64,000 nt of DNA from Camelus dromedarius (Eukaryota), in the NCBI RefSeq assembly GCF_036321535.1, contig NC_087436.1:17918001-17982000 (forward strand), read 5' to 3'. Below, one piece after another: positions 1-64,000 of the stretch. Below the pieces are notes generated by a model. The model was not told the origin of the DNA, ran no database searches, and was given only the letters and a program-made list of their open reading frames with translations. Every line of letters starts with the position of its first letter. The stretch's first letter is position 1. The position numbers were made by a program, and so were the translations under genes.

Positions 1-173
1 AAGGATTATTTGCTATGATATGAAAATAAAGATGCCAGAAAGAAGTAGCTACTTTCTTGATATAAATAACATCTTGTCAACATTTTTAAATGGTGCAGTT
101 TGATTGATTTTGCCCATAGAATCTTCTTCTAGACCCAAGTAAAAATTAAACGTTTATTGTGATTCTTTTTCAG

Positions 174-194
174 AAAATCAAGTCAAGATTGAAG
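174..194 (+). other. Candidate 21-nt microexon
   Basis: ttctttttcag|AAAATCAAGTCAAGATTGAAG|gtactg; frame-preserving; splice motifs only. Confidence 0.3.
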
Positions 195-759
195 GTACTG
201 TCCTTGCTTATTTCACTGACACGAAAAATATTTTATACCATAGACACATGTCAACATGTTTACTTTTTCATTTCGTTCATTAATCTTTGTTTTTGTTTTT
301 GTTTTATAAAAAGGAAATTTCACTAGGATATAGCTGGAGGATACTTGTTTCCAGATACAATTAACAGTAGAGGATATTATATTGATAATCAGATAGGTTT
401 TATGACAATCTTCTTAGAATACGTGGAGGGTCTAAGAAAGTATGGATGATTAACAAGAGATAGGGAGTCTGCTTTTACAAAGATGCTGTCAGACACTGTG
501 ATGAATTTTCTTTATATCCTAAAATATTTTTCACTGTTGGAGAGAAAATTTTCACTGGACTGAATAAAAATAAATTTAAAATTTGGGCAAAAAATATTGC
601 TTTATTTGTGCCTCAGCTTTCTCATAATGAAAATTTAGGTAGTTAGGCTAAGGTATAAGGACCCTTGAGGTTCTTTTAGGCATTGACATATGTAATTAAT
701 AATTCTTACTTTCAGTGTTCTTCTAGAAATATAGTATATAATTATACCAGTATAGTTTA

Positions 760-940
760 GTTCTAGTATAACCAGTGGGCAAAGCAATTAGACTGAGACT
801 TGGGGGGCCAAGTTCTTATCAATTTGACCTTTATTTATTAATTATAGGACCTTGAGGCTGTTGAGTTTTTCTGAGTCCAGTCTCCTCATCTGTGAAATAA
901 TCAGTAGAACGTGATGGTCTTAGATGTTTCTTCTGACGTG
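760..940 (+). mobile_element. MIR SINE fragment
   Basis: Degenerate MIR core 'ctgagtccagtctcctcatctgtgaaataa'; boundaries approximate. Confidence 0.6.
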
Positions 941-1309
941 AAAAGTCTCGGTAACACTCTATGATTATTTTGCCTTTTTTATAGACTGGAATTTGTGAAT
1001 AATGAGAATATGGTGTTCTGATGTAGGACATATTTAATTTACATTCATAGAAGGTAGGTAGGTAATTTTGTAATGTTGTATAATTTGAAGGAATTTTTCT
1101 TATCTCTTTAATTCCCACTGATTTTAGAATCCTTTTTCTTTTATTTATGGTAGTCCCTTGTCATTCAATGTCATTCATAGAGAGAACATGAGAAAAATGG
1201 CTGACAGATTATAGAGTATTCGGTAATTTTGAAGAGTTCCAGTGCAAATTAAACCTTCGAGGTCGGGGACACCATATCACATCTTGAGAGGCAGCCTCAG
1301 AGCACTATG

Positions 1310-1470
1310 CCATAGCCTTTGAGCCCAGACCCTGGGTTGCAGACCTGGTTTTGTTACCCAAAATTTTGATCCCTGGGCTAATTTATTAAAATGCTCTGAT
1401 TCTGAGTTTCCTTGTCTCCAAAGTGAGGGTATCAATGACAGTTTTGTAGATATATTGTACATATTAACTG
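1310..1470 (+). mobile_element. MIR SINE fragment
   Basis: 'gagcccagaccctgggttgcagacctgg...ctctgattctgagtttccttgtctccaaagtgaggg' follows the MIR layout. Confidence 0.65.
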
Positions 1471-1516
1471 AGTTGAAATTAGATTGTGTGCAACTACCCT
1501 TAACTTCAATTTTAAC

Positions 1517-1900
1517 TTTTTTTTTATTGAAGTATGGTCAGTTACAATGTGTCAGTTTCTGATGTACAGCATAGTGTCCCAATCATGCATGTATGTAGTT
1601 CATCGAAAGATGACTGGATAAAGAAGTTGTGGTATATTTATACAGTGGAATACTACTTAGTGATAATAAAGAATAAAATAATGCCATTTGCAGCAACATG
1701 AATGGACCTGGAGATTATCATATTAAGGAAGTCAGAGGAAGAAAAATACCATATGATATGACTCATATGTGGAATCTAAAAAAAAAAAAAAAGAAAAGAA
1801 AAAAGAGGACACTAATGAACTCATCAAACAGAAACATAGTCAACAATTTTATGGTTACCAGAGGGAAGGGGTTGGGAAGGGATAAATTTGGGAGTTTGAA
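1517..1900 (-). mobile_element. 5'-truncated, 5'-inverted L1 (young camelid-type 3' end)
   Basis: polyT plus reverse-complement L1 3' terminus at about 1517-1598, then forward ORF2-end/3'UTR at about 1600-1900. TSD-like 'aattttaac' on both sides; the right copy is followed by a TTTT/AA endonuclease site. Confidence 0.85.
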
Positions 1901-4900
1901 ATTTTAACATTTTTTAAATGTTTCAGTTCAAGTCAGCGAATTTTTGTTGGGTAACTAAGGAGCTGTACTCGGGGGGATGTGTGTATATTCCTGGATAATA
2001 AAAATGGAAGGCATGTTGTGGAAAAATTAGTTGTAAAGCAGGTGAATGAGAGTACAGTCATGGAGATGGGATGGTAGATTTTAACTGGTAAGATTGTGCA
2101 GGACTGCATAAGAAGGTGGATTTGGGCTGGATTTTACCAAGGGGAGAAGAAAGAGGGGCTTCCAGGCAGGAGGGAGAGCCGTCAGTGCTGGCCAGCTTAG
2201 TGTGTTGCTGAGTCTTGGTTTCTCTTGGAAGGAAGGACAGACAAATAGAAGTTGCTTCAGGAGGAAATCAAGTACAGCATTGCTGTATGTAGGAAGAAAT
2301 TATGTTCAATCCCCTTAGTAACTGGAGACTTACATAAAGTGCTGGTTTATTCTAATGTCTTTTATGTATATAAATCAGATATAATCAAATATGGCTGAAA
2401 AAATATATAAAATCAGATATTGTCAGATATTGCTGAAAAATCTTTTAATTACAGTGATATATAAATTCTTCTAGTAGTAGGAAAGTCTTGTACTCCTAAC
2501 TTTTGAACCAATTAAGATGAAAAAGTCCTTTAAAAGGATTAAACTATCTGAAGCATACTCAGAAATCAGTGGAAGGATTGGCATATTTAATCTTGGTTAT
2601 TATTACTTCAAATCGTGCTATAACTTTGGAGTTGATCCAGTGAATATCTGAGTTTAAGTGTTACTGACTTTGAAGAATAAAGTCAGTGTTTCCTTCCATA
2701 TACCTTCCCTTTGGTAGCAAGCCATTTAAAACAATATTACGTATATAATATAAACTGTGTAAAATACAAAAATTATATAATGAACATATATATTATAAAA
2801 TATATTATTTAAGCTGTTGTGAGTTATATTGCTTATAGATACGTTGTGTTTCTAATTTCCAATAGGAAATATTTTTCTCAAGACTTGAGTCAAATATTTT
2901 CTTAGGTGTTAAGAGATTTCTTTTAGTATTTCTTTTAGTGTTTGGCTGCATCTGCTCAGCTTTGGGGAGTGCCGAGATTACCAGTCACATCATCTTTAAG
3001 GATGTGAATAGGACTACTGAGAAGAAGTAGTCAAGGCCAGGGTTTTTGTTTGAAGAATGTATTAACTAGACATTTAAGTGAAGGGCATATAGCATATTTT
3101 AAAAACAGGAGATCATGGTATAGTATCTAGAATTCTATTTCTGCTGTGTCGTTAGTTCACCAGGAGATTTTCAGAAAGTGAGACATCTTTCTGCTTTGGT
3201 TTATTTATCCATAGAACACATTTTAAGGTGGAATGTGCTATTTAATACAATGTTTTTACAGAGAACAGATCTTAATTTCAGTACCTTATGGTTGGAAAGA
3301 CCAGTCTTCATTTGCTAAAACATCACGCAGGTGTATTTTGCTTCCAGTTTTAGATATATTCTATTAAAGTTGCCACTATGAATTTTTGGAACATGAGCAG
3401 TATTCAGCCCTCCTTGTTATTTCTTCTCTGACTGGGGCACTGATAGTACTTGATACAGATAGTAATGGATGTTTGCAGAATGAATAAATGAAATATCAAG
3501 GGCATAAAAATAATCATTTTCATGGAAAAAGTTGAATCGTTGACTTTCTCCACCTTGTTCTTTTAATGTTCTTTTTGGATGCTGTGACTCACAAGCTTAT
3601 GAAGCAATGACCTTACGTAATGTATCTAATCTTCGGTTTATCCATTTGTATCATATCTATCACAGCACCTGTCTCTCAGGTTAGTGAGGATTACATTAGA
3701 GAATGTTTTCATTTGAGCGAAATTTTCAGAAAAATGTTCAGTATAAATTTGTTTGGCATCCCTCCAAAGTTCTTGGTGCTTTTGAATGTTTTTTCCTCCG
3801 ATTTTTTTCTCTCTGGTGTATTAAAGACTGCATTTAAAGGGACTGTTTATGCACAAGACTATTGGTATAAAAATTTCACTTTCTATAAGACAAGATATAC
3901 CTGTTTAATTCTGTGATGTGACAGTGTCTTTGGGGAGCCTCTTTTGTCTCTGTATATTTATACAACTGTAGAATTATAAAGTCCTCAAGGCAGTGGGCCT
4001 TTGGGGATTTATCTCGTTCCCTCTGCAGATAGGTCCAGATAAATTTTTACCAGCTGTCCTTTCTCCCACATGATTATAAGAATTAAACGTAATGACGGGA
4101 ACTTAACAATCATATCTTATTCTCTAAATAATGCTTATTAGTAAGGTTGATTTTTTTAAATTTTAAAGTAAACCAGACTGTGAGTGTGTGTTTTTCCCCA
4201 GATATCTGAATTTCAGCACCCCCTCCCCTTCATCCATTTCTATTTCTTACAAATTGCATGGTGAGGGAAACTCTGATCTAAATCTCTTGATTATGACAGC
4301 ATTCCATGTAATTTTACCCAGAGTAATACACAGCTATTTCTTTCACATGTAGGCTTACTGACACACACATACATAGGGGGTAAAAGTTACATAAGAAGTT
4401 TCATTATATGAGTCTTCTAACTATTTAGTCAGTTTCAAGATGACCATCACAAGACATTTGAGCAAAATACATTGAATAGCAACCTTCTCATGGCTCAGTA
4501 AAGTTTTCTGTTGTTTTTATTTGTTTGTTTTTAGCTGTCGAGTTATTTTAATTGCTTTGCAGTATAATTGCTCCAAATTTCGATCCATCAGAAAATAAGT
4601 GTTGAGAAGACAGAAAAGCTGTCTTCTGAACTCTTGTGTTGGCATCTGTGTCTTTGGTAGCTTGACCAGGTGTGTCATGAGGTCCGTGGGGCCCATGGTC
4701 CAGGTTTCCTTTCAGTCAGGAGCAGGAACTCTGTGTTGTTCCTCTTGCTGACTGCCCAGCTGAGTCTGGCCAGTTGTCTTGCACCTGTCTCTGGCCGTCC
4801 ATCCCCGCGGGACAGATCTTTGCATCCATCACCGCTGCTAGCTAAACTTCAAAGCTCATGTCTCCCTGTGGACGGGCTGGCCGCACCATCTTGGTCTAGG

Positions 4901-5564
4901 GGACAGCATGCTCTGCCTGATTTAGAAAGTTTCTGCTTCTGAAAAGTCTGTGCTTGGTTCCAACCCCTCACTCCCATCACTTGCTTCTGATTCCGTGTGG
5001 TTTTGTGTGGTGTGTGGAGAGACTGTGACAGCCAGCACAGCTAACCGTGAGCTCAGAGGCAAGTCTTGTTGCTTTTGGCAGTGGAGCTCACCGCTGCTGC
5101 CTTCCCTTCTGCAACATTATTATGTTTATTGTGTCTTGGGCTCCTCATTAAGATCCGACCAAGAGGGGAAACTGGTGTCTCTGGATAAGAATTTCTATAA
5201 TGATGTTAGAGTGGGCACAGTCCATTTGTGGTAGGGAAATGGCAGATTATGTTTTATAATTTAGAGAAACTGAAGGATTTAAGAGAAATGGTGATCATGG
5301 TGATTATGCTCATGCCAAAGAAATATTTGTCAGTTTTCAGATCTGTTATCAGTTAATTTCTGTCAGCTGATTTTTTTTTTTAGTCCAACTCTGATATTTC
5401 ATGCTTCAAGTCAAGTGTATATTTCTGATAATGCTGCCATTTGGGGCATTTAAATTTCCCTGGGCAAATGCTGTAGTCATGAAATACATGTGGGGGTGTG
5501 TGTGCAAATGAAGAGCATTAGAAGGTGGCTTACATCAAAGTGAAATTGTATTCTAATTTATTGT

Positions 5565-5705
5565 TTAAAATATATTTTTATTAAAGTATAGTCAGTTTAC
5601 AGTGTGTCAATTTCTGGTTACAGCACAATACTTCAGTCATATAGGAACATATATATATTCATTTTCATACTTTTTCAACTGTAAGTTACTGTAAGATATT
5701 GAATA
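5565..5705 (-). mobile_element. Short L1 3' end
   Basis: 'ttaaagtatagtcagtttacagtgtgtcaatttctgg' is shared with other copies; TSD 'tctaatttatt' at 5552-5562 and 5706-5716. Confidence 0.85.
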
Positions 5706-6714
5706 TCTAATTTATTTTTAATTCATGCCGTGGGCACTTTAAACAAAATTTCAAAAGAGCTCTAGATTTTATCCATTTATAGCAAACTCTTTGAAAACCA
5801 CATACACTCACGAATGCAGTGCCATGTATGAAATCATAGTTTCCAGACTTGCTCTTGTAACCCATTCTGGATCATTTTTGCATAAACTCTATTAAGGGAA
5901 CTAATGTGTTCGCCTGCTAACAGGTAATTGCCAAGGGTGACCAGTGCCACGACTTGCAAAGGACTCTGAAGTGCTGGTTCTACTTGGACAGAATGCAGTC
6001 AGTGGAGTGTAGACTCAAAGAGGAGCTGAGCGTAGCAGGTTGAGAAAAGGTGGAGAAGGAACGTTAGTACCAGGGAAGCATCCCCAGTATGGTGGGAGAA
6101 AAGCTGTCTCCACTGGGCGGTGTCCTTGGGGAAATCACGCTGGACAAAGTGGAGCAAGAGACTTACGAACTGAGATTGCCTCTTTCCGGGGCCTCCCTGT
6201 GGGTGCCTCCTAAATGTTCGTTTGTGCCTTTTATATTGCTCTGTCTTTTCCTTTTCTCGCTGTCTCCCAGCCAGTGCCAGTCTGTGTCCCCACCCAGTCC
6301 CCAGATTTCTGCTGTTCCTCCCTCACCCATGTTTAACGGGCCATCCGTTATCTAGTGATAGAATGCGGAGGACTCACAACGTGCTCGGTGTAACTGGGAC
6401 CCGGGAAGGATTCACTTTGTGATTGTGTATGTCAAGGTGCCATGTTAATTTTATGAATTATAAAACCATGCCACTGTTGGTTACTCATTATTATTATTTA
6501 AAATAATGGTGATGTAATGGTAACAACAGCAGAGATGGGTCAGGGGACAGGAGGGGCTAAAAATAACCACTGCCATGGAAAGTGCTACTGCACAGCTCAG
6601 GGTTCTACCCCCTTCCCTGGGTTCTTTTCAATGAGGAGGTAGTAGTTCCATGGAAACACTTTCTTAATATGAAAATCACGTCCCAGCCGGAGAAGTTAGA
6701 ACTCTTCGTCTCCC

Positions 6715-6995
6715 AACAGGAAGTGACGTTAAGGTGAAACCAGAAGTGTGCGGAGGCTCGGCGGTGAGAGACTGCCTGCGAGCCTGAGCAGGGGTGTCAG
6801 TGGAGAAGAGGGAGAGGACGGGGGACTGGCCTCGTGTGGGGAGAGGTGTGGCCATGCCCCCACGAGGGTATCAGGACAAGTGGGAGACACTTAAGTGGAA
6901 TCAGTGGGCCTCGGTGAGTGATCGATGGCGGGGGTTTGGGGAGAAGAGAGAGTTCAGGGATGATGCTGGGACCTGGCTTTGGCGTCTGGGTAGGT
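6715..6995 (+). mobile_element. L2 LINE fragment (locally GC/CpG-rich)
   Basis: 'ggaagtgacgttaaggtgaaaccagaag' and 'gggatgatgctgggacctggctttggcgtctgggtag' resemble L2 3'-region motifs. Confidence 0.55.
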
Positions 6996-9244
6996 GGTAG
7001 GGGAAACAGCAGGAGGGCAGGTGTGTGTCTCTGGGTGGATGCATATTGGGTAATTTGCAGTTTTTCGTATTTTCTTGTTGTTGTTTTTAAAGAGGGATGT
7101 ATTTCTGAACATAAGGAAAACAGGTTTTTCATGTTTTTTGAAAAACTTAACTTCCTCCTCAAAGATTTTTCTAGTTATCTCTTCGCCGTCACTAAAGTAA
7201 TGCTGAACATAAATCCTTCACGATGTGGCTAATGAAAAATTTGTGTAGTTCTCTCAACTTAGAAGGTATATTACATTTGCCTTTGTGACTTTATGGATAT
7301 TAGGTTGAGATTGTGGTTAAGCTAATGAACTGAAGAACTCAAGCTGACGGTCTCATCATTCAATCCAGCAGCTTGTCTTAAATTTCAGGATAATATCTAT
7401 TCATTCATGATTGCTTAGCTCGAGTTCTTTTGGTGCGTTAACATTTTTCATATTAAACCCAAGCTGAATTTTAATAAGACTTTTTTTTCAGTTTGAGAGT
7501 ACCTTTAAAGTTTTTAATATTTTATAGGTTCCAGGTAACTGGTGGCATTGTTGGTTTAACATTATGATAGTATTTATGTAATCTGATCTAGACCAACAGA
7601 ACAATCAAAGTATATTGGAAGTTTGTGTCTAATATTTGGGTTGCTATAACAGCTCAGTTGTGTTCATTTGTTGGAAACCACCACTTAATTTTTAGGTAGC
7701 TTTTGAAATGTAGCAAAGTCTCATGACAAATCCATTTTATTACATATATATGGGACAGTGACTCAAATGTAGAGGTACTAGAACCTTTTTGCCCTTTTCA
7801 AGTAACATGGACTTTTTAAAATGGATAATCTTAGAGGTGACAAAACTCAAGGCTGTGTTCATGGAATGTAACATAGTTTCTGAATTTTATAAGGGCTGTG
7901 TTTTACTTACTAATGGATCATGCAGTGTTAGCATAACATTATAGAAAATAAGTCGTGGTGGCTTCTTTTGTAGATTGGTGTTGAAATCACATTGCCAATG
8001 TGATTGTACATCTACCTATTGTTTTAATAAAATCCAAACTTTCACTGTTTGAATTGATGTTCTTAAAAATTCATTTTTATTGTAGTTCTAAAAGAGGTTT
8101 TTTTTTTTTTTAATTTTAGCTTTTGATATTCAAGGTGGAATGTAATCACTCTGAATTTAAGTATGCAGGAGAAAGAGGAAATCAGAAATTTTGATGATTT
8201 GATTGATCTTATCTTTGCCTTGTATATGAGGGGGCTTGTGAGCAGATGAGAAAGAATAGACACATTCCTTTGGATTGAATTTATCAGTTTAGGTTTTACT
8301 AAATCAGGACTTGTATCTGGAAATTTATAAATGAATTTTAGAGCCAGCAACTTTTTTCTCTTCTAGTATATCTTCTAGAATATTTTAATCCTTCTAAAAA
8401 ACAAGTGTGTAAAAAAAGAAAATGGCTGAAATTACTTAAAAAATTCCTTCACACTTCAATCACATAATTGGTGAAAGGCTTAATCTCCCTTCACTGTACA
8501 GCATGTAGAGCGGGCATGTATCCCAATTACAGCCCTGGAAGGTCAACCTTATCTTTAGGAGGAGAAAGAACTTGCCTCTGTGTGCATTGACTTGTTCCTT
8601 ATAGGTTTTCCATGAGTCTCCTGATACCAAGAATTTTGTCTAGTTGTCCCCACAACTATACTCATGCTTGTCAAACCATGTCTGTTTGTTTTGGGTTCAG
8701 GAACCGGTCTCCATGTCTACAAGGAATGAATTTGGGGCTATTTTGAGGTCTCACTACATGAGGTACCTTGGATGCTACTGAAGTCAGGGAGCAAGCAGTG
8801 TGTTACAAAATTCTCGGGGAAAGTTGCGTACGGTGGGGCAGAATGCCCAGGAGAGAGGATTTGGGGAGAAAAAACATGGAAACAAATGCACCCTTTAACA
8901 TCCTTGTGTGTGGATACACCTGCTATGTTACCTTTTTCTTTGATTTAGAAACCAAAATATATATTTAGAAACCAAAATACATGTTTTCAGAACACTAGGT
9001 TTTTAAAAATTCTTTATTTCCTGAAATCTTTTTAGAGATTTATATAAAGATTTGGAAAAATTAAGACTGGTGGAGGTTGGGAAATAAAAGTTTTGGATTT
9101 ATGAAATGTAGAATTTTCTGGCTTTTTTGTTTGTTTGTTTGACCTTTAGCTTTTGATACTGATATTAAGGACGACTTTTTTTTCATGTATTGAAACACTT
9201 TGAAACTTCTGTGGCCAATTTATAAATTGATGAACTTTGTTATG

Positions 9245-9720
9245 ACAGTTGGCAAGGGTCCCAGTGGAGTTGGTGGAATTTCCAATAGTTCATGAGCTGG
9301 GATGAGGGAAATAATTACACTTTTATTTTCACTAATATCTAACTGAAATTTAGCATTTCCCTTAATTCTGAATGCAGGCAACAAACCATAGTAGTATTGA
9401 CAGCCCATGACTTTGCCACTGATAGAAGTCACAGATGTTTTCATGTCACACTATAGTTGTTGTACATATCTCAAAATATTTAAGCTCATCACTACTTTAA
9501 AATTACAGTATTTATTAGACCCACACTGGATCTTGTTATTTAAAAGATTAATAAAGCAGTACATTACTGTATCACATTTTAAAATATTTTGATAACTGTC
9601 AATCTATTTGTTTTCTGTGTAATCTAGTTATACACTAAGAAAACCATGTATTTCCAAGAAGAGGTCCATAGACTTTACCAGATTGCCAAAAGGATGCATG
9701 GTACAAATAAGGCCTTGGTG
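9245..9720. mobile_element. hAT-Charlie type DNA transposon fossil (MER113-like)
   Basis: End 'ggtccatagactttaccagattgccaaaaggatgcatggtacaaa' and internal motifs resemble ancient eutherian hAT MERs; subfamily uncertain. Confidence 0.55.
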
Positions 9721-9750
9721 GGGTGGGGGGGTTGAGCAGATGGGTATTTT

Positions 9751-10192
9751 ATTTTATTTTTATTATTTTTTATTGAAATATAGTCAGTTACAATGTGTCA
9801 GTTTCTGCTGTTCAGCACAATGTCCTAGTCATGCATATACATACATACATACATACATACATATATTCATTTTCATATTATTTTTCATTAAAGGTTATTA
9901 CAAGATATTGAACATAGTTCTTTGTGCTATACAGAAGAAATTTTTTAAAAATGTATTTTTATATATAGTGGCTAACATTTCTAAATCTCAAACTCCCAAA
10001 TTTATCCCTTCCCACCCCCTTTCCCCAGTAACCATAGGATTGTATACTATGTCTGCAAATCTGTTTCTGTTTTGTAGATGAAATGACAATCTCCAGGTCC
10101 ATCCATGTTGCTGCAAATGGCATTATTTTATTATTTTATTACTTTTTATGGCTGAGTAGTATTCCTTCATATAAAGATACCACAACTTCTTT
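9751..10192 (-). mobile_element. 5'-truncated L1 with internal deletion
   Basis: Perfect 14-bp TSD 'cagatgggtatttt' at 9737-9750 and 10193-10206; T-rich tail; colinear with the copy at 47460-48455 except for a gap near 10080. Confidence 0.92.
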
Positions 10193-11779
10193 CAGATGGG
10201 TATTTTAGAGCGAGTTTAACCAGCACCTCATAGATGTGTCATATGATGACAGTAACCATTGACTTAAGAAATTACTGTAAAGATAAAATGGGGGAAATAG
10301 TTTTGAAACATGTTAGTATTATGCATACAGATGTTATTCAGTGAGTTGAGGTTTTTGCCTTTATAAGAAAATGCATGTATAATTAATAATTATTAAGAGC
10401 ACAAATGAGGCATCTAATATAAATTCTGAGTTCACCCTGCTGCTTTAAAGTACAGTGCACTGTCATTGCACTTGGCGCCAAACTACTCCAGGAACACACC
10501 AGTTTCAATGTAGCTCACGAAACATTACCATTCACGGGAGCAAAGAGGATTACATTTCCCTAAATATTTCTTTTTACATTGACTCTTGTAATCTCCGATC
10601 CTCTGATGCAAACTGATGGGCTTCAGTGCTCCCCAAAGCAATGCATTAGTCAGTCAGAGCATGGGAGAAGAGTGCATGTGGTTTCCAGCAAACCAAAGTG
10701 TAGCGGTGTGGTGAAGTCCCACTGCTTACTCAGTAGTATTAATCAAGAAATACAAGAAGTCTGAGGAGAGGAGAACGAAGGTATAGAGCATTGTATCTGA
10801 TGTTCTATAGAAGTTTTCTTCTGGTGACTTTATGGAGGTCATAAATATTATGCCATTTAACAGATGAGCAAACAAATAGGTATCAACTTATTAACTGGTC
10901 CTGTTACTCAGAAGTTACGAAAGCTGATTATTCAAGACGAAGTGTAAATCCATTTGACTGAATTAAAATATTACTGAGTAAAATTAATTAGGCATTAATT
11001 TTGAAATGTTGGGTTTTTTAGAAGAGTTTTCTATCTCAAATGCACCATTTTTTTTTCATTGGTGCTTGAGATTGAATATGCAGTTTGGGTAGGAGGGTAT
11101 TTGTACTTCTTTGAAATTATAGGTGAGACCTGGTACAGAGATACATATGAAAAATCAATGTTAATTGTTACGATTGGTGCTTTATTTTCATTTTTTGAAT
11201 CCTAACCCCTCATGCCTGTGACTTTGATCCACAGCAGACATGTTTTGAAGGTCTATTAAGTAAATGAGTGGCTGGAAAATGGAAGGAGGGCGAGTCATGT
11301 AGTGATGGGTCAGAATCCTGACTTGGAAATCTCTAAGATAACTATTCATTCAGAGAACACTAACAGCAGTTAAGTGACCACTAGAGATAAGAAGACAGAA
11401 GGACGAGAGAAAGGGCAAATAGAGTAAGAAAAGTAAGTTCACACTGTTGAGTAGCCTTGAAGTCCCCACGACCTCTGGCATCTGTCACTGCACACACAAG
11501 GGTCTCTGTATGAGGTGCTCAGGGCACGTGTCCTCCCATTTCACAGATGGAGCCCAGAAAGGGGAAGCAGCTGTCAGCTTTACAGAGGAGATTCAGAGCA
11601 GCATCTTCCAGTTAACATCTGGCCGCCTTCAGCCATATCCCACTGGTGCAGTGTCAGGAGGGAGAGGGATCGTGGAGAGAATGAAAAGTTGCAGAAGGAA
11701 ATGTAGGAAGAGGCAGTAAACAGACACATCATGGGAGCCTTGGTGCGGGGACTGCGAGGGTCTCCTTCGCCCTCTGCTG

Positions 11780-12425
11780 AAGTGTGCATTCCTCGGAGGC
11801 CCTTCCAGCTCCTGGCTCGTCCTCTACCTCTGCTGTATCTGATTTTCCTAGAATGTGACACTCTCTCTTATACCCCACAGCAGTTATCACAATTGTAATT
11901 ATTTGGGTAATTGTCTAGTTAAAGACCTCTTTCTTGAATATATACCTACACCATATCTTCTTGATCTAAAAAATAAAGGAATGAATATACAAAGCAGAAG
12001 CAGACTCACAGATACAGAGATCAAACTAGTGGTCACCAGTGGGGAGAGGGGAGGGGGAGGGGCAGCATGGGGGGCGGGGATTAGGAGATACAAACTGCTA
12101 TGTACAAAATAAATAAGCTACAAGGATATATTGTATGGCACGGGGAGTATAGCCAACATTTTAAAATAACTTTAAATGAAGTATAATCTATACAAGTATT
12201 GAAGCACTATGTTGTGCACCTGAAACTAATAATATTGTAAATCAACTATACCTCAATTAAAAAAAGTACCTCTTTCTTGCTCAAGAGTCTAGATTGTCAG
12301 TTCCATAGCAGTGAAAATGGTGCCCGTTTCTTCCCTGCTGTCATCTCAGAGCATGATGCCTGATACCCCAAAACTTTTGTGAACGCAGGGATGAATATAT
12401 ACAATATTATAAATGAATGGAAATA
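11780..12425. mobile_element. L2 3' fragment interrupted by an L1
   Basis: L2 terminal motifs 'agattgtcagttccatagcag...ctgctgtcatctcagagcatgatgcctga...tgaatg' resume after the L1. Confidence 0.6.
11937..12263 (+). mobile_element. Older L1 3' end with a short 5' inversion
   Basis: 'cagactcacagatacagagatcaaactagtggtcaccagtgggg...cacctgaaactaataatattgtaaatcaactatacctcaatt' plus polyA; TSD 'aaag(t)acctctttcttg' at 11921-11936 and 12263-12279. Confidence 0.85.
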
Positions 12426-13985
12426 AAAGAATAATAGCCAATATAGAGATACAGACTCAGACGGCCTTTAAATAAAAGGTAGTAATGCAGACAGCTTGCA
12501 GTCCTGGGGTAAGCCCTGTACCCTGCACTTCCCAGGAGATTTATATTTTAAATATTAGTCTAGTTGCACAGTTAGGTCCCCCAATTTGGGGTCCATAAAA
12601 TATGGCCACCTGTATCTCAGTAACCTTAAAGGTGAGGTGCCCCTTGTAAGAATGGAGAGGAAGGGCCCTGAAGTTACTGGGTGTTGACTGTCGCTCTGTG
12701 ATAGGTGGTATCATCGCAGACTTTACACTTGAAGAGATGGTGGGCCTGAGAGATTGAACTTGTCTGAGATACAGATGATAAGGTGTTAGGGCTGAGATGG
12801 AAATTATAGAGCACTTGATTTTCCATTAATGGCAGCGTATCTGAGGAGGCTGGAAGAGGACGGTGTCGGAGGTCTTTGAGGGCATCAGCCTGCAGAGCTG
12901 CAGCTCAGACAAGTTTTGCTATGGTTCTCCCACTCCTTGGTTTACGGCATCTGCACTTACAGCTGCCTGCAGAGCTCTGGATGATAACTGATGTTCACAA
13001 TAATTACCGAGCCATTGGCAGAATGTTGAATTACATTACATTTAAGAAAGAAGAGAATAGCATCGTGGAGAGATTTTTCTTCCAAGTGATGAAAGATTTA
13101 GGACTTTCATTCTGTTACGGAGGAATCGCATGTCGAAATTCATCCTGCGTCAGTGATGTGGGTTGTCAATTCAGTTTCTTTCTTCTCATTGAAAATTCAT
13201 TCTTGATTTGCCCCTTGATTGGCATTATCTTTGCTTTCTTTAAATCTCTAACTTCTCTTAGGTCATCTATAAACAAACACTTCATTTTTTTTTTTTTAAT
13301 TCAGCAGAGACTTATTATCAGGCGCCAGAATACACCATCGTTAATGTGTGGTTTCTGCCTTCAAGGAACTCACAGCCCAGGGAGGGAGGAAGATGCATAC
13401 GGGGATATTTACAGTCCCAGGGCGTTGATGCTGCGGCAGGCATTGAGTGGCATCCTGAGGAGGCTGTCTACGAGGGTGACACCTGTGGGAGCCTAGGATT
13501 TCATGGGTCTAACATACAATTTCTTGTCAACCTGTATTTAATGTCCTGGTGCAGAAGATGTGAGCATGATATAATTAAGATGAAAACTTACATGAAAACT
13601 CCTGTTGAAATACCTGGCACCTAGCACTTAGGTTTTTTTGTTTTTGTTTTTGTTTTTAATTCTCTTATGTCAATCCAATCAATTCCTGTGGGAACTGGAA
13701 TAGTCCAGAGTCCAAGAACCTTCTAACAAATAGTGATTCAAAAGCGTGATTCTGTTTAAAACCCAAATACACCCTAAATCCAAACAGGGATGATTAATCT
13801 TAGTTCATATATCAGATGCCTATACATTAATAAAAAAAAAGTTCTTCAGGGAAAGTAGGTTTGTTCCTGAAGGAAGTATACTTCTAATTACAATGCAGTT
13901 TTTGTGATGCATTTGGCTGAGTTGTTTTGCTTTCCTGAGAGCGTCACAGTAAGATCCTGTACAAGCCATAGCATCAGGTAAGAAA

Positions 13986-14529
13986 TTAGCCAAGACATGG
14001 AAACAACATAAATGTCCATCGACAGATGACTGGATAAAGAAGCTATGTTATGTTTATAATGGAATACTACTGAGACATTAAAAAAGAATGAAATAACGCC
14101 ATTTGCAACAACATGGTTGGACCTGGAGATCATCATTCTAAGTGAAGTAAGCCAGAAAGAGAAAGAAAAATACCCGAGAACACTTATATGTGGAATCTTT
14201 AAAAAGAGAGAGAGAGAGACACACACAAATGAACTTATTTACAAAACAGAAACAGACTTACAAACATAGAAAACAAACTTATAGGTACCAGGGGAAAGGG
14301 AATGGGAAGGGATAAATTGAGAGTTTGAGATTTGCAGATACTAATATATAAAAAACAAACAACAAGGTAATACTGTATAGCACAGGGAACTATATTCAGT
14401 ATCTTGTAGTAACCTATGGTGAAAAAGAGTATGAAAATGAATACATGTGTATGTTCCTGTGTGACTGAAGCACTGTGCTGTACACCAGAAATTGACACAA
14501 CATTGTAAACTGACTATCCTTCAGTAAAT

Positions 14530-14560
<31 letters not shown>

Positions 14561-14575
14561 CATACAAAAAAAGAG
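13986..14575 (+). mobile_element. 5'-truncated L1 (ORF2 end + 3'UTR) with (CA)n/(TA)n tail
   Basis: 'gccaagacatggaaacaacataaatgtccatcgacagatgactggataaag' onward; TSD 'agaaattag' at 13981-13989 and 14576-14584. Confidence 0.92.
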
Positions 14576-16159
14576 AGAAATTAGTGAGCTTACTTGAACT
14601 GTGGCTCCATGGTGTAAGGACCGTGACCTGTGTGACTATGATCCAGTTACAGCTGAAGCTTATTTTTGGTTTTGTTTAAAGAAGAAAGCACACACCATCA
14701 TGTGAAGAAAAACACTGATATGGTTTCCTTATGTGTCTGTGTGTCTATAAATGAATAGTGCTAACAGTATAATTAGTTTTATTTTTATTAAGTTCTTCTT
14801 TATAGTGCTTGATGCGAAATAAGCAAAATGATGACGAAGTGTGAAGCAGGGGAAGATGAAAATCCCTTTGTATTGCCACAGTTTTACTGAATGACTTACA
14901 GTAGCCCATCTACACTTTTGTGCTTGAACAGGCTGCCTGAGAAAGTTCCACTTCTTCCTAGCCACTGTCACTAAGAATGTCCTTCCACTTTATTTTGCTA
15001 CCTTTGCTTCCTGATTCTAAGTGAACAGAGCAAACCGAGGGGCCCTGCTGCACCACTGGCCCTTACCCATCCCCACCTGCCTCGGTCGCCCATCCCGAGT
15101 GCTCACCTGTCTCCGGCCCCCATAAGCAATTACACAGGCTGATCCGACTGATTGTGTGTAGAGATTTGGTTCCCCCTACACCTGCCATTGCCAATTTCAC
15201 AGTTGATCGATTATTAATTTGGGGGTTTCTATGAACTTCTTGAAGTGATATCTGACATTCTGTGTATCTGTACATGTAGGAGAGGATTGGTTGTACAGCT
15301 GTTTCTCAAAGGGCTGGGGCACCTAAAACATGGGAAAAAATGGGAGCTGACTCTTAAGTCTCCTAGACCTCCACCAATACCATCATATCCTCTTTAAAAT
15401 AAATAAATAAATAAATTCTGATTCTTGAACAGTAGTGAAAAGCTGACATGATGATTAACTTACTTTGGTATGTATAAAGTTTATTGGTACTCATTTGTTT
15501 ACCTTCTAGTTTTATAGCTGCATTTGCCAATTTCAAGTGGTGAAAACTGAAGGTAGCGAGAATCCTTTTGTTTGGGGAGAGGTACAGATCCTTTATGTAA
15601 CCCAAGGGGGTGTAGGAATTATAGGCGATAAACATCTTAACTTCTATTAGGAATGTGTAAGGACCATGTGGTTCAATAAATTGTAGTTATGAGGTGTTCA
15701 GATGATTAGCTTTTTTTCTTTTCTTTTCTTTTTTAAATAGTTACAGCAAGGGCAAGGCAGAGAACTAAACACATTTGGTCAGAAACTGAGTACAGTTGTT
15801 CTGAGACAACTGGCTTATTATCTTTTCAGATGATATCCAAATAGAATGGGCCAGAAAAGAAAATTAATAGAAACTGTAAGGAAGTTGGACCACAGTTACA
15901 GGTTAGAAAAAGCAATTCATTTATCCTTTCATTCTAGCATGACTTCCTCCTTTATGCAGCTCTCTCCTGATGCGATGATCCAAAGGAATGATGCTTGAAA
16001 GATAGGCATCTTTTATGACTTAGCAAGCATTTCTATGATCCCTACCTAGCATTTTTGGGTTTTTGTTTTTTTTTTGTGGTCTTTTTTGTGAGTTGTGGTT
16101 TAGCTTATTTTATATCATCTGCTCAGTGTTTTTGTTTCATCTACTTTCCCTTTTTCTAG

Positions 16160-16191
16160 ACCAAAGTTGGTTTATGGAAATACTGTTACTG
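16160..16191 (+). other. Candidate 32-nt exon
   Basis: ctactttccctttttctag|ACCAAAG...GTTACTG|gtatgc; splice motifs only. Confidence 0.3.
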
Positions 16192-17924
16192 GTATGCTTA
16201 TTCTGGTGTGTCAAGGAAATTGGCAATTATATATAAACTTATTGGCCAAGTACTCTAATGGGCCAGTATAAGCACAGCTATAAGTGTCTTGAAGATGGAA
16301 GATTTTTTTTCCTTGAGATCTAGGACCTACTACTTTTAGAAACCTCAGTGATTAAGCAGTTTTGTATAATTTAAATTTAGGAAACAAATAACTGAGGCAT
16401 GGCATTTTAATAAGGGGTTTACCTTGTATTGGGAACACATAGTAGAATAAATATAGCCCTTTTGAAAGAGAACACTTTCAGTGCATTTTCATAATTTAAG
16501 GATACTTGTTTGTGGTTTTCTCTTATAATAATACTCTATAAACTGGGCAGTGAAAGTTTCTGATCTCAGAGTGTTTATCCCTTTGACCCACTCCTCACCT
16601 TCAGAGCCTGTGCCTTACTTTCATTTTAACAGCCACGAACTACAGTGAGTTACACTTCTGTTGTATTTTCTTTTTACATGACAATTGAAAAGGAAAGGAT
16701 ATAATGGGGATTGATAAACAACAACAACAAAAATTAACAATCAATATGTACAGTTTAGCAGAAATAATCAATGTTAAATAAAAGCCTTTGATGGAGGTTC
16801 TGTTGTCTTTACCATAAAAGCTTGTAATGTTGGCATTTTCCTGTATTCTTGTAGGCAGAAATTAAGATTTTTAGATATTACAAAATTGCTTTATATTTGG
16901 AACAATATGTGCATTATATTTGCTTAACTTTGATAATGTTATGACTTGGGGGGAGCCTTTCCATGTTATAGCTACCATATGAAAAATACTTATAGTCTAG
17001 TCACTTAGAAATGCACCTTAGGAATCAGTCCTTTTACCATAGAGGAGGAGGAGGAGGATTTTTAAAAGCATAGGTATTTTTTCAGTAGGTAGATGGGCTT
17101 GTCTTGCATTATGTAATGTTTTCACTACAGAAATGAATGGATCCTAATTTTAAAGATTTACAAAGTAAGATTTGACTGGAGTCAATGGCCAGAGAGCTGT
17201 GGGAAAGTTACATTTTTATTTGGGTAACAAGACTTTATTTATACAGACACACACATATGCTACTGTGACGGCATTTTTATAAACACGTCTGTCCTTGGGA
17301 TGTATGCCATCTACATGAGGCTACTTTAAGAAGTGGTCTTTTTGTTTGTGAAATAATGTCATGGTAATATATGGTTCCTGAGTCTCTCTTTGGCAAATTC
17401 CAACTTACAGTGGATAGATTTATATTAAGCTCCCAATATATTTACATGTAGAAAGCTGTGGCTCAGTAAGCCTCAGCCTCGATCTACAACCTTTATGGAT
17501 AAAACTACTGAAGTAATATTCCTTTTTTAACCTGGAATGTCTATTTCACCGATGTCTGTCTTCAAATGAGCAATTGAAAATAGTTCATATAGCTTTCTTC
17601 AAAATTATGTAAAGTACATATAAATTCAGGACACACAGTTGAATGGAATTAGCAAAATCGTCTGTACATTTACAACAGATTTTAGTTTCCTCAGTATTTT
17701 GGGTACTTTGAGTAAAATTTTCTCTGATACACAGAGGGCGTATTTTCCTTATGACAGCCCCAGTGGCTTCCATCGTTGGATGTGTATAATGTGTAAAAAT
17801 ACTTTATAAACTTTATCCCTTTTCATGCTGTTAACTTGCATGATGAGTTTTATTGTATATTCTTGAGGTTTTCATGGGACTATTATGCTGTTTTCACAGT
17901 CAAGACCTTGACAGTGGCAGTCAG

Positions 17925-18135
17925 GAAACGCCAGCCTCTTGCTGGGTTCTGTGCTAAGAACTTCATGCCCGTGAGTCATTTAACACCCCCCCCCCCACCA
18001 TTGTGGTGGGTATTGGCCCTGTCCCCATTTTAAAAAGAAGGAAATACAGGCTCAGAAGGGTTAACTAATTGGGTCAGGGTCAGGGTCAGGGTCAGGGTCA
18101 GGTAGCAGGTCCAGGATTTGATCTCCAAAGCTGAA
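17925..18135 (-). mobile_element. MIR SINE containing a (GGGTCA)5 expansion
   Basis: 'ccccattttaaaaagaaggaaatacaggctcagaagggttaactaatt' is the reverse MIR core; the array is at 18071-18100. Confidence 0.7.
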
Positions 18136-20096
18136 ACTTTACTTTTCTTCTTAAGATTTCTGACAAAAAATCCCCAAAACCTCTTTATTCAAAGTGTTTT
18201 TCTTACCTTTGTGTTTTATTAGTAGGTAGCTTGCCAGTATCCTCCCAGCGATCATGGTGGACCTTGGAACTTTAGATCAGCTTGGACCACATTTGTCATT
18301 TGCCCATGGGGGTGGGAGTTGGGTAAGGTGTCGGGGTCCAAAGATAGAATAAAGACCAAGAGACAGAAATGGGATGATGAATGTGGGCCCCGTCAGTACG
18401 TGGGGGCTTTTGTCTGAGATGCTTTTCTCGGAAGTATTCTACTCATAAAGTAAAAGACCTAAGGTGACATGCTGCAGTTTCTCTTGGGACTTCTAATCTC
18501 TGGTAAACCTCACTTAACCCCAGTGGACCTCACTTTGAGAAGTTTGGTGTTCCATATCTTACTGATAAATTGTGGAGCAGGTGGGCACTGTGAGAAGGAT
18601 CCTTACTTTATGCAGAACATTTACATCTAGGCAATTTCTGACATAATTCTTATTGTCAGCTCATTTTTAAATTTTTGATTATTTAAATTGGTAGTAGTTG
18701 AATTTTGCTCAGTTCCATTAAAAACTGTTATTTGATTGCTCCCCTTTGTTGAAATAGTGATATTAGTTATGTGATTGAGTTATTTATTTTTTAATATAGC
18801 ATAAATTCAGCATAAAGTCATCAAATCACTTCTTACTTTCCATTGCTTATTTGGAGTATAATGTTTTTGTTCAGCTTTTCATGTTTCTCCTAGCTACAAA
18901 AATATTTGTTTAATTTCATACTTCCAAAGTGAAACTATCCTTGATTGAGACGGACCTGTAGCATACATAATTGGGTGTGGTGCAGTTTTATGATTTTTTC
19001 ATAAAAATAACTTCGTGAGCTAAGTTTCTTATGGATATACTTTGTACACCCATACTATTGAAAAAAAATCTGTATTTTACTATAATTATTAGCTTTCTAT
19101 CATTGCTTTATATCAGGATCTTTTTATTTTAAAATACCTAGCAGAGGCTTGAAACATTAAATATGCCTTTATAGCCATTTATCCCACAGAATAATGTAAT
19201 ATATTTTGTAATACAGTCCTTTGGAAAATGTGTTTCATATTTTTCAATTATTTCTCCTTGTTGGGTGAGTGGATATTTGCAAGGTTGTGTAGGCTTAAAA
19301 TAATTTGTTCATGTCCAGGTGTATAACTTACAGTTTGTGATTTGTGTAATAATTTTTCAAGCTGTGTAATGCTCATTTTAGGGAATGGTAAAGAGATTTT
19401 CATCCCTAAGTGAAAGATGCCATTGAGTAGCTCCCTTTTTACATATAATGAGACATCACTAGGGTATGGTTCCTTATTTACAGTACATGGGTTGGCCTAG
19501 GGTGAAACTCTGTCCTGTAAAACAATAAAATCTTGATAAAACATGTAAAGTCATCAAGAACAGTGGTAATATACCCTCTACTATTACTCACCTACAGGAA
19601 GTCTGTTTTTGAGTAAAAGTGATGATCTTTTCATATAGGAATATAGTTATAGGAACAACATGCATTTTTCTTAAAAGTCAAGTCTTCTACTTCATAAAAA
19701 TAAGATACATTCTTTGTAGAAAACTTTTGTGGAGACTGTCTTTTTGTAACTAGCATTTACTGTAGCTCATAAAATTTTTCCAGTGTTATATATTCTAGAA
19801 TATATGCATATATGTGTGTCTATATACATATATATGAAAGATGTATATATAATTATCTTACTTTGGTCTATTTAAACAGTCCTCTGTTATTAAATAAGTT
19901 TTCTTATTTTGGTTTGGGCAAACTATCAATTCAGCATTGACTCTAGTAGATTTCCATAACTTAAAATTAAAATGAATTTGTGTTAATAAAAATATATTGG
20001 TGCTTACGTTGTCTATTTTGCCAGGAATTTGGAATTAAGTTAAGTAGCATTTTTATGGTTAGCCTCCTTACATTTTTTGGAATAAAGCAGTATTTT

Positions 20097-20098
<2 letters not shown>

Positions 20099-20167
<69 letters not shown>
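20099..20167. repeat. Compound (AT)n(AC)n microsatellite
   Basis: Directly visible. Confidence 0.97.
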
Positions 20168-21344
20168 AAATATGCTATGTGGTTTAATTATATCTTTGGA
20201 GCATTTTGAGACTGATTCTGCTTGTTTGGGCAGGAAAGATCTTTCTGGTTTTGTAAAAACTGATCCATTGCCCTACAGTGAGTACTTTGCTTTTTTGCAA
20301 ACTGTAATCTAAACAAACTGTTTTTAAGGAGTTTCTTTAAGTCTCAGAATCCACTTTGTCATCTCTGGTGTTCTCATTAATGTTTATTCATTCATCGTTT
20401 GACTTTATATTTTACATTATTTCAGAAAATGTGTTAAATAACTTGTTAGCTGCTCTCTGTTTTTAAATGTTTTTATAAGCATCTTTATTTTCAGGGGTTT
20501 GCTTTGCGTTTAGCATTCACATTATCTTTATATCCATACTTGTTTGGTGTTTCCAAAACACTGAGTAAGAGAGGATTTTTAAAATAGGAAGAGTAGTCTT
20601 TAGTTTGCTCTCTGCTGGGTTCATTGTGGAGGAAGCTTGTCGCAGATGGATTTTAGGAATAAGATCACTAAAGATCAGTGGCCATGATTTCCCATCCTTC
20701 CCTGATGGCCTGCAGATGCCGGGAGGGGACAGTCTGCCATGTGACTTTGGGACAGGCCTTTTAATTCCATCTGAGCAGTGGCCGATGTGAGTCACCGTGT
20801 TGTGGCACCTCCGGCTGAATAGAACCTCAAAGATGCCAAGCAGCATTTTGGCCGGATGAATAAGGATGTGCATTGTCATAGTTCTATGTGGGTTAAGATT
20901 TATTATTTTAATTAACACAGAAAAGAGAAAACAAATACTCTTGTGTGACCTCAAAAAAAAGTATAAAGCAACGCCCTCTAAGTGTTACCCTACAAACCAC
21001 CTTTTCTCAAGATGACTTCCAAAAACTGAGAGAGAAACCCAGAAAAATATTTTCCAATATTTTATTGCTGGAAAATGGGTAGGACTCTGTTGTCCCAGGA
21101 CCAGTGTTGCAAAATCGATTCTCAGGGTTTAAGGAACAGATCTGATCTCTCTCTCTCAGCCCTCCTCCCTCCAGCAACTCAGAAAGAATAAATTACTTAA
21201 ATTTCCATTGGTTATTTAATAAGAATAAGAATTCCAGAATTCCTTTCTTTTTCAGCCATGGATTATGCACCCTCGTGGCCACCCCGAGTTTAGGATACTA
21301 AAGAAACATACTTTATGGTGCTCCATCAGCCAAGGCTTTAAAAT

Positions 21345-21692
21345 CAGAATGGAGACTGATACAGAGAACCTATTGTCGGTGAGCAGAGGTGGGAGGGTGG
21401 CTGAAATAGGCAAAGGTGGTCAAAAGGTGCCAACATTCAATTATCAGTCCTGGGGATGTAATATACAGCATGGTGACTATAGTTTGCAATACTAAATACA
21501 TATTTGAAAGCTGCTAAGAGAGTAGATAAAGGTTCTCAATACAAGAAAAAATAATTCTTGTAACTGCATGTGGAGATGGATATAACTAAACTTAATTTTG
21601 ACAATTGTTTTGCAACATTCACATATATCAAATGATTGTGTTACACACAAACGAATCCAAAGTTATGTCTGTTATATCTCAATTTAAAAACA
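21345..21692 (+). mobile_element. Old L1 3' end (L1MA9/L1MB-like)
   Basis: 'ggtggtcaaaaggtgccaacattcaattatcagtcctggggatgtaatatacagcatggtgactatag...gctaagagagtagat' ending in 'tatatctcaatttaaaaa'. Confidence 0.8.
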
Positions 21693-22979
21693 AAAGCAGT
21701 GGCTGAATTTTGAGAATGCCCCTCTGTGGGGCAGTAAGTAATATCACCAACAATATCTAATGTCACCTTTTAGATTAGGCCTTTATCACCCTTTTATGAT
21801 GGAGGAAATCTGGACTCAGAGTTGATCACAATGAGTCAGTTTATTTGCTTTTGTTCACTCATTTACTCAACAAGCATCTGCTGATCACCTGTCAGCTGCT
21901 CTGGGATGCCCTCAGGTGGCTGAAAGCTTTGCGGGCAGGTCACTAAGGAGTGGGCTGTGCGGGGCTCTTGTCCCTGTGCCGCTGCAGAGAGAGGGGAGGG
22001 CAGGGCGTCCACTGACAGGGAGGTGGTAGATGGTCCTGACCAGTGAGAAGAAACTGGCAGAGGTTACATATTAGAAAAGACAAGTTGGCCTCAAACGTGA
22101 AATTGCTGTTAAAACAGAAGGCTTGGATCTCCTATGCAGTACTTTTTAAATGTTAATGGAAAAAAAATAAAATAAAATAAATGAACCTGGTAAGGGTTCT
22201 ATGTTTATAATCAATTATTTTTTTTAATCGAGCACCTACTGTAGCCCACCAGCTACTTTGGCATTCAGAGATGGAGATAATATGGTTTTTTTTTATCTCA
22301 GGATTGGAAAAAGGAATAAGACAAGAAAAAGAACAATAAAAGGAGATAAATAAAAATAAGAGACTATTTTGTGCCATATTTAAGGCTGTTAATTTAATTC
22401 ATGTCAGTAAACATTTATTGAACTAATAAAGCTTTTTTCTTGCCCTTGAGCTCACAGTCATCTTAAGACCGGTGAGGGATGAGTGCCAGCCACTGAGTGC
22501 CCTATGTCCCCTGCCAAGGAGATTGGAGTGTGCTCTGTAGATGGTGGGGACCATTGAAGGCTTTAAGCAGAACGGAGGCAGTTTTGAACTTGTGTTTTAG
22601 ATTTTTTTTTTTTAGTATGGTGGCTATGTTAAAAAAAAAAAATTGAAGGAATCAGGAGACCAGCCCAGTAGTCTGAGAAAATAGCATGGCCTTAACGAGG
22701 GTGTAATTTGGAAACTGAGTTTAAAAAATGTAAAAATCAGTTTTTTAGAGAGACTTCTAAATCTTTGAGCTTTTTCCATTAATGTATTAGTAATAGTCAT
22801 TTGAATAGTTAAGCAAAGGGTGTGTAGTTGGTCTTCTCTGTCCAAATATATAGCAATTAAAAGTTTTATGTGTTATGAATATGAAGACAGGGTTTCAATC
22901 CCACCACCTGAAATTTCTTGGAAATTCCCATATGCAGCAGTGGAAGTTGAGGGCACAGGTGATTTTAGAAGGATCACAA

Positions 22980-23185
22980 TACGAGGGCACCAGCTTTGGA
23001 GTCAAACAGGCCTTCTGTACTTTGCAGTTGTATTTCTTGGGCAGTTTAACCTTTCCCAGCCTCAGTGTTCTTCTCTATAAAATGGGCACAGTGCCCAATT
23101 GCCTGGTGTATGGAGTTAGTGAGGAACGAGGAGACGGTGAACCTGGAGCGTCTGGCACAATAGTAGCTCACATCCTAAGCAAGAA
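22980..23185 (+). mobile_element. MIR SINE
   Basis: 'ctttggagtcaaacagg...ttgggcagtttaacctttcccagcctcagtgttcttctctataaaatggg...tctggcacaatagtagctca'. Confidence 0.8.
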
Positions 23186-23437
23186 GTAAATGTTTCTCGG
23201 TTTTATTTATAGTAAGGTACTTGTCTCTCAGGAAAGAAAACTATATTGTAATTTGGGGCCAGTTGGTTTGTTTTGCCACTTGTATAATAGGGCCCTTGTT
23301 TGCATATTTCCTCAATTTTATGTTTATATATCTTTTCTTCTTCCTCCAAATGTTTTCCCTCAGCCTCATAACGTTGCCTTGGGAGCAGTATGCTGCAGTG
23401 TTATTTGATACCAACAATACACACCACAAGCCTTTCT

Positions 23438-23532
23438 TTCACATGTAAGCCCAAACTTTAGTTTTTCCCATTCAAAGGAAACTCTGACCCTTCTTGTACA
23501 GGGCAGAGTAGATGTCACTGTACTTTTCTGGG
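23438..23532 (+). repeat. Left arm of 95-bp inverted repeat
   Basis: Reverse complement of 24669-24763 with one mismatch, compared base by base. Confidence 0.97.
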
Positions 23533-24668
23533 GACTCAAAGAAACTTAGCAAATAATGAAAAATTGTCTAATGGGAAATGGAAGTCATGAAATTAACTAG
23601 GATATTGCATGTCGTACATTTAACATCGACGACGGAAAATCAAAAGTGTTGTAAACACTAAGGAAAGTGGTCATTATGAACTGTTTATCCAGGCAACCAA
23701 CGGAGCCTTCATCCAAGGGAGCTAATTCTCATTATAAAGGTTTGCTCAGCCTTCAGACCAGGAAGCAGTTGTGATCCCTCTTTTTGTCGGGACCCTTATG
23801 GGACGACCGTAAAGAAGATGATAGACATTTGTGACATGTTTCCTTCTCTGAGTTTAATTTCTGTTCTTTTCAACTTGTTCTCTAGCTGACCTTGACAACC
23901 GTTCCAACTGGCAAAACCATGAGCTCTCCCTGGACAGTTGCTGTATCTCAGACTCAAGTTATAGTACAAGAGAGACATAGTGAAAAAACTGTAGAGATAG
24001 CCAAACAAAGTAATCAGTAAAAAGGGAAGACCCTTGTGAGAAAGACCACTTTTTTTTTTTTAATACTGGAAATATGAGGGCTTACTTTGTATAGTATGTA
24101 ATGGAATTTTCTACACTGAAAGGTGACACATCCTGAATTTATTGTTTTATCCAAGTCAGATTCCAGGTTAGTAAGGGAGCATCCCCTTCAGGCTTTTCAA
24201 AATTATTGCCATTTTGATGTAATTAAACGGGTAAATTAACTCAGTACACATTCAGTTATTCTGTTTTCTTTCTGGTTGTTTTCCTGGCATTTGGTGCTCT
24301 TGCTTTGAATGCAGCAAAAATCAGGAAACAAGTTGATCTTAAGGCGTGATGAGGGTTGAAAAGTCAGGAAGAAGGGAAAAAAGTCATTCTAGTAGTTAAA
24401 ATAGATACACCAAAATCTCTGCACTAAAATCCATGCTCTTTTGATAAGATCAAGATAACAAACACCTATCAGGTTTCTTGGATTATCATATATCGGAAGC
24501 AGCAAATTAGGGGATGAGAACAAACGTGTTGAAAGTGGTGGAACAAGACATTAAAACCCATGTAGGCACTTAGCACAGCAATTAAGGAGCGATCTGTTAC
24601 CCAGGCAAACGACCCTACAGACCTCATTAGCTCCCCAGTGGCATCCCTGTGCAGTCCATATTTGTGAG

Positions 24669-24763
24669 CCCAGAAAAGTACAGTGACATCTACTCTGCCC
24701 TGTACAAGAAGGGTCAGAGTTTCCTTTGAATGGGAAAAACTCAAGTTTGGGCTTACATGTGAA
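24669..24763 (-). repeat. Right arm of 95-bp inverted repeat
   Basis: Reverse complement of 23438-23532 with one mismatch. Confidence 0.97.
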
Positions 24764-24869
24764 TAAATTTTCTGAATCTGGGAAGTTTACTTTCGTTCAC
24801 TTAACTAATATTTTCAATATGTTCCAGGTATCTCTCTCTAGGTGCTGAAGATATAAATCCTTGATTTAG

Positions 24870-24990
24870 GTACAATCCTGTTACACTTTAGATCGTAAGC
24901 TCAGTAAAGGCAGGGACTTCATTTTGTTCACTGCTGTGTCCCCACTGGAACACACAGTAGGCGCTCAAGAAACAATTGTGGAATAAATAC
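24870..24990. mobile_element. L2 3' terminus
   Basis: 'tagatcgtaagctcagtaaaggcagggacttcattttgttcactgctgtgtcccc...cacagtaggcgctcaagaaacaattgtggaataaat'. Confidence 0.8.
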
Positions 24991-25765
24991 TTTGAGAAAG
25001 TTAATAGGGAAAAAAGGTGCAAATGTTGATTTTACTCACAGTGGGTGCATTTAGTGAGGCCAGCATATCTTGGAAGAACAGTGGTTTTATTGAGAAGGGA
25101 ATGAAGAATCATGGGGAAATTAAGAATAGATGTGTATCATTTTAGAACTGAAAGAATTTTATGGATGATCTGAGTCAGCGGTTTTAGAGTGGTGAGCAGG
25201 CTCGACCCAGGAGAGGCTGTGTCGGGATAAAGGGGTGAGAGGAGGTGTAGCTTGGAAGCAGTGGAGATGTTTTTTTCTATTTTTAAATTTGTTTTCAGTC
25301 GTGATATCTATTTGGAATTCCAAATAGTATTAAGTAGGCATTTAGGGAATGGGATGAGAAGCATGGACTCATAAAAGGTGAAAAACTTTAAAGTCTAAAA
25401 TAATATGCCAATTGGAAGGCAATGTAAGAAGAATCTGGAAATTAGTAGTCAAGTCAACATAAAATGCAGGAAAAATAATTACAGTGATTAATTGATAAAT
25501 GGCCATTTTAGAAACCTTTTATTCTTCTAGCTTAAGTGTGCTTTTCAGTCCGTTTTCTTACTTGACTGCCTGGCAGATTCTGACCCTGTCATCCACTCAC
25601 CACCTGTGCATTTCTTGTCTCCTGGGACACCACGTTAGCCAGCTTTTCTAGCTGAATCCTCATCACACCCATCCCACGTGTGTTGAGACCTGCAGCTTCA
25701 TCAGAGACCAAACTCTCACTCATGCCCTTCTTTACTTTCTCAAACTTGTTACTTATTGTCTGTAT

Positions 25766-26192
25766 CAGTGCTGCCCATGGAAATGTAAATCACAACGGGA
25801 ACCTCACATGTAACTTTGCATTTGCTAGTAGTCACGCTATCGAAGTGAAAAGAAACAGAAAAAAATCCATGTTAATAATGTTTTCTTTAAACTGATCAAA
25901 AATTCAGATATATGTATGTATGTCTGTGTATAATAACTGAATTGCTTTGCTGTACACCTGAAATGAGCATTGTGAATCAGCTACACTTCAATTAAAAAAT
26001 AAAATTAAAAAGATTATTTCAACGTATTAGCCACACAATAATTATTAATGATACCCTGCATTCCTTTTTCATATAGATTTCTTGGAAATCTAGCATGGAT
26101 TTTAAATAGCCCACATCTCAGTTCGGCCTCACCGTCTCCCAGGTGCTCCTTAGACACTTGTGGGTAGTGGCTGCCATGCTGGACCCTGCAGG
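25766..26192. mobile_element. MER33-like hAT-Charlie transposon interrupted by a short L1 tail
   Basis: Start 'cagtgctgcccatggaaatgtaa' and end 'gtgggtagtggctgccatgctggaccctgcag' resemble MER33/MER3 termini. Confidence 0.7.
25905..26012 (+). mobile_element. Very short L1 3' end
   Basis: 'ataactgaattgctttgctgtacacctgaaa...tgtgaatcagctacacttcaattaaaaaataaa'. Confidence 0.8.
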
Positions 26193-26194
26193 TC

Positions 26195-27010
26195 TGTGTG
26201 CTCACAAATGCCAAATCCTCATCTTTAGCCCACAGCTTTCACTGGGCTCTAAACCCATTAACCAGTTGCTTAGGAAACACATTGGACTCAGCCTGCCATC
26301 TGCCCTTCCTCACCCCGCCACTGCTCTGCCTCCCATGTTCACGTCCATGAAGACACCTTCTTCTACCAAGTCACCCACCTCAGAATCTCATGCATCTTCT
26401 TTGACACTGCTCTCGCCTTCAGCCACCCATCTAATCCTGCCGTCTGTGACAACCAGACGTCTTTGAGTCTATTTGCTCTTCATCATCATCACCGGTGGCT
26501 TGGACCACGTAACCATCATTTCCTGTCTGGGCTTGAGTAATAGCCTCCTGTCTGGTCCTCCTGCTGCCCCTCTGGCCATGACAGTGTTTCCCACAGTTCC
26601 CACATGATTCCAATGGTCCCTCCACAGTTTCAGATCTTTCGGTAGTTTCCCTTGCCCTTGAAATCAAATCCAAGCATTTTTATTGTGTCCATCAAGGTCA
26701 CTTCCTGCCTTCCTTTCCAGGCTTCATGCCCCTCTGCCTCCACCTCAGCCATCCTGATCCTCTTATGTAATTAACTTTAATTTCTCCTTCAGACGGATTT
26801 GGTGGAGAAGTCTTTCCCTGCCTCAGGCCTCAGTCTCTCATTAACATCCCCATGGCTCTTAGGTTGTTTATAAATTCTTGTGTTTCATCTTCCCGACTGG
26901 ACTCTAAGCTCCAGGAAAGGTCTAGGGACTAGGTCTGCCGTTGCTCTGCTGTATGTGTAGCGTGTAGTAAGATACCTGGCATTCAGTGAGCACTTCATGA
27001 AACAAATGAA
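26195..27010. mobile_element. L2 LINE fragment
   Basis: 'aaccatcatttcctgtctgggcttgagtaatagcctcctgtctggtcctcctgct' and terminal 'cctggcattcagtgagcacttcatgaaacaaatgaa'. Confidence 0.75.
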
Positions 27011-27011
27011 C

Positions 27012-27320
27012 AAATATAACAAAACAGAGACTGACAGATACAGAGAACAAACTAGTGGTTACTGGAGAAGAGAGAGGTGTGGGAGATGGGATGACATAGG
27101 TGAAGGGAATTAAGAGATAGAAAGTACTAGTTATAAAATAAATTAAGTCACAGGAATGTAATATACAGTACAGGGAATAGAGTCAGCCTTCTGTAATAAC
27201 TTTGTGTCTATATATTTTACAATAACTTTGTGCAGCTTATAAAATACCATGTCACTGTGTTGTATACCTGACGCTAGTATCATACTGTAAGTCAACTGTA
27301 CTTCAGTAAATTCAAAAATG
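27012..27320 (+). mobile_element. Older L1 3' end
   Basis: 'acagatacagagaacaaactagtggttactggagaagag...gtaagtcaactgtacttcagtaaa'; same type as 11937-12263. Confidence 0.85.
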
Positions 27321-28529
27321 AAAATATTTGAAAGGGTGGGTGAATGAGTGAACAAATCCAAGAAGGAGAGCACTGGTGTCCAGATTTAATTAACCTTCAC
27401 CCCGTATGTGATTTACCATTGGAACATCTCAGTCTCTGCTTGAATACGAGTGATGGAAACCGCCTAACTACATGGGCATTTCTTCCTTTGAACAAGTCAT
27501 TGTTAAAAAGCTGTTTCGTTATGTAGAGGAAAAATTTGTCTTAGGAAGGAAAGTGCTTTAAAGCATTATACCCACCCCCCAAAGAATAAAATTTATATTA
27601 TCCTAAATATTCTGTTTTGACTTGAGTGTTGCTGTTGAGTTTGGTTAATATTTGCATTATGAATTGTGAATTGTATTTTACATTGAAAAACAGAACTCTC
27701 TCTCTATATTTTATATATATATGAAATGTACATATATATTACTCTTTCAGGTGCCTGCAATGAAGAGAAATGAAATGTCAATTTATTTTCTGTCTTGTTG
27801 ACATGTCTGTGTGTATGTGTTCGTATGTGTGTGTATGTATTTTTTTCACAGGAGGGGGAAAAAGTGATCTTTCTAACTAAAAAGCATCCAGTGTTTTCCG
27901 TTAGGTCTCATTTGTTACACATTTCTGCTTTTAAATTACTTCTGAACCACAGAATCTGGCAGGCCTCATTGGAAGGCATTTGAGGATAACTACTCTATCT
28001 GGAATCTGGCCACTTACAGTATTTGAAAGCAAAGAACAAAGCAAATTGAGATTATTTCACTGAATGTTTAAAAGTTTTGGAAAGAACAATTAAAATCAAA
28101 AGGAAATCCCTCATGGGTACATGCTTTGAAAACACCAAGTTTTCTCAGTCTTTAATTTTGTGCATCTGAAAACCAACTTGAATTTGTTTGGCTTTAATCC
28201 TTGGCTAATCAGTGGAAAGTTAACTAGCAGAATTGCTAATCCTATATGGCCTTGGAATAATGTTAAAGAACAGATAGCTTAGTGGGTTAACCATTCTTCT
28301 TTCCACCCTTTGAGTCAGATGCAAATCCAGCAGAGAAGCAAATCTTGATCATGTGCATTATCCCAGTTCGTCCTCAAGAGAATTCAGATTGCATCATCTA
28401 GGTTTAGAATTTCTAAACCTCTTAATAACGTTAACCATGTTGAGCAAGAGTAGCCATGTGGACCTCACTCTAGTCACTGAGGAGCAGAGAAAAAATCTGG
28501 GCTTCGAAGGTGTTGCAGGTGCGGACTCT

Positions 28530-28745
28530 CTGCTAAGAGCACCTGACGTGTGTCAGGCGCTGACGAAGTGCCGAGCGCCGCAGTAGGGGCTGTCGGTACG
28601 TTACCACATTGAGGACAGAGAGATGTCTCCATTTTATAAATTACAGGGGTCGAGTAACTTGCCAAGTCTTCGTAGCTCCCAGTGGAGTCTGACCTCCAAT
28701 CCTGGTGTCTGGCTTTAACGCCCATGCTTTTTCCAGCCATACTGT
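28530..28745 (-). mobile_element. MIR SINE
   Basis: 'ctccattttataaattacaggggtcgagtaacttgccaag...ctggtgtctggctttaacgcccatgctttttccagccatac'. Confidence 0.65.
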
Positions 28746-29503
28746 CTCTGTGTTGTTTAGATTGCTTGAGTTATCAGCTTTGCCGTGGCTTATAATACCA
28801 AAGTTGCACTATATTATATGTAATTGTGATATTTTAACTGAACTTAATTTAAGGAACGTGTTTGAGTATTTTCAGCAAGTTTGAAAACTCTAGTTATTAA
28901 TATTTCTGAAGATCTCAACCTGCACATAGCCACTTCTGTTACTTTAAGAGAGAAGTTGGATGGAAGTTTCTTTTCCTGGTTGGAGTAAAGTCAATCCTAG
29001 GAAAAAGAATAAAGGCTTTGGAACTATTCTTTGTGAAGTTTTAAATAAAATGTGGGTCTATTGTCCTTTCCCAAGATAAAGCTTATGCCTTAGTTGGCAT
29101 TCACCAACCAATTTAAAGCTATATCAGGAATTGTCAACAACTTTAGTCCTGCTTATCATTCCTGAGGCTCAGCAAACAAGAATGCCACCAGCCTTGGAAT
29201 TTTTATAGCTGAACCAGATGCCACTCTGCAGCCTGGCTTTTTATGGAGAAATCGTAATTTAACCCACAAATTCAAAAACTTCAAAATGTCCTGAGCTCAG
29301 AAGGAGAAGACTAGTACTTAATTGTTACATTTGCTTTTGTTTTTACTGGTTTTTTTTTTTTGGAGTATGTGTTTGTGTGTGCATGGGTTTATATCCCTCA
29401 GTGACTTTCGCTCTCTAATCTGACTTTAACTTTTCTCATAGATGTCTTTAAAGTGCTACTTTGGGGGAGTTTTCTCCTTTATAGGAAGTTTTAGTCCTAG
29501 CTT

Positions 29504-29978
29504 TGTTACTGGAGGCAAGTTCACATGCCCGCCACACCATGAGGCCAAACAAACTGAAACATCAGAGTTTGAGCAGAGAAAGGTTAATTACAAGGCTGAG
29601 CAAGAAGGATGGGGTGGCCCATGCCCAAGAAAACCCCGAACTCCCAGAAGGGTTTCAGCAAAGCTTATTTAAAGGCTAGGTGAGGGAGGCAGGTCGCAGG
29701 TATGTGATCAGCTCGTGCACAATCCTCTGATTGGTTGATGTGGAGGGAACAGGGTGGTCAACACTATCAACCCCTGGGCGCCAGAAGGTCTGGGGGCCAC
29801 GTGCTCTCGATCACCAAATAGTTAATTTCTTCCTTTTGGTGATGGTTTTTAGCATCTTAAAAACTCAGGAAATATACATGAGATACTATTATCTGGGTGC
29901 TTCAGAGAGGAGCTGCAGCAGAGGGTGTGGGGGAGGGGTCTGTCCCTGGAAGTCTCCACAGGGTCCTGCTCGGTTACA
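29504..29978 (-). mobile_element. Solo LTR, ERV1 class
   Basis: TG...CA termini (tgttact...ggttaca); 4-bp flanks gctt/gttt (TSD with one mismatch); on - a CCAAT box (caaccaatcag), then TATA-like tttaaataa, then a degraded polyA signal. Confidence 0.85.
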
Positions 29979-31297
29979 GTTTCTAAATGCTTGGGTTGAC
30001 ATCGTCTCCAAGCACAGTGAGCAGTCCCGGCTTCATACAGTCCAACTCCACCCCAAACCTTGAGAATTAAAAAGAACAAATCTGGTAAAGTCCTGGTGAC
30101 CAAAAAGCATTGCCTGACGGGGTAGGGATCGGTGGGGAGAAGGCAGCCAGGACTCCCTCCTCCGTCCCCTGGACGCCCTCCTACCGCCTTGGCACTTGAA
30201 TCAGAGAGATGCACAGAGCATGAGTTTGGTCCAAGGTAAAGGGTTTAAACTCCTTTGTTACTTAGCAGTTGTCATTCAGTGACACAGAAACTGATGGAGG
30301 TGAAAGAATTGACCTGGAGATATAATAAAAAGGACTGAGGGAGTGGAAGAAAGGTGTGGGGATAAGCACTTAGCATGACAGAAAAGAGCAGAGTGCTGTT
30401 AGTTGGGCCTCAGGTCCTGCAGGTTTCGGGGTGGTGGATGGATGTCTGCTGTACGATTTCCAGACTTTGGGCTGCTTAGTATTCGTTCCTAAGTTTGATT
30501 AGGGAACGAGCCATGATATTTGATTTAATAATTACCACGGAGTCAGAGGAACTCCATTTCAGTATCAGACTACCATATTAATCTCCAAAATGGGCTCTAT
30601 TTTTCATTCCAGGAATGAGCTAAAAATCTGCCCTTGTCTTTAGTAAACTAAAGAAAGATTACTTTGTACCTGAAGCAGTTGCATTAGTGATGGATTCATT
30701 CCAAGCACTTTGAAGTTTCTCGGAGCCTTTAAAAGATGTCAGTTAACCTTATAGCAGAAGTAATTTACAGTAAAAATAACAAAATGACCGAAACAGTTTG
30801 TGGAAATCTTACTGTCATTTGCTGTTAAATGGTGAGATTTAGATAAGATGAGGTTTTTCACAGTTCTTTAATGCTACAGCATGATAATTGTATGTGTTAA
30901 TAATAAAGGTATATAGCGGGGGATTAGAAGTTTTAGTCACTGCTAATCACAGTTTAAAAAAATCCCACAGCAGGTTCAGATATGTGGGGAAGGATTATAG
31001 TGAAAGCATAGCTTAGCTCATAAGGGGCTTATTATAGATCAACAACCAGCGCCTCGTCAAGTATGAAACACAGGTGTATTTTTGGAGTTGTTTTACTTTG
31101 TGGCACGTGATACCTATCACAGTACACATATGGAGCACCTAGTGGAGAATTTTCTAATGTGCTTTTAATTGTTCAGTCTCTCACTGGTTGGTGCTCTTAC
31201 GTAGCCATGACGTTAAAGAAATGATACAATATTTCCTTATGAGCCTTTCCCTCTACCCACTTTCTCAGCTGTGATTTCTCTGGTTCATTGAAACTTT

Positions 31298-31575
31298 TTG
31301 AAAAGGGAACCCTGCTATACTGTTGGTGGGAATAAAATTTGGTGTAGCCACTATGGCAAACAGTATGGGGGAGTTCCTTAAAAAACTAAAAGAGTTATCA
31401 GATGACCCAGCAGTCCCACTTCTGTGCATATATCCGGAAAAGGGAAAAATGAAAACTCGAATTTGAAATGATACATGCACCCCAGTGTTCATAGCAGCAC
31501 TATTTACATTAGCCGAGACATGGAAGCAACCTGAATGTCCATTGATAGATGACTGGATAAAGAAGATGTGGTGTG

Positions 31576-31620
<45 letters not shown>

Positions 31621-32080
31621 GAATACTACTCAGCAATGAAAAAGAATGAAATAATGCCATTTGCAACAACATGGATGGACATAGAGATTATCATACTAAG
31701 TGAAGTAAGTCAGACAAAGACAAATAGATGATATCACTTATAAGTGGAATCTAACAAATAAGACAAATGAATCTATGTATAAAACAGGAACAGACTCACA
31801 GACACAGAAAACAAACTTATTGTTACCAAAGGGAAAAGGGAGGGGAAGGGATAAGTTAGGAGTATGGGATTGACAAACTACTAGACATGAAATAGGTAAG
31901 TAAGAAGGATTTGCTGTACAGAACAGGGAACAATATTCAGTATTTTATAATAACCTATAATGGAAAAGAATCTGAAATGTATATACATATGTGTATGTCT
32001 ATAAAAAACAGAATCACTTTGCCGTCACCTGAAACTAACACAGTATTGCACATCAACTATACTTCAACTAAAAAAAAAAG
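31298..32080 (+). mobile_element. 5'-truncated L1 (ORF2 C-terminus + 3'UTR) with internal (CA)n
   Basis: 'aaaagggaaccctgctatactgttggtgggaat...cacctgaaactaacacagtattgcacatcaactatacttcaact' plus polyA. Confidence 0.92.
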
Positions 32081-33111
32081 AAAATTCCCCTTTGCTAACT
32101 TGCACTGCAGGCTTCTTTATTGCTCTTGATGGCTCCTTGCATGTGTCACAAAGCTTGACTCTTTGGGAAGAGCTTTATTTGGTATTCACTGTAACCTTTG
32201 CTTCATATGGTTCTAAAAGCCAAATTTGGAGTTACTCGTAGTGATACAGCACACGCAGGCTTTCCTCACCTTATTCAGTTTATTTGAAATCTAAATCTTT
32301 GGCGTAAAAAAAAAGTGCAAAATTTTTAAGTGAAACAGAATACCATATGATATTGAGTAGTGAAGACTTAGAAATAATTAATTTTAAAAGCCACTTAGAA
32401 ATGTTTTACTTACTCAGCATTTTCAGTAGCTCTTCTTTTCTCCAGCCTTGGAAACTGTGCGTCTTAGAGAAAGAAAGAACCAAAACCTAGTAAGAGCAAG
32501 AGGGGCAGCATCAGTTCTTAAATGCTAACTCACTGGAAGTTCAGCAAGACGAAGCCAGGCCTGCCTGATCGCTGCAGCTCTTGGGCGCACTGGGCTGAAG
32601 GTTAATTGCTGCTGCTGACTTCCTCGACCCTGTTAGCTGAGAGGGGAAGGGTGGCACCTCCTCTTTCTTTCATCAGAATGAGCCATCCGCAGTGGCAGAG
32701 TTGACAGTAAAATCTAGTCCATCTACAGGGAAGCTTTGATCATACCTACTGGGAAGGCCTGACTGGAGTGACTGCTTATTGGAGCAAACTTGTTTGTGAT
32801 CAACTCATTAATAGCTAAAATCCTTAAACACCAGAGAGGTTTTTGTTTGTTTGTTTGTTTGTTTTTTAAGTAACTTGTTGTCTGTAGTCACACAATTCTG
32901 ATTTAAAACAAAGCTCAACCCCTTATTTCTACCATTAGGAACTATTATATGTTCAAATCTGATTTTCTGGAAAGCTTGAGTGTTTAACCCCTCAGGGAAA
33001 AAGCACAGGCCGGTTTTGGAGCTTTGAAGCCCTTCAGAGACGTAGTCTAACCTATGATGAAACATCAACTCTTAAAATAATTCTTCTCAAGTAAATTTTT
33101 TGGCTTTTAAA

Positions 33112-33470
33112 TATAATTTTTAATTGAAGTGTAGCTGATTTACAGTGTTACATTAGTTTCTGGTGTACAGCATAGTGATTCAGTTATATATATATTCTTT
33201 TTCATTTTCTTTTTCATTATAGGTCATTACAAGATACTGAATATAGTTCCCTGTTCTATGCAGTGGGACCTTGTTTATCTATTTTATTGTATCTGCTAAT
33301 GCCAAACTCCTAATTTTAGATTACACTTACATGTGGAATCTTAAAAACAATGATATAAATGAACTCATTTACAAAACGGAGAAAGACTCACAGACATAGA
33401 AAACAAACTTATGGTTACCAAAGGGGAAAGGGTGGGGAAGGGATAAATTAGGAGTTTGGGATTATCAGGT
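33112..33470 (-). mobile_element. 5'-inverted L1 3' end
   Basis: Antisense terminus at about 33112-33318, then a forward 3'UTR segment at about 33320-33470; the two overlap by about 25 nt of L1 sequence. Confidence 0.85.
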
Positions 33471-33580
33471 ATTTATAATGGCCCAGAACCTTGCACATAA
33501 TTACCTATAAATGTGAAATAGGTTTTTTTCTGGAATGTAGTGCTGACCATCATGCACCTTTGTCCTAGGAACTCAGAGCA

Positions 33581-33630
33581 GTGTGTGTGTGTGTGTGTGT
33601 GTGTGTACGCGTGCATGCGTGTGCACGTGC
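33581..33630. repeat. (GT)n grading into an alternating purine-pyrimidine tract
   Basis: 'gtgtgt...gtacgcgtgcatgcgtgtgcacgtgc'. Confidence 0.9.
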
Positions 33631-34247
33631 CTTCTATGTTATTTATAGTACTAGTCTGACCTGTTGTGCTGTGTAGAAAACTCACCAGGGCCCTTTGGTA
33701 AAATACCTTGCAGTACTCTGAGCTTTGTGGGTCACGCTGGGCAACCTGACCCTTCCCCAGGGATCTCGGGCTCTGACATTTGACTGCTGTCACTGTCACT
33801 GTCTGAGACTTCCTGTCATCTTGATGTCTTCACCATCAAGTCTGTGGTTATCAGTAGGGCTGTCTTCAGTCACCCCGTTTGTCCCAGGCTGATGATAAAA
33901 TGTGTAAAACCAGAGTAAGAAAAGTTTGAAGCGGGCGTCAGAGGTTCCCATGTAAATCTACTCTGTGAAATTGTGATGACAGTGTTTTCTGCTCAGAAGA
34001 AGCTGTTTGGCTTTTGACTGTGCGGCAAATAGACGTTTGAGGATATTTCGATTAAAGATTCTGTTGAGTTATTATCCTAGTTTGTAGGTACCTTTTCTAG
34101 CCTTAAAAAATAAGCATAAATATTAAAAGGGATAGGTAAATAAACATAATGCAATTTTTAAATTTAGAAAATATGTTTATTTTTCTGTTTCAAACACTCC
34201 AAAAGGGATGTTACTGAAAACGTTTCAGGTGATTGGAAGCACTTACA

Positions 34248-34627
34248 TCATAGGTCACAAACGCACCCATGCCCGGTTTGGCCCCGCAATGTGTTTTGTT
34301 TTGCCTCTACATTTTAAAAATTAAATTAGTCTCTAACTCTTTAAAATTGAGTTATTTTTGGTTCTTCATGGTGGGGATGGGGGACGATGGAGATCAGACT
34401 GTCTGGCACTACTAGATTTGAATTCTGCCTTGTCCAGAGCAGCTGCCTTCTTTCTATGGGACATGTATCTCTGGGTCACTTCATCTACCATCATCCCCCA
34501 TTGCTCCTTCTTGCTAAGACCCAGAGTTGGCTGCCATTCAGCAGTAGGCTTACCCTGTGCCAGCCTGACAGTTTTCCTTCTTTATTTTAACCTAACTCTT
34601 AACAACCAGTAGAGTTTTGACAACTGG
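34248..34627 (+). mobile_element. MER102-like hAT-Charlie fossil
   Basis: Start 'cataggtcacaaac...ggccccgcaatgtgttttgttttgcct' and internal 'agcagctgccttctttctatgggacatg'. Confidence 0.6.
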
Positions 34628-35689
34628 TTTTGTCATGAATAAACCAATCCCAGATAAGTCATGAGATGGCTTTCACACTGTGAGCAAAGTAAAATGTGTA
34701 GATAAGATTCCATCATTGCCACTATTAAAAAAGAAAAACATTGACGTTTTCTTTAAAAAAAAAAAACTCTTAAAAATCATATTACATTTAGCCCTTAGAT
34801 ACCCATTTTTGATTGTCAGTCTATCAAGACATTGTCTGAATGTAACACTTGGTATACCAGATGCCTTAACTTCTTAGTCTGCAATTTAATATTTCTTTTT
34901 CTCAGTTAATTGGACATTAAATATTGTAATCCAGTAAAAAGGAGCAAGTTGATAACTTAGTGTGTTTCATTCTAAGGTAGTTATTAATAACATAAGAAAC
35001 AACCTGAATTTCTAAAGAGAAAGTGATGTTTGCAAGTTGCGTGGTAGTTTTGCTGTTCTCTCAATGAAGGGAAGCTTTCCTTTTTGAGAGCAAGTCCTGT
35101 TCTTAATAATAACAGTAACAGTGGAGTCATATAATGGTGCTCATTTTGTGCCCAGGTAGTATACATATAGTATTCAATCCTCACAGTATCTCAATGAAGC
35201 TGGTTCTTACATTATTCCCAGTCCTACAGATGGGGAAAAAAAATGAGGTCCATAAAGTTTAGAAATCCAAGATATAAATCCAGGTTTTCTGTCTTTATAA
35301 GCATTGAACCACGATGATGTTTTCCAAAAACAAAAAACAGAAGGTGAATTCCCACTTGATATACTGAAATCATTGCATTATAAGTGTGTCAGTGAAAATA
35401 TTGATTATTTTTGCCTGAAATGTTAGCTTAATTTTGGAAATATAACATATATTTCTTGTCTGAAAGAGCATTGATTTTCCTTTCAGTAGTTAAAAGAAAA
35501 GGTAGTGAACATAAACATTAAACAAGTAGTGAAACCAAAGCTTTTCAGACCAAATTCCATTCTTTATAAAAACTGATAAACTATGTCTAGACTTGTTATC
35601 AGTAGCAAATCCTAATTCTTAAATACGTTTGAAAGTTCATATAAAACCTTAATAAAAAGTCCTTTCTTCTTAATGTTTCTACTTTACAG

Positions 35690-35759
35690 TGTGCGGCTTA
35701 AAATCCAATAAACCAAGCCCTAAACTGTAACTTGTATGTCCACAGGAGATATCGCAAAG
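35690..35759 (+). other. Candidate 70-nt exon (UTR-like, ends in ATG-STGDIAK)
   Basis: cttaatgtttctactttacag| ... AAG|gtagca; stops in all three frames upstream of ATG 35736. Confidence 0.25.
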
Positions 35760-36544
35760 GTAGCAATCATCAAAATAATGAGCGGAATGCCAGGTGAACC
35801 AAAAATGAATATAATTAGGTTTGAAAAGAGAGGATATTCTAATCGCATGTGTTTACTTTGAATCTTTTTCCATTTTAAAAGTATTATAACCACATTCTAG
35901 AAAAAAGAGGAACTATTCCCTCTTCCCATGCCGCTGAAGAAGAGGAAACTAGCAGGTATTGGCATTTTGATACATTTCCTCACAGGCTTTTTTCCTATGT
36001 GCTTTCAAACAGCAACAATATATAGATAAAACATCAGACTTTCACATGTTTTTTTTTTTTAATTCTGCTTTGTTTCCCATAACATACTACAAACACTTCT
36101 TGACATAATTAAATGTTTTCATACCATATTAATGGTTAAGCAACACATGGGATTCTTAATCTAAAATCTAGAGAATGCGAGAGACTTAGTTTGTTTCTTC
36201 TAAGTTCCGTAGATTCTGATGGGTCAAAGAGAGGAACGTTCAGTTCTTCAGCTGTAGCTCTCCCCTCCCAGAGCCTGGCGGAGATCCTCCAGTGTGTGTG
36301 GGGTGGGGTGGGGTCTTACCTAGCACTGTAGAGGTCCCCCAGTTATGAGTCCTTACTCCCTCTCACCGCTAATATTCCCATTACGCAAACCACCATGCTC
36401 TTGATTCAACAGTTGATGGATCTACATCCTCAGTGGGCAGGGTGGTCCTGTCAGGTCTGCAGCCTCTGGTCTTGGAGCATAGACCCATTAGACTCCCGTC
36501 AGCCTGTGCTGGCTTGGATCGGTCTCTTCTCATTGTTGTTTGTT

Positions 36545-36862
36545 TAATTTTACTTTTTATTAAAGTGTAATGGAATTACAATTTTAGTTTCATGTGTACA
36601 GCAAAGTGATTCAATTATACATACACATACACATATATTTTTCTTTTCAGATTCTTTTCCATTGTATGTTATTACAAGAAATTGAATGTAGTTCCCTGTG
36701 CTATACAGTAGATCCTCGTTGTTCATCTGTTTTGTATATAATAATGTGTATCTGTTAATCCCAAACTCTTATTTATCTCTCCCCCTACTTTCCCCTTTAT
36801 AGTAACCATAGTTTGTTTTCTATGTTCGTGAGTCTGGTTTGTAAATAGAATTTGTATCATTT
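36545..36862 (-). mobile_element. L1 3' end
   Basis: 'tgtacagcaaagtgattcaattatac...gttccctgtgctatacagtagatcc...gtaaccatagtttgttttctatg'. Confidence 0.88.
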
Positions 36863-37369
36863 GTGCTTTTTCTAAAGCAAAAAAGCTGCTCTCATTTTAG
36901 CCATCCATATTCCTGGTATTCTTCATAATTTTCCTGAAGGCTTGTATGGCCTGTGTACTAGGGTCGATTATGGCATTTAATGAGTTCACTTTTTACAGAT
37001 ACACTAATTGTTCTGTGTGTCCTCCCTTGTTTCAGCTTGACAGTTTACGTTTCTAATTGTCACACCCTATATTCTCAGCTGAAAATAAATTTAAAATTAT
37101 TTTGATTCTTAAAGTATACAATCCAAAATGGAAACCAAACATTGTTTTTTTTCATGCAGTTCTTCAAAGCCAATTTCAAAAATGAGTTAGTTGTATGGGC
37201 GTCTTAGGACCAGCCCTGAAATTACTAATTCCAACTTTTTGCTTCCTTGTGACCAGGACTGGTCCTGCAGGCAGGGTCCTGGGCACAGTGTCTCTTCTTG
37301 CAGCAGAAATATACCTGTTTCACTTTGAAACAGCTTTCACACTAATACTGCCTTGCTTTTCCTGATTTT

Positions 37370-37710
37370 ATATCAACTGGATTTAGGTTAAGCTATGTAG
37401 TTTTTTAAAAAAAAATAGTGGTTTAAATAGAATTTCTTCCATGTGAAAGAACCTGGGAGGTGGCCGTCTGGAGCTGTCGTGTGGCTCTCATCATCCTCCC
37501 AACTCTCCATCCTCCCATCACTATGGAGATTTTAAGGAGGCTCTCTGGAAGTTCCATGAAGTAGTTCAGGTTATATCTCGTTGGCCACCACTAGGTCACG
37601 TGATCACACGTGCAGAGGAGATTGGAGTGAATAGTCCTTTGGGTAGCAGTGGTACATTCAGCTTAAAATCAGTTATTTCACTAAGCTGGGAGACTAGGTA
37701 CTGGGTATCC
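37370..37710. mobile_element. Ancient MaLR LTR (MLT1J/K-like)
   Basis: 'atagtggtttaaatag...atctcgttggccaccactaggtcacgtgatcacac...ggagattggagtgaatagtc'. Confidence 0.6.
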
Positions 37711-38449
37711 ACTGATGATACAGAATGCCGCTTTTGTATCATCAGTTGATACGCTCTCTCTATATATGTATAGAGTGGATACTCTTTCTCTCTGTATACG
37801 GACCCTGAGGTTTATTTTTTATGAAAAATACTCAAAATTAAGTGCATATAGAAAAGTGAGTTTCTGTGGATTTTACTTCTACTCATGTCCAAAAAATAAA
37901 AAATAGGCAAGACAAAACAAAAACAAAATACAAACCTCTAAAAACAACAACAAAAACCCCACATACAAAAAAGATCAACCCTTTGGAAAAGAATGAAAAC
38001 TTTCTCCAAAATGGAATAAATTGATGTTCCATGAAGACCTAACACTGTATCCCACGGCGGTCTCTGCCCTCCCACTGCACCACGTGCCCTTGGGGACACC
38101 GGCAGCCCAGGGCGAACAGCGAAGCTTTAAAGTCAGATGGCGACGTTACCCTCATCTTGCTATGGATAGGTGGTGTTTTGATTAAGATAAAATGCCACAG
38201 ACATGAAGCATACTAAGGACAGTCTGCTAGCTGTTTTAATACAGGACATTTTGACACAAATGAAAAAAGCAAACAAACTTCTCAGCAATAACTACTGCTA
38301 ACAAATATTTGTGTATATTCTTCCAAACTTGGCAAGTGGGAAGGTATGTGTATCCATATAGATATCACCTAAGTGTTAAGAAAAAAAATATTTCCAGTGG
38401 AATTCTGCCTCAAAGGTTATAATGGTTTAAATATTAAAACATTAGGAAA

Positions 38450-39070
38450 AAATGGCCTCCTAAAAGATGAATTAATTTGGTTTTACCAGTGGCAGCAGGC
38501 ATTATAAAATATTGTTATCTTACATGGGGCAAAAAGTGGTTGTTTTTGTTTGCAGTTTTGTTCTTGCTGTGATTATCTATTTGCATAGATTTATTGAACA
38601 TCTTTCTTCTTCTTTCCTTCCTTCATTTTCTCTTTTCTTCTCTCTTCCCCTCCCCCACTCTCTCCTTCCTCCCTCCCTCTTTTTCTTAATTTCTGCAGAG
38701 TTTTGTTGAGGTCTAATCTTCATATCATGAATTTGTCTATTTAAAGTATACAATTCAATGGTTTTAGTATGTTCACAGACATGTATAATTATTATCACAT
38801 TTATTTCTTTTTTTAGTTTTTTTTTAAACTTTTGGATTTCTTATTCAATCTGATTTGAAAGAGCTTGGAATTTAATGTATTATGATACATTGCACTTATA
38901 GTATTTTCAAGTTTGTAAATTGTCAATATTTTTAAAGTGGTTTTTTTTCCCTAAAGTGTCATAGCTGCCAACCTTTATGATTTCCGGTTTTAGGTGACAG
39001 ATTTAGGAAGTCTTTTCCAACCCCAGGTTCATAGAACAATTCTCCTAAATTTTCTTCTGATATTCTTATA
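38450..39070 (-). mobile_element. Ancient L1 (L1ME/MB-like) fragments
   Basis: 'ttaaagtatacaattcaatggttttagtatgttcacaga' and 'aggaagtcttttccaaccccaggttcatagaacaattctcctaaattttcttct'. Confidence 0.6.
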
Positions 39071-39334
39071 AATCATCAAGCTTTCAGGTTTTTTTAAAAA
39101 AAAAAAAAAAAAAACAACCAATGTGCAAAGCAGATATTCTCACCCCAGCTCTCCAGCCTCGTGAAATGAAGCTACGAGGAAGAATGGATGAACCCCAGGG
39201 GAGCACTGACAGTTGAACTTATTACTTAGTAATAAAACATGGTATTTTATATGTGACAAGGACAGATGTCCTCACAAAATGTCATATTTCATTTTTCCCC
39301 ACTCTTTTTTCTCCTGAATGTGGAATATCAGAAT

Positions 39335-39469
39335 ATATAGATATTGCTGTATCTAATATAGAGATGTTACCGTATCTAACAGTGATATTACTGCACCTAA
39401 CATGGAGATACTACTCTGTCTGAGATGGAGGGATTCCTGTATCTAACTTAGAGATATTATATACCTAAT
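39335..39469. repeat. Degenerate minisatellite, about 6 units of ~21-23 bp
   Basis: Approximate consensus atagagatattactgtatctaac; units visible directly. Confidence 0.8.
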
Positions 39470-39689
39470 GTCCAGTTATTATTATAGCCTACTTTGTAGC
39501 ATCACTGCTCCTCTTTTACTAGGAACCTACTACTTTTGTTTCTAAAAATCAAAGTATCTCTCTGATTCATAGCATCTTTGCTTAAGTGTGAAAGAAAACT
39601 TAGGTTTAAACTATCGCTTAGAAATCTTGTAACTATGTTGTTTATGTAACATTCATCCTGGACATACCTTTGATATGTAAATATTTTCT

Positions 39690-39906
39690 TTGCTTTGCTT
39701 TGCTTTGCTTTGCTTTCTACAATCAGTTACAATGTGTCAGTTTCTGGTGTATAGCACAACGTCCTATATCTTGTCCCAGTCATGCATATACATAAGTATA
39801 TTCACTTTCATATTTTTTAAAGGTTATTACAAGATATTGAGCATAATTCCCTGTGTTATGCAAAATAAACTTCTTAAAAAACCTATTTTTATATATAGTG
39901 GCTAAC
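39690..39906 (-). mobile_element. Short L1 3' end with (TTTGC)n tail
   Basis: TSD atgtaaatattttct (39675-39689) versus acgtaaatgttttct (39907-39921). Confidence 0.9.
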
Positions 39907-41060
39907 ACGTAAATGTTTTCTAGTTGTCATGTATTTATTTTTTGGATGAAGAGAGTTACTTTGGACCTTGAATGTTAATATTTCCACTTGAAAGACGCTA
40001 TCACCTTGGTGCTGCCCCCTTATGTTGACGTGTATAGTCAGCTGGCAGGACTTTAAACCGTTATTTAACTGATTCTTTCCATGTTTGGGACAATCTTTTT
40101 TGACGTCTTTTGTGTTCTTTAACCCATCTTTTTTCTCATAAGAAAATTCCAAAGACTTCTAAGTGTAACTTTTGCTATTGTTTTTATTTTTTTTCCCTTT
40201 GCATCTGTTGAGAAACCTTATGAATGCCAGAGGTTAGAATTAGATCTACATCTGTTGACCAGTTTTGGAGAATATATGTATCTCATTTGTATATGATGAG
40301 TGAACTTTTGAAAATACAGTCAAATAGGAGTGTCTGTGTATTTCTTTAAATTGTCCAAAGTAGGTCATTGTTTCTGATTTTGTGGCAGAAGATGACAAAG
40401 GAAGATGCTAGGATCTACTTCCAAGGCTTGGCTTTGGCTTTGGCTTTGTATCTTTCCCCCTTTGGATACCATATGTGTCCAGCCTGAGAGAAGGAGAATG
40501 TGTAGAGGTTGCAGGTGGGGAGCAGGTGTATTTTGTGCGATGAAAATGCTTCTCTTTCCCTTAGGTGTATCTTCCTCCCCATGCTGACTCTTCATTTAAT
40601 GTCAGCTCCCCTCTTCCTACAGTAGGAAATAGAACCTTCCATATGCAGCGCCTTCTTCCCACTGTCCTATGTGGGCTTACATTGCTCTAGGCATGAACAC
40701 TGCATGCCCCTGCAGCTGCTGCCACCTCTTTGCTCATCACTCCAGCCCTTTCTACAGCAGGTACAGCCCTGGCTGCAGGGGCAGAGCCCTGGCAGGAAGC
40801 CAGTGTTGAAATAAGTACCCATGGTTGATGGGCCCCACTGTTGCCTCTGGAAAAGGACAAGCAGGGCCATGGGATTGAGGCAAGAAAGGACGATAGCCAA
40901 GACCAAAATCCACTCACAAGAGGGATGAGGCTTTAGGGGCCAGAGATGTGAAAACGTTTTGCCACTAACACGTGGGCGTGCGTGCTGCTCTCTGGCTAAG
41001 CTGTGTAGCTGTGTGTGGGGAAAAGTGTGTATGAGAGAAGACGAATAGAAAGGAGATGGA

Positions 41061-41980
41061 GATGACTGTAGCTCTGTAGTGTTGTCTGAAGTCTGGGAGG
41101 GTTATTCCTCCAGCTTCATTCTTCTTCTTCAGTATTGCTTTGGCAATTCTGGGTCTTTTGTGATTACATGTAAGTTTTAGGATTATTTGTTCTAGTTCTG
41201 TGAAAAATGACCTGGGTAATTTTATAGGAATTCCATTAATTCTGTAGACTGCTTTGAGCAGTATGGCCATTTTAACAATATTAATTTTTCCAACCTAAGA
41301 ATGTGGGATATCTTTCTATTTCTTCAAGTCATTTTTAATTTCCTTAATGTTTTGTAGTTCTCCACATATAAGGCTTTCACTTGCTTGGTCAGATTTATTC
41401 TTAAGTATTTAATTTTTGGGATGTGATTTTAAAAGGGATTGTGTCTTTATCTTACTGTTCTGATATTTCATTTACAATGGAATACTACTCAGCCATAAAA
41501 AAGAATAAAATAATGCCATTTTTAGCAATGTGGATGAACCTGGAGATCTTCATTGTAAGTGAAATAAGCCAGAAAGAGAAAATAATACCATATGATACCA
41601 TTTATATGTAGAATCTAAACAAAAAAGACAAATGAACTTACTTACAAAACAGAAACAGACTCAGATTTAGAAACCAAACTTAAGGTTACCAGAGGGGAAA
41701 GGAGGTGGGAAGGGATAAATTGGGAGATCGAGATTCACAGATACTAACTACTATATATAAAATAGATAAACAACAAGTTTCTTCTGTATAGCACAGGGAA
41801 CTATATTCATTCACTATCTCATAGTCACCTATAATGAAAAAGAATGTGAAAACAAAGATATATTTGTATATGTATGACTGACACATTATGCTGTACACTG
41901 CAGATGGACACAACACTGTAAACTGACTCTACGACAATTTTAAAAATTAAAAAAAAATATTAAACCATATTTAAAAAATA
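41061..41980 (+). mobile_element. L1 with inverted ORF2 segment joined to a forward 3' end
   Basis: Minus-strand translation [28 protein letters not shown]...GGITLPDF matches L1 ORF2p. From about 41472 the + strand reads TMEYYSAIKKNKIMPF, then 3'UTR and an A-rich tail. Confidence 0.92.
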
Positions 41981-44900
41981 AATGGAGAGAACATGGTGAA
42001 ACCCAGCAGGTTAAGTCTGTGCCAAGAGACGAGACCATGCAATTTCCCTCTCATTACCAAATCTCAGTCACCAAGAGGTAATACTAATATGCCAAACACT
42101 AGCAAAAACAATAGGTTTTATTTGATTTCTGTAATAGAGCACACCCACCTTGTCCCTTGTCCAAGTGTATCCACTCCTGCCCCATCACTGTTTCTGCTCA
42201 CTTTGGTAAAATCATCGGGGAGGATGTCACAGGAGGGACTTTGGGAGCGCTGAAGTCACCAGCTGATTACCGACGATGGGGAAATAACAGGTGTTGCAGA
42301 AACCGTCATCAGAGTGTGTCTGGAGCTGCTCCAGACTGTAAACACGCTTTTGCCACAGTCATAGCCCCCGGGATCCCATGATACTCTAAGGGGGACCACT
42401 GGGGTGAATTTGAAGAGTACACAGGAGTGTCCACGGTTGGGGTATTTTTTCTTTTTTTAGATTGGGGCAGTGCACAGTTAAACTTGAATTTGAAGATTCA
42501 CATATTCTCAACAAACTTAGCTCCGTATCCTTAGTTTTTAAAATGTGCTTTCTTCTCCCGTCCACTTTTGAACTTTCAGAAATTGAGTTGTTTCTTTCAA
42601 TCAGGAAAAACACGTTACATCATTTTCTTTCCAGATAAATCAGTACTGCATCTGACCATTGATCGTGACTTAGAATTGAGGAAGTTCAGCATTTTTATTT
42701 ATGTTCCTATTGAGCTACCCTGATTGTTGAAGATTACTGCCATAACCCCACTGACATCTTTTCCAAGTTTAATTTTAACTTCTTCCCATTTTGTCGCCTC
42801 TCCGTATGTAGACCTGAAAATCTGGAGCTGAGATTATTGAACAGGAACCATTCTTACTCAACTAGGGACATATCTTACATGGTGTATCTGTAAAGAAGTA
42901 TTTAAAGAAGTATTTTAGACTCATTTATGTTTTATAAATAGAATATATTCTTGGTAGTATTACTGAGCTTTTACTTCTGGTCATTTTTGCCTTTGTAGTA
43001 ATTTATGAAGCAGATATTCTTTTAGAAGACAATTTTAAATATTTACATTTAGTCGTAAGCATTAGAGAAGGAGATTTCTCAGCTCTAGGGCACAGGCTCC
43101 CTTTGTGGAAGGTAAACATTGTCAGTTGCGTTAAAGCTTCATCTTCACAAAGGTTAAGTTTGTCAGTCCTTGTTCTAAGCGTATTGTTTAAATCTGTATG
43201 TTGCATAAACAGTTGATGTCAAAATCCTTCAAGCCCTAAAGAAAAAAAAAAATCTGAGAAGCTCAAGTCTGTCAAAGATCGACAGCTTGCCTCCTAACAC
43301 AATACAAATAGTGGATGATGATAAAACCCTTGCCTGGACCAACTCTGGCCATGTGTCAGGCCCTCTTTAATTTTCCTCTGAAGAACTCTTTCATTTTCGA
43401 ATCCTAACACTGGCAAGCTTGAAGCTTTACCTAAAGCTTATAAAAATGCTTTTAAAATTTTAGAAGTGAAACATTTTTCGTTCTTGTGACAGTCTGGGTC
43501 CACTGATCTTGCTGATCGGACTTCTCATCTAACCTTAATTGTTAGAGATAAAGTATATTTTTGAGGATAAAACTTAATTCTTCCACAGACTGGATGGTCT
43601 TATGATTCATGGAACAACAGAAAAATAAAACCACCAGGACTTACAGAATCTGGATAAATGCCGCCCAACAGGCACACGTGTATATTTGCATCTTTACACA
43701 CAAGACTTGGGCACCATCTACTACTGTAAGGAATCTGTTAAAGGAGAATCAGTCACTTGCTCTGTTTATTACACAGGTAGGGGAAGTATTTAGTTCTCTT
43801 GACATAGTCTTGGGGAAAACCATTTGCTACCTGCTTACCCACAACAGTAGAATTCCAGGTTCTCTCTCCTTGGTGAATAAAGGATCTGTTCTGATCATAC
43901 CCTTTTTATTCTGTAGCACACTTGGTAGATGACAGTCACACGTGTGCACCAGCCCCTCTGCTATCATGAGAGACCACCCGTATTTCACGCAGCATTACTG
44001 TATTTCACACGTTACACAACTTCCTTTCTAGCCTTAAGTCCAGTCACGTCTTTCTCGGTGGTCTATAGCTCGCTTGCATGTTGTAGTATCTCTGTGTTAT
44101 GGAGGAGGCAAACCACAGGGACAGGGTACTAGAGAGAGAAAAGAGAGGAGTTCACATGAATATAGAGGCTGCTTTGCAACGTTACCCAGTCTGCTGCTTT
44201 TTCTCAAAATTCACTCTGTAATTTTGGTGACTCATAACTCCTGGTAATAAAAGCAGGACGTCATTTACAGATGAGGATCCCAAGACCCAAGACACCTAGC
44301 CCAGGGTTCCAAAGCTGCTTGGTAGCAGAGCTGAGAGACTTCACAACAGGTGATGAGATGTGTCCATGACTGTACCCCCTCCCCACGGATGACACCCGCT
44401 CCCATTCTCCCAGCTTGGTCTCAGCCACAGACCTCGTGATGCTTGTATGACAGAATTATCTTGGGAAACTTGCGCTTATGCAGAGGATCCGGTTATCTGT
44501 AGAGGTATGTGACACTGGCTTTCTGTCTGACGCCCATGTCACTTCTGAAGTAACGTTTGGCTTTTGTCACAGGTATTTTTTGCCATGTCTTTTACTTGCC
44601 AGTCTGTGACAATTAAAAAAAGACCTGCAGTAGTTAAGGCATGTAAAATGATTCTTCATTGAACTAAAGATAGCTAATTCTTCTCAGCGTTCACGCTGTT
44701 TTCTCCGGTTAATATCGGAGCATATAAGGAGACAAGGGATTGGCATAGATGAAGGTCTCACCAGCTGGTTGTCATTCTGCATTGGCGACATTTGTTTTGT
44801 TAGAACGGTGTAGAGGTTGGAAATGAGTAATTTGTGAAATGGAAACAAATGCAGACATTTGAAAATTATATCAGAGATTGAGGACTTTTTAAAATATAGG

Positions 44901-47459
44901 CAATTTTTTTTTTTTACTTTTCCTACAGATCTGTCAGTTTTCCAATTTTGTTTTGCCCGTAACAACTGCTCCTTCATTTGCACATATATTTAAAATAATG
45001 CCTGAATGATGTATGATGTATCTTTCAAGGAAAATTAAAACTAAATGCCTTTCTCTTGGAGGTCACTTTTTGGCTTGTTTCTCTGTTTATCATCCTTAAA
45101 CCCCCGGGCTCTTGCCTCTCTGCAACTTTATCATAACCACGCCAGTTGTATTTTCTTTTATGCAGCTTCTAACCTTTTTATGAGTTACTCAAAATAGGTA
45201 CAGAGCAACCTGGTTTAGTTATATTTAGTTGGGCTACTGCAGTTATGAAGAAAACTGATAAGATGATATGGTCTTAATTTTTATAACTGGAAAATTTTAA
45301 AGTACTCTTTTTCCCATTCAGATAACTAATTTTTATGAAAATCTTCCTAATATATGGATTTAATTTCTAGTGTCTTAGGTCAGTACATTCCTAAGTGTTA
45401 ATAAGACTGTGATTTTCCTTTTAAAAAATACCACTAGAGGACATTTGATTTTTAAGTGGTATGTTGGAACCCAAAATATATATTTTCCTGAAACAATGTG
45501 AAGTATAAATATAATATCAAATTGGAGTCACATCAATAAATCAAAAAGTGGTACAATTCTAATGTAATTTTGGCTAATTATAAAATTTTTCTAATTAAAT
45601 TGAGAAGAATTTCACAAATACCTATTGATTTTTATCTCTCAAAATTCTAATTAACACTTTATATGTTAAATTATATCAATTCCTTCATTCTGTTCTTTTT
45701 GTTAAAATGTAGAAAATAATATTTCACGCTCATAAGCCAGAAGAATTGGCACTTGTACTAATACAAGTAAGTGCCTTACACAGAAACTTATGCACAGCAA
45801 ATTAAAGCTGCATTTACATGGATTGTAGTTCCCAGAAGGTAAATGATTTCCCCCCTTAAAGATGGAATAAAAATAAGTCCAATGTAAATATAGTGCTGTA
45901 ATTTTAAAAAATTATTATACATAACTATATACATGGCTAAAGAGTAAGCAAACCAATATTATCCAGCCATACCAGAGACAACCACTATATATATTTTACA
46001 GATTCCTTCCAGTCTTTTCTCTGTATCTGTGTGTGTTGTGTGTACTAAGTCACACATATTGAGTATAACTGAAATTGTATTTTATAGTACAGTTGATTTG
46101 TGCTTTTTTCAGTTAGCATACCATAAGCATTTTCAATACAGAAAATATTTTTAATGCTTGAAAAAAACCTGTTATATCCTATGTATCATAATGTGCATAA
46201 GTTCTCTCTTTTTGACCATTCAAGTTCACATTTGGTATTTTCCTCTTATAATTCATGTAAAGTGAACATTTATATTTACATCTTTATCTGAATTCTGACA
46301 CTTAAAAGATGAATCCAAAAAAGAGGGGCTTGTCAGGTCAAAGAGTGAGAATTTTTGAAAGTATGTGTCATAAACTACTTTTTATAGAAGTAGTACAACT
46401 TACTATCAGCGTTAATTTTCAGAGTTAGTTACATGAAGGCAAAACCTCCTCATAAGAAGCCACCCCGAGAAAAACTATTCAGAAGGTGTCGTGGGATCAT
46501 AACAGCCTGAAAGCATCGTTGTGAAGCAGCTTACTAATTGGTTAGAGAGTAAGGGGTTCAGAGTTTCCCAGAAGAGTTTGTCTTTATCTTGCTCAAGTTT
46601 TATTTAGGTGTTGGAGGATCAGGAATACTAACAACCAAACGTGGTAGCTCGGAGGTGACACTACAGATCATTTTGTGTGACAGGCGGGCTCGGGCACAGC
46701 GTCAGCCTCAAACCACCCAGAGTGGCAGTGGCTTGCTGTGGAATGAACGTTGGAGTGACTAAGAGCTGGGCAGAGCCAGTCCTGGGAAGACCCTCCTGGG
46801 CCTTGTGAGCAACTGGCTGATCAAAGTGACTGAACAGCGAGCCATGATGTAGGAGGAAATGAAATGCTGGCCCTAACTATTCCGGTCCCGTGACATACTG
46901 CAAAAGCCATTTTTTAAAAATAAATCCTCACAGCAACTTTGATCCTGTCAAAACACTGGTTATTTAAAACTCACTTGCCTGAATTGTAGATAATCAAGAG
47001 TTTTCCACGTTAAAAGCACATAATTGTCATTTATTGTATAATAGTTGCAGAACACTGGTTTCACTGTTAGATTTTTACATAATAGAGATTTTACATTATT
47101 TTCCTTGTATAAAATACTCAAATTGTTTATCATGTTGATTACAGATTCCTTGTCATTGTTGGATGTATGTTTTCTTAGTTATGAGTATATTATGGTAGTT
47201 TATTTTGAAATCAGAAATAGGTATAGAATTTGCAGTTGTTTTTACAAATGAGTCTTAGTGGAAGGCTTTGGATTTTAACTTTCCTTTTGTATCTTCTGGA
47301 TTATTAGGAAGGCAGACACTTAGTTTTCTCTTTAAAACTACTGTCAGTGTTACTTCTAAAAGAAGTGATCCTTTCTAGGAAATTATAAAACCATTTGTGA
47401 TTATTAATAACATCAAGATCATGTTTAAAATATAGGACATATAAGTAGTCTTACAGTAT

Positions 47460-47789
47460 TTTGTTTTATTTTTTTAATTGAAGTACAGTCAGTTACAGTG
47501 TATCAATTTCTGGTGTACGACACAGTGTCCCAGTCATGCATATACATACATATATTCATTTTCATATTCTTTTTCATTAAAAGTTATTATAAGACATTGA
47601 ATATAGTTCCCTATGCTATACAGAAGAAACTTGTTTTTTTAATCTATTTTCATATATAGTGGCTAATATTTGCAAATCTCAAACTCCTGAATTTTATCCC
47701 TTCCTACTCCCTTTCCTCCGGTAACTATAAGATTGTTTACTATGTCTGCGAGTCTGTTTCTGTTTTGTAGATAAGTTTATAGTGTCCTT

Positions 47790-47826
<37 letters not shown>

Positions 47827-48455
47827 AGATTCCACATATGAGTGATATCATATGGTATTTTTCTTTCTCTTTCTGGCTTCACTTAAAATGACATTCTCTA
47901 GGTCCATCATGTTGCTGAAAATGGCACTTTATTCTTTTTATGGCTGAGTAATATTCCATTGTATAAATATACCACAACTTCTTTATCCAGTCATCTGTTG
48001 ATGAACATTGAGGTTGCTCCCATGTCTTGGCTATTATATATAGTGCTTCTATGAACATTGGGGTGCATCTATCTTTTCAAATTAGAATTCCCTCCAGATA
48101 GATGCCCAGGAGTGGGATTGCTGGATCATATGGTAAGTCTATTTTTAGTTTTTTGAGGAATCTCCATACTGTTTTCCATAATGGCTGCATCAAGCTGCAT
48201 TTCTACCAACAGTGTACAAGAGTTCCCTTTTCTCCACAGCCTCTCCAGCATTTATCATTCATGGACTTCTGAATGATGGCCATTCTGACTGGTGTGAGGT
48301 GATACCTCATTTTATTTTTGATTTGCATTTCTCTGATAATTAGCAATATTGAACATTTTTTCATGTGCCTATTGGCCATTTGTGTGTCTTCATTGGAGAA
48401 TTGCTTGTTTAGGCCTTCTGCCCATTTTTTTGATTGGGTTGTTTGTTTTTTGTAT
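47460..48455 (-). mobile_element. 5'-truncated L1, about 1 kb, longest colinear copy in the window
   Basis: Continuous reverse-complement 3'UTR and ORF2 C-terminus ('gccattctgactggtgtgaggtgatacctcat'). Confidence 0.95.
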
Positions 48456-50041
48456 TAAACTACTGTACTGAATGAGGGCTTTTAGTTACTTAAGGGTCAT
48501 TACTGTGTAAATTGTAAATACAGATGTAAAGTATAGTTTTATACCCATTAGGCCATTTGTGGGAAAACATAAATGAAATTATGTGCATAGTAAACTCTCA
48601 ACGCCTTTTCTATGACTAATACTGGATAAAGTTCTCAAATGGAAAAAGGTCTCATATATTTAAGCGTGGTTATATATCGGAAAGAATGATACTGTTTTTC
48701 ACAGAACTAAAAAAATGGCCACGTTCAATACTGTGCTGAGAATAGCGCGCCTGCGCCTAGGGCTGTGTTGATTTCATGGTGGTGCCTCATCTCCCTCTTG
48801 TCTCACTTGCTCTTTCATTTTCACCTCGAACTAGTTGATCATATTGTTTTTGAAGATCTTTCTCCCCATATGGTCCTTTCATTATTTCTTTTAACTGAAT
48901 CCACTCTCAGGTGCTTTCAGTAGAGTTTGGTTCCCAGGTCAGGTCTGGAACTGCATGGTACCACGCCCTTGCTCTTAGGACAAAATACACTCCCTTTAAA
49001 AAGTCGGGATAAATGAGACCCTCCCATCACCTGCTTTCCTCCTAGGAACGATGTGAGACACAAGTCATGTTACCCATTTCCATAAAACCTGCAGAGGGGT
49101 GTGCTAGCAAGAAGGGCTTGCCATAGGACTTCGGAATTTGAGTTTTTACCATGAAGCTTAGCAAGAAAATTGCTTCGCCTGAGAGCATGTTTACCATTTT
49201 GCAAGACAGGATACGTACAAAAAAGGGGAAAGCCAGGCTGCAGGAGGTGAAGGCAAAGCAAATAAAGTTTCAAAACTGTAATATGAAAAATGTTTGAAAA
49301 CTCGGCAAAGCGTAACAGAAAGAGCAGAGAATCCGGGGCCCAGACTGAGCCCCCTTTTCCCACCTTACTGTCCAGTCTTGGCCAAGCCATTGAAATTCCT
49401 TTTTCTTTCATTTTTAAAATGGAGGCAATAATCATCACCTCGCAAGTTTGTCCTCAGAATTAAAAGGACTTCAGCATTTAGCTAGATTTATAATCACAGT
49501 GTTTTATTAGTTTGCTTTAGTTTACAAAATGTAAATTGAACGATTTTGTAATCAATACAAAGTCTAATAGGAACCATACCCAAGTATATTATTGTTGTAC
49601 AATGTACAACAGGTAAATTTTCTCACAAATACGACACGTTGGATGGTTTAAACATATTTTTTTATGGATCAAATCTTGTCCTGAGTGAAATGGACTTGTT
49701 ACAAATTTGAAGTGCTTTAGAATTAAGTATATTAAAAGTGATCATGTTTTATAGGGGTTTTTTAATGGGTTGTAATAAATCTGCTTATTACTCACAAGAT
49801 AAACGTTATTGGACTGTAGTCCAAGGACTTTCTAAAGACTGAAATGTTTCCTTTCTCTGGTAAATTATCCATCAAATTTTATCTTATTTTGGAATGGCTT
49901 ATTCCTTGCAGTTGGTAATAAAAGAGAGTCCTGGGTCATTTAAACAAGTAATTAAGAGGACCATTTACTATTTTTTGCCTTTGAAGAGTGCTAATTTTAT
50001 TTGTTGTGGGTTAACAAGGCATTTATTCTGCATACTTACAG

Positions 50042-50058
50042 CTTCCAGTAGTTCAAAG
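50042..50058 (+). other. Candidate 17-nt microexon
   Basis: ttattctgcatacttacag|CTTCCAGTAGTTCAAAG|gtgagt; consensus donor; splice motifs only. Confidence 0.35.
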
Positions 50059-50489
50059 GTGAGTCATTCAACAGTAAAATTTTTTCTGTAATATTTATTA
50101 CAGATCTTTAACTAAAAACAGATGTTTTCTTTCTTTTTTTTAAAAAGTCTGTAAATTTGCTGAAATGCAAACTAGACAAAACTGAGGCAAGAGTATATTA
50201 ATTTAAAAGTTATGATTATTTGTCTGGAAAAATGCCAGCTGTAGCTAAGTTGAATCATCCTTTTATGAGACATTTATTTGAATTAATGTGATGTTATTTA
50301 ATAGAGTACCTATAAAACCGTGTATGACTTGTCGAATGAGAATGCATTGCATTTTTGCAGTTCCTTTCTTCTTCTTATACTTGTGCAAATGACTTTCAGA
50401 GAAATTCTTACTCTCAACCCTTCAGTATTTTGGTACCCACTGTGTGTCAGGCACTATAGTAGGTGCTAAGCTAAGTGCAGTGGGCTCAG

Positions 50490-50895
50490 TCAGCCAGTGC
50501 TGAGCTGGTCATGCTGACTGGAGCACTGGCCCTCGAGGGGCGAGGAAAGGCCTGATTTCTAGTGTTGGCTGATTTCTGTGGTGTAGACACTCCCACCATA
50601 ACTGATTTCAAGCAACAAATGTGATGTTAGTGACTGTGACGTTGGGAAAAGGTGCTCAGTAGTTCAGTTAGATAACATCTCCACCTAAAGAGCATAGAGG
50701 AAATTGTCATAAGATTGTTAGGAGACAATGAGTTCTGAGTATCTATTACCTTTTTAAATGCAATTAATTCATTGCAAGTTTGTAGAAAGTCATTTTTAAT
50801 AATAGCTGTAGTTTAACAGCTCATTTGCTAAATCCCTAAAAACTGAAGAATCAGCTTTCATCACCCAATACAAGCTGCCTCCCATACAATGCAGA
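50490..50895 (-). mobile_element. MER63-like hAT-Blackjack fossil inside L2
   Basis: 'gatttctgtggtgtagacactcccaccataactgatttcaagc' and 'taataatagctgtagtttaacagctcatttgctaaatccctaaaaa' resemble reverse MER63. Confidence 0.7.
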
Positions 50896-51043
50896 GGGAC
50901 AAACAAAGTAAATAAAACGTGGTATGTTTAAAGGTGATAAGTATTAGTGACAAGCAAAGCGAAAAAAAAAAAAAGGGATCCAGGCATTTCTGTGTCTGTG
51001 TGCACATGTGTGTCCGTGTCCTGCTTTAGAAACTGTGGTCAGT

Positions 51044-51138
51044 TGAGAGTGGGGTGTACAGCTCAGTGGTAGAGTCCACGCTTAGTATGCATGAAGTCCT
51101 GGATTCAACCTCCAGTACCTCCATTTAATAAAAAAGAA
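51044..51138 (+). mobile_element. tRNA-derived SINE (Vic-1-like, short form), copy 1 of tandem pair
   Basis: A box-like 'agctcagtgg', B box-like 'gattcaacc', 'cagtacctccatt' and A tail; flanked by TSD copies. Confidence 0.9.
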
Positions 51139-51154
51139 AGAAAGTGTGGTCAGT

Positions 51155-51249
51155 TGAGAGTGGGGTGTACAGCTCAGTGGCAGAGCGCACGCTTAGTATG
51201 CACGAAGTCCTTCGTTCAACCTCCAGTACCTCCATTTAATAAAAAAGAA
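51155..51249 (+). mobile_element. tRNA-derived SINE (Vic-1-like, short form), copy 2 of tandem pair
   Basis: 111-bp period relative to copy 1. Confidence 0.9.
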
Positions 51250-51265
51250 AGAAAGTGTGGTCAGT

Positions 51266-52900
51266 AGCAGCCTTACTGAAAAGTTGACATTTGAACAACT
51301 TTGCAAAGGAGGTAAGGAGACAGTTATGCAACCTCTGGGGGAGAGCACTCCAGGCAGAATGAATAGCAGGTGCAAAAGCCCTAGGCAGGAGTGACTTGGC
51401 ACATTCCAAAATTATTATAGAGGCCAGCATGGCTGGTGCAGACTAAGGGAGTGGGTAGCGATTCATAGGGCCTTACACGTAGGCTCTTGCAGGTCATTGG
51501 TAGAATCTGGGCTGTTATTTGGGTGAGGTAGGAGAATACTGGAAACTTTTGAACAAATGAATGACCTGTGTTTCAGTGTCACAGGATTACTCTGGCTGCT
51601 GCTGATTCGAGGGGACAAGGATAGAGGTGTGGCAACCTTTTAGGACACTATTGTGGTCATTCATTTGATGATCACTTGGACGTGGTAGTGGTGATGGGAG
51701 TGATCAGAAGGGACCTCAGTCTGGGCTGTTTTGATGGTGGAGTTGATGGGATTTACTGACGTGTGTGTGAGCGACAAGATGACTCCCAGGCTTGTGCTGT
51801 GGCCGCTGGAAGAATGGAGTCACCCCTGACTGAGGTGGGAAGGCTGCCACAGCTTTAGAAGGGAGAAGGTTTTTGGGGAGATAGGGTAAGTTGAAGGTAC
51901 CCGTTAGGCATTTAAGTAGGTCTGTTGAGTGGGCAGTTGAGTTTAAGGATCTGGGGAAAGATCTGGTTTGGAGACACACATCTGAGATTCCTAAGGATAG
52001 GGATGGATGAGGTTCCCAAGAGAAGGGGAAAGGTCAAGAGCAATCCAACAGAATGGGGCGAGGAGAAGGCGCGGGTGGAGGAGCCCACGCAGGGCAGCCT
52101 GGGTGTCAGAAGGAAAACAAAGGGCATGAGGTTGCAGAAGCAAGTGATGTGCACGTTTCAAGAAGGCAAAAGCGAATATGCCTGATGCTGCAGGTGACAG
52201 GTCAGGTAAGGTGAGAACCAAGAATTGTCCAGTAGACTTGGAATGGGTCCTTCTGCTGCGACCGACCGTGTTCTGAGAGTGGATTCATGACAGTGGAAGA
52301 GAAATTGGAGACCGAGAGCATGGAAATTTTCTCCTTAGTTTTGCTGTGAAGGCGAGCAGAGAAATTGGTGTTAGCTGGCTGGGGGAATGAAGTCAAAGTG
52401 TTTTTCTTTCTTTAAAAAAAAAAAAAGATAGCATGTTTGTATGCTAATGGCAATGAACCGAAAGGAACAAACTGAAGTCGAGCATCATTTCAGAGCAGGC
52501 ATGAGAATGTAAGGAGCTGACACACAAGGACACTCAGTGTTAGTTAGAAGCATCTTTGGGTCATCTGCAGAAACGTGAGGGAATGCAGAGTCCATGGGTG
52601 CTGGTGGGCAGAAGGCTACAAGAGATCTTTTCCAATTGCCTGTGTTTTCTCGGTGAAAAAGGAAGGTATGAATTGTCCATGTGAGAGTGAATAGGGAAAT
52701 GCTCTGTGCTGCCTAGGAGATTTGTGGGCAGCATGAAATCTTCAGATGCATTAGTCAATCTTGAGATTAAAATGAGACCCATCTTCTTACTGCAGTTTTA
52801 TCTAGCCGTATTCAGCAGTGTGGCTGCAGGTATGGAGCTGGTTGGTGGAGACATGGATTAAAGCAGGGGTAGGGTTTTCCAGGGCAGGTATGATGAAATG
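51266..52900. mobile_element. Long L2 LINE remnant
   Basis: 'ccaggcagaatgaatagcaggtgcaaaagccct', 'aggattactctggctgct' and 'gatgactcccaggcttgtgctg' are typical L2 motifs in colinear order. Confidence 0.8.
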
Positions 52901-53869
52901 ATCACTAGGTTGCAAGAGGAATTGAGGATTTATGCAAGAGGAGAGATTAAAACGTATAGGAATGAAACAATATAATTCTAGCATAAGTCTGTGAAAATAT
53001 TTTAGGAGGTCGCTGAAAACTTTTTTGTTAATTTTTGTCATAAAACAATTACAGTTATTAATTGTGGTTAAATAATTACATCGCATTCATTTATAGTTCT
53101 TAGAGGCAAAGACAGTGTTTTAATAAACCCTGTGATCCTGTTTCTAATTTTCTCCTCTACCCTGCCACCCCACCATGCAAAATGTTTATATTTCTGTTTG
53201 CTCATTTACCACTCATTAAACTTGTATTGATTAAATGCCTCTGATGGTCAGGTAGTGTCATATAGTTGGTCTTTTAACACATTCTATGGATTTTATAGTT
53301 CCTGTGATAAGAGGTAAGTAACAAGGCAAATGATTGAAATGCACATACCACATGGCTACGTGTGAACTTGGACTATTCTCATGATCTTCAAGGTCGTCTG
53401 TAAATTGAGAGAGATGATATGAAGTTTTCTGAAGTTTGTTCCTGCTTATAGAAACTCTACATCTTTCTCCCCCAATTTTTTTTATTGTGGGAAAGTACAC
53501 AAGCATAAAATTGATCATCTTAACCATTTTTGAGTGTACAGTTCAGTGTGCTGCCATCAGCACCAGCCAATTCCAGAACTCTTTTCATCTTGTAAATCTG
53601 CAACTCTGTACTCATTAGCCATTTGATCTTTTAAACACTCTATCTTTTAACCATGTACATGTGGATCTCTTTTTACTAGATTTTGGGTGCCTTAAGGGCA
53701 AAATTGCCTTTTGTTCATAACTGTATATTATAAATAATTTATGTACTGTAAATAATTAATAAATGATAAATATTTACTAATTAAATAGCAACATTAGCAT
53801 TAAACATAGAGCTTAGAGAAATTGACATCACTTTTGTTTTCTATCTTACATATTTTTAAAGTTTGCTTT

Positions 53870-54360
53870 TTTTAAATTAAAGTACAGTCAATTACAATGT
53901 GTCAATTTCGGGTGTACAGCACCATGTCCCAGTCATGCATATACATACATATATTCATTTTCATATTTTTTTCCGTTAAAGGTTATTACAAGATATTGAA
54001 CATAGTTCCCTGTGCTATACAAAAGAAACTTTAAAATCTGTTTTTATAATAGTAGCTAACATTTGTAAATCTCAAACTTTCAAATTTATCACTTCCCACC
54101 CGCCTTTCCCCAGTAACCATAAGATTGTTTACTAAGTCTATGAGTCTGTTTCTGTTTTGTAGATAAGTTCATAGTGTCCTTTTTTTTTAGATTCCACATA
54201 TGAGTGATAGATTTTTACAATGGAATACTACTCTGCCATAAAAAAGAATAAAATAATGCCATTTTCAGCAACATGGATGGACCTAGAGATCGTCATTCTA
54301 AGTGAGTTAAGCCAGAAAAAGAAAGACAAATACTGTATGTTATCACTCATATGTGGAATC
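53870..54360 (-). mobile_element. 5'-inverted L1 3' end
   Basis: Antisense terminus to about 54209, then a forward segment at about 54215-54363; TSD taaagtt(t/a)gcttt on both sides. Confidence 0.92.
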
Positions 54361-56147
54361 TAAAGTTAGCTTTATACCAGCTGTTCCCCCATACACAAAT
54401 TTATCTAAAACAAGTAGCTTCCCTTCATTCAAGAGAGCCCACTGAAAGCATCTTTGTTGTCATTTTTTGTCACTTTCCTCTTTGGGGAAGACATTTGTTC
54501 CAAGTGTTTCCCAGGTAAGTTGAGCCTGCATTCCAAAGGAGTTTGGGCACCATCGCCAGATCATTATGCAAATTAAATAAATACAAATTCGAGCTCTTGA
54601 AGCAAAGACCAAGTTACGTTTGGCTTTGAGCTTTGTGTATAAGGGCATTCATAAAGTACAGTTTCTTGGTGATTTTGATATAAAAGACATTTTAGTAGTT
54701 GTGCACACGTCTCACACTCTCTGAGTCTTCATTTGTCAGATTCTGCCTCCCAATCTCATTTCATCCTCATGTGCATCTGCAAGTTAAAACTTCAGCAATT
54801 ATGTTGAAAATTATAAAGTATGCTAGAAACATAATACAAAATAACGGATTGATTTCTTAACTTGCTATTTTGTTTTCACTTTCCAGCAGACAATACAGTT
54901 TAGCTGCAGTAATAAATTAGATCTGAAATTGTCAGGACGACTGGTCCAAGAGAGAATTCAACAGAGAAAGCGATCTCAAGTAGGAAAATCCCTTCAAAGA
55001 TAGTTGTCATTTCTCTTTGCCGAGTTTTATCTTTTTATTTTTTTACCTAATGTAATGCAGTACAATAACTAACTCTCCTAGTGTTTAAATATAACTTTGA
55101 TTCTTATTAGTGAGGTAGAAATATAAAAGAAATTTAAATTCAGAAACCCTAAACTGTCACAAAAATATTTGTTAGATGGAAAACCTTCACTCTTATACTG
55201 TGTTTAGAATATATGTTAAAAGTTGTCACATTTAATCCACTAATTCTATTAAAAGGGGCATATAGTTGTAAACAAGTATTATCTCTTAACTCTGAGTTTA
55301 TCCACCACAAAATGCCTTTTATCATTTCATTTGCCCCATAAGGCATATGTGCTATCATCTATTTTTAATGTTTTGCAGCATATTTATAGGGTGAAGTTAT
55401 GCATTTAAATCTATGGTTGTGTGTTTGGAAACCATCTGTTAGAACTGATTGGAAAATAGAAACTTCTTTTATTAATGCGTTTCCTTATTTGGGGGGACTT
55501 AAATATTTAATATTATCCTTCCTAGTCCACAACTGAAAGAATAAGAAACATTATTGAAAATGACTTCTGTTGTATTCCCACAAGGGGATTCAAACTTTCT
55601 TGTCTCGTATTCTGTCATATTTCAGAATCATTGTGTTATAAAAATAAACATTTGTGATTTACCAAGGCAGCAAAAAATGTATGTTTTTTAATTAATAGTA
55701 AGTTTTAAAATTAATCGTAAGTTAGTTGTTTTTAAAGTTCAGGCTATGTTAGAGGGAACAGTCATGATAGACTTGTCCTCAGATAGAGGAATGATAAGTC
55801 TACTTATTTGAAAATTCATTTAGCCAGTGGGAGAAGGTAAGGTGGGGGTGGAATCAAAAATCGGTACAGCAGAGTCCCTGATTTCAAGGAAGTTAAACAG
55901 AGCTGCAAAATACACATAGTAATTCATAAACGAGGGGTATGATGAGTCTCCAAAGAAGGGCGTAAGAATTTTGTGCAAATTGGTCACAGCTTGTTTCAGT
56001 GTAATCAGTGAATCTATAGGTAATCACTCTAAGAAAATTATTCTACTTACCTCTCCTTGACTTTTACCCCTTTAGAAGTGGACCAGTACTGTCAGATTTA
56101 TTCTCTCTTCTCTTTTTTCTTTTTTATTCTCTGGGAAATTTTATCTC

Positions 56148-56678
56148 TTTTTTTATGGAAGTATAGTCAGTTTATAATGTGTCAATTTCTGGTGTACAGC
56201 ATCATGTTTTAGTCATACAATTACATATATTTATTTCTTTTCATATTCTTTTTCATTATAGGCCACTACAAGATGCTGAATATAGTTCTCTGTACTAAAC
56301 AGTAGGACCTTGTTGTTTACCTGTTTTATACCTAGTAATTAGTATCTGCAAATCTTGAACACCCAATTTATCCTTCCACACCCCCTTTCCCCCCAGTAAC
56401 CATAAGTTCATTTTCTATGTCTGTGAGTCTGTTTTTATTTTGTAAATAAGTTCATTTGTGTCCTTTTTTTAGATTCCACATGTGAGGATATCATATGGTA
56501 TTTTTCTTTCTCTTTCTGGCTTACTTCACTTAGAATGACATTCTCCAGGTCCATCCATGTTGCTGCAAATGGCATTATTTTATTCTCTTTTATGGCTGAG
56601 TGGTGTTCCATTGTGTGTGTGTGTGTGTATGTATATATATATATATGCATTCATATACACACACACACATCATCTTTA
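56148..56678 (-). mobile_element. 5'-truncated L1 with internal (GT)n(AT)n
   Basis: Minus ORF reads TMEHHSAIKENKIMPFAATWMDLENVILSEVSQKEKEKYHM (ORF2p C-terminus), followed by 3'UTR. Confidence 0.92.
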
Positions 56679-58172
56679 TAGGGATGTCTTTCAATATTGA
56701 AATAAACACACTCCCTCTAGGACTGCACGTGCAAATATTTTATCAAACGTCCTATAACAGGTTAGAAGTGAGTCAGGAGAGAGGGTCCTGGGACAGGAAC
56801 TCTGGGTGTGGCTTTCACCGCTGTACAGCCTCCAACAAAAGAGGGAAAGACAGACACAAAGACCACCACCGATTCAGAATCTATGTTGGCACTTGTATTT
56901 CAAACTCATATTTACATTTTTATAAGTGAAACACATGTGGAGATGCTGTGTAGAAAGTGATGACAAAATACACCTGGGTCAGCGGATCCTTGGTGCACAT
57001 TTTAAAGGAAAATCATATTTTCTTCAGTTCACCCAAGTCAAGAAGCTTATGTCCCAGAGGTTTTCATTTAATAGTCATTCTGTTTTCTACTTTGATTAGT
57101 ATTTTTCCTGTATTTCTTCTGGATTTTCAAGCATTAGCAGAAAGGAAGATGAAGTATAGACATTCGTTTTACTTGCTTCATACTGTAAAGAAGTCAAGTT
57201 ATTTTTAAAAAGCAAATAACAGACAAATAACCCATTAAAGTCCTAAGAAAGAAATGGTTGGGTTTTAGTTTCCCCTGTAGACTTCAGAGAATTCTCTTTT
57301 TCAGTGGGCTTCATATCGGAATTTTGTTTTCCCAGGGATTTGATATATAAACTTGTTCTTTAGCTTTTTAAAAAAATTCCAAACAACAAAAAACAAACAA
57401 AAGCAAAGCAAGAAATGTACAGAAAACCAAAGGGAACTAACCAGGATCTGGTCTTCGTAGAATGAGTAGGAGGGTGACGGGCTGACATCATTCCTGGTTC
57501 TTCCCCAGCGGTTGTTTGTATAAATAAATCCTTTGAGGTGAAGTATCTTGCTGTTTTACTTCATTAAGACCTATTTCATTATTTGCAAGTTTTTACTTTA
57601 AAAGCCTACAGATCTGAAATGTGGGATCATGGCCCATCATTTCTGTATGTTGTAGATTGAAATGCCAGCTCCTTAAAAGTATTTGGTGAATAATTATAAC
57701 AGAATCTGGACTAGAAGGGTATATCCTTCGTGTTGAGTTTGTGGTTTAAAATTGCTAATGCGTATCATCAGAGATGGATGATCTATTACACAGTACTGAA
57801 TACCCAGCGTCACCTATGTAGAATTCTTTCAGAAACAGCTTATCCTAGGTCACTAGAATGTGGACCCCCTTAAAAAAGTCTGTTTCTTTAAAAAAAAAAA
57901 AAAAAGGATTTTTCAGAATGCAACAGAGTCCTTGATTGGATCCCTATCAGAACAAAGTGTAAAAGACACGTTTGGGACAGGTGGGGCGATTTTAATATTG
58001 ACTATATGTTATATACTGTTGAATTCATGCCAGTACTTTTAGGTGTGATAATGGAATTATGTTTATGTAGGGGTATATTCTTAATCTTAGAAGATACATA
58101 TTAATGTATATGAGGGAAGATTTTATGATGTTTACGTGTGTTTTCACATTTTGGCAGAAAGAAAAAGCTATA

Positions 58173-58208
58173 TGTATTAGGGTTCTCCAGAGAAACAGAG
58201 CTGATAGA

Positions 58209-58264
<56 letters not shown>

Positions 58265-58490
58265 AGAGTGATTAATTTTAAGGAACTGGCTTGTATAATT
58301 ATGGAGACTGTCAGGTTCAAAACCTACAAGGTGAGCATCAGGCCAGAGACCCAGGGAGGGGGCGATGTTGTAATTCAAGTCCACCGGCTGTCAGGCGGAG
58401 CCGAGGTCACAGTTTAAGTCTAATGGCAGATGAAGTTCCCTCCTGCTCAAGGGAGGTCAGTCTTCTGTTGAATGAATGAGGTTCCCCCCC
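58173..58490. mobile_element. MLT2-type ERVL LTR fragment with (GT)n expansion
   Basis: 'tgtattagggttctccagagaaacagagc...aaggaactggcttgtataattatggagactg' is a typical MLT2 end; (GT)n at about 58214-58260. Confidence 0.85.
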
Positions 58491-59654
58491 CCATGATTCC
58501 CACAATTTTCCTTGTGATCTAGGCTTCCTGACACCTGTGGCATCTTGTACCCCCAAGCTAAAATGCCCCAGGCGTCTGTCTTCAAAATCAACCAAAGAAG
58601 TCACCGTCCTTCCCTAAGTCCCAACATGTCACCAGGAGTAATGTAAGAAGTATGTGGCAGGAGGAAGAGAATTCTAATTCAATCCAGAAAAAGCCTCTAT
58701 GTCTAAGTCTCTATTCTACCTCTTGCTTCTTTGGGCAGTAACTTGATTTATGTCCCCTTTTGGGGGAAAATGTCGGTAAGATTGCCTAGGACAGTTGGCA
58801 GCAGCAGAATAACTGTTTGTGCAAACACGTCCTAAACTGTAAAGCGCTGTGAAAACAACAAGGCAGTGGTGTGGGGCATGTCGGTGGCCAGATGGCTCTC
58901 GTGGACTTATTTCATTTTAAAATAGAATCAACTTTTGTCCCTTCATTAATCTGCTCTCAGCATCCCTTTCATGGCACTGTACCCTCCAGAAGTCTTTCTT
59001 TTCTGAGAACTCTGGGAGCAGCCGCTTACTTGGCTTCTAAAATGACAGAAGCTGAAATAGCCAGCACACAGACGGAATCTATAACTTCTATGAATTTTTA
59101 TAAAATATCCATAATCTGGAGAGAATGTTCACCCATTTTAATAGTCGTAACACGTCTTTAATTTCACATCCCCAAATCGAGTTCACGGCTTGCAAGCCCC
59201 AGCTTTTTCCCCCCTCCGAGGCAGACGTACCCACGTAGACCACAAAGTGCTGTTTTGCTCAGAGAAGAGCTCTTAGGTGCACAGTTTTAGATGAAGATTG
59301 TCCTAAAATTCCTCCAAACCATAGCCTCTTCTTCATGTTGGCGATTTTCAGAGGAGCTCTGAAAGTTGTAAATGGAACATATAACAAGTTTCTAACAGCA
59401 TAAACAGAGATCTGAATCAGCTGCCTATTTCATTTTATGCAAAGAAACAACTGACCAGTAGAATGAATGCTTTTTACAGGTTGTTGTTATTCCAAACACC
59501 CTAAGCATTACATCCAGTATACATAAACTGTAACTTCGCAGTACTGGGGATTCGGGGTTTGGTTGTATCTGTATTGACGTTCTGGCTGTGATACTGTCCT
59601 AGAGTTTTGCAAAATGTTACAACTGAGGGAAAGTGGATGAAGGGCTTTTGGAAT

Positions 59655-59823
59655 CCTTTTTTCTGAAGTACAGTTGACTTAATATATAATAAGAGTTCCA
59701 AGTGTATAGCATTGTGATTCAGTATTTTTACAGATTATACTCCATTAAAAGTTATTATAAGATAATAGGTATAATTCCTTGTACTATGTAATATATCCTT
59801 GTTGCTTATCTATTTCATATATA
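59655..59823 (-). mobile_element. Short L1 3' end next to an older L1MC-like fragment (about 59535-59655, +)
   Basis: 'ctgaagtacagttgacttaatatataat...gtgattcagtatttttacagattatactccattaaaagttattataag'. Confidence 0.8.
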
Positions 59824-60865
59824 GGCACACATGCTGTTTTAATTGGTCGGATCATTACTGAGCAGATTGAAGTCATAAAGGCAATGAATTATTAAAAAAC
59901 AATCCAGCTTTCTTAAGAACGAAGTCATTTAGTTTCAATGATTGTGTGATTCTGAAAGGTATAATGTCTCGATGTGAAGAAAGAAAACAAATAAAAGATC
60001 CTAATTAGACAATGTTCTCTTTTACTGTTGAATATAATGGGACAAAATAAAATATTACTTGTTTTTGTTTTTTTCCAATCTTGGTTCTTTTATAGATCTT
60101 AAGGAATGCTGCTTTTTTTTTTGGGTCAATTCCCAGAAATGCAGTAACATTTTAAGTGATGCCATAGCACAGATAAGTAAGTTGACAGTAAAAAATACTA
60201 CTTTTTTCATTCTTCAGAATAATCTTTTAAAACGGTAGATGTTTGTTGTGATAATGATTTAAGGAGGATGTGAGTCCAGTAAGATATTTTGTGACCTTCC
60301 TAAGCTCATCCTAGTTCTGCCTAGTCCTGTCTTGTGACCCAACTTCATTCTTTCCTCCCCACCCCACCCCACCCCAGGTCTCAGCTCATATTAAGGATCT
60401 CTATGTTTCAAGCAAAGTATTAACTTGGACAAACTTGTCCTGTGTTTTCTGTGCTTGCTGTATTTCTGGATGAAGTGGGTTGATTCAGAAGCATTTCTCG
60501 CTCCCGTCTGGCCCTGGCCCATGGGTCCTGAGTTGCGTGGAGATGAGCAGCTGGCACGGGAAGGCAGGACAGCATCAGTTGCCAGGGTTACAACCCCTTC
60601 AGGATGCATCTCCTGATGCCGCGTGCAAATGCCTTTGCCGGGGGATGCGGTGGAGTGAGGGTGAGTTAGCCGAGAGGACTGTTCATGTCCTTGTTGAGCT
60701 TAGGTTCAAATAGAAGAGGGTAGACATGTGTCAGACGAGTTCAGGGTAGTGCCAGCAGAAAGGTGTAAGGAAGGGAGAGCCCATCCATCTTGGAGTGTGC
60801 AGGCGCTGGCCTTTGGGCGTGACCTTACAAAATGGGCGGGATTTCTGACGAGCAAAGATGGCAGG

Positions 60866-60998
60866 GTGGGGGGAGGGGTATAGGTCAGTGGCAAAGCACA
60901 TGCTTAGCGTGCACGAGGTCCTGGGTTCAATCCCCAGTACCTCCATTAAAATACATGTAAATAGAAAAACCTAATTACCTCCTCTCCCCCAAAACAAA
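60866..60998 (+). mobile_element. tRNA-derived SINE (camelid Vic-1-like)
   Basis: 'ggggaggggtataggtcagtgg...gaggtcctgggttcaatccccagtacctccattaaaa...aacctaattacctcc'; perfect 12-bp TSD aaagatggcagg at 60854-60865 and 60999-61010. Confidence 0.92.
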
Positions 60999-61324
60999 AA
61001 AGATGGCAGGAAGAGGCATGCTGGATGGAGGGGGTAATGTGGGTAATGCTTCAGAGACTAGAAATACCAGACAGGTCTGTGCATTTAGTCCTTGGAGTAG
61101 AGGGTGCATACAGGGAATCAGCATGAGGATGGAGCCCCGCTGTGACAGCGTTCGGTCGGGGCTGTGCTTTGGGACATTTTGGAGCGGACAGTGCTTACTT
61201 TCATACTTAAAGGTACTTGTTAATTCATTCAGTTTTCTTACTTTTTCTATAGTTGTTTCTTAATATATCAATATTTTTAAAATACTGAGTTCCAGAAAAG
61301 ATGATCTTACAATATATCTTCTTT

Positions 61325-61493
61325 TATTGCTTTTTTGGTTTTTTTTGGGTTTTTAAAATTTTTTTAGCTGAAGTAGAGTCAGTTTACAATGTTGTGTCAA
61401 TTTCTGGCGTACAGCATAATAGCTCAGTCACACATATACATACATATATTCGTTTTCATATTCTTTTTCACTATAGGTTGCTGTGAGATATTG
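61325..61493 (-). mobile_element. Short L1 3' end
   Basis: 'gctgaagtagagtcagtttacaatgttgtgtcaatttctggcgtacagc'; TSD-like atatatctt(c/a)ttt on both flanks. Confidence 0.88.
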
Positions 61494-62019
61494 ATATATC
61501 TTATTTCAAAGAGAAACTTCCATTTTGTGGAATGTCTAAAACCAAGTAGGATTTAGTTGATCCTTCCCCGTCTTCTTTCACAGTTTTCATTTTTTAATGA
61601 ATAGATTTAACAAGATCTTTTAATATTTCATATTTTGTCACTATTTAAATAATATGCGACTGCTGATTTCATTGTCATTTGATTAATGGTGTTACAAAGC
61701 AACCTATTTTTCTACCAGTGACGAACTCTGAAAGGAATTCTTGAACCAGGATGAAGGCACAGGCATCATAGTATTAGATTAAAATTTAGATTACCCAGAG
61801 TTGAGGTACTTGCACTAAATTACATCAGAACACAGGAGAAAGGACTGTTTTGTGATCATTTAAACATGGTACTGTCAAAAATAACTATGTACAGGTTGTC
61901 TGTGTACGGAAAAAATGAAGTAGTTGTATGTGTAATAGAGCTGAAATCACCTGGAATTCATTAAAAATAAAGGCTGGACCTACCACGCAGGTCTTGTCCA
62001 AGTTTATGACATCTAATTG

Positions 62020-62215
62020 GAAATTAATACTGAATGCTGATTACGTCCCCAGTGCTGTGCCAGGCCTTTGGCTCAGTCCTCACACCGTGACGTGGGTACT
62101 GTCCCCGTTTTCTGGGTGAGGAAACCAGGGCTCGGAGCTGCACATATTTGACTCATGATCCCACGTGGCTAGTGGGACACTGCTGTTTGAATTTAGCTCT
62201 GTTTGCCCAGAGAGC
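62020..62215 (-). mobile_element. MIR SINE
   Basis: 'tcctcacaccgtgacgtgggtactgtccccgttttctgggtgaggaaaccagggctcggag'. Confidence 0.75.
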
Positions 62216-64000
62216 CGTTTGGGGCTTGTAACCACCAGTAATTTCACCAGATCAGCTCTTGAAAGAGTGTATGGGCCAGACCCTAAATGGTTTAGGACCA
62301 ACATTGAAACACTCACGGGGAACAGATTTCTCAGGGCAAAGAGCAATACCGACCGTGTTGATGAGAGAATAACTTAAAGTGTCAGCACTTTAGGTGAAAA
62401 ATGTGTGTGTGTGTGTGTGTGTGTTGTTATTGTTGTTATTGTTATTAGGGCATTTCTGATCAGTAATGGACTGGAGGAGGGAACACCCCTAGCCTTAGCG
62501 TCCCTGGCAGAGTCAGTGTCTGGGAGTTCCCGGGCAGTCGCTCTCTCTAGATCTCCAAAATGTTCTCAGCCGGGTGTGATGAGACAGCCTTCTATCCAGG
62601 GAATTCTGATACCAATTTTGGTCTGAGGATTCCCATAACAAAGTTAGTTCTTGCACATACCCACACAAGGAATTTGATCTTCTAAATAAATGGTTATAAA
62701 TTGACTCAGCTTTTTCTGATACCTGTTTATATCTACTTGGGTCTTCTCTACAGCCCCTGTTCTGATATTATCCATATTATATGTGAATAATGTGTATTAT
62801 ATGTAATATATTGTATTCGTTGGAAGAGGGTGTAAGTTTTTACTTATTACAATTCTGAGTTAAATAAACAACAGGAAAATGCTTGCCGTGACTTTGGATG
62901 TTCTTATTTTGAGATTTTTTCAAGGTCTTGTAACCGTGAAGTTAATCGTTAACCTTGATTTATATCATGCATTCTTTCAAAAGCTCTAAATCAATATATG
63001 TTTTAGTGTTCTGTACAGCGATTACTGAATATCATCTCTGTATCTTACCTGTCACAGCTCTGGTGTCTAGAAGGCACTGAATATACTTTGAATCACTTGT
63101 TTCACAGAGTATATAAAATACGTTCTAAAACGTCATCTGTTGAATCCTAATTTTTATAGACTTTCGCCTGTCATAGCAGGATTAAGTTCCATTGCTCAGT
63201 GTCAGGCAGTAGCCCTGACTAAGCCAGAGACCTGTCAGAGCTACACTTGGGAGCTGGACAAGAACTCAGCTGTTTGGCTGTTTTTTGTTTTTTTTTTAAA
63301 GACCTTGTTAAAATTCTCTCTATTCTGATCCCTCACCCTCATGCAAACCACAGTCTAAGGGAAATCTCATACCCTGGCCGCCAAACTGGAATGGATCACT
63401 CTGGCCTGCTCCCATGGTTGGACAGGGAGTGGGGGAACTAGTTTGTTTTTATATGTGAGTCCTACTTTCCAACTTTATAAATCAGGAAAGCAAAATGTCT
63501 AAAATTCTGGGATTTTCTATTTTAGAAATGTGTTGTGTATTATAATGAGGGCTTTAGCAATGTTAACATGGCATTTTATGTCTGTCTTCTTAAAATATGG
63601 TTATATAAAGCAACAGATACTTAGTGGGCATTAGTATATGCCAGACAGCATTTCACTTATAAACCATGAGAGGTGCATCTAGAACCAGAGTAACAGATTT
63701 CTTTTCACAGAGAATATCAGGATGACAGCTGATTGTACATGAAGCAAGGAGTTTACTCTTTCTGTGCTATAAATGGCGTCCAGAAATAGTGGTGACAGAG
63801 TGTAATAAAGACCAAAAGAAGAAAGACTTAGAAAACCAGGAAGGTCATAGGAAAGTATAAGAAAGAAAATTAAGGCTACTCCAAACAAAGGAAAGAAATT
63901 ACCTAGAAATAAATACTACATCGTAAAGCTGAGCACAGCAGTGCTACTGAGGGTCTGCTCAATGGTAAACTAATGTTTTGAAAAGATTTTAAGAAATTAA

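What the first reader, a model, noticed from the sequence alone, without database searches (positions are those of the whole stretch)
23438..24763. Near-perfect 95-bp inverted repeat flanking a 1,136-bp spacer: likely inversion scar and potential intronic dsRNA stem
Seen: 23438-23532 is the reverse complement of 24669-24763 at 94 of 95 bases. The arm occurs nowhere else that I noticed, resembles no repeat I recognise, and has no clear TSD outside it. Parts of the spacer look A-rich, unlike the T-rich surroundings (by eye). Known: staggered-break inversions and replication template switching (FoSTeS/MMBIR) leave inverted duplications at breakpoints, and long intronic inverted repeats form ADAR substrates and can alter splicing. 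Inference: a recent lineage-specific ~1.1-kb inversion with breakpoint duplication, possibly able to flip again by recombination between the arms. A young long-TIR non-autonomous DNA element is the less likely alternative, but would be striking in a non-bat mammal.
Basis: partly seen in the sequence, partly recalled or inferred. Interest (0 to 1): 0.72.

Follow-up and report, generated by a model that had tools for sequence, protein, structure and literature searches.

The report
Young inverted copy in camelid intron
The inverted repeat is real, but it is not an inversion scar: a 79-base piece was copied backwards from 1.2 kb away into non-coding, probably intronic DNA of a probable camelid, a known kind of copying accident that here also made a splice-site look-alike which its own template can cover.

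Summary
The arms are confirmed (94 of 95 bases). The inversion reading fails. A chance ORF from another mammal's matching locus (P0002) runs from the left flank straight into the start of the spacer on the same strand, exactly 79 bases shorter (19 of 23 residues match there; at most 6 of 23 under inversion). So the spacer was not flipped and most of the left arm is new: a 79-bp inverted copy of about 24683-24761, bounded by 11-14 bp and 2-5 bp of microhomology. This is the known 'inverted duplication' or templated-insertion class, probably a few million years old. The junction rests on one outgroup sequence seen only as protein; that the right arm is the original is inferred. The insertion creates a donor-like site that closes an 81-nt open pseudo-exon and lies inside a predicted 95-bp RNA stem. 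The host may be NR3C2 intron 2 (a positional lead only). No read-level data were obtained, so editing, splicing and polymorphism are untested. The scan noted similar intronic inverted duplications before on other DNA of this genome. Ordinary; low interest.

The parts
23221..23439 (+). Left flank, shared with the outgroup sequence
   Evidence: 58 of 73 residues identical to P0002 residues 1-73, no gap
23438..23532 (+). Left arm: 79 new bases plus 16 bases of flanking microhomology
   Evidence: 94 of 95 complementary to 24669-24763; 79-base offset against P0002
23440..23518 (+). Inserted inverted copy, net 79 bp; the placement can slide to 23442-23520 or 23443-23521
   Evidence: Absent from P0002; three of four placements need one base change at the junction codon
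23438..23442 (+). Outer microhomology, 2 to 5 bp depending on placement
23519..23532 (+). Inner microhomology, 11 to 14 bp, older than the insertion; the likely priming site
   Evidence: P0002 residues 75-78 match the translation of 23522-23533; a 12-base inverted match is expected 0.00015 times within 3 kb; the 14-bp DNA duplex is -15.9 kcal/mol
23533..24668 (.). Spacer: old mammalian sequence, not inverted at its left end
   Evidence: Start collinear with the left flank in P0002 (15 of 18 residues beyond the shared block, against 1 of 18 for the reversed spacer end); 24146-24645 matched by two more chance ORFs, P0003 and P0006
24669..24763 (+). Right arm: inferred original and template (copied part about 24683-24761)
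   Evidence: Inference from the absence of the left copy in P0002; no outgroup sequence across this arm was found
23364..23444 (+). Candidate pseudo-exon, 81 nt, open only if the host intron is phase 2
   Evidence: CAG acceptor with no other AG in 23310-23361; stop-free in 1 of 3 phases; no protein constraint (20 of 25 residues against 38 of 48 upstream)
23445..23450 (+). Donor-like GTAAGC, brought in by the insertion and paired in the predicted stem
   Evidence: Rank 68 of 3,909 GT sites on a rough weight matrix; pairing probability 1.0 at all 9 donor positions

Best explanation
A single germline template-switch event made a short inverted duplication. Before it, the left flank ran straight into the spacer, and the 11-14 bases at that point happened to be the reverse complement of a stretch 1.15 kb to the right. 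A minus-strand 3' end at the junction (a stalled nascent strand or a resected break end) annealed there, most simply by folding back on its own strand. A polymerase copied 79 bases, let go, and rejoined the original template through 2-5 bases of microhomology. The result is a 95-bp inverted repeat around an unflipped spacer. It is probably neutral. If the region is transcribed, the arms can pair into a 95-bp stem that could be edited by ADAR and that hides the donor-like site the insertion created. Shown: the arms; the 79-base gap and same orientation against one outgroup; the microhomologies. Inferred: the right arm as template, the direction of synthesis, the enzyme (replisome, MMBIR or polymerase theta cannot be told apart), neutrality, and the age.
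For: P0002 matches 23221-23442 and then 23522-23587 with no residue between. Its last 23 residues match the + strand at offset 79 with 19 identities; the best match under either inversion geometry is 5 or 6, and no other position in six frames of the window exceeds 10. The gap covers the arm except for 16 bases at its two ends. P0002 implies roughly 6-12% nucleotide divergence, while the arms differ by 1 base; at 9% the chance of 1 or fewer mismatches in 79 is 0.005, at 6% it is 0.046. No TSD and no poly(A). The spacer has matches in other genomes. The geometry fits the human 'Inverted Dup' class: under 1 kb, within 5 kb of the other copy, 54% of sequenced inversion calls (PMC4617611, passages).
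Against: The junction evidence is one contig of an unnamed organism, seen only as a predicted protein. Four searches for an outgroup sequence across the right arm found none, and the start of P0003 did not align to the inner end of that arm better than chance (69% of 600 random places scored as well). The template lies about 1.16 kb away, far beyond the 100 bp that MMBSearch uses for MMB-TI calls (PMC8421209). No reads were laid and no genome is held.
Confidence: 0.85

Rival explanations
1. Staggered-break inversion of the 1.1-kb spacer with the arm duplicated at the breakpoints.
For: Near-identical inverted arms of otherwise unique sequence; mild A excess in the spacer.
Against: P0002 joins the left flank to the forward start of the spacer (19 of 23, against 5-6 of 23 for the inversion geometries). 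The skew is reached by 11% of windows. It would need an inversion followed by a flip back, or an assembly that shows a re-flipped allele.
Confidence: 0.03
2. An old inverted repeat kept alike by gene conversion or selection on an RNA stem, with the outgroup having lost 79 bases of the left arm.
For: Only one outgroup sequence crosses the junction, so the polarity has no second witness. Template switching can also homogenise existing stems (PMC8794818, passages).
Against: The loss would have to start and end within a few bases of both ends of the arm, and the arms would have to stay 99% alike while the flanks diverged 6-12%.
Confidence: 0.05
3. Both arms are new: two insertions of the same 79-95 bp piece from elsewhere, or the right arm was also altered in a more complex event.
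For: No outgroup sequence across the right arm was found; the P0003 test was negative.
Against: Needs two events or a foreign donor; the 11-14 bp old microhomology at the left junction is explained only if its complement already lay at the inner end of the right arm.
Confidence: 0.05
4. Young non-autonomous DNA transposon with 95-bp terminal inverted repeats.
For: Long near-perfect terminal repeats around 1.1 kb without a long ORF.
Against: The interior is local DNA that other mammals have at the same site, joined to the left flank; no TSD; no further copy in 64 kb. Genome-wide copy number could not be tested.
Confidence: 0.01
5. Assembly artefact.
For: All 14 full holders are marked as a possible source; no reads were laid.
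Against: 9 samples of 5 studies and 2 organism labels hold 0.99 of the words, against about 0.964 expected without the insertion; the arms differ by one base; the junctions carry microhomology.
Confidence: 0.01

Closest known systems
'Inverted Dup' structural variants of the 1000 Genomes phase 3 set (PMC4617611; passages seen)
   Same: Duplicated stretch under 1 kb, inverted, within 5 kb of the other copy, looks like an inversion at first, no sign of retrotransposition.
   Different: Those are human polymorphisms verified with long reads; this one is in a probable camelid, may be fixed, and is inferred from one outgroup sequence.
Microhomology-mediated templated insertions, MMB-TI (PMC8421209; abstract, passages and part 1 of 2 of one results section seen)
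   Same: Insertion near and inverted to its template, with microhomology at both junctions; occurs as germline variants (10 and 11 classical events of 25 bp or more in two people).
   Different: The program there looks only within 100 bp; here the template is about 1.16 kb away.
Template switch mutations that make perfect RNA stems in one step (PMC8794818, passages; PMC5453318 and PMC7954356, search listing only)
   Same: One event makes a near-perfect reverse-complement repeat that can pair in RNA.
   Different: Those are short-range events around small loops; this loop is 1,136 nt and no RNA gene is involved.
Polymerase-theta / synthesis-dependent MMEJ snap-back insertions (PMC5728401, PMC2943611; search listing only; mechanism recalled)
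   Same: Fold-back priming, limited synthesis, rejoining by short microhomology.
   Different: As I recall, such insertions are mostly shorter and copied from closer to the break; not checked in the papers.
Intronic inverted-repeat duplexes such as inverted Alu pairs (recalled)
   Same: A long predicted duplex in pre-mRNA that ADAR could edit and that could affect splice-site access.
   Different: Unique sequence, shorter (95 bp), and no editing or splicing shown.

Membership tests
Inverted duplication (Inverted Dup) | Second copy in inverted orientation, under 1 kb long | tested here: met
   79-bp copy, 95-bp arms, 94 of 95 complementary
Inverted duplication (Inverted Dup) | Inserted within 5 kb of the other copy | tested here: met
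   1,136 bp between the arms
Inverted duplication (Inverted Dup) | Pre-event allele lacks one copy and has the intervening DNA in the same orientation | tested here: met
   P0002, one outgroup sequence, protein level, left junction only
Inverted duplication (Inverted Dup) | The other copy is the ancestral one at its place | tested here: inconclusive
   No outgroup sequence across the right arm
Inverted duplication (Inverted Dup) | No retrotransposition marks (TSD, poly(A)) | tested here: met
   No TSD at the insertion or the element; no poly(A) at either end
MMB-TI / template switch insertion | Microhomology at both junctions | tested here: met
   2-5 bp and 11-14 bp, 16 in all
MMB-TI / template switch insertion | Template within 100 bp (MMBSearch working definition) | tested here: not met
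   Template about 1.16 kb away; it works like one but falls outside that definition
MMB-TI / template switch insertion | Made by a given polymerase or pathway | not testable with these tools
   Sequence scars do not separate replisome switching, MMBIR and polymerase theta
Staggered-break inversion | Outgroup has the spacer in the opposite orientation | tested here: not met
   19 of 23 forward against 5-6 of 23 reversed
Non-autonomous TIR DNA transposon | Target-site duplication | tested here: not met
Non-autonomous TIR DNA transposon | Whole element absent at the matching outgroup site | tested here: not met
   Spacer present and joined to the left flank
Non-autonomous TIR DNA transposon | Dispersed copies genome-wide | not testable with these tools
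   No genome held; none in the 64 kb
ADAR-edited intronic duplex | Long stable duplex predicted | tested here: met
   91 of 95 pairs above 0.9 probability on the + strand, 89 of 95 on the - strand; -178 kcal/mol
ADAR-edited intronic duplex | Both arms in one transcript | tested here: inconclusive
   3 of 4 runs on record as RNA hold 0.54-0.84 of the words; contigs give no strand and may be DNA
ADAR-edited intronic duplex | Clustered A-to-G changes in RNA reads | not tested
   No read-level data were obtained
Cassette exon | Acceptor, donor and open frame | tested here: met
   Rough weight matrices only: acceptor rank 67 of 4,336, donor 68 of 3,909; 17 pairs as strong exist on the + strand, 1 of them 3n long and open in phase 2
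Cassette exon | Conserved coding constraint | tested here: not met
   20 of 25 against 38 of 48 identical residues, Fisher P = 1.0; the outgroup lacks the donor
Cassette exon | Junction reads | not tested
   No read-level data were obtained

The most novel reading that the evidence does not exclude
The insertion lies in intron 2 of the mineralocorticoid receptor gene NR3C2 and gave camelids a new, self-masking cassette exon. One 79-base copying event supplied the donor that closes an 81-nt exon behind an older acceptor, and also the antisense strand that hides that donor. NR3C2 intron 2 is phase 2 (donor at c.1757+1; PMC8602301), the only phase in which this exon is open, so inclusion would add 27 residues between the N-terminal and DNA-binding domains of a salt-balance receptor, tuned by co-transcriptional folding or ADAR editing of the stem.
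Probability: 0.04. Interest if true: 0.7.

Novelty: new member of a known kind. Interest (0 to 1): 0.2.

Why it matters
As it stands it is a tidy example of a known mutation class: short inverted duplications are often mistaken for inversions, and both microhomologies can still be read here. It could serve as a lineage marker in camelids. It would matter more only if the new donor is used: that would be an exon and its own repressor made in one mutation, possibly in a salt-balance gene. I found no paper on this locus in two searches of the held library, which lacks most subscription journals.

Tried and rejected
No whole genome is held, so copy number was not tested. No read-level data were obtained. 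Rfam found 2 tRNA-like matches elsewhere in the window and none at the repeat. I first took 23364-23444 for a real coding exon; rejected, since it has no Pfam match, no PDB match (best E 1.5), no Atlas hit and no extra conservation. Pfam on 86 minus-strand and 110 plus-strand exon candidates gave 1 weak match below its cut-off; these were 86 of 88 and 110 of 112 candidates, and short exons can be missed. Two searches for outgroup ORFs across the right arm found no candidate. The HMMER search gave 4 hits: P0003 and P0006 match only the spacer; P0004 and P0005 look unrelated (37% and 42% identity, internal repeats) and were dropped. Two scans of JGI metagenomes found no related locus among 347 and 110 pattern hits. 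The P0003 start did not support the inner end of the right arm. The spacer's base skew does not indicate a flip. An 18-base match to the arm's outer end at 4337-4354 (E 0.41) was taken as chance. Run X20 (share 0.07) and runs X21-X24 (0.00) are no evidence either way. The scan's notes held nothing near this place or like 24669-25200. No supplementary files of any paper were read; size and distance tables there could bear on how typical 79 bp at 1.2 kb is.

Full report
Observation. The arms are as described: 23438-23532 pairs with 24669-24763 at 94 of 95 bases, with one mismatch at 23459/24742 and a 1,136-bp spacer. It is the only minus-strand self-match of at least 93% identity and E below 1e-5 in the window; the other long inverted pairs are 75-92% alike and, by eye, pieces of L1-like repeats. 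There is no TSD. The spacer's A excess is mild: 11% of 629 equally long windows reach it. Fourteen DNA runs (9 samples, 5 studies, 2 organism labels) hold 0.99 of 190 sampled words; an allele without the insertion described below would hold about 0.964. That speaks against an assembly error and for a common or fixed allele, but all 14 runs are marked as a possible source, the word sample is the same for all, and heterozygotes would score the same.

The decisive evidence. No genome was held and no read-level data were obtained. A protein search with a stop-free frame ending in the left arm returned one hit among 4 candidates, P0002, a 96-residue ORF called on a single 1,565-bp contig of an unnamed organism. 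I read it as a chance ORF over the matching locus of another mammal. It matches window 23221-23442 (58 of 74 residues) and then, with no residue between, 23522-23587 (19 of 22) on the same strand. The offset is 79 bases. Its last 23 residues score 19 at that offset, 5 or 6 on the minus strand read inward from 24763 or 24668 (what an inversion predicts), and at most 10 at any other position in six frames. Beyond the block shared by both arms it matches the forward spacer start at 15 of 18 residues and the reversed spacer end at 1 of 18. So the left flank was joined to the start of the spacer in today's orientation, and 79 bases of the left arm are extra. A simulation puts P0002 at roughly 6-12% nucleotide divergence, with 5% and 15% each rejected at about 1%. 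Two more chance ORFs, P0003 and P0006, match 24146-24645 collinearly with frameshifts, so the spacer is old DNA and not the interior of a young element.

Anatomy of the event. The arm is 95 bases and the gap 79, leaving 16 bases that matched before the event. Three placements fit the outgroup codon with one base change: insertion 23440-23518 (microhomology 2 and 14 bp), 23442-23520 (4 and 12) or 23443-23521 (5 and 11). The inner block is always the longer. P0002 has the residues encoded by 23522-23533, so this block predates the insertion as far as protein can show; synonymous positions are not seen. A 12-base inverted match is expected 0.00015 times within 3 kb, so the block most likely chose the template. 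The 14-bp duplex is worth -15.9 kcal/mol as DNA.

Mechanism. Inferred: a minus-strand 3' end at the junction annealed to the complementary block 1.15 kb back on its own strand, a polymerase copied 79 bases, and the end returned to the original template through 2-5 bases. Replication template switching, MMBIR and polymerase-theta repair would all leave this scar. One mismatch in 79 bases (95% interval 0.03-6.9%) gives 2.5-4 million years, upper bound 14-23 million, at recalled rates of 1.5-2.5e-9 per site per year; gene conversion would make it look younger.

What is not shown. That the right arm is the original is inferred. Searches across it found nothing, and a codon-aware test of the P0003 start against its inner end was negative (69% of 600 random places scored as well). 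The polarity rests on one outgroup. The rival that the outgroup lost 79 bases needs the loss to coincide with both arm ends and the arms to stay 99% alike (P 0.005 at 9% divergence, 0.046 at 6%).

RNA level. Folding 23340-24800 gives the arm-arm stem on either strand (91 and 89 of 95 pairs above 0.9; -178 kcal/mol). This is a prediction, and co-transcriptional folding over 1.1 kb is not modelled. Three of 4 runs on record as RNA hold 0.54-0.84 of the words, and two runs guessed to be RNA hold 0.76-0.78; contigs show neither strand nor editing. The insertion brings a donor-like CAT|GTAAGC at 23444/23445, 81 nt behind an older CAG acceptor with no other AG in the 52 bases before it. The 81 nt are stop-free only in phase 2, and all 9 donor positions are paired in the stem.

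Host gene, a lead only. No exon candidate had a credible Pfam match (1 weak match among 196), and the + strand has T over A by 1,966 and G over C by 1,518, as expected of the sense strand of a long intron (recalled). The scan's unchecked notes place a gene beside LRAT 5.15 Mb before the window and ZNF827 2.03 Mb after it. With human coordinates from memory this interpolates to about 148.3 Mb on chromosome 4, inside NR3C2 intron 2 and on the right strand. Using the FREM3 note (3.17 Mb) instead gives about 147.9-148.0 Mb, in ARHGAP10 on the other strand. I put NR3C2 at about 60%. Its intron 2 donor is at c.1757+1 (PMC8602301, passages), which is phase 2 by arithmetic and matches the one open phase. 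That match has about a 1 in 3 chance by itself.

Comparison with what is known. In the 1000 Genomes set only 20% of sequenced inversion calls were simple and 54% were inverted duplications, nearly all under 1 kb and within 5 kb of the other copy (PMC4617611, passages). Germline templated insertions inverted to a nearby template, with microhomology at the junctions, are described in PMC8421209 (abstract, passages, part 1 of 2 of one section), though that program looks only within 100 bp. Template switches that make perfect stems in one step are described in PMC8794818 (passages). Interspersed inverted duplications are named as ordinary human variation in 10.1101/200170 (two passages). The scan's notes list a 528-bp young inverted duplication in PPP3CA and an old one over a cryptic donor in RAP1GDS1 in the same genome (unchecked). 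Two searches found no paper on this locus.

Verdict. A real, young inverted duplication made by microhomology-guided template switching (0.85); not an inversion (0.03) and not a transposon (0.01). New member of a known kind, interest 0.2. The self-masking exon reading stays open at about 0.04.

Noticed in passing
window 51030-51262: A stretch of about 110 bp holding a tRNA-derived SINE-like head (Rfam tRNA match at 51052-51123) is repeated head to tail with a few differences: a small direct tandem duplication (by eye).
   Followed up: no
window 60874-60990: Second tRNA-like match followed by an A-rich tail; looks like a SINE copy.
   Followed up: no
window 54217-54344 and 56487-56614; 14079-14174 and 56497-56592: Oppositely oriented L1-like pieces, 88-92% complementary; the first pair is 2.1 kb apart and could also form an RNA duplex.
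   Followed up: no
window 47470-48450: An L1-like fragment of about 1 kb on the minus strand, the longest in the window by eye. Several other L1-like pieces appear to have an inverted 5' part (around 41470, 54210).
   Followed up: no
window 29500-29985: About 490 bp that looks like a solo LTR by eye (begins TGTTAC, ends TTACA); not tested.
   Followed up: no
window 20494-20564, 32446-32489, 35746-35793, 49987-50058: Exon-like stretches on the + strand with AG and GT ends and open frames; three of the four were scanned, without a Pfam match. Probably chance.
   Followed up: partly
window 18070-18104: Short tandem run of GGGTCA units, which resembles nuclear-receptor half-sites (recalled).
   Followed up: no
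window 1-64000: No domain-coding exon found on either strand, with T over A and G over C on the + strand; fits a very long intron, perhaps NR3C2 intron 2.
   Followed up: partly
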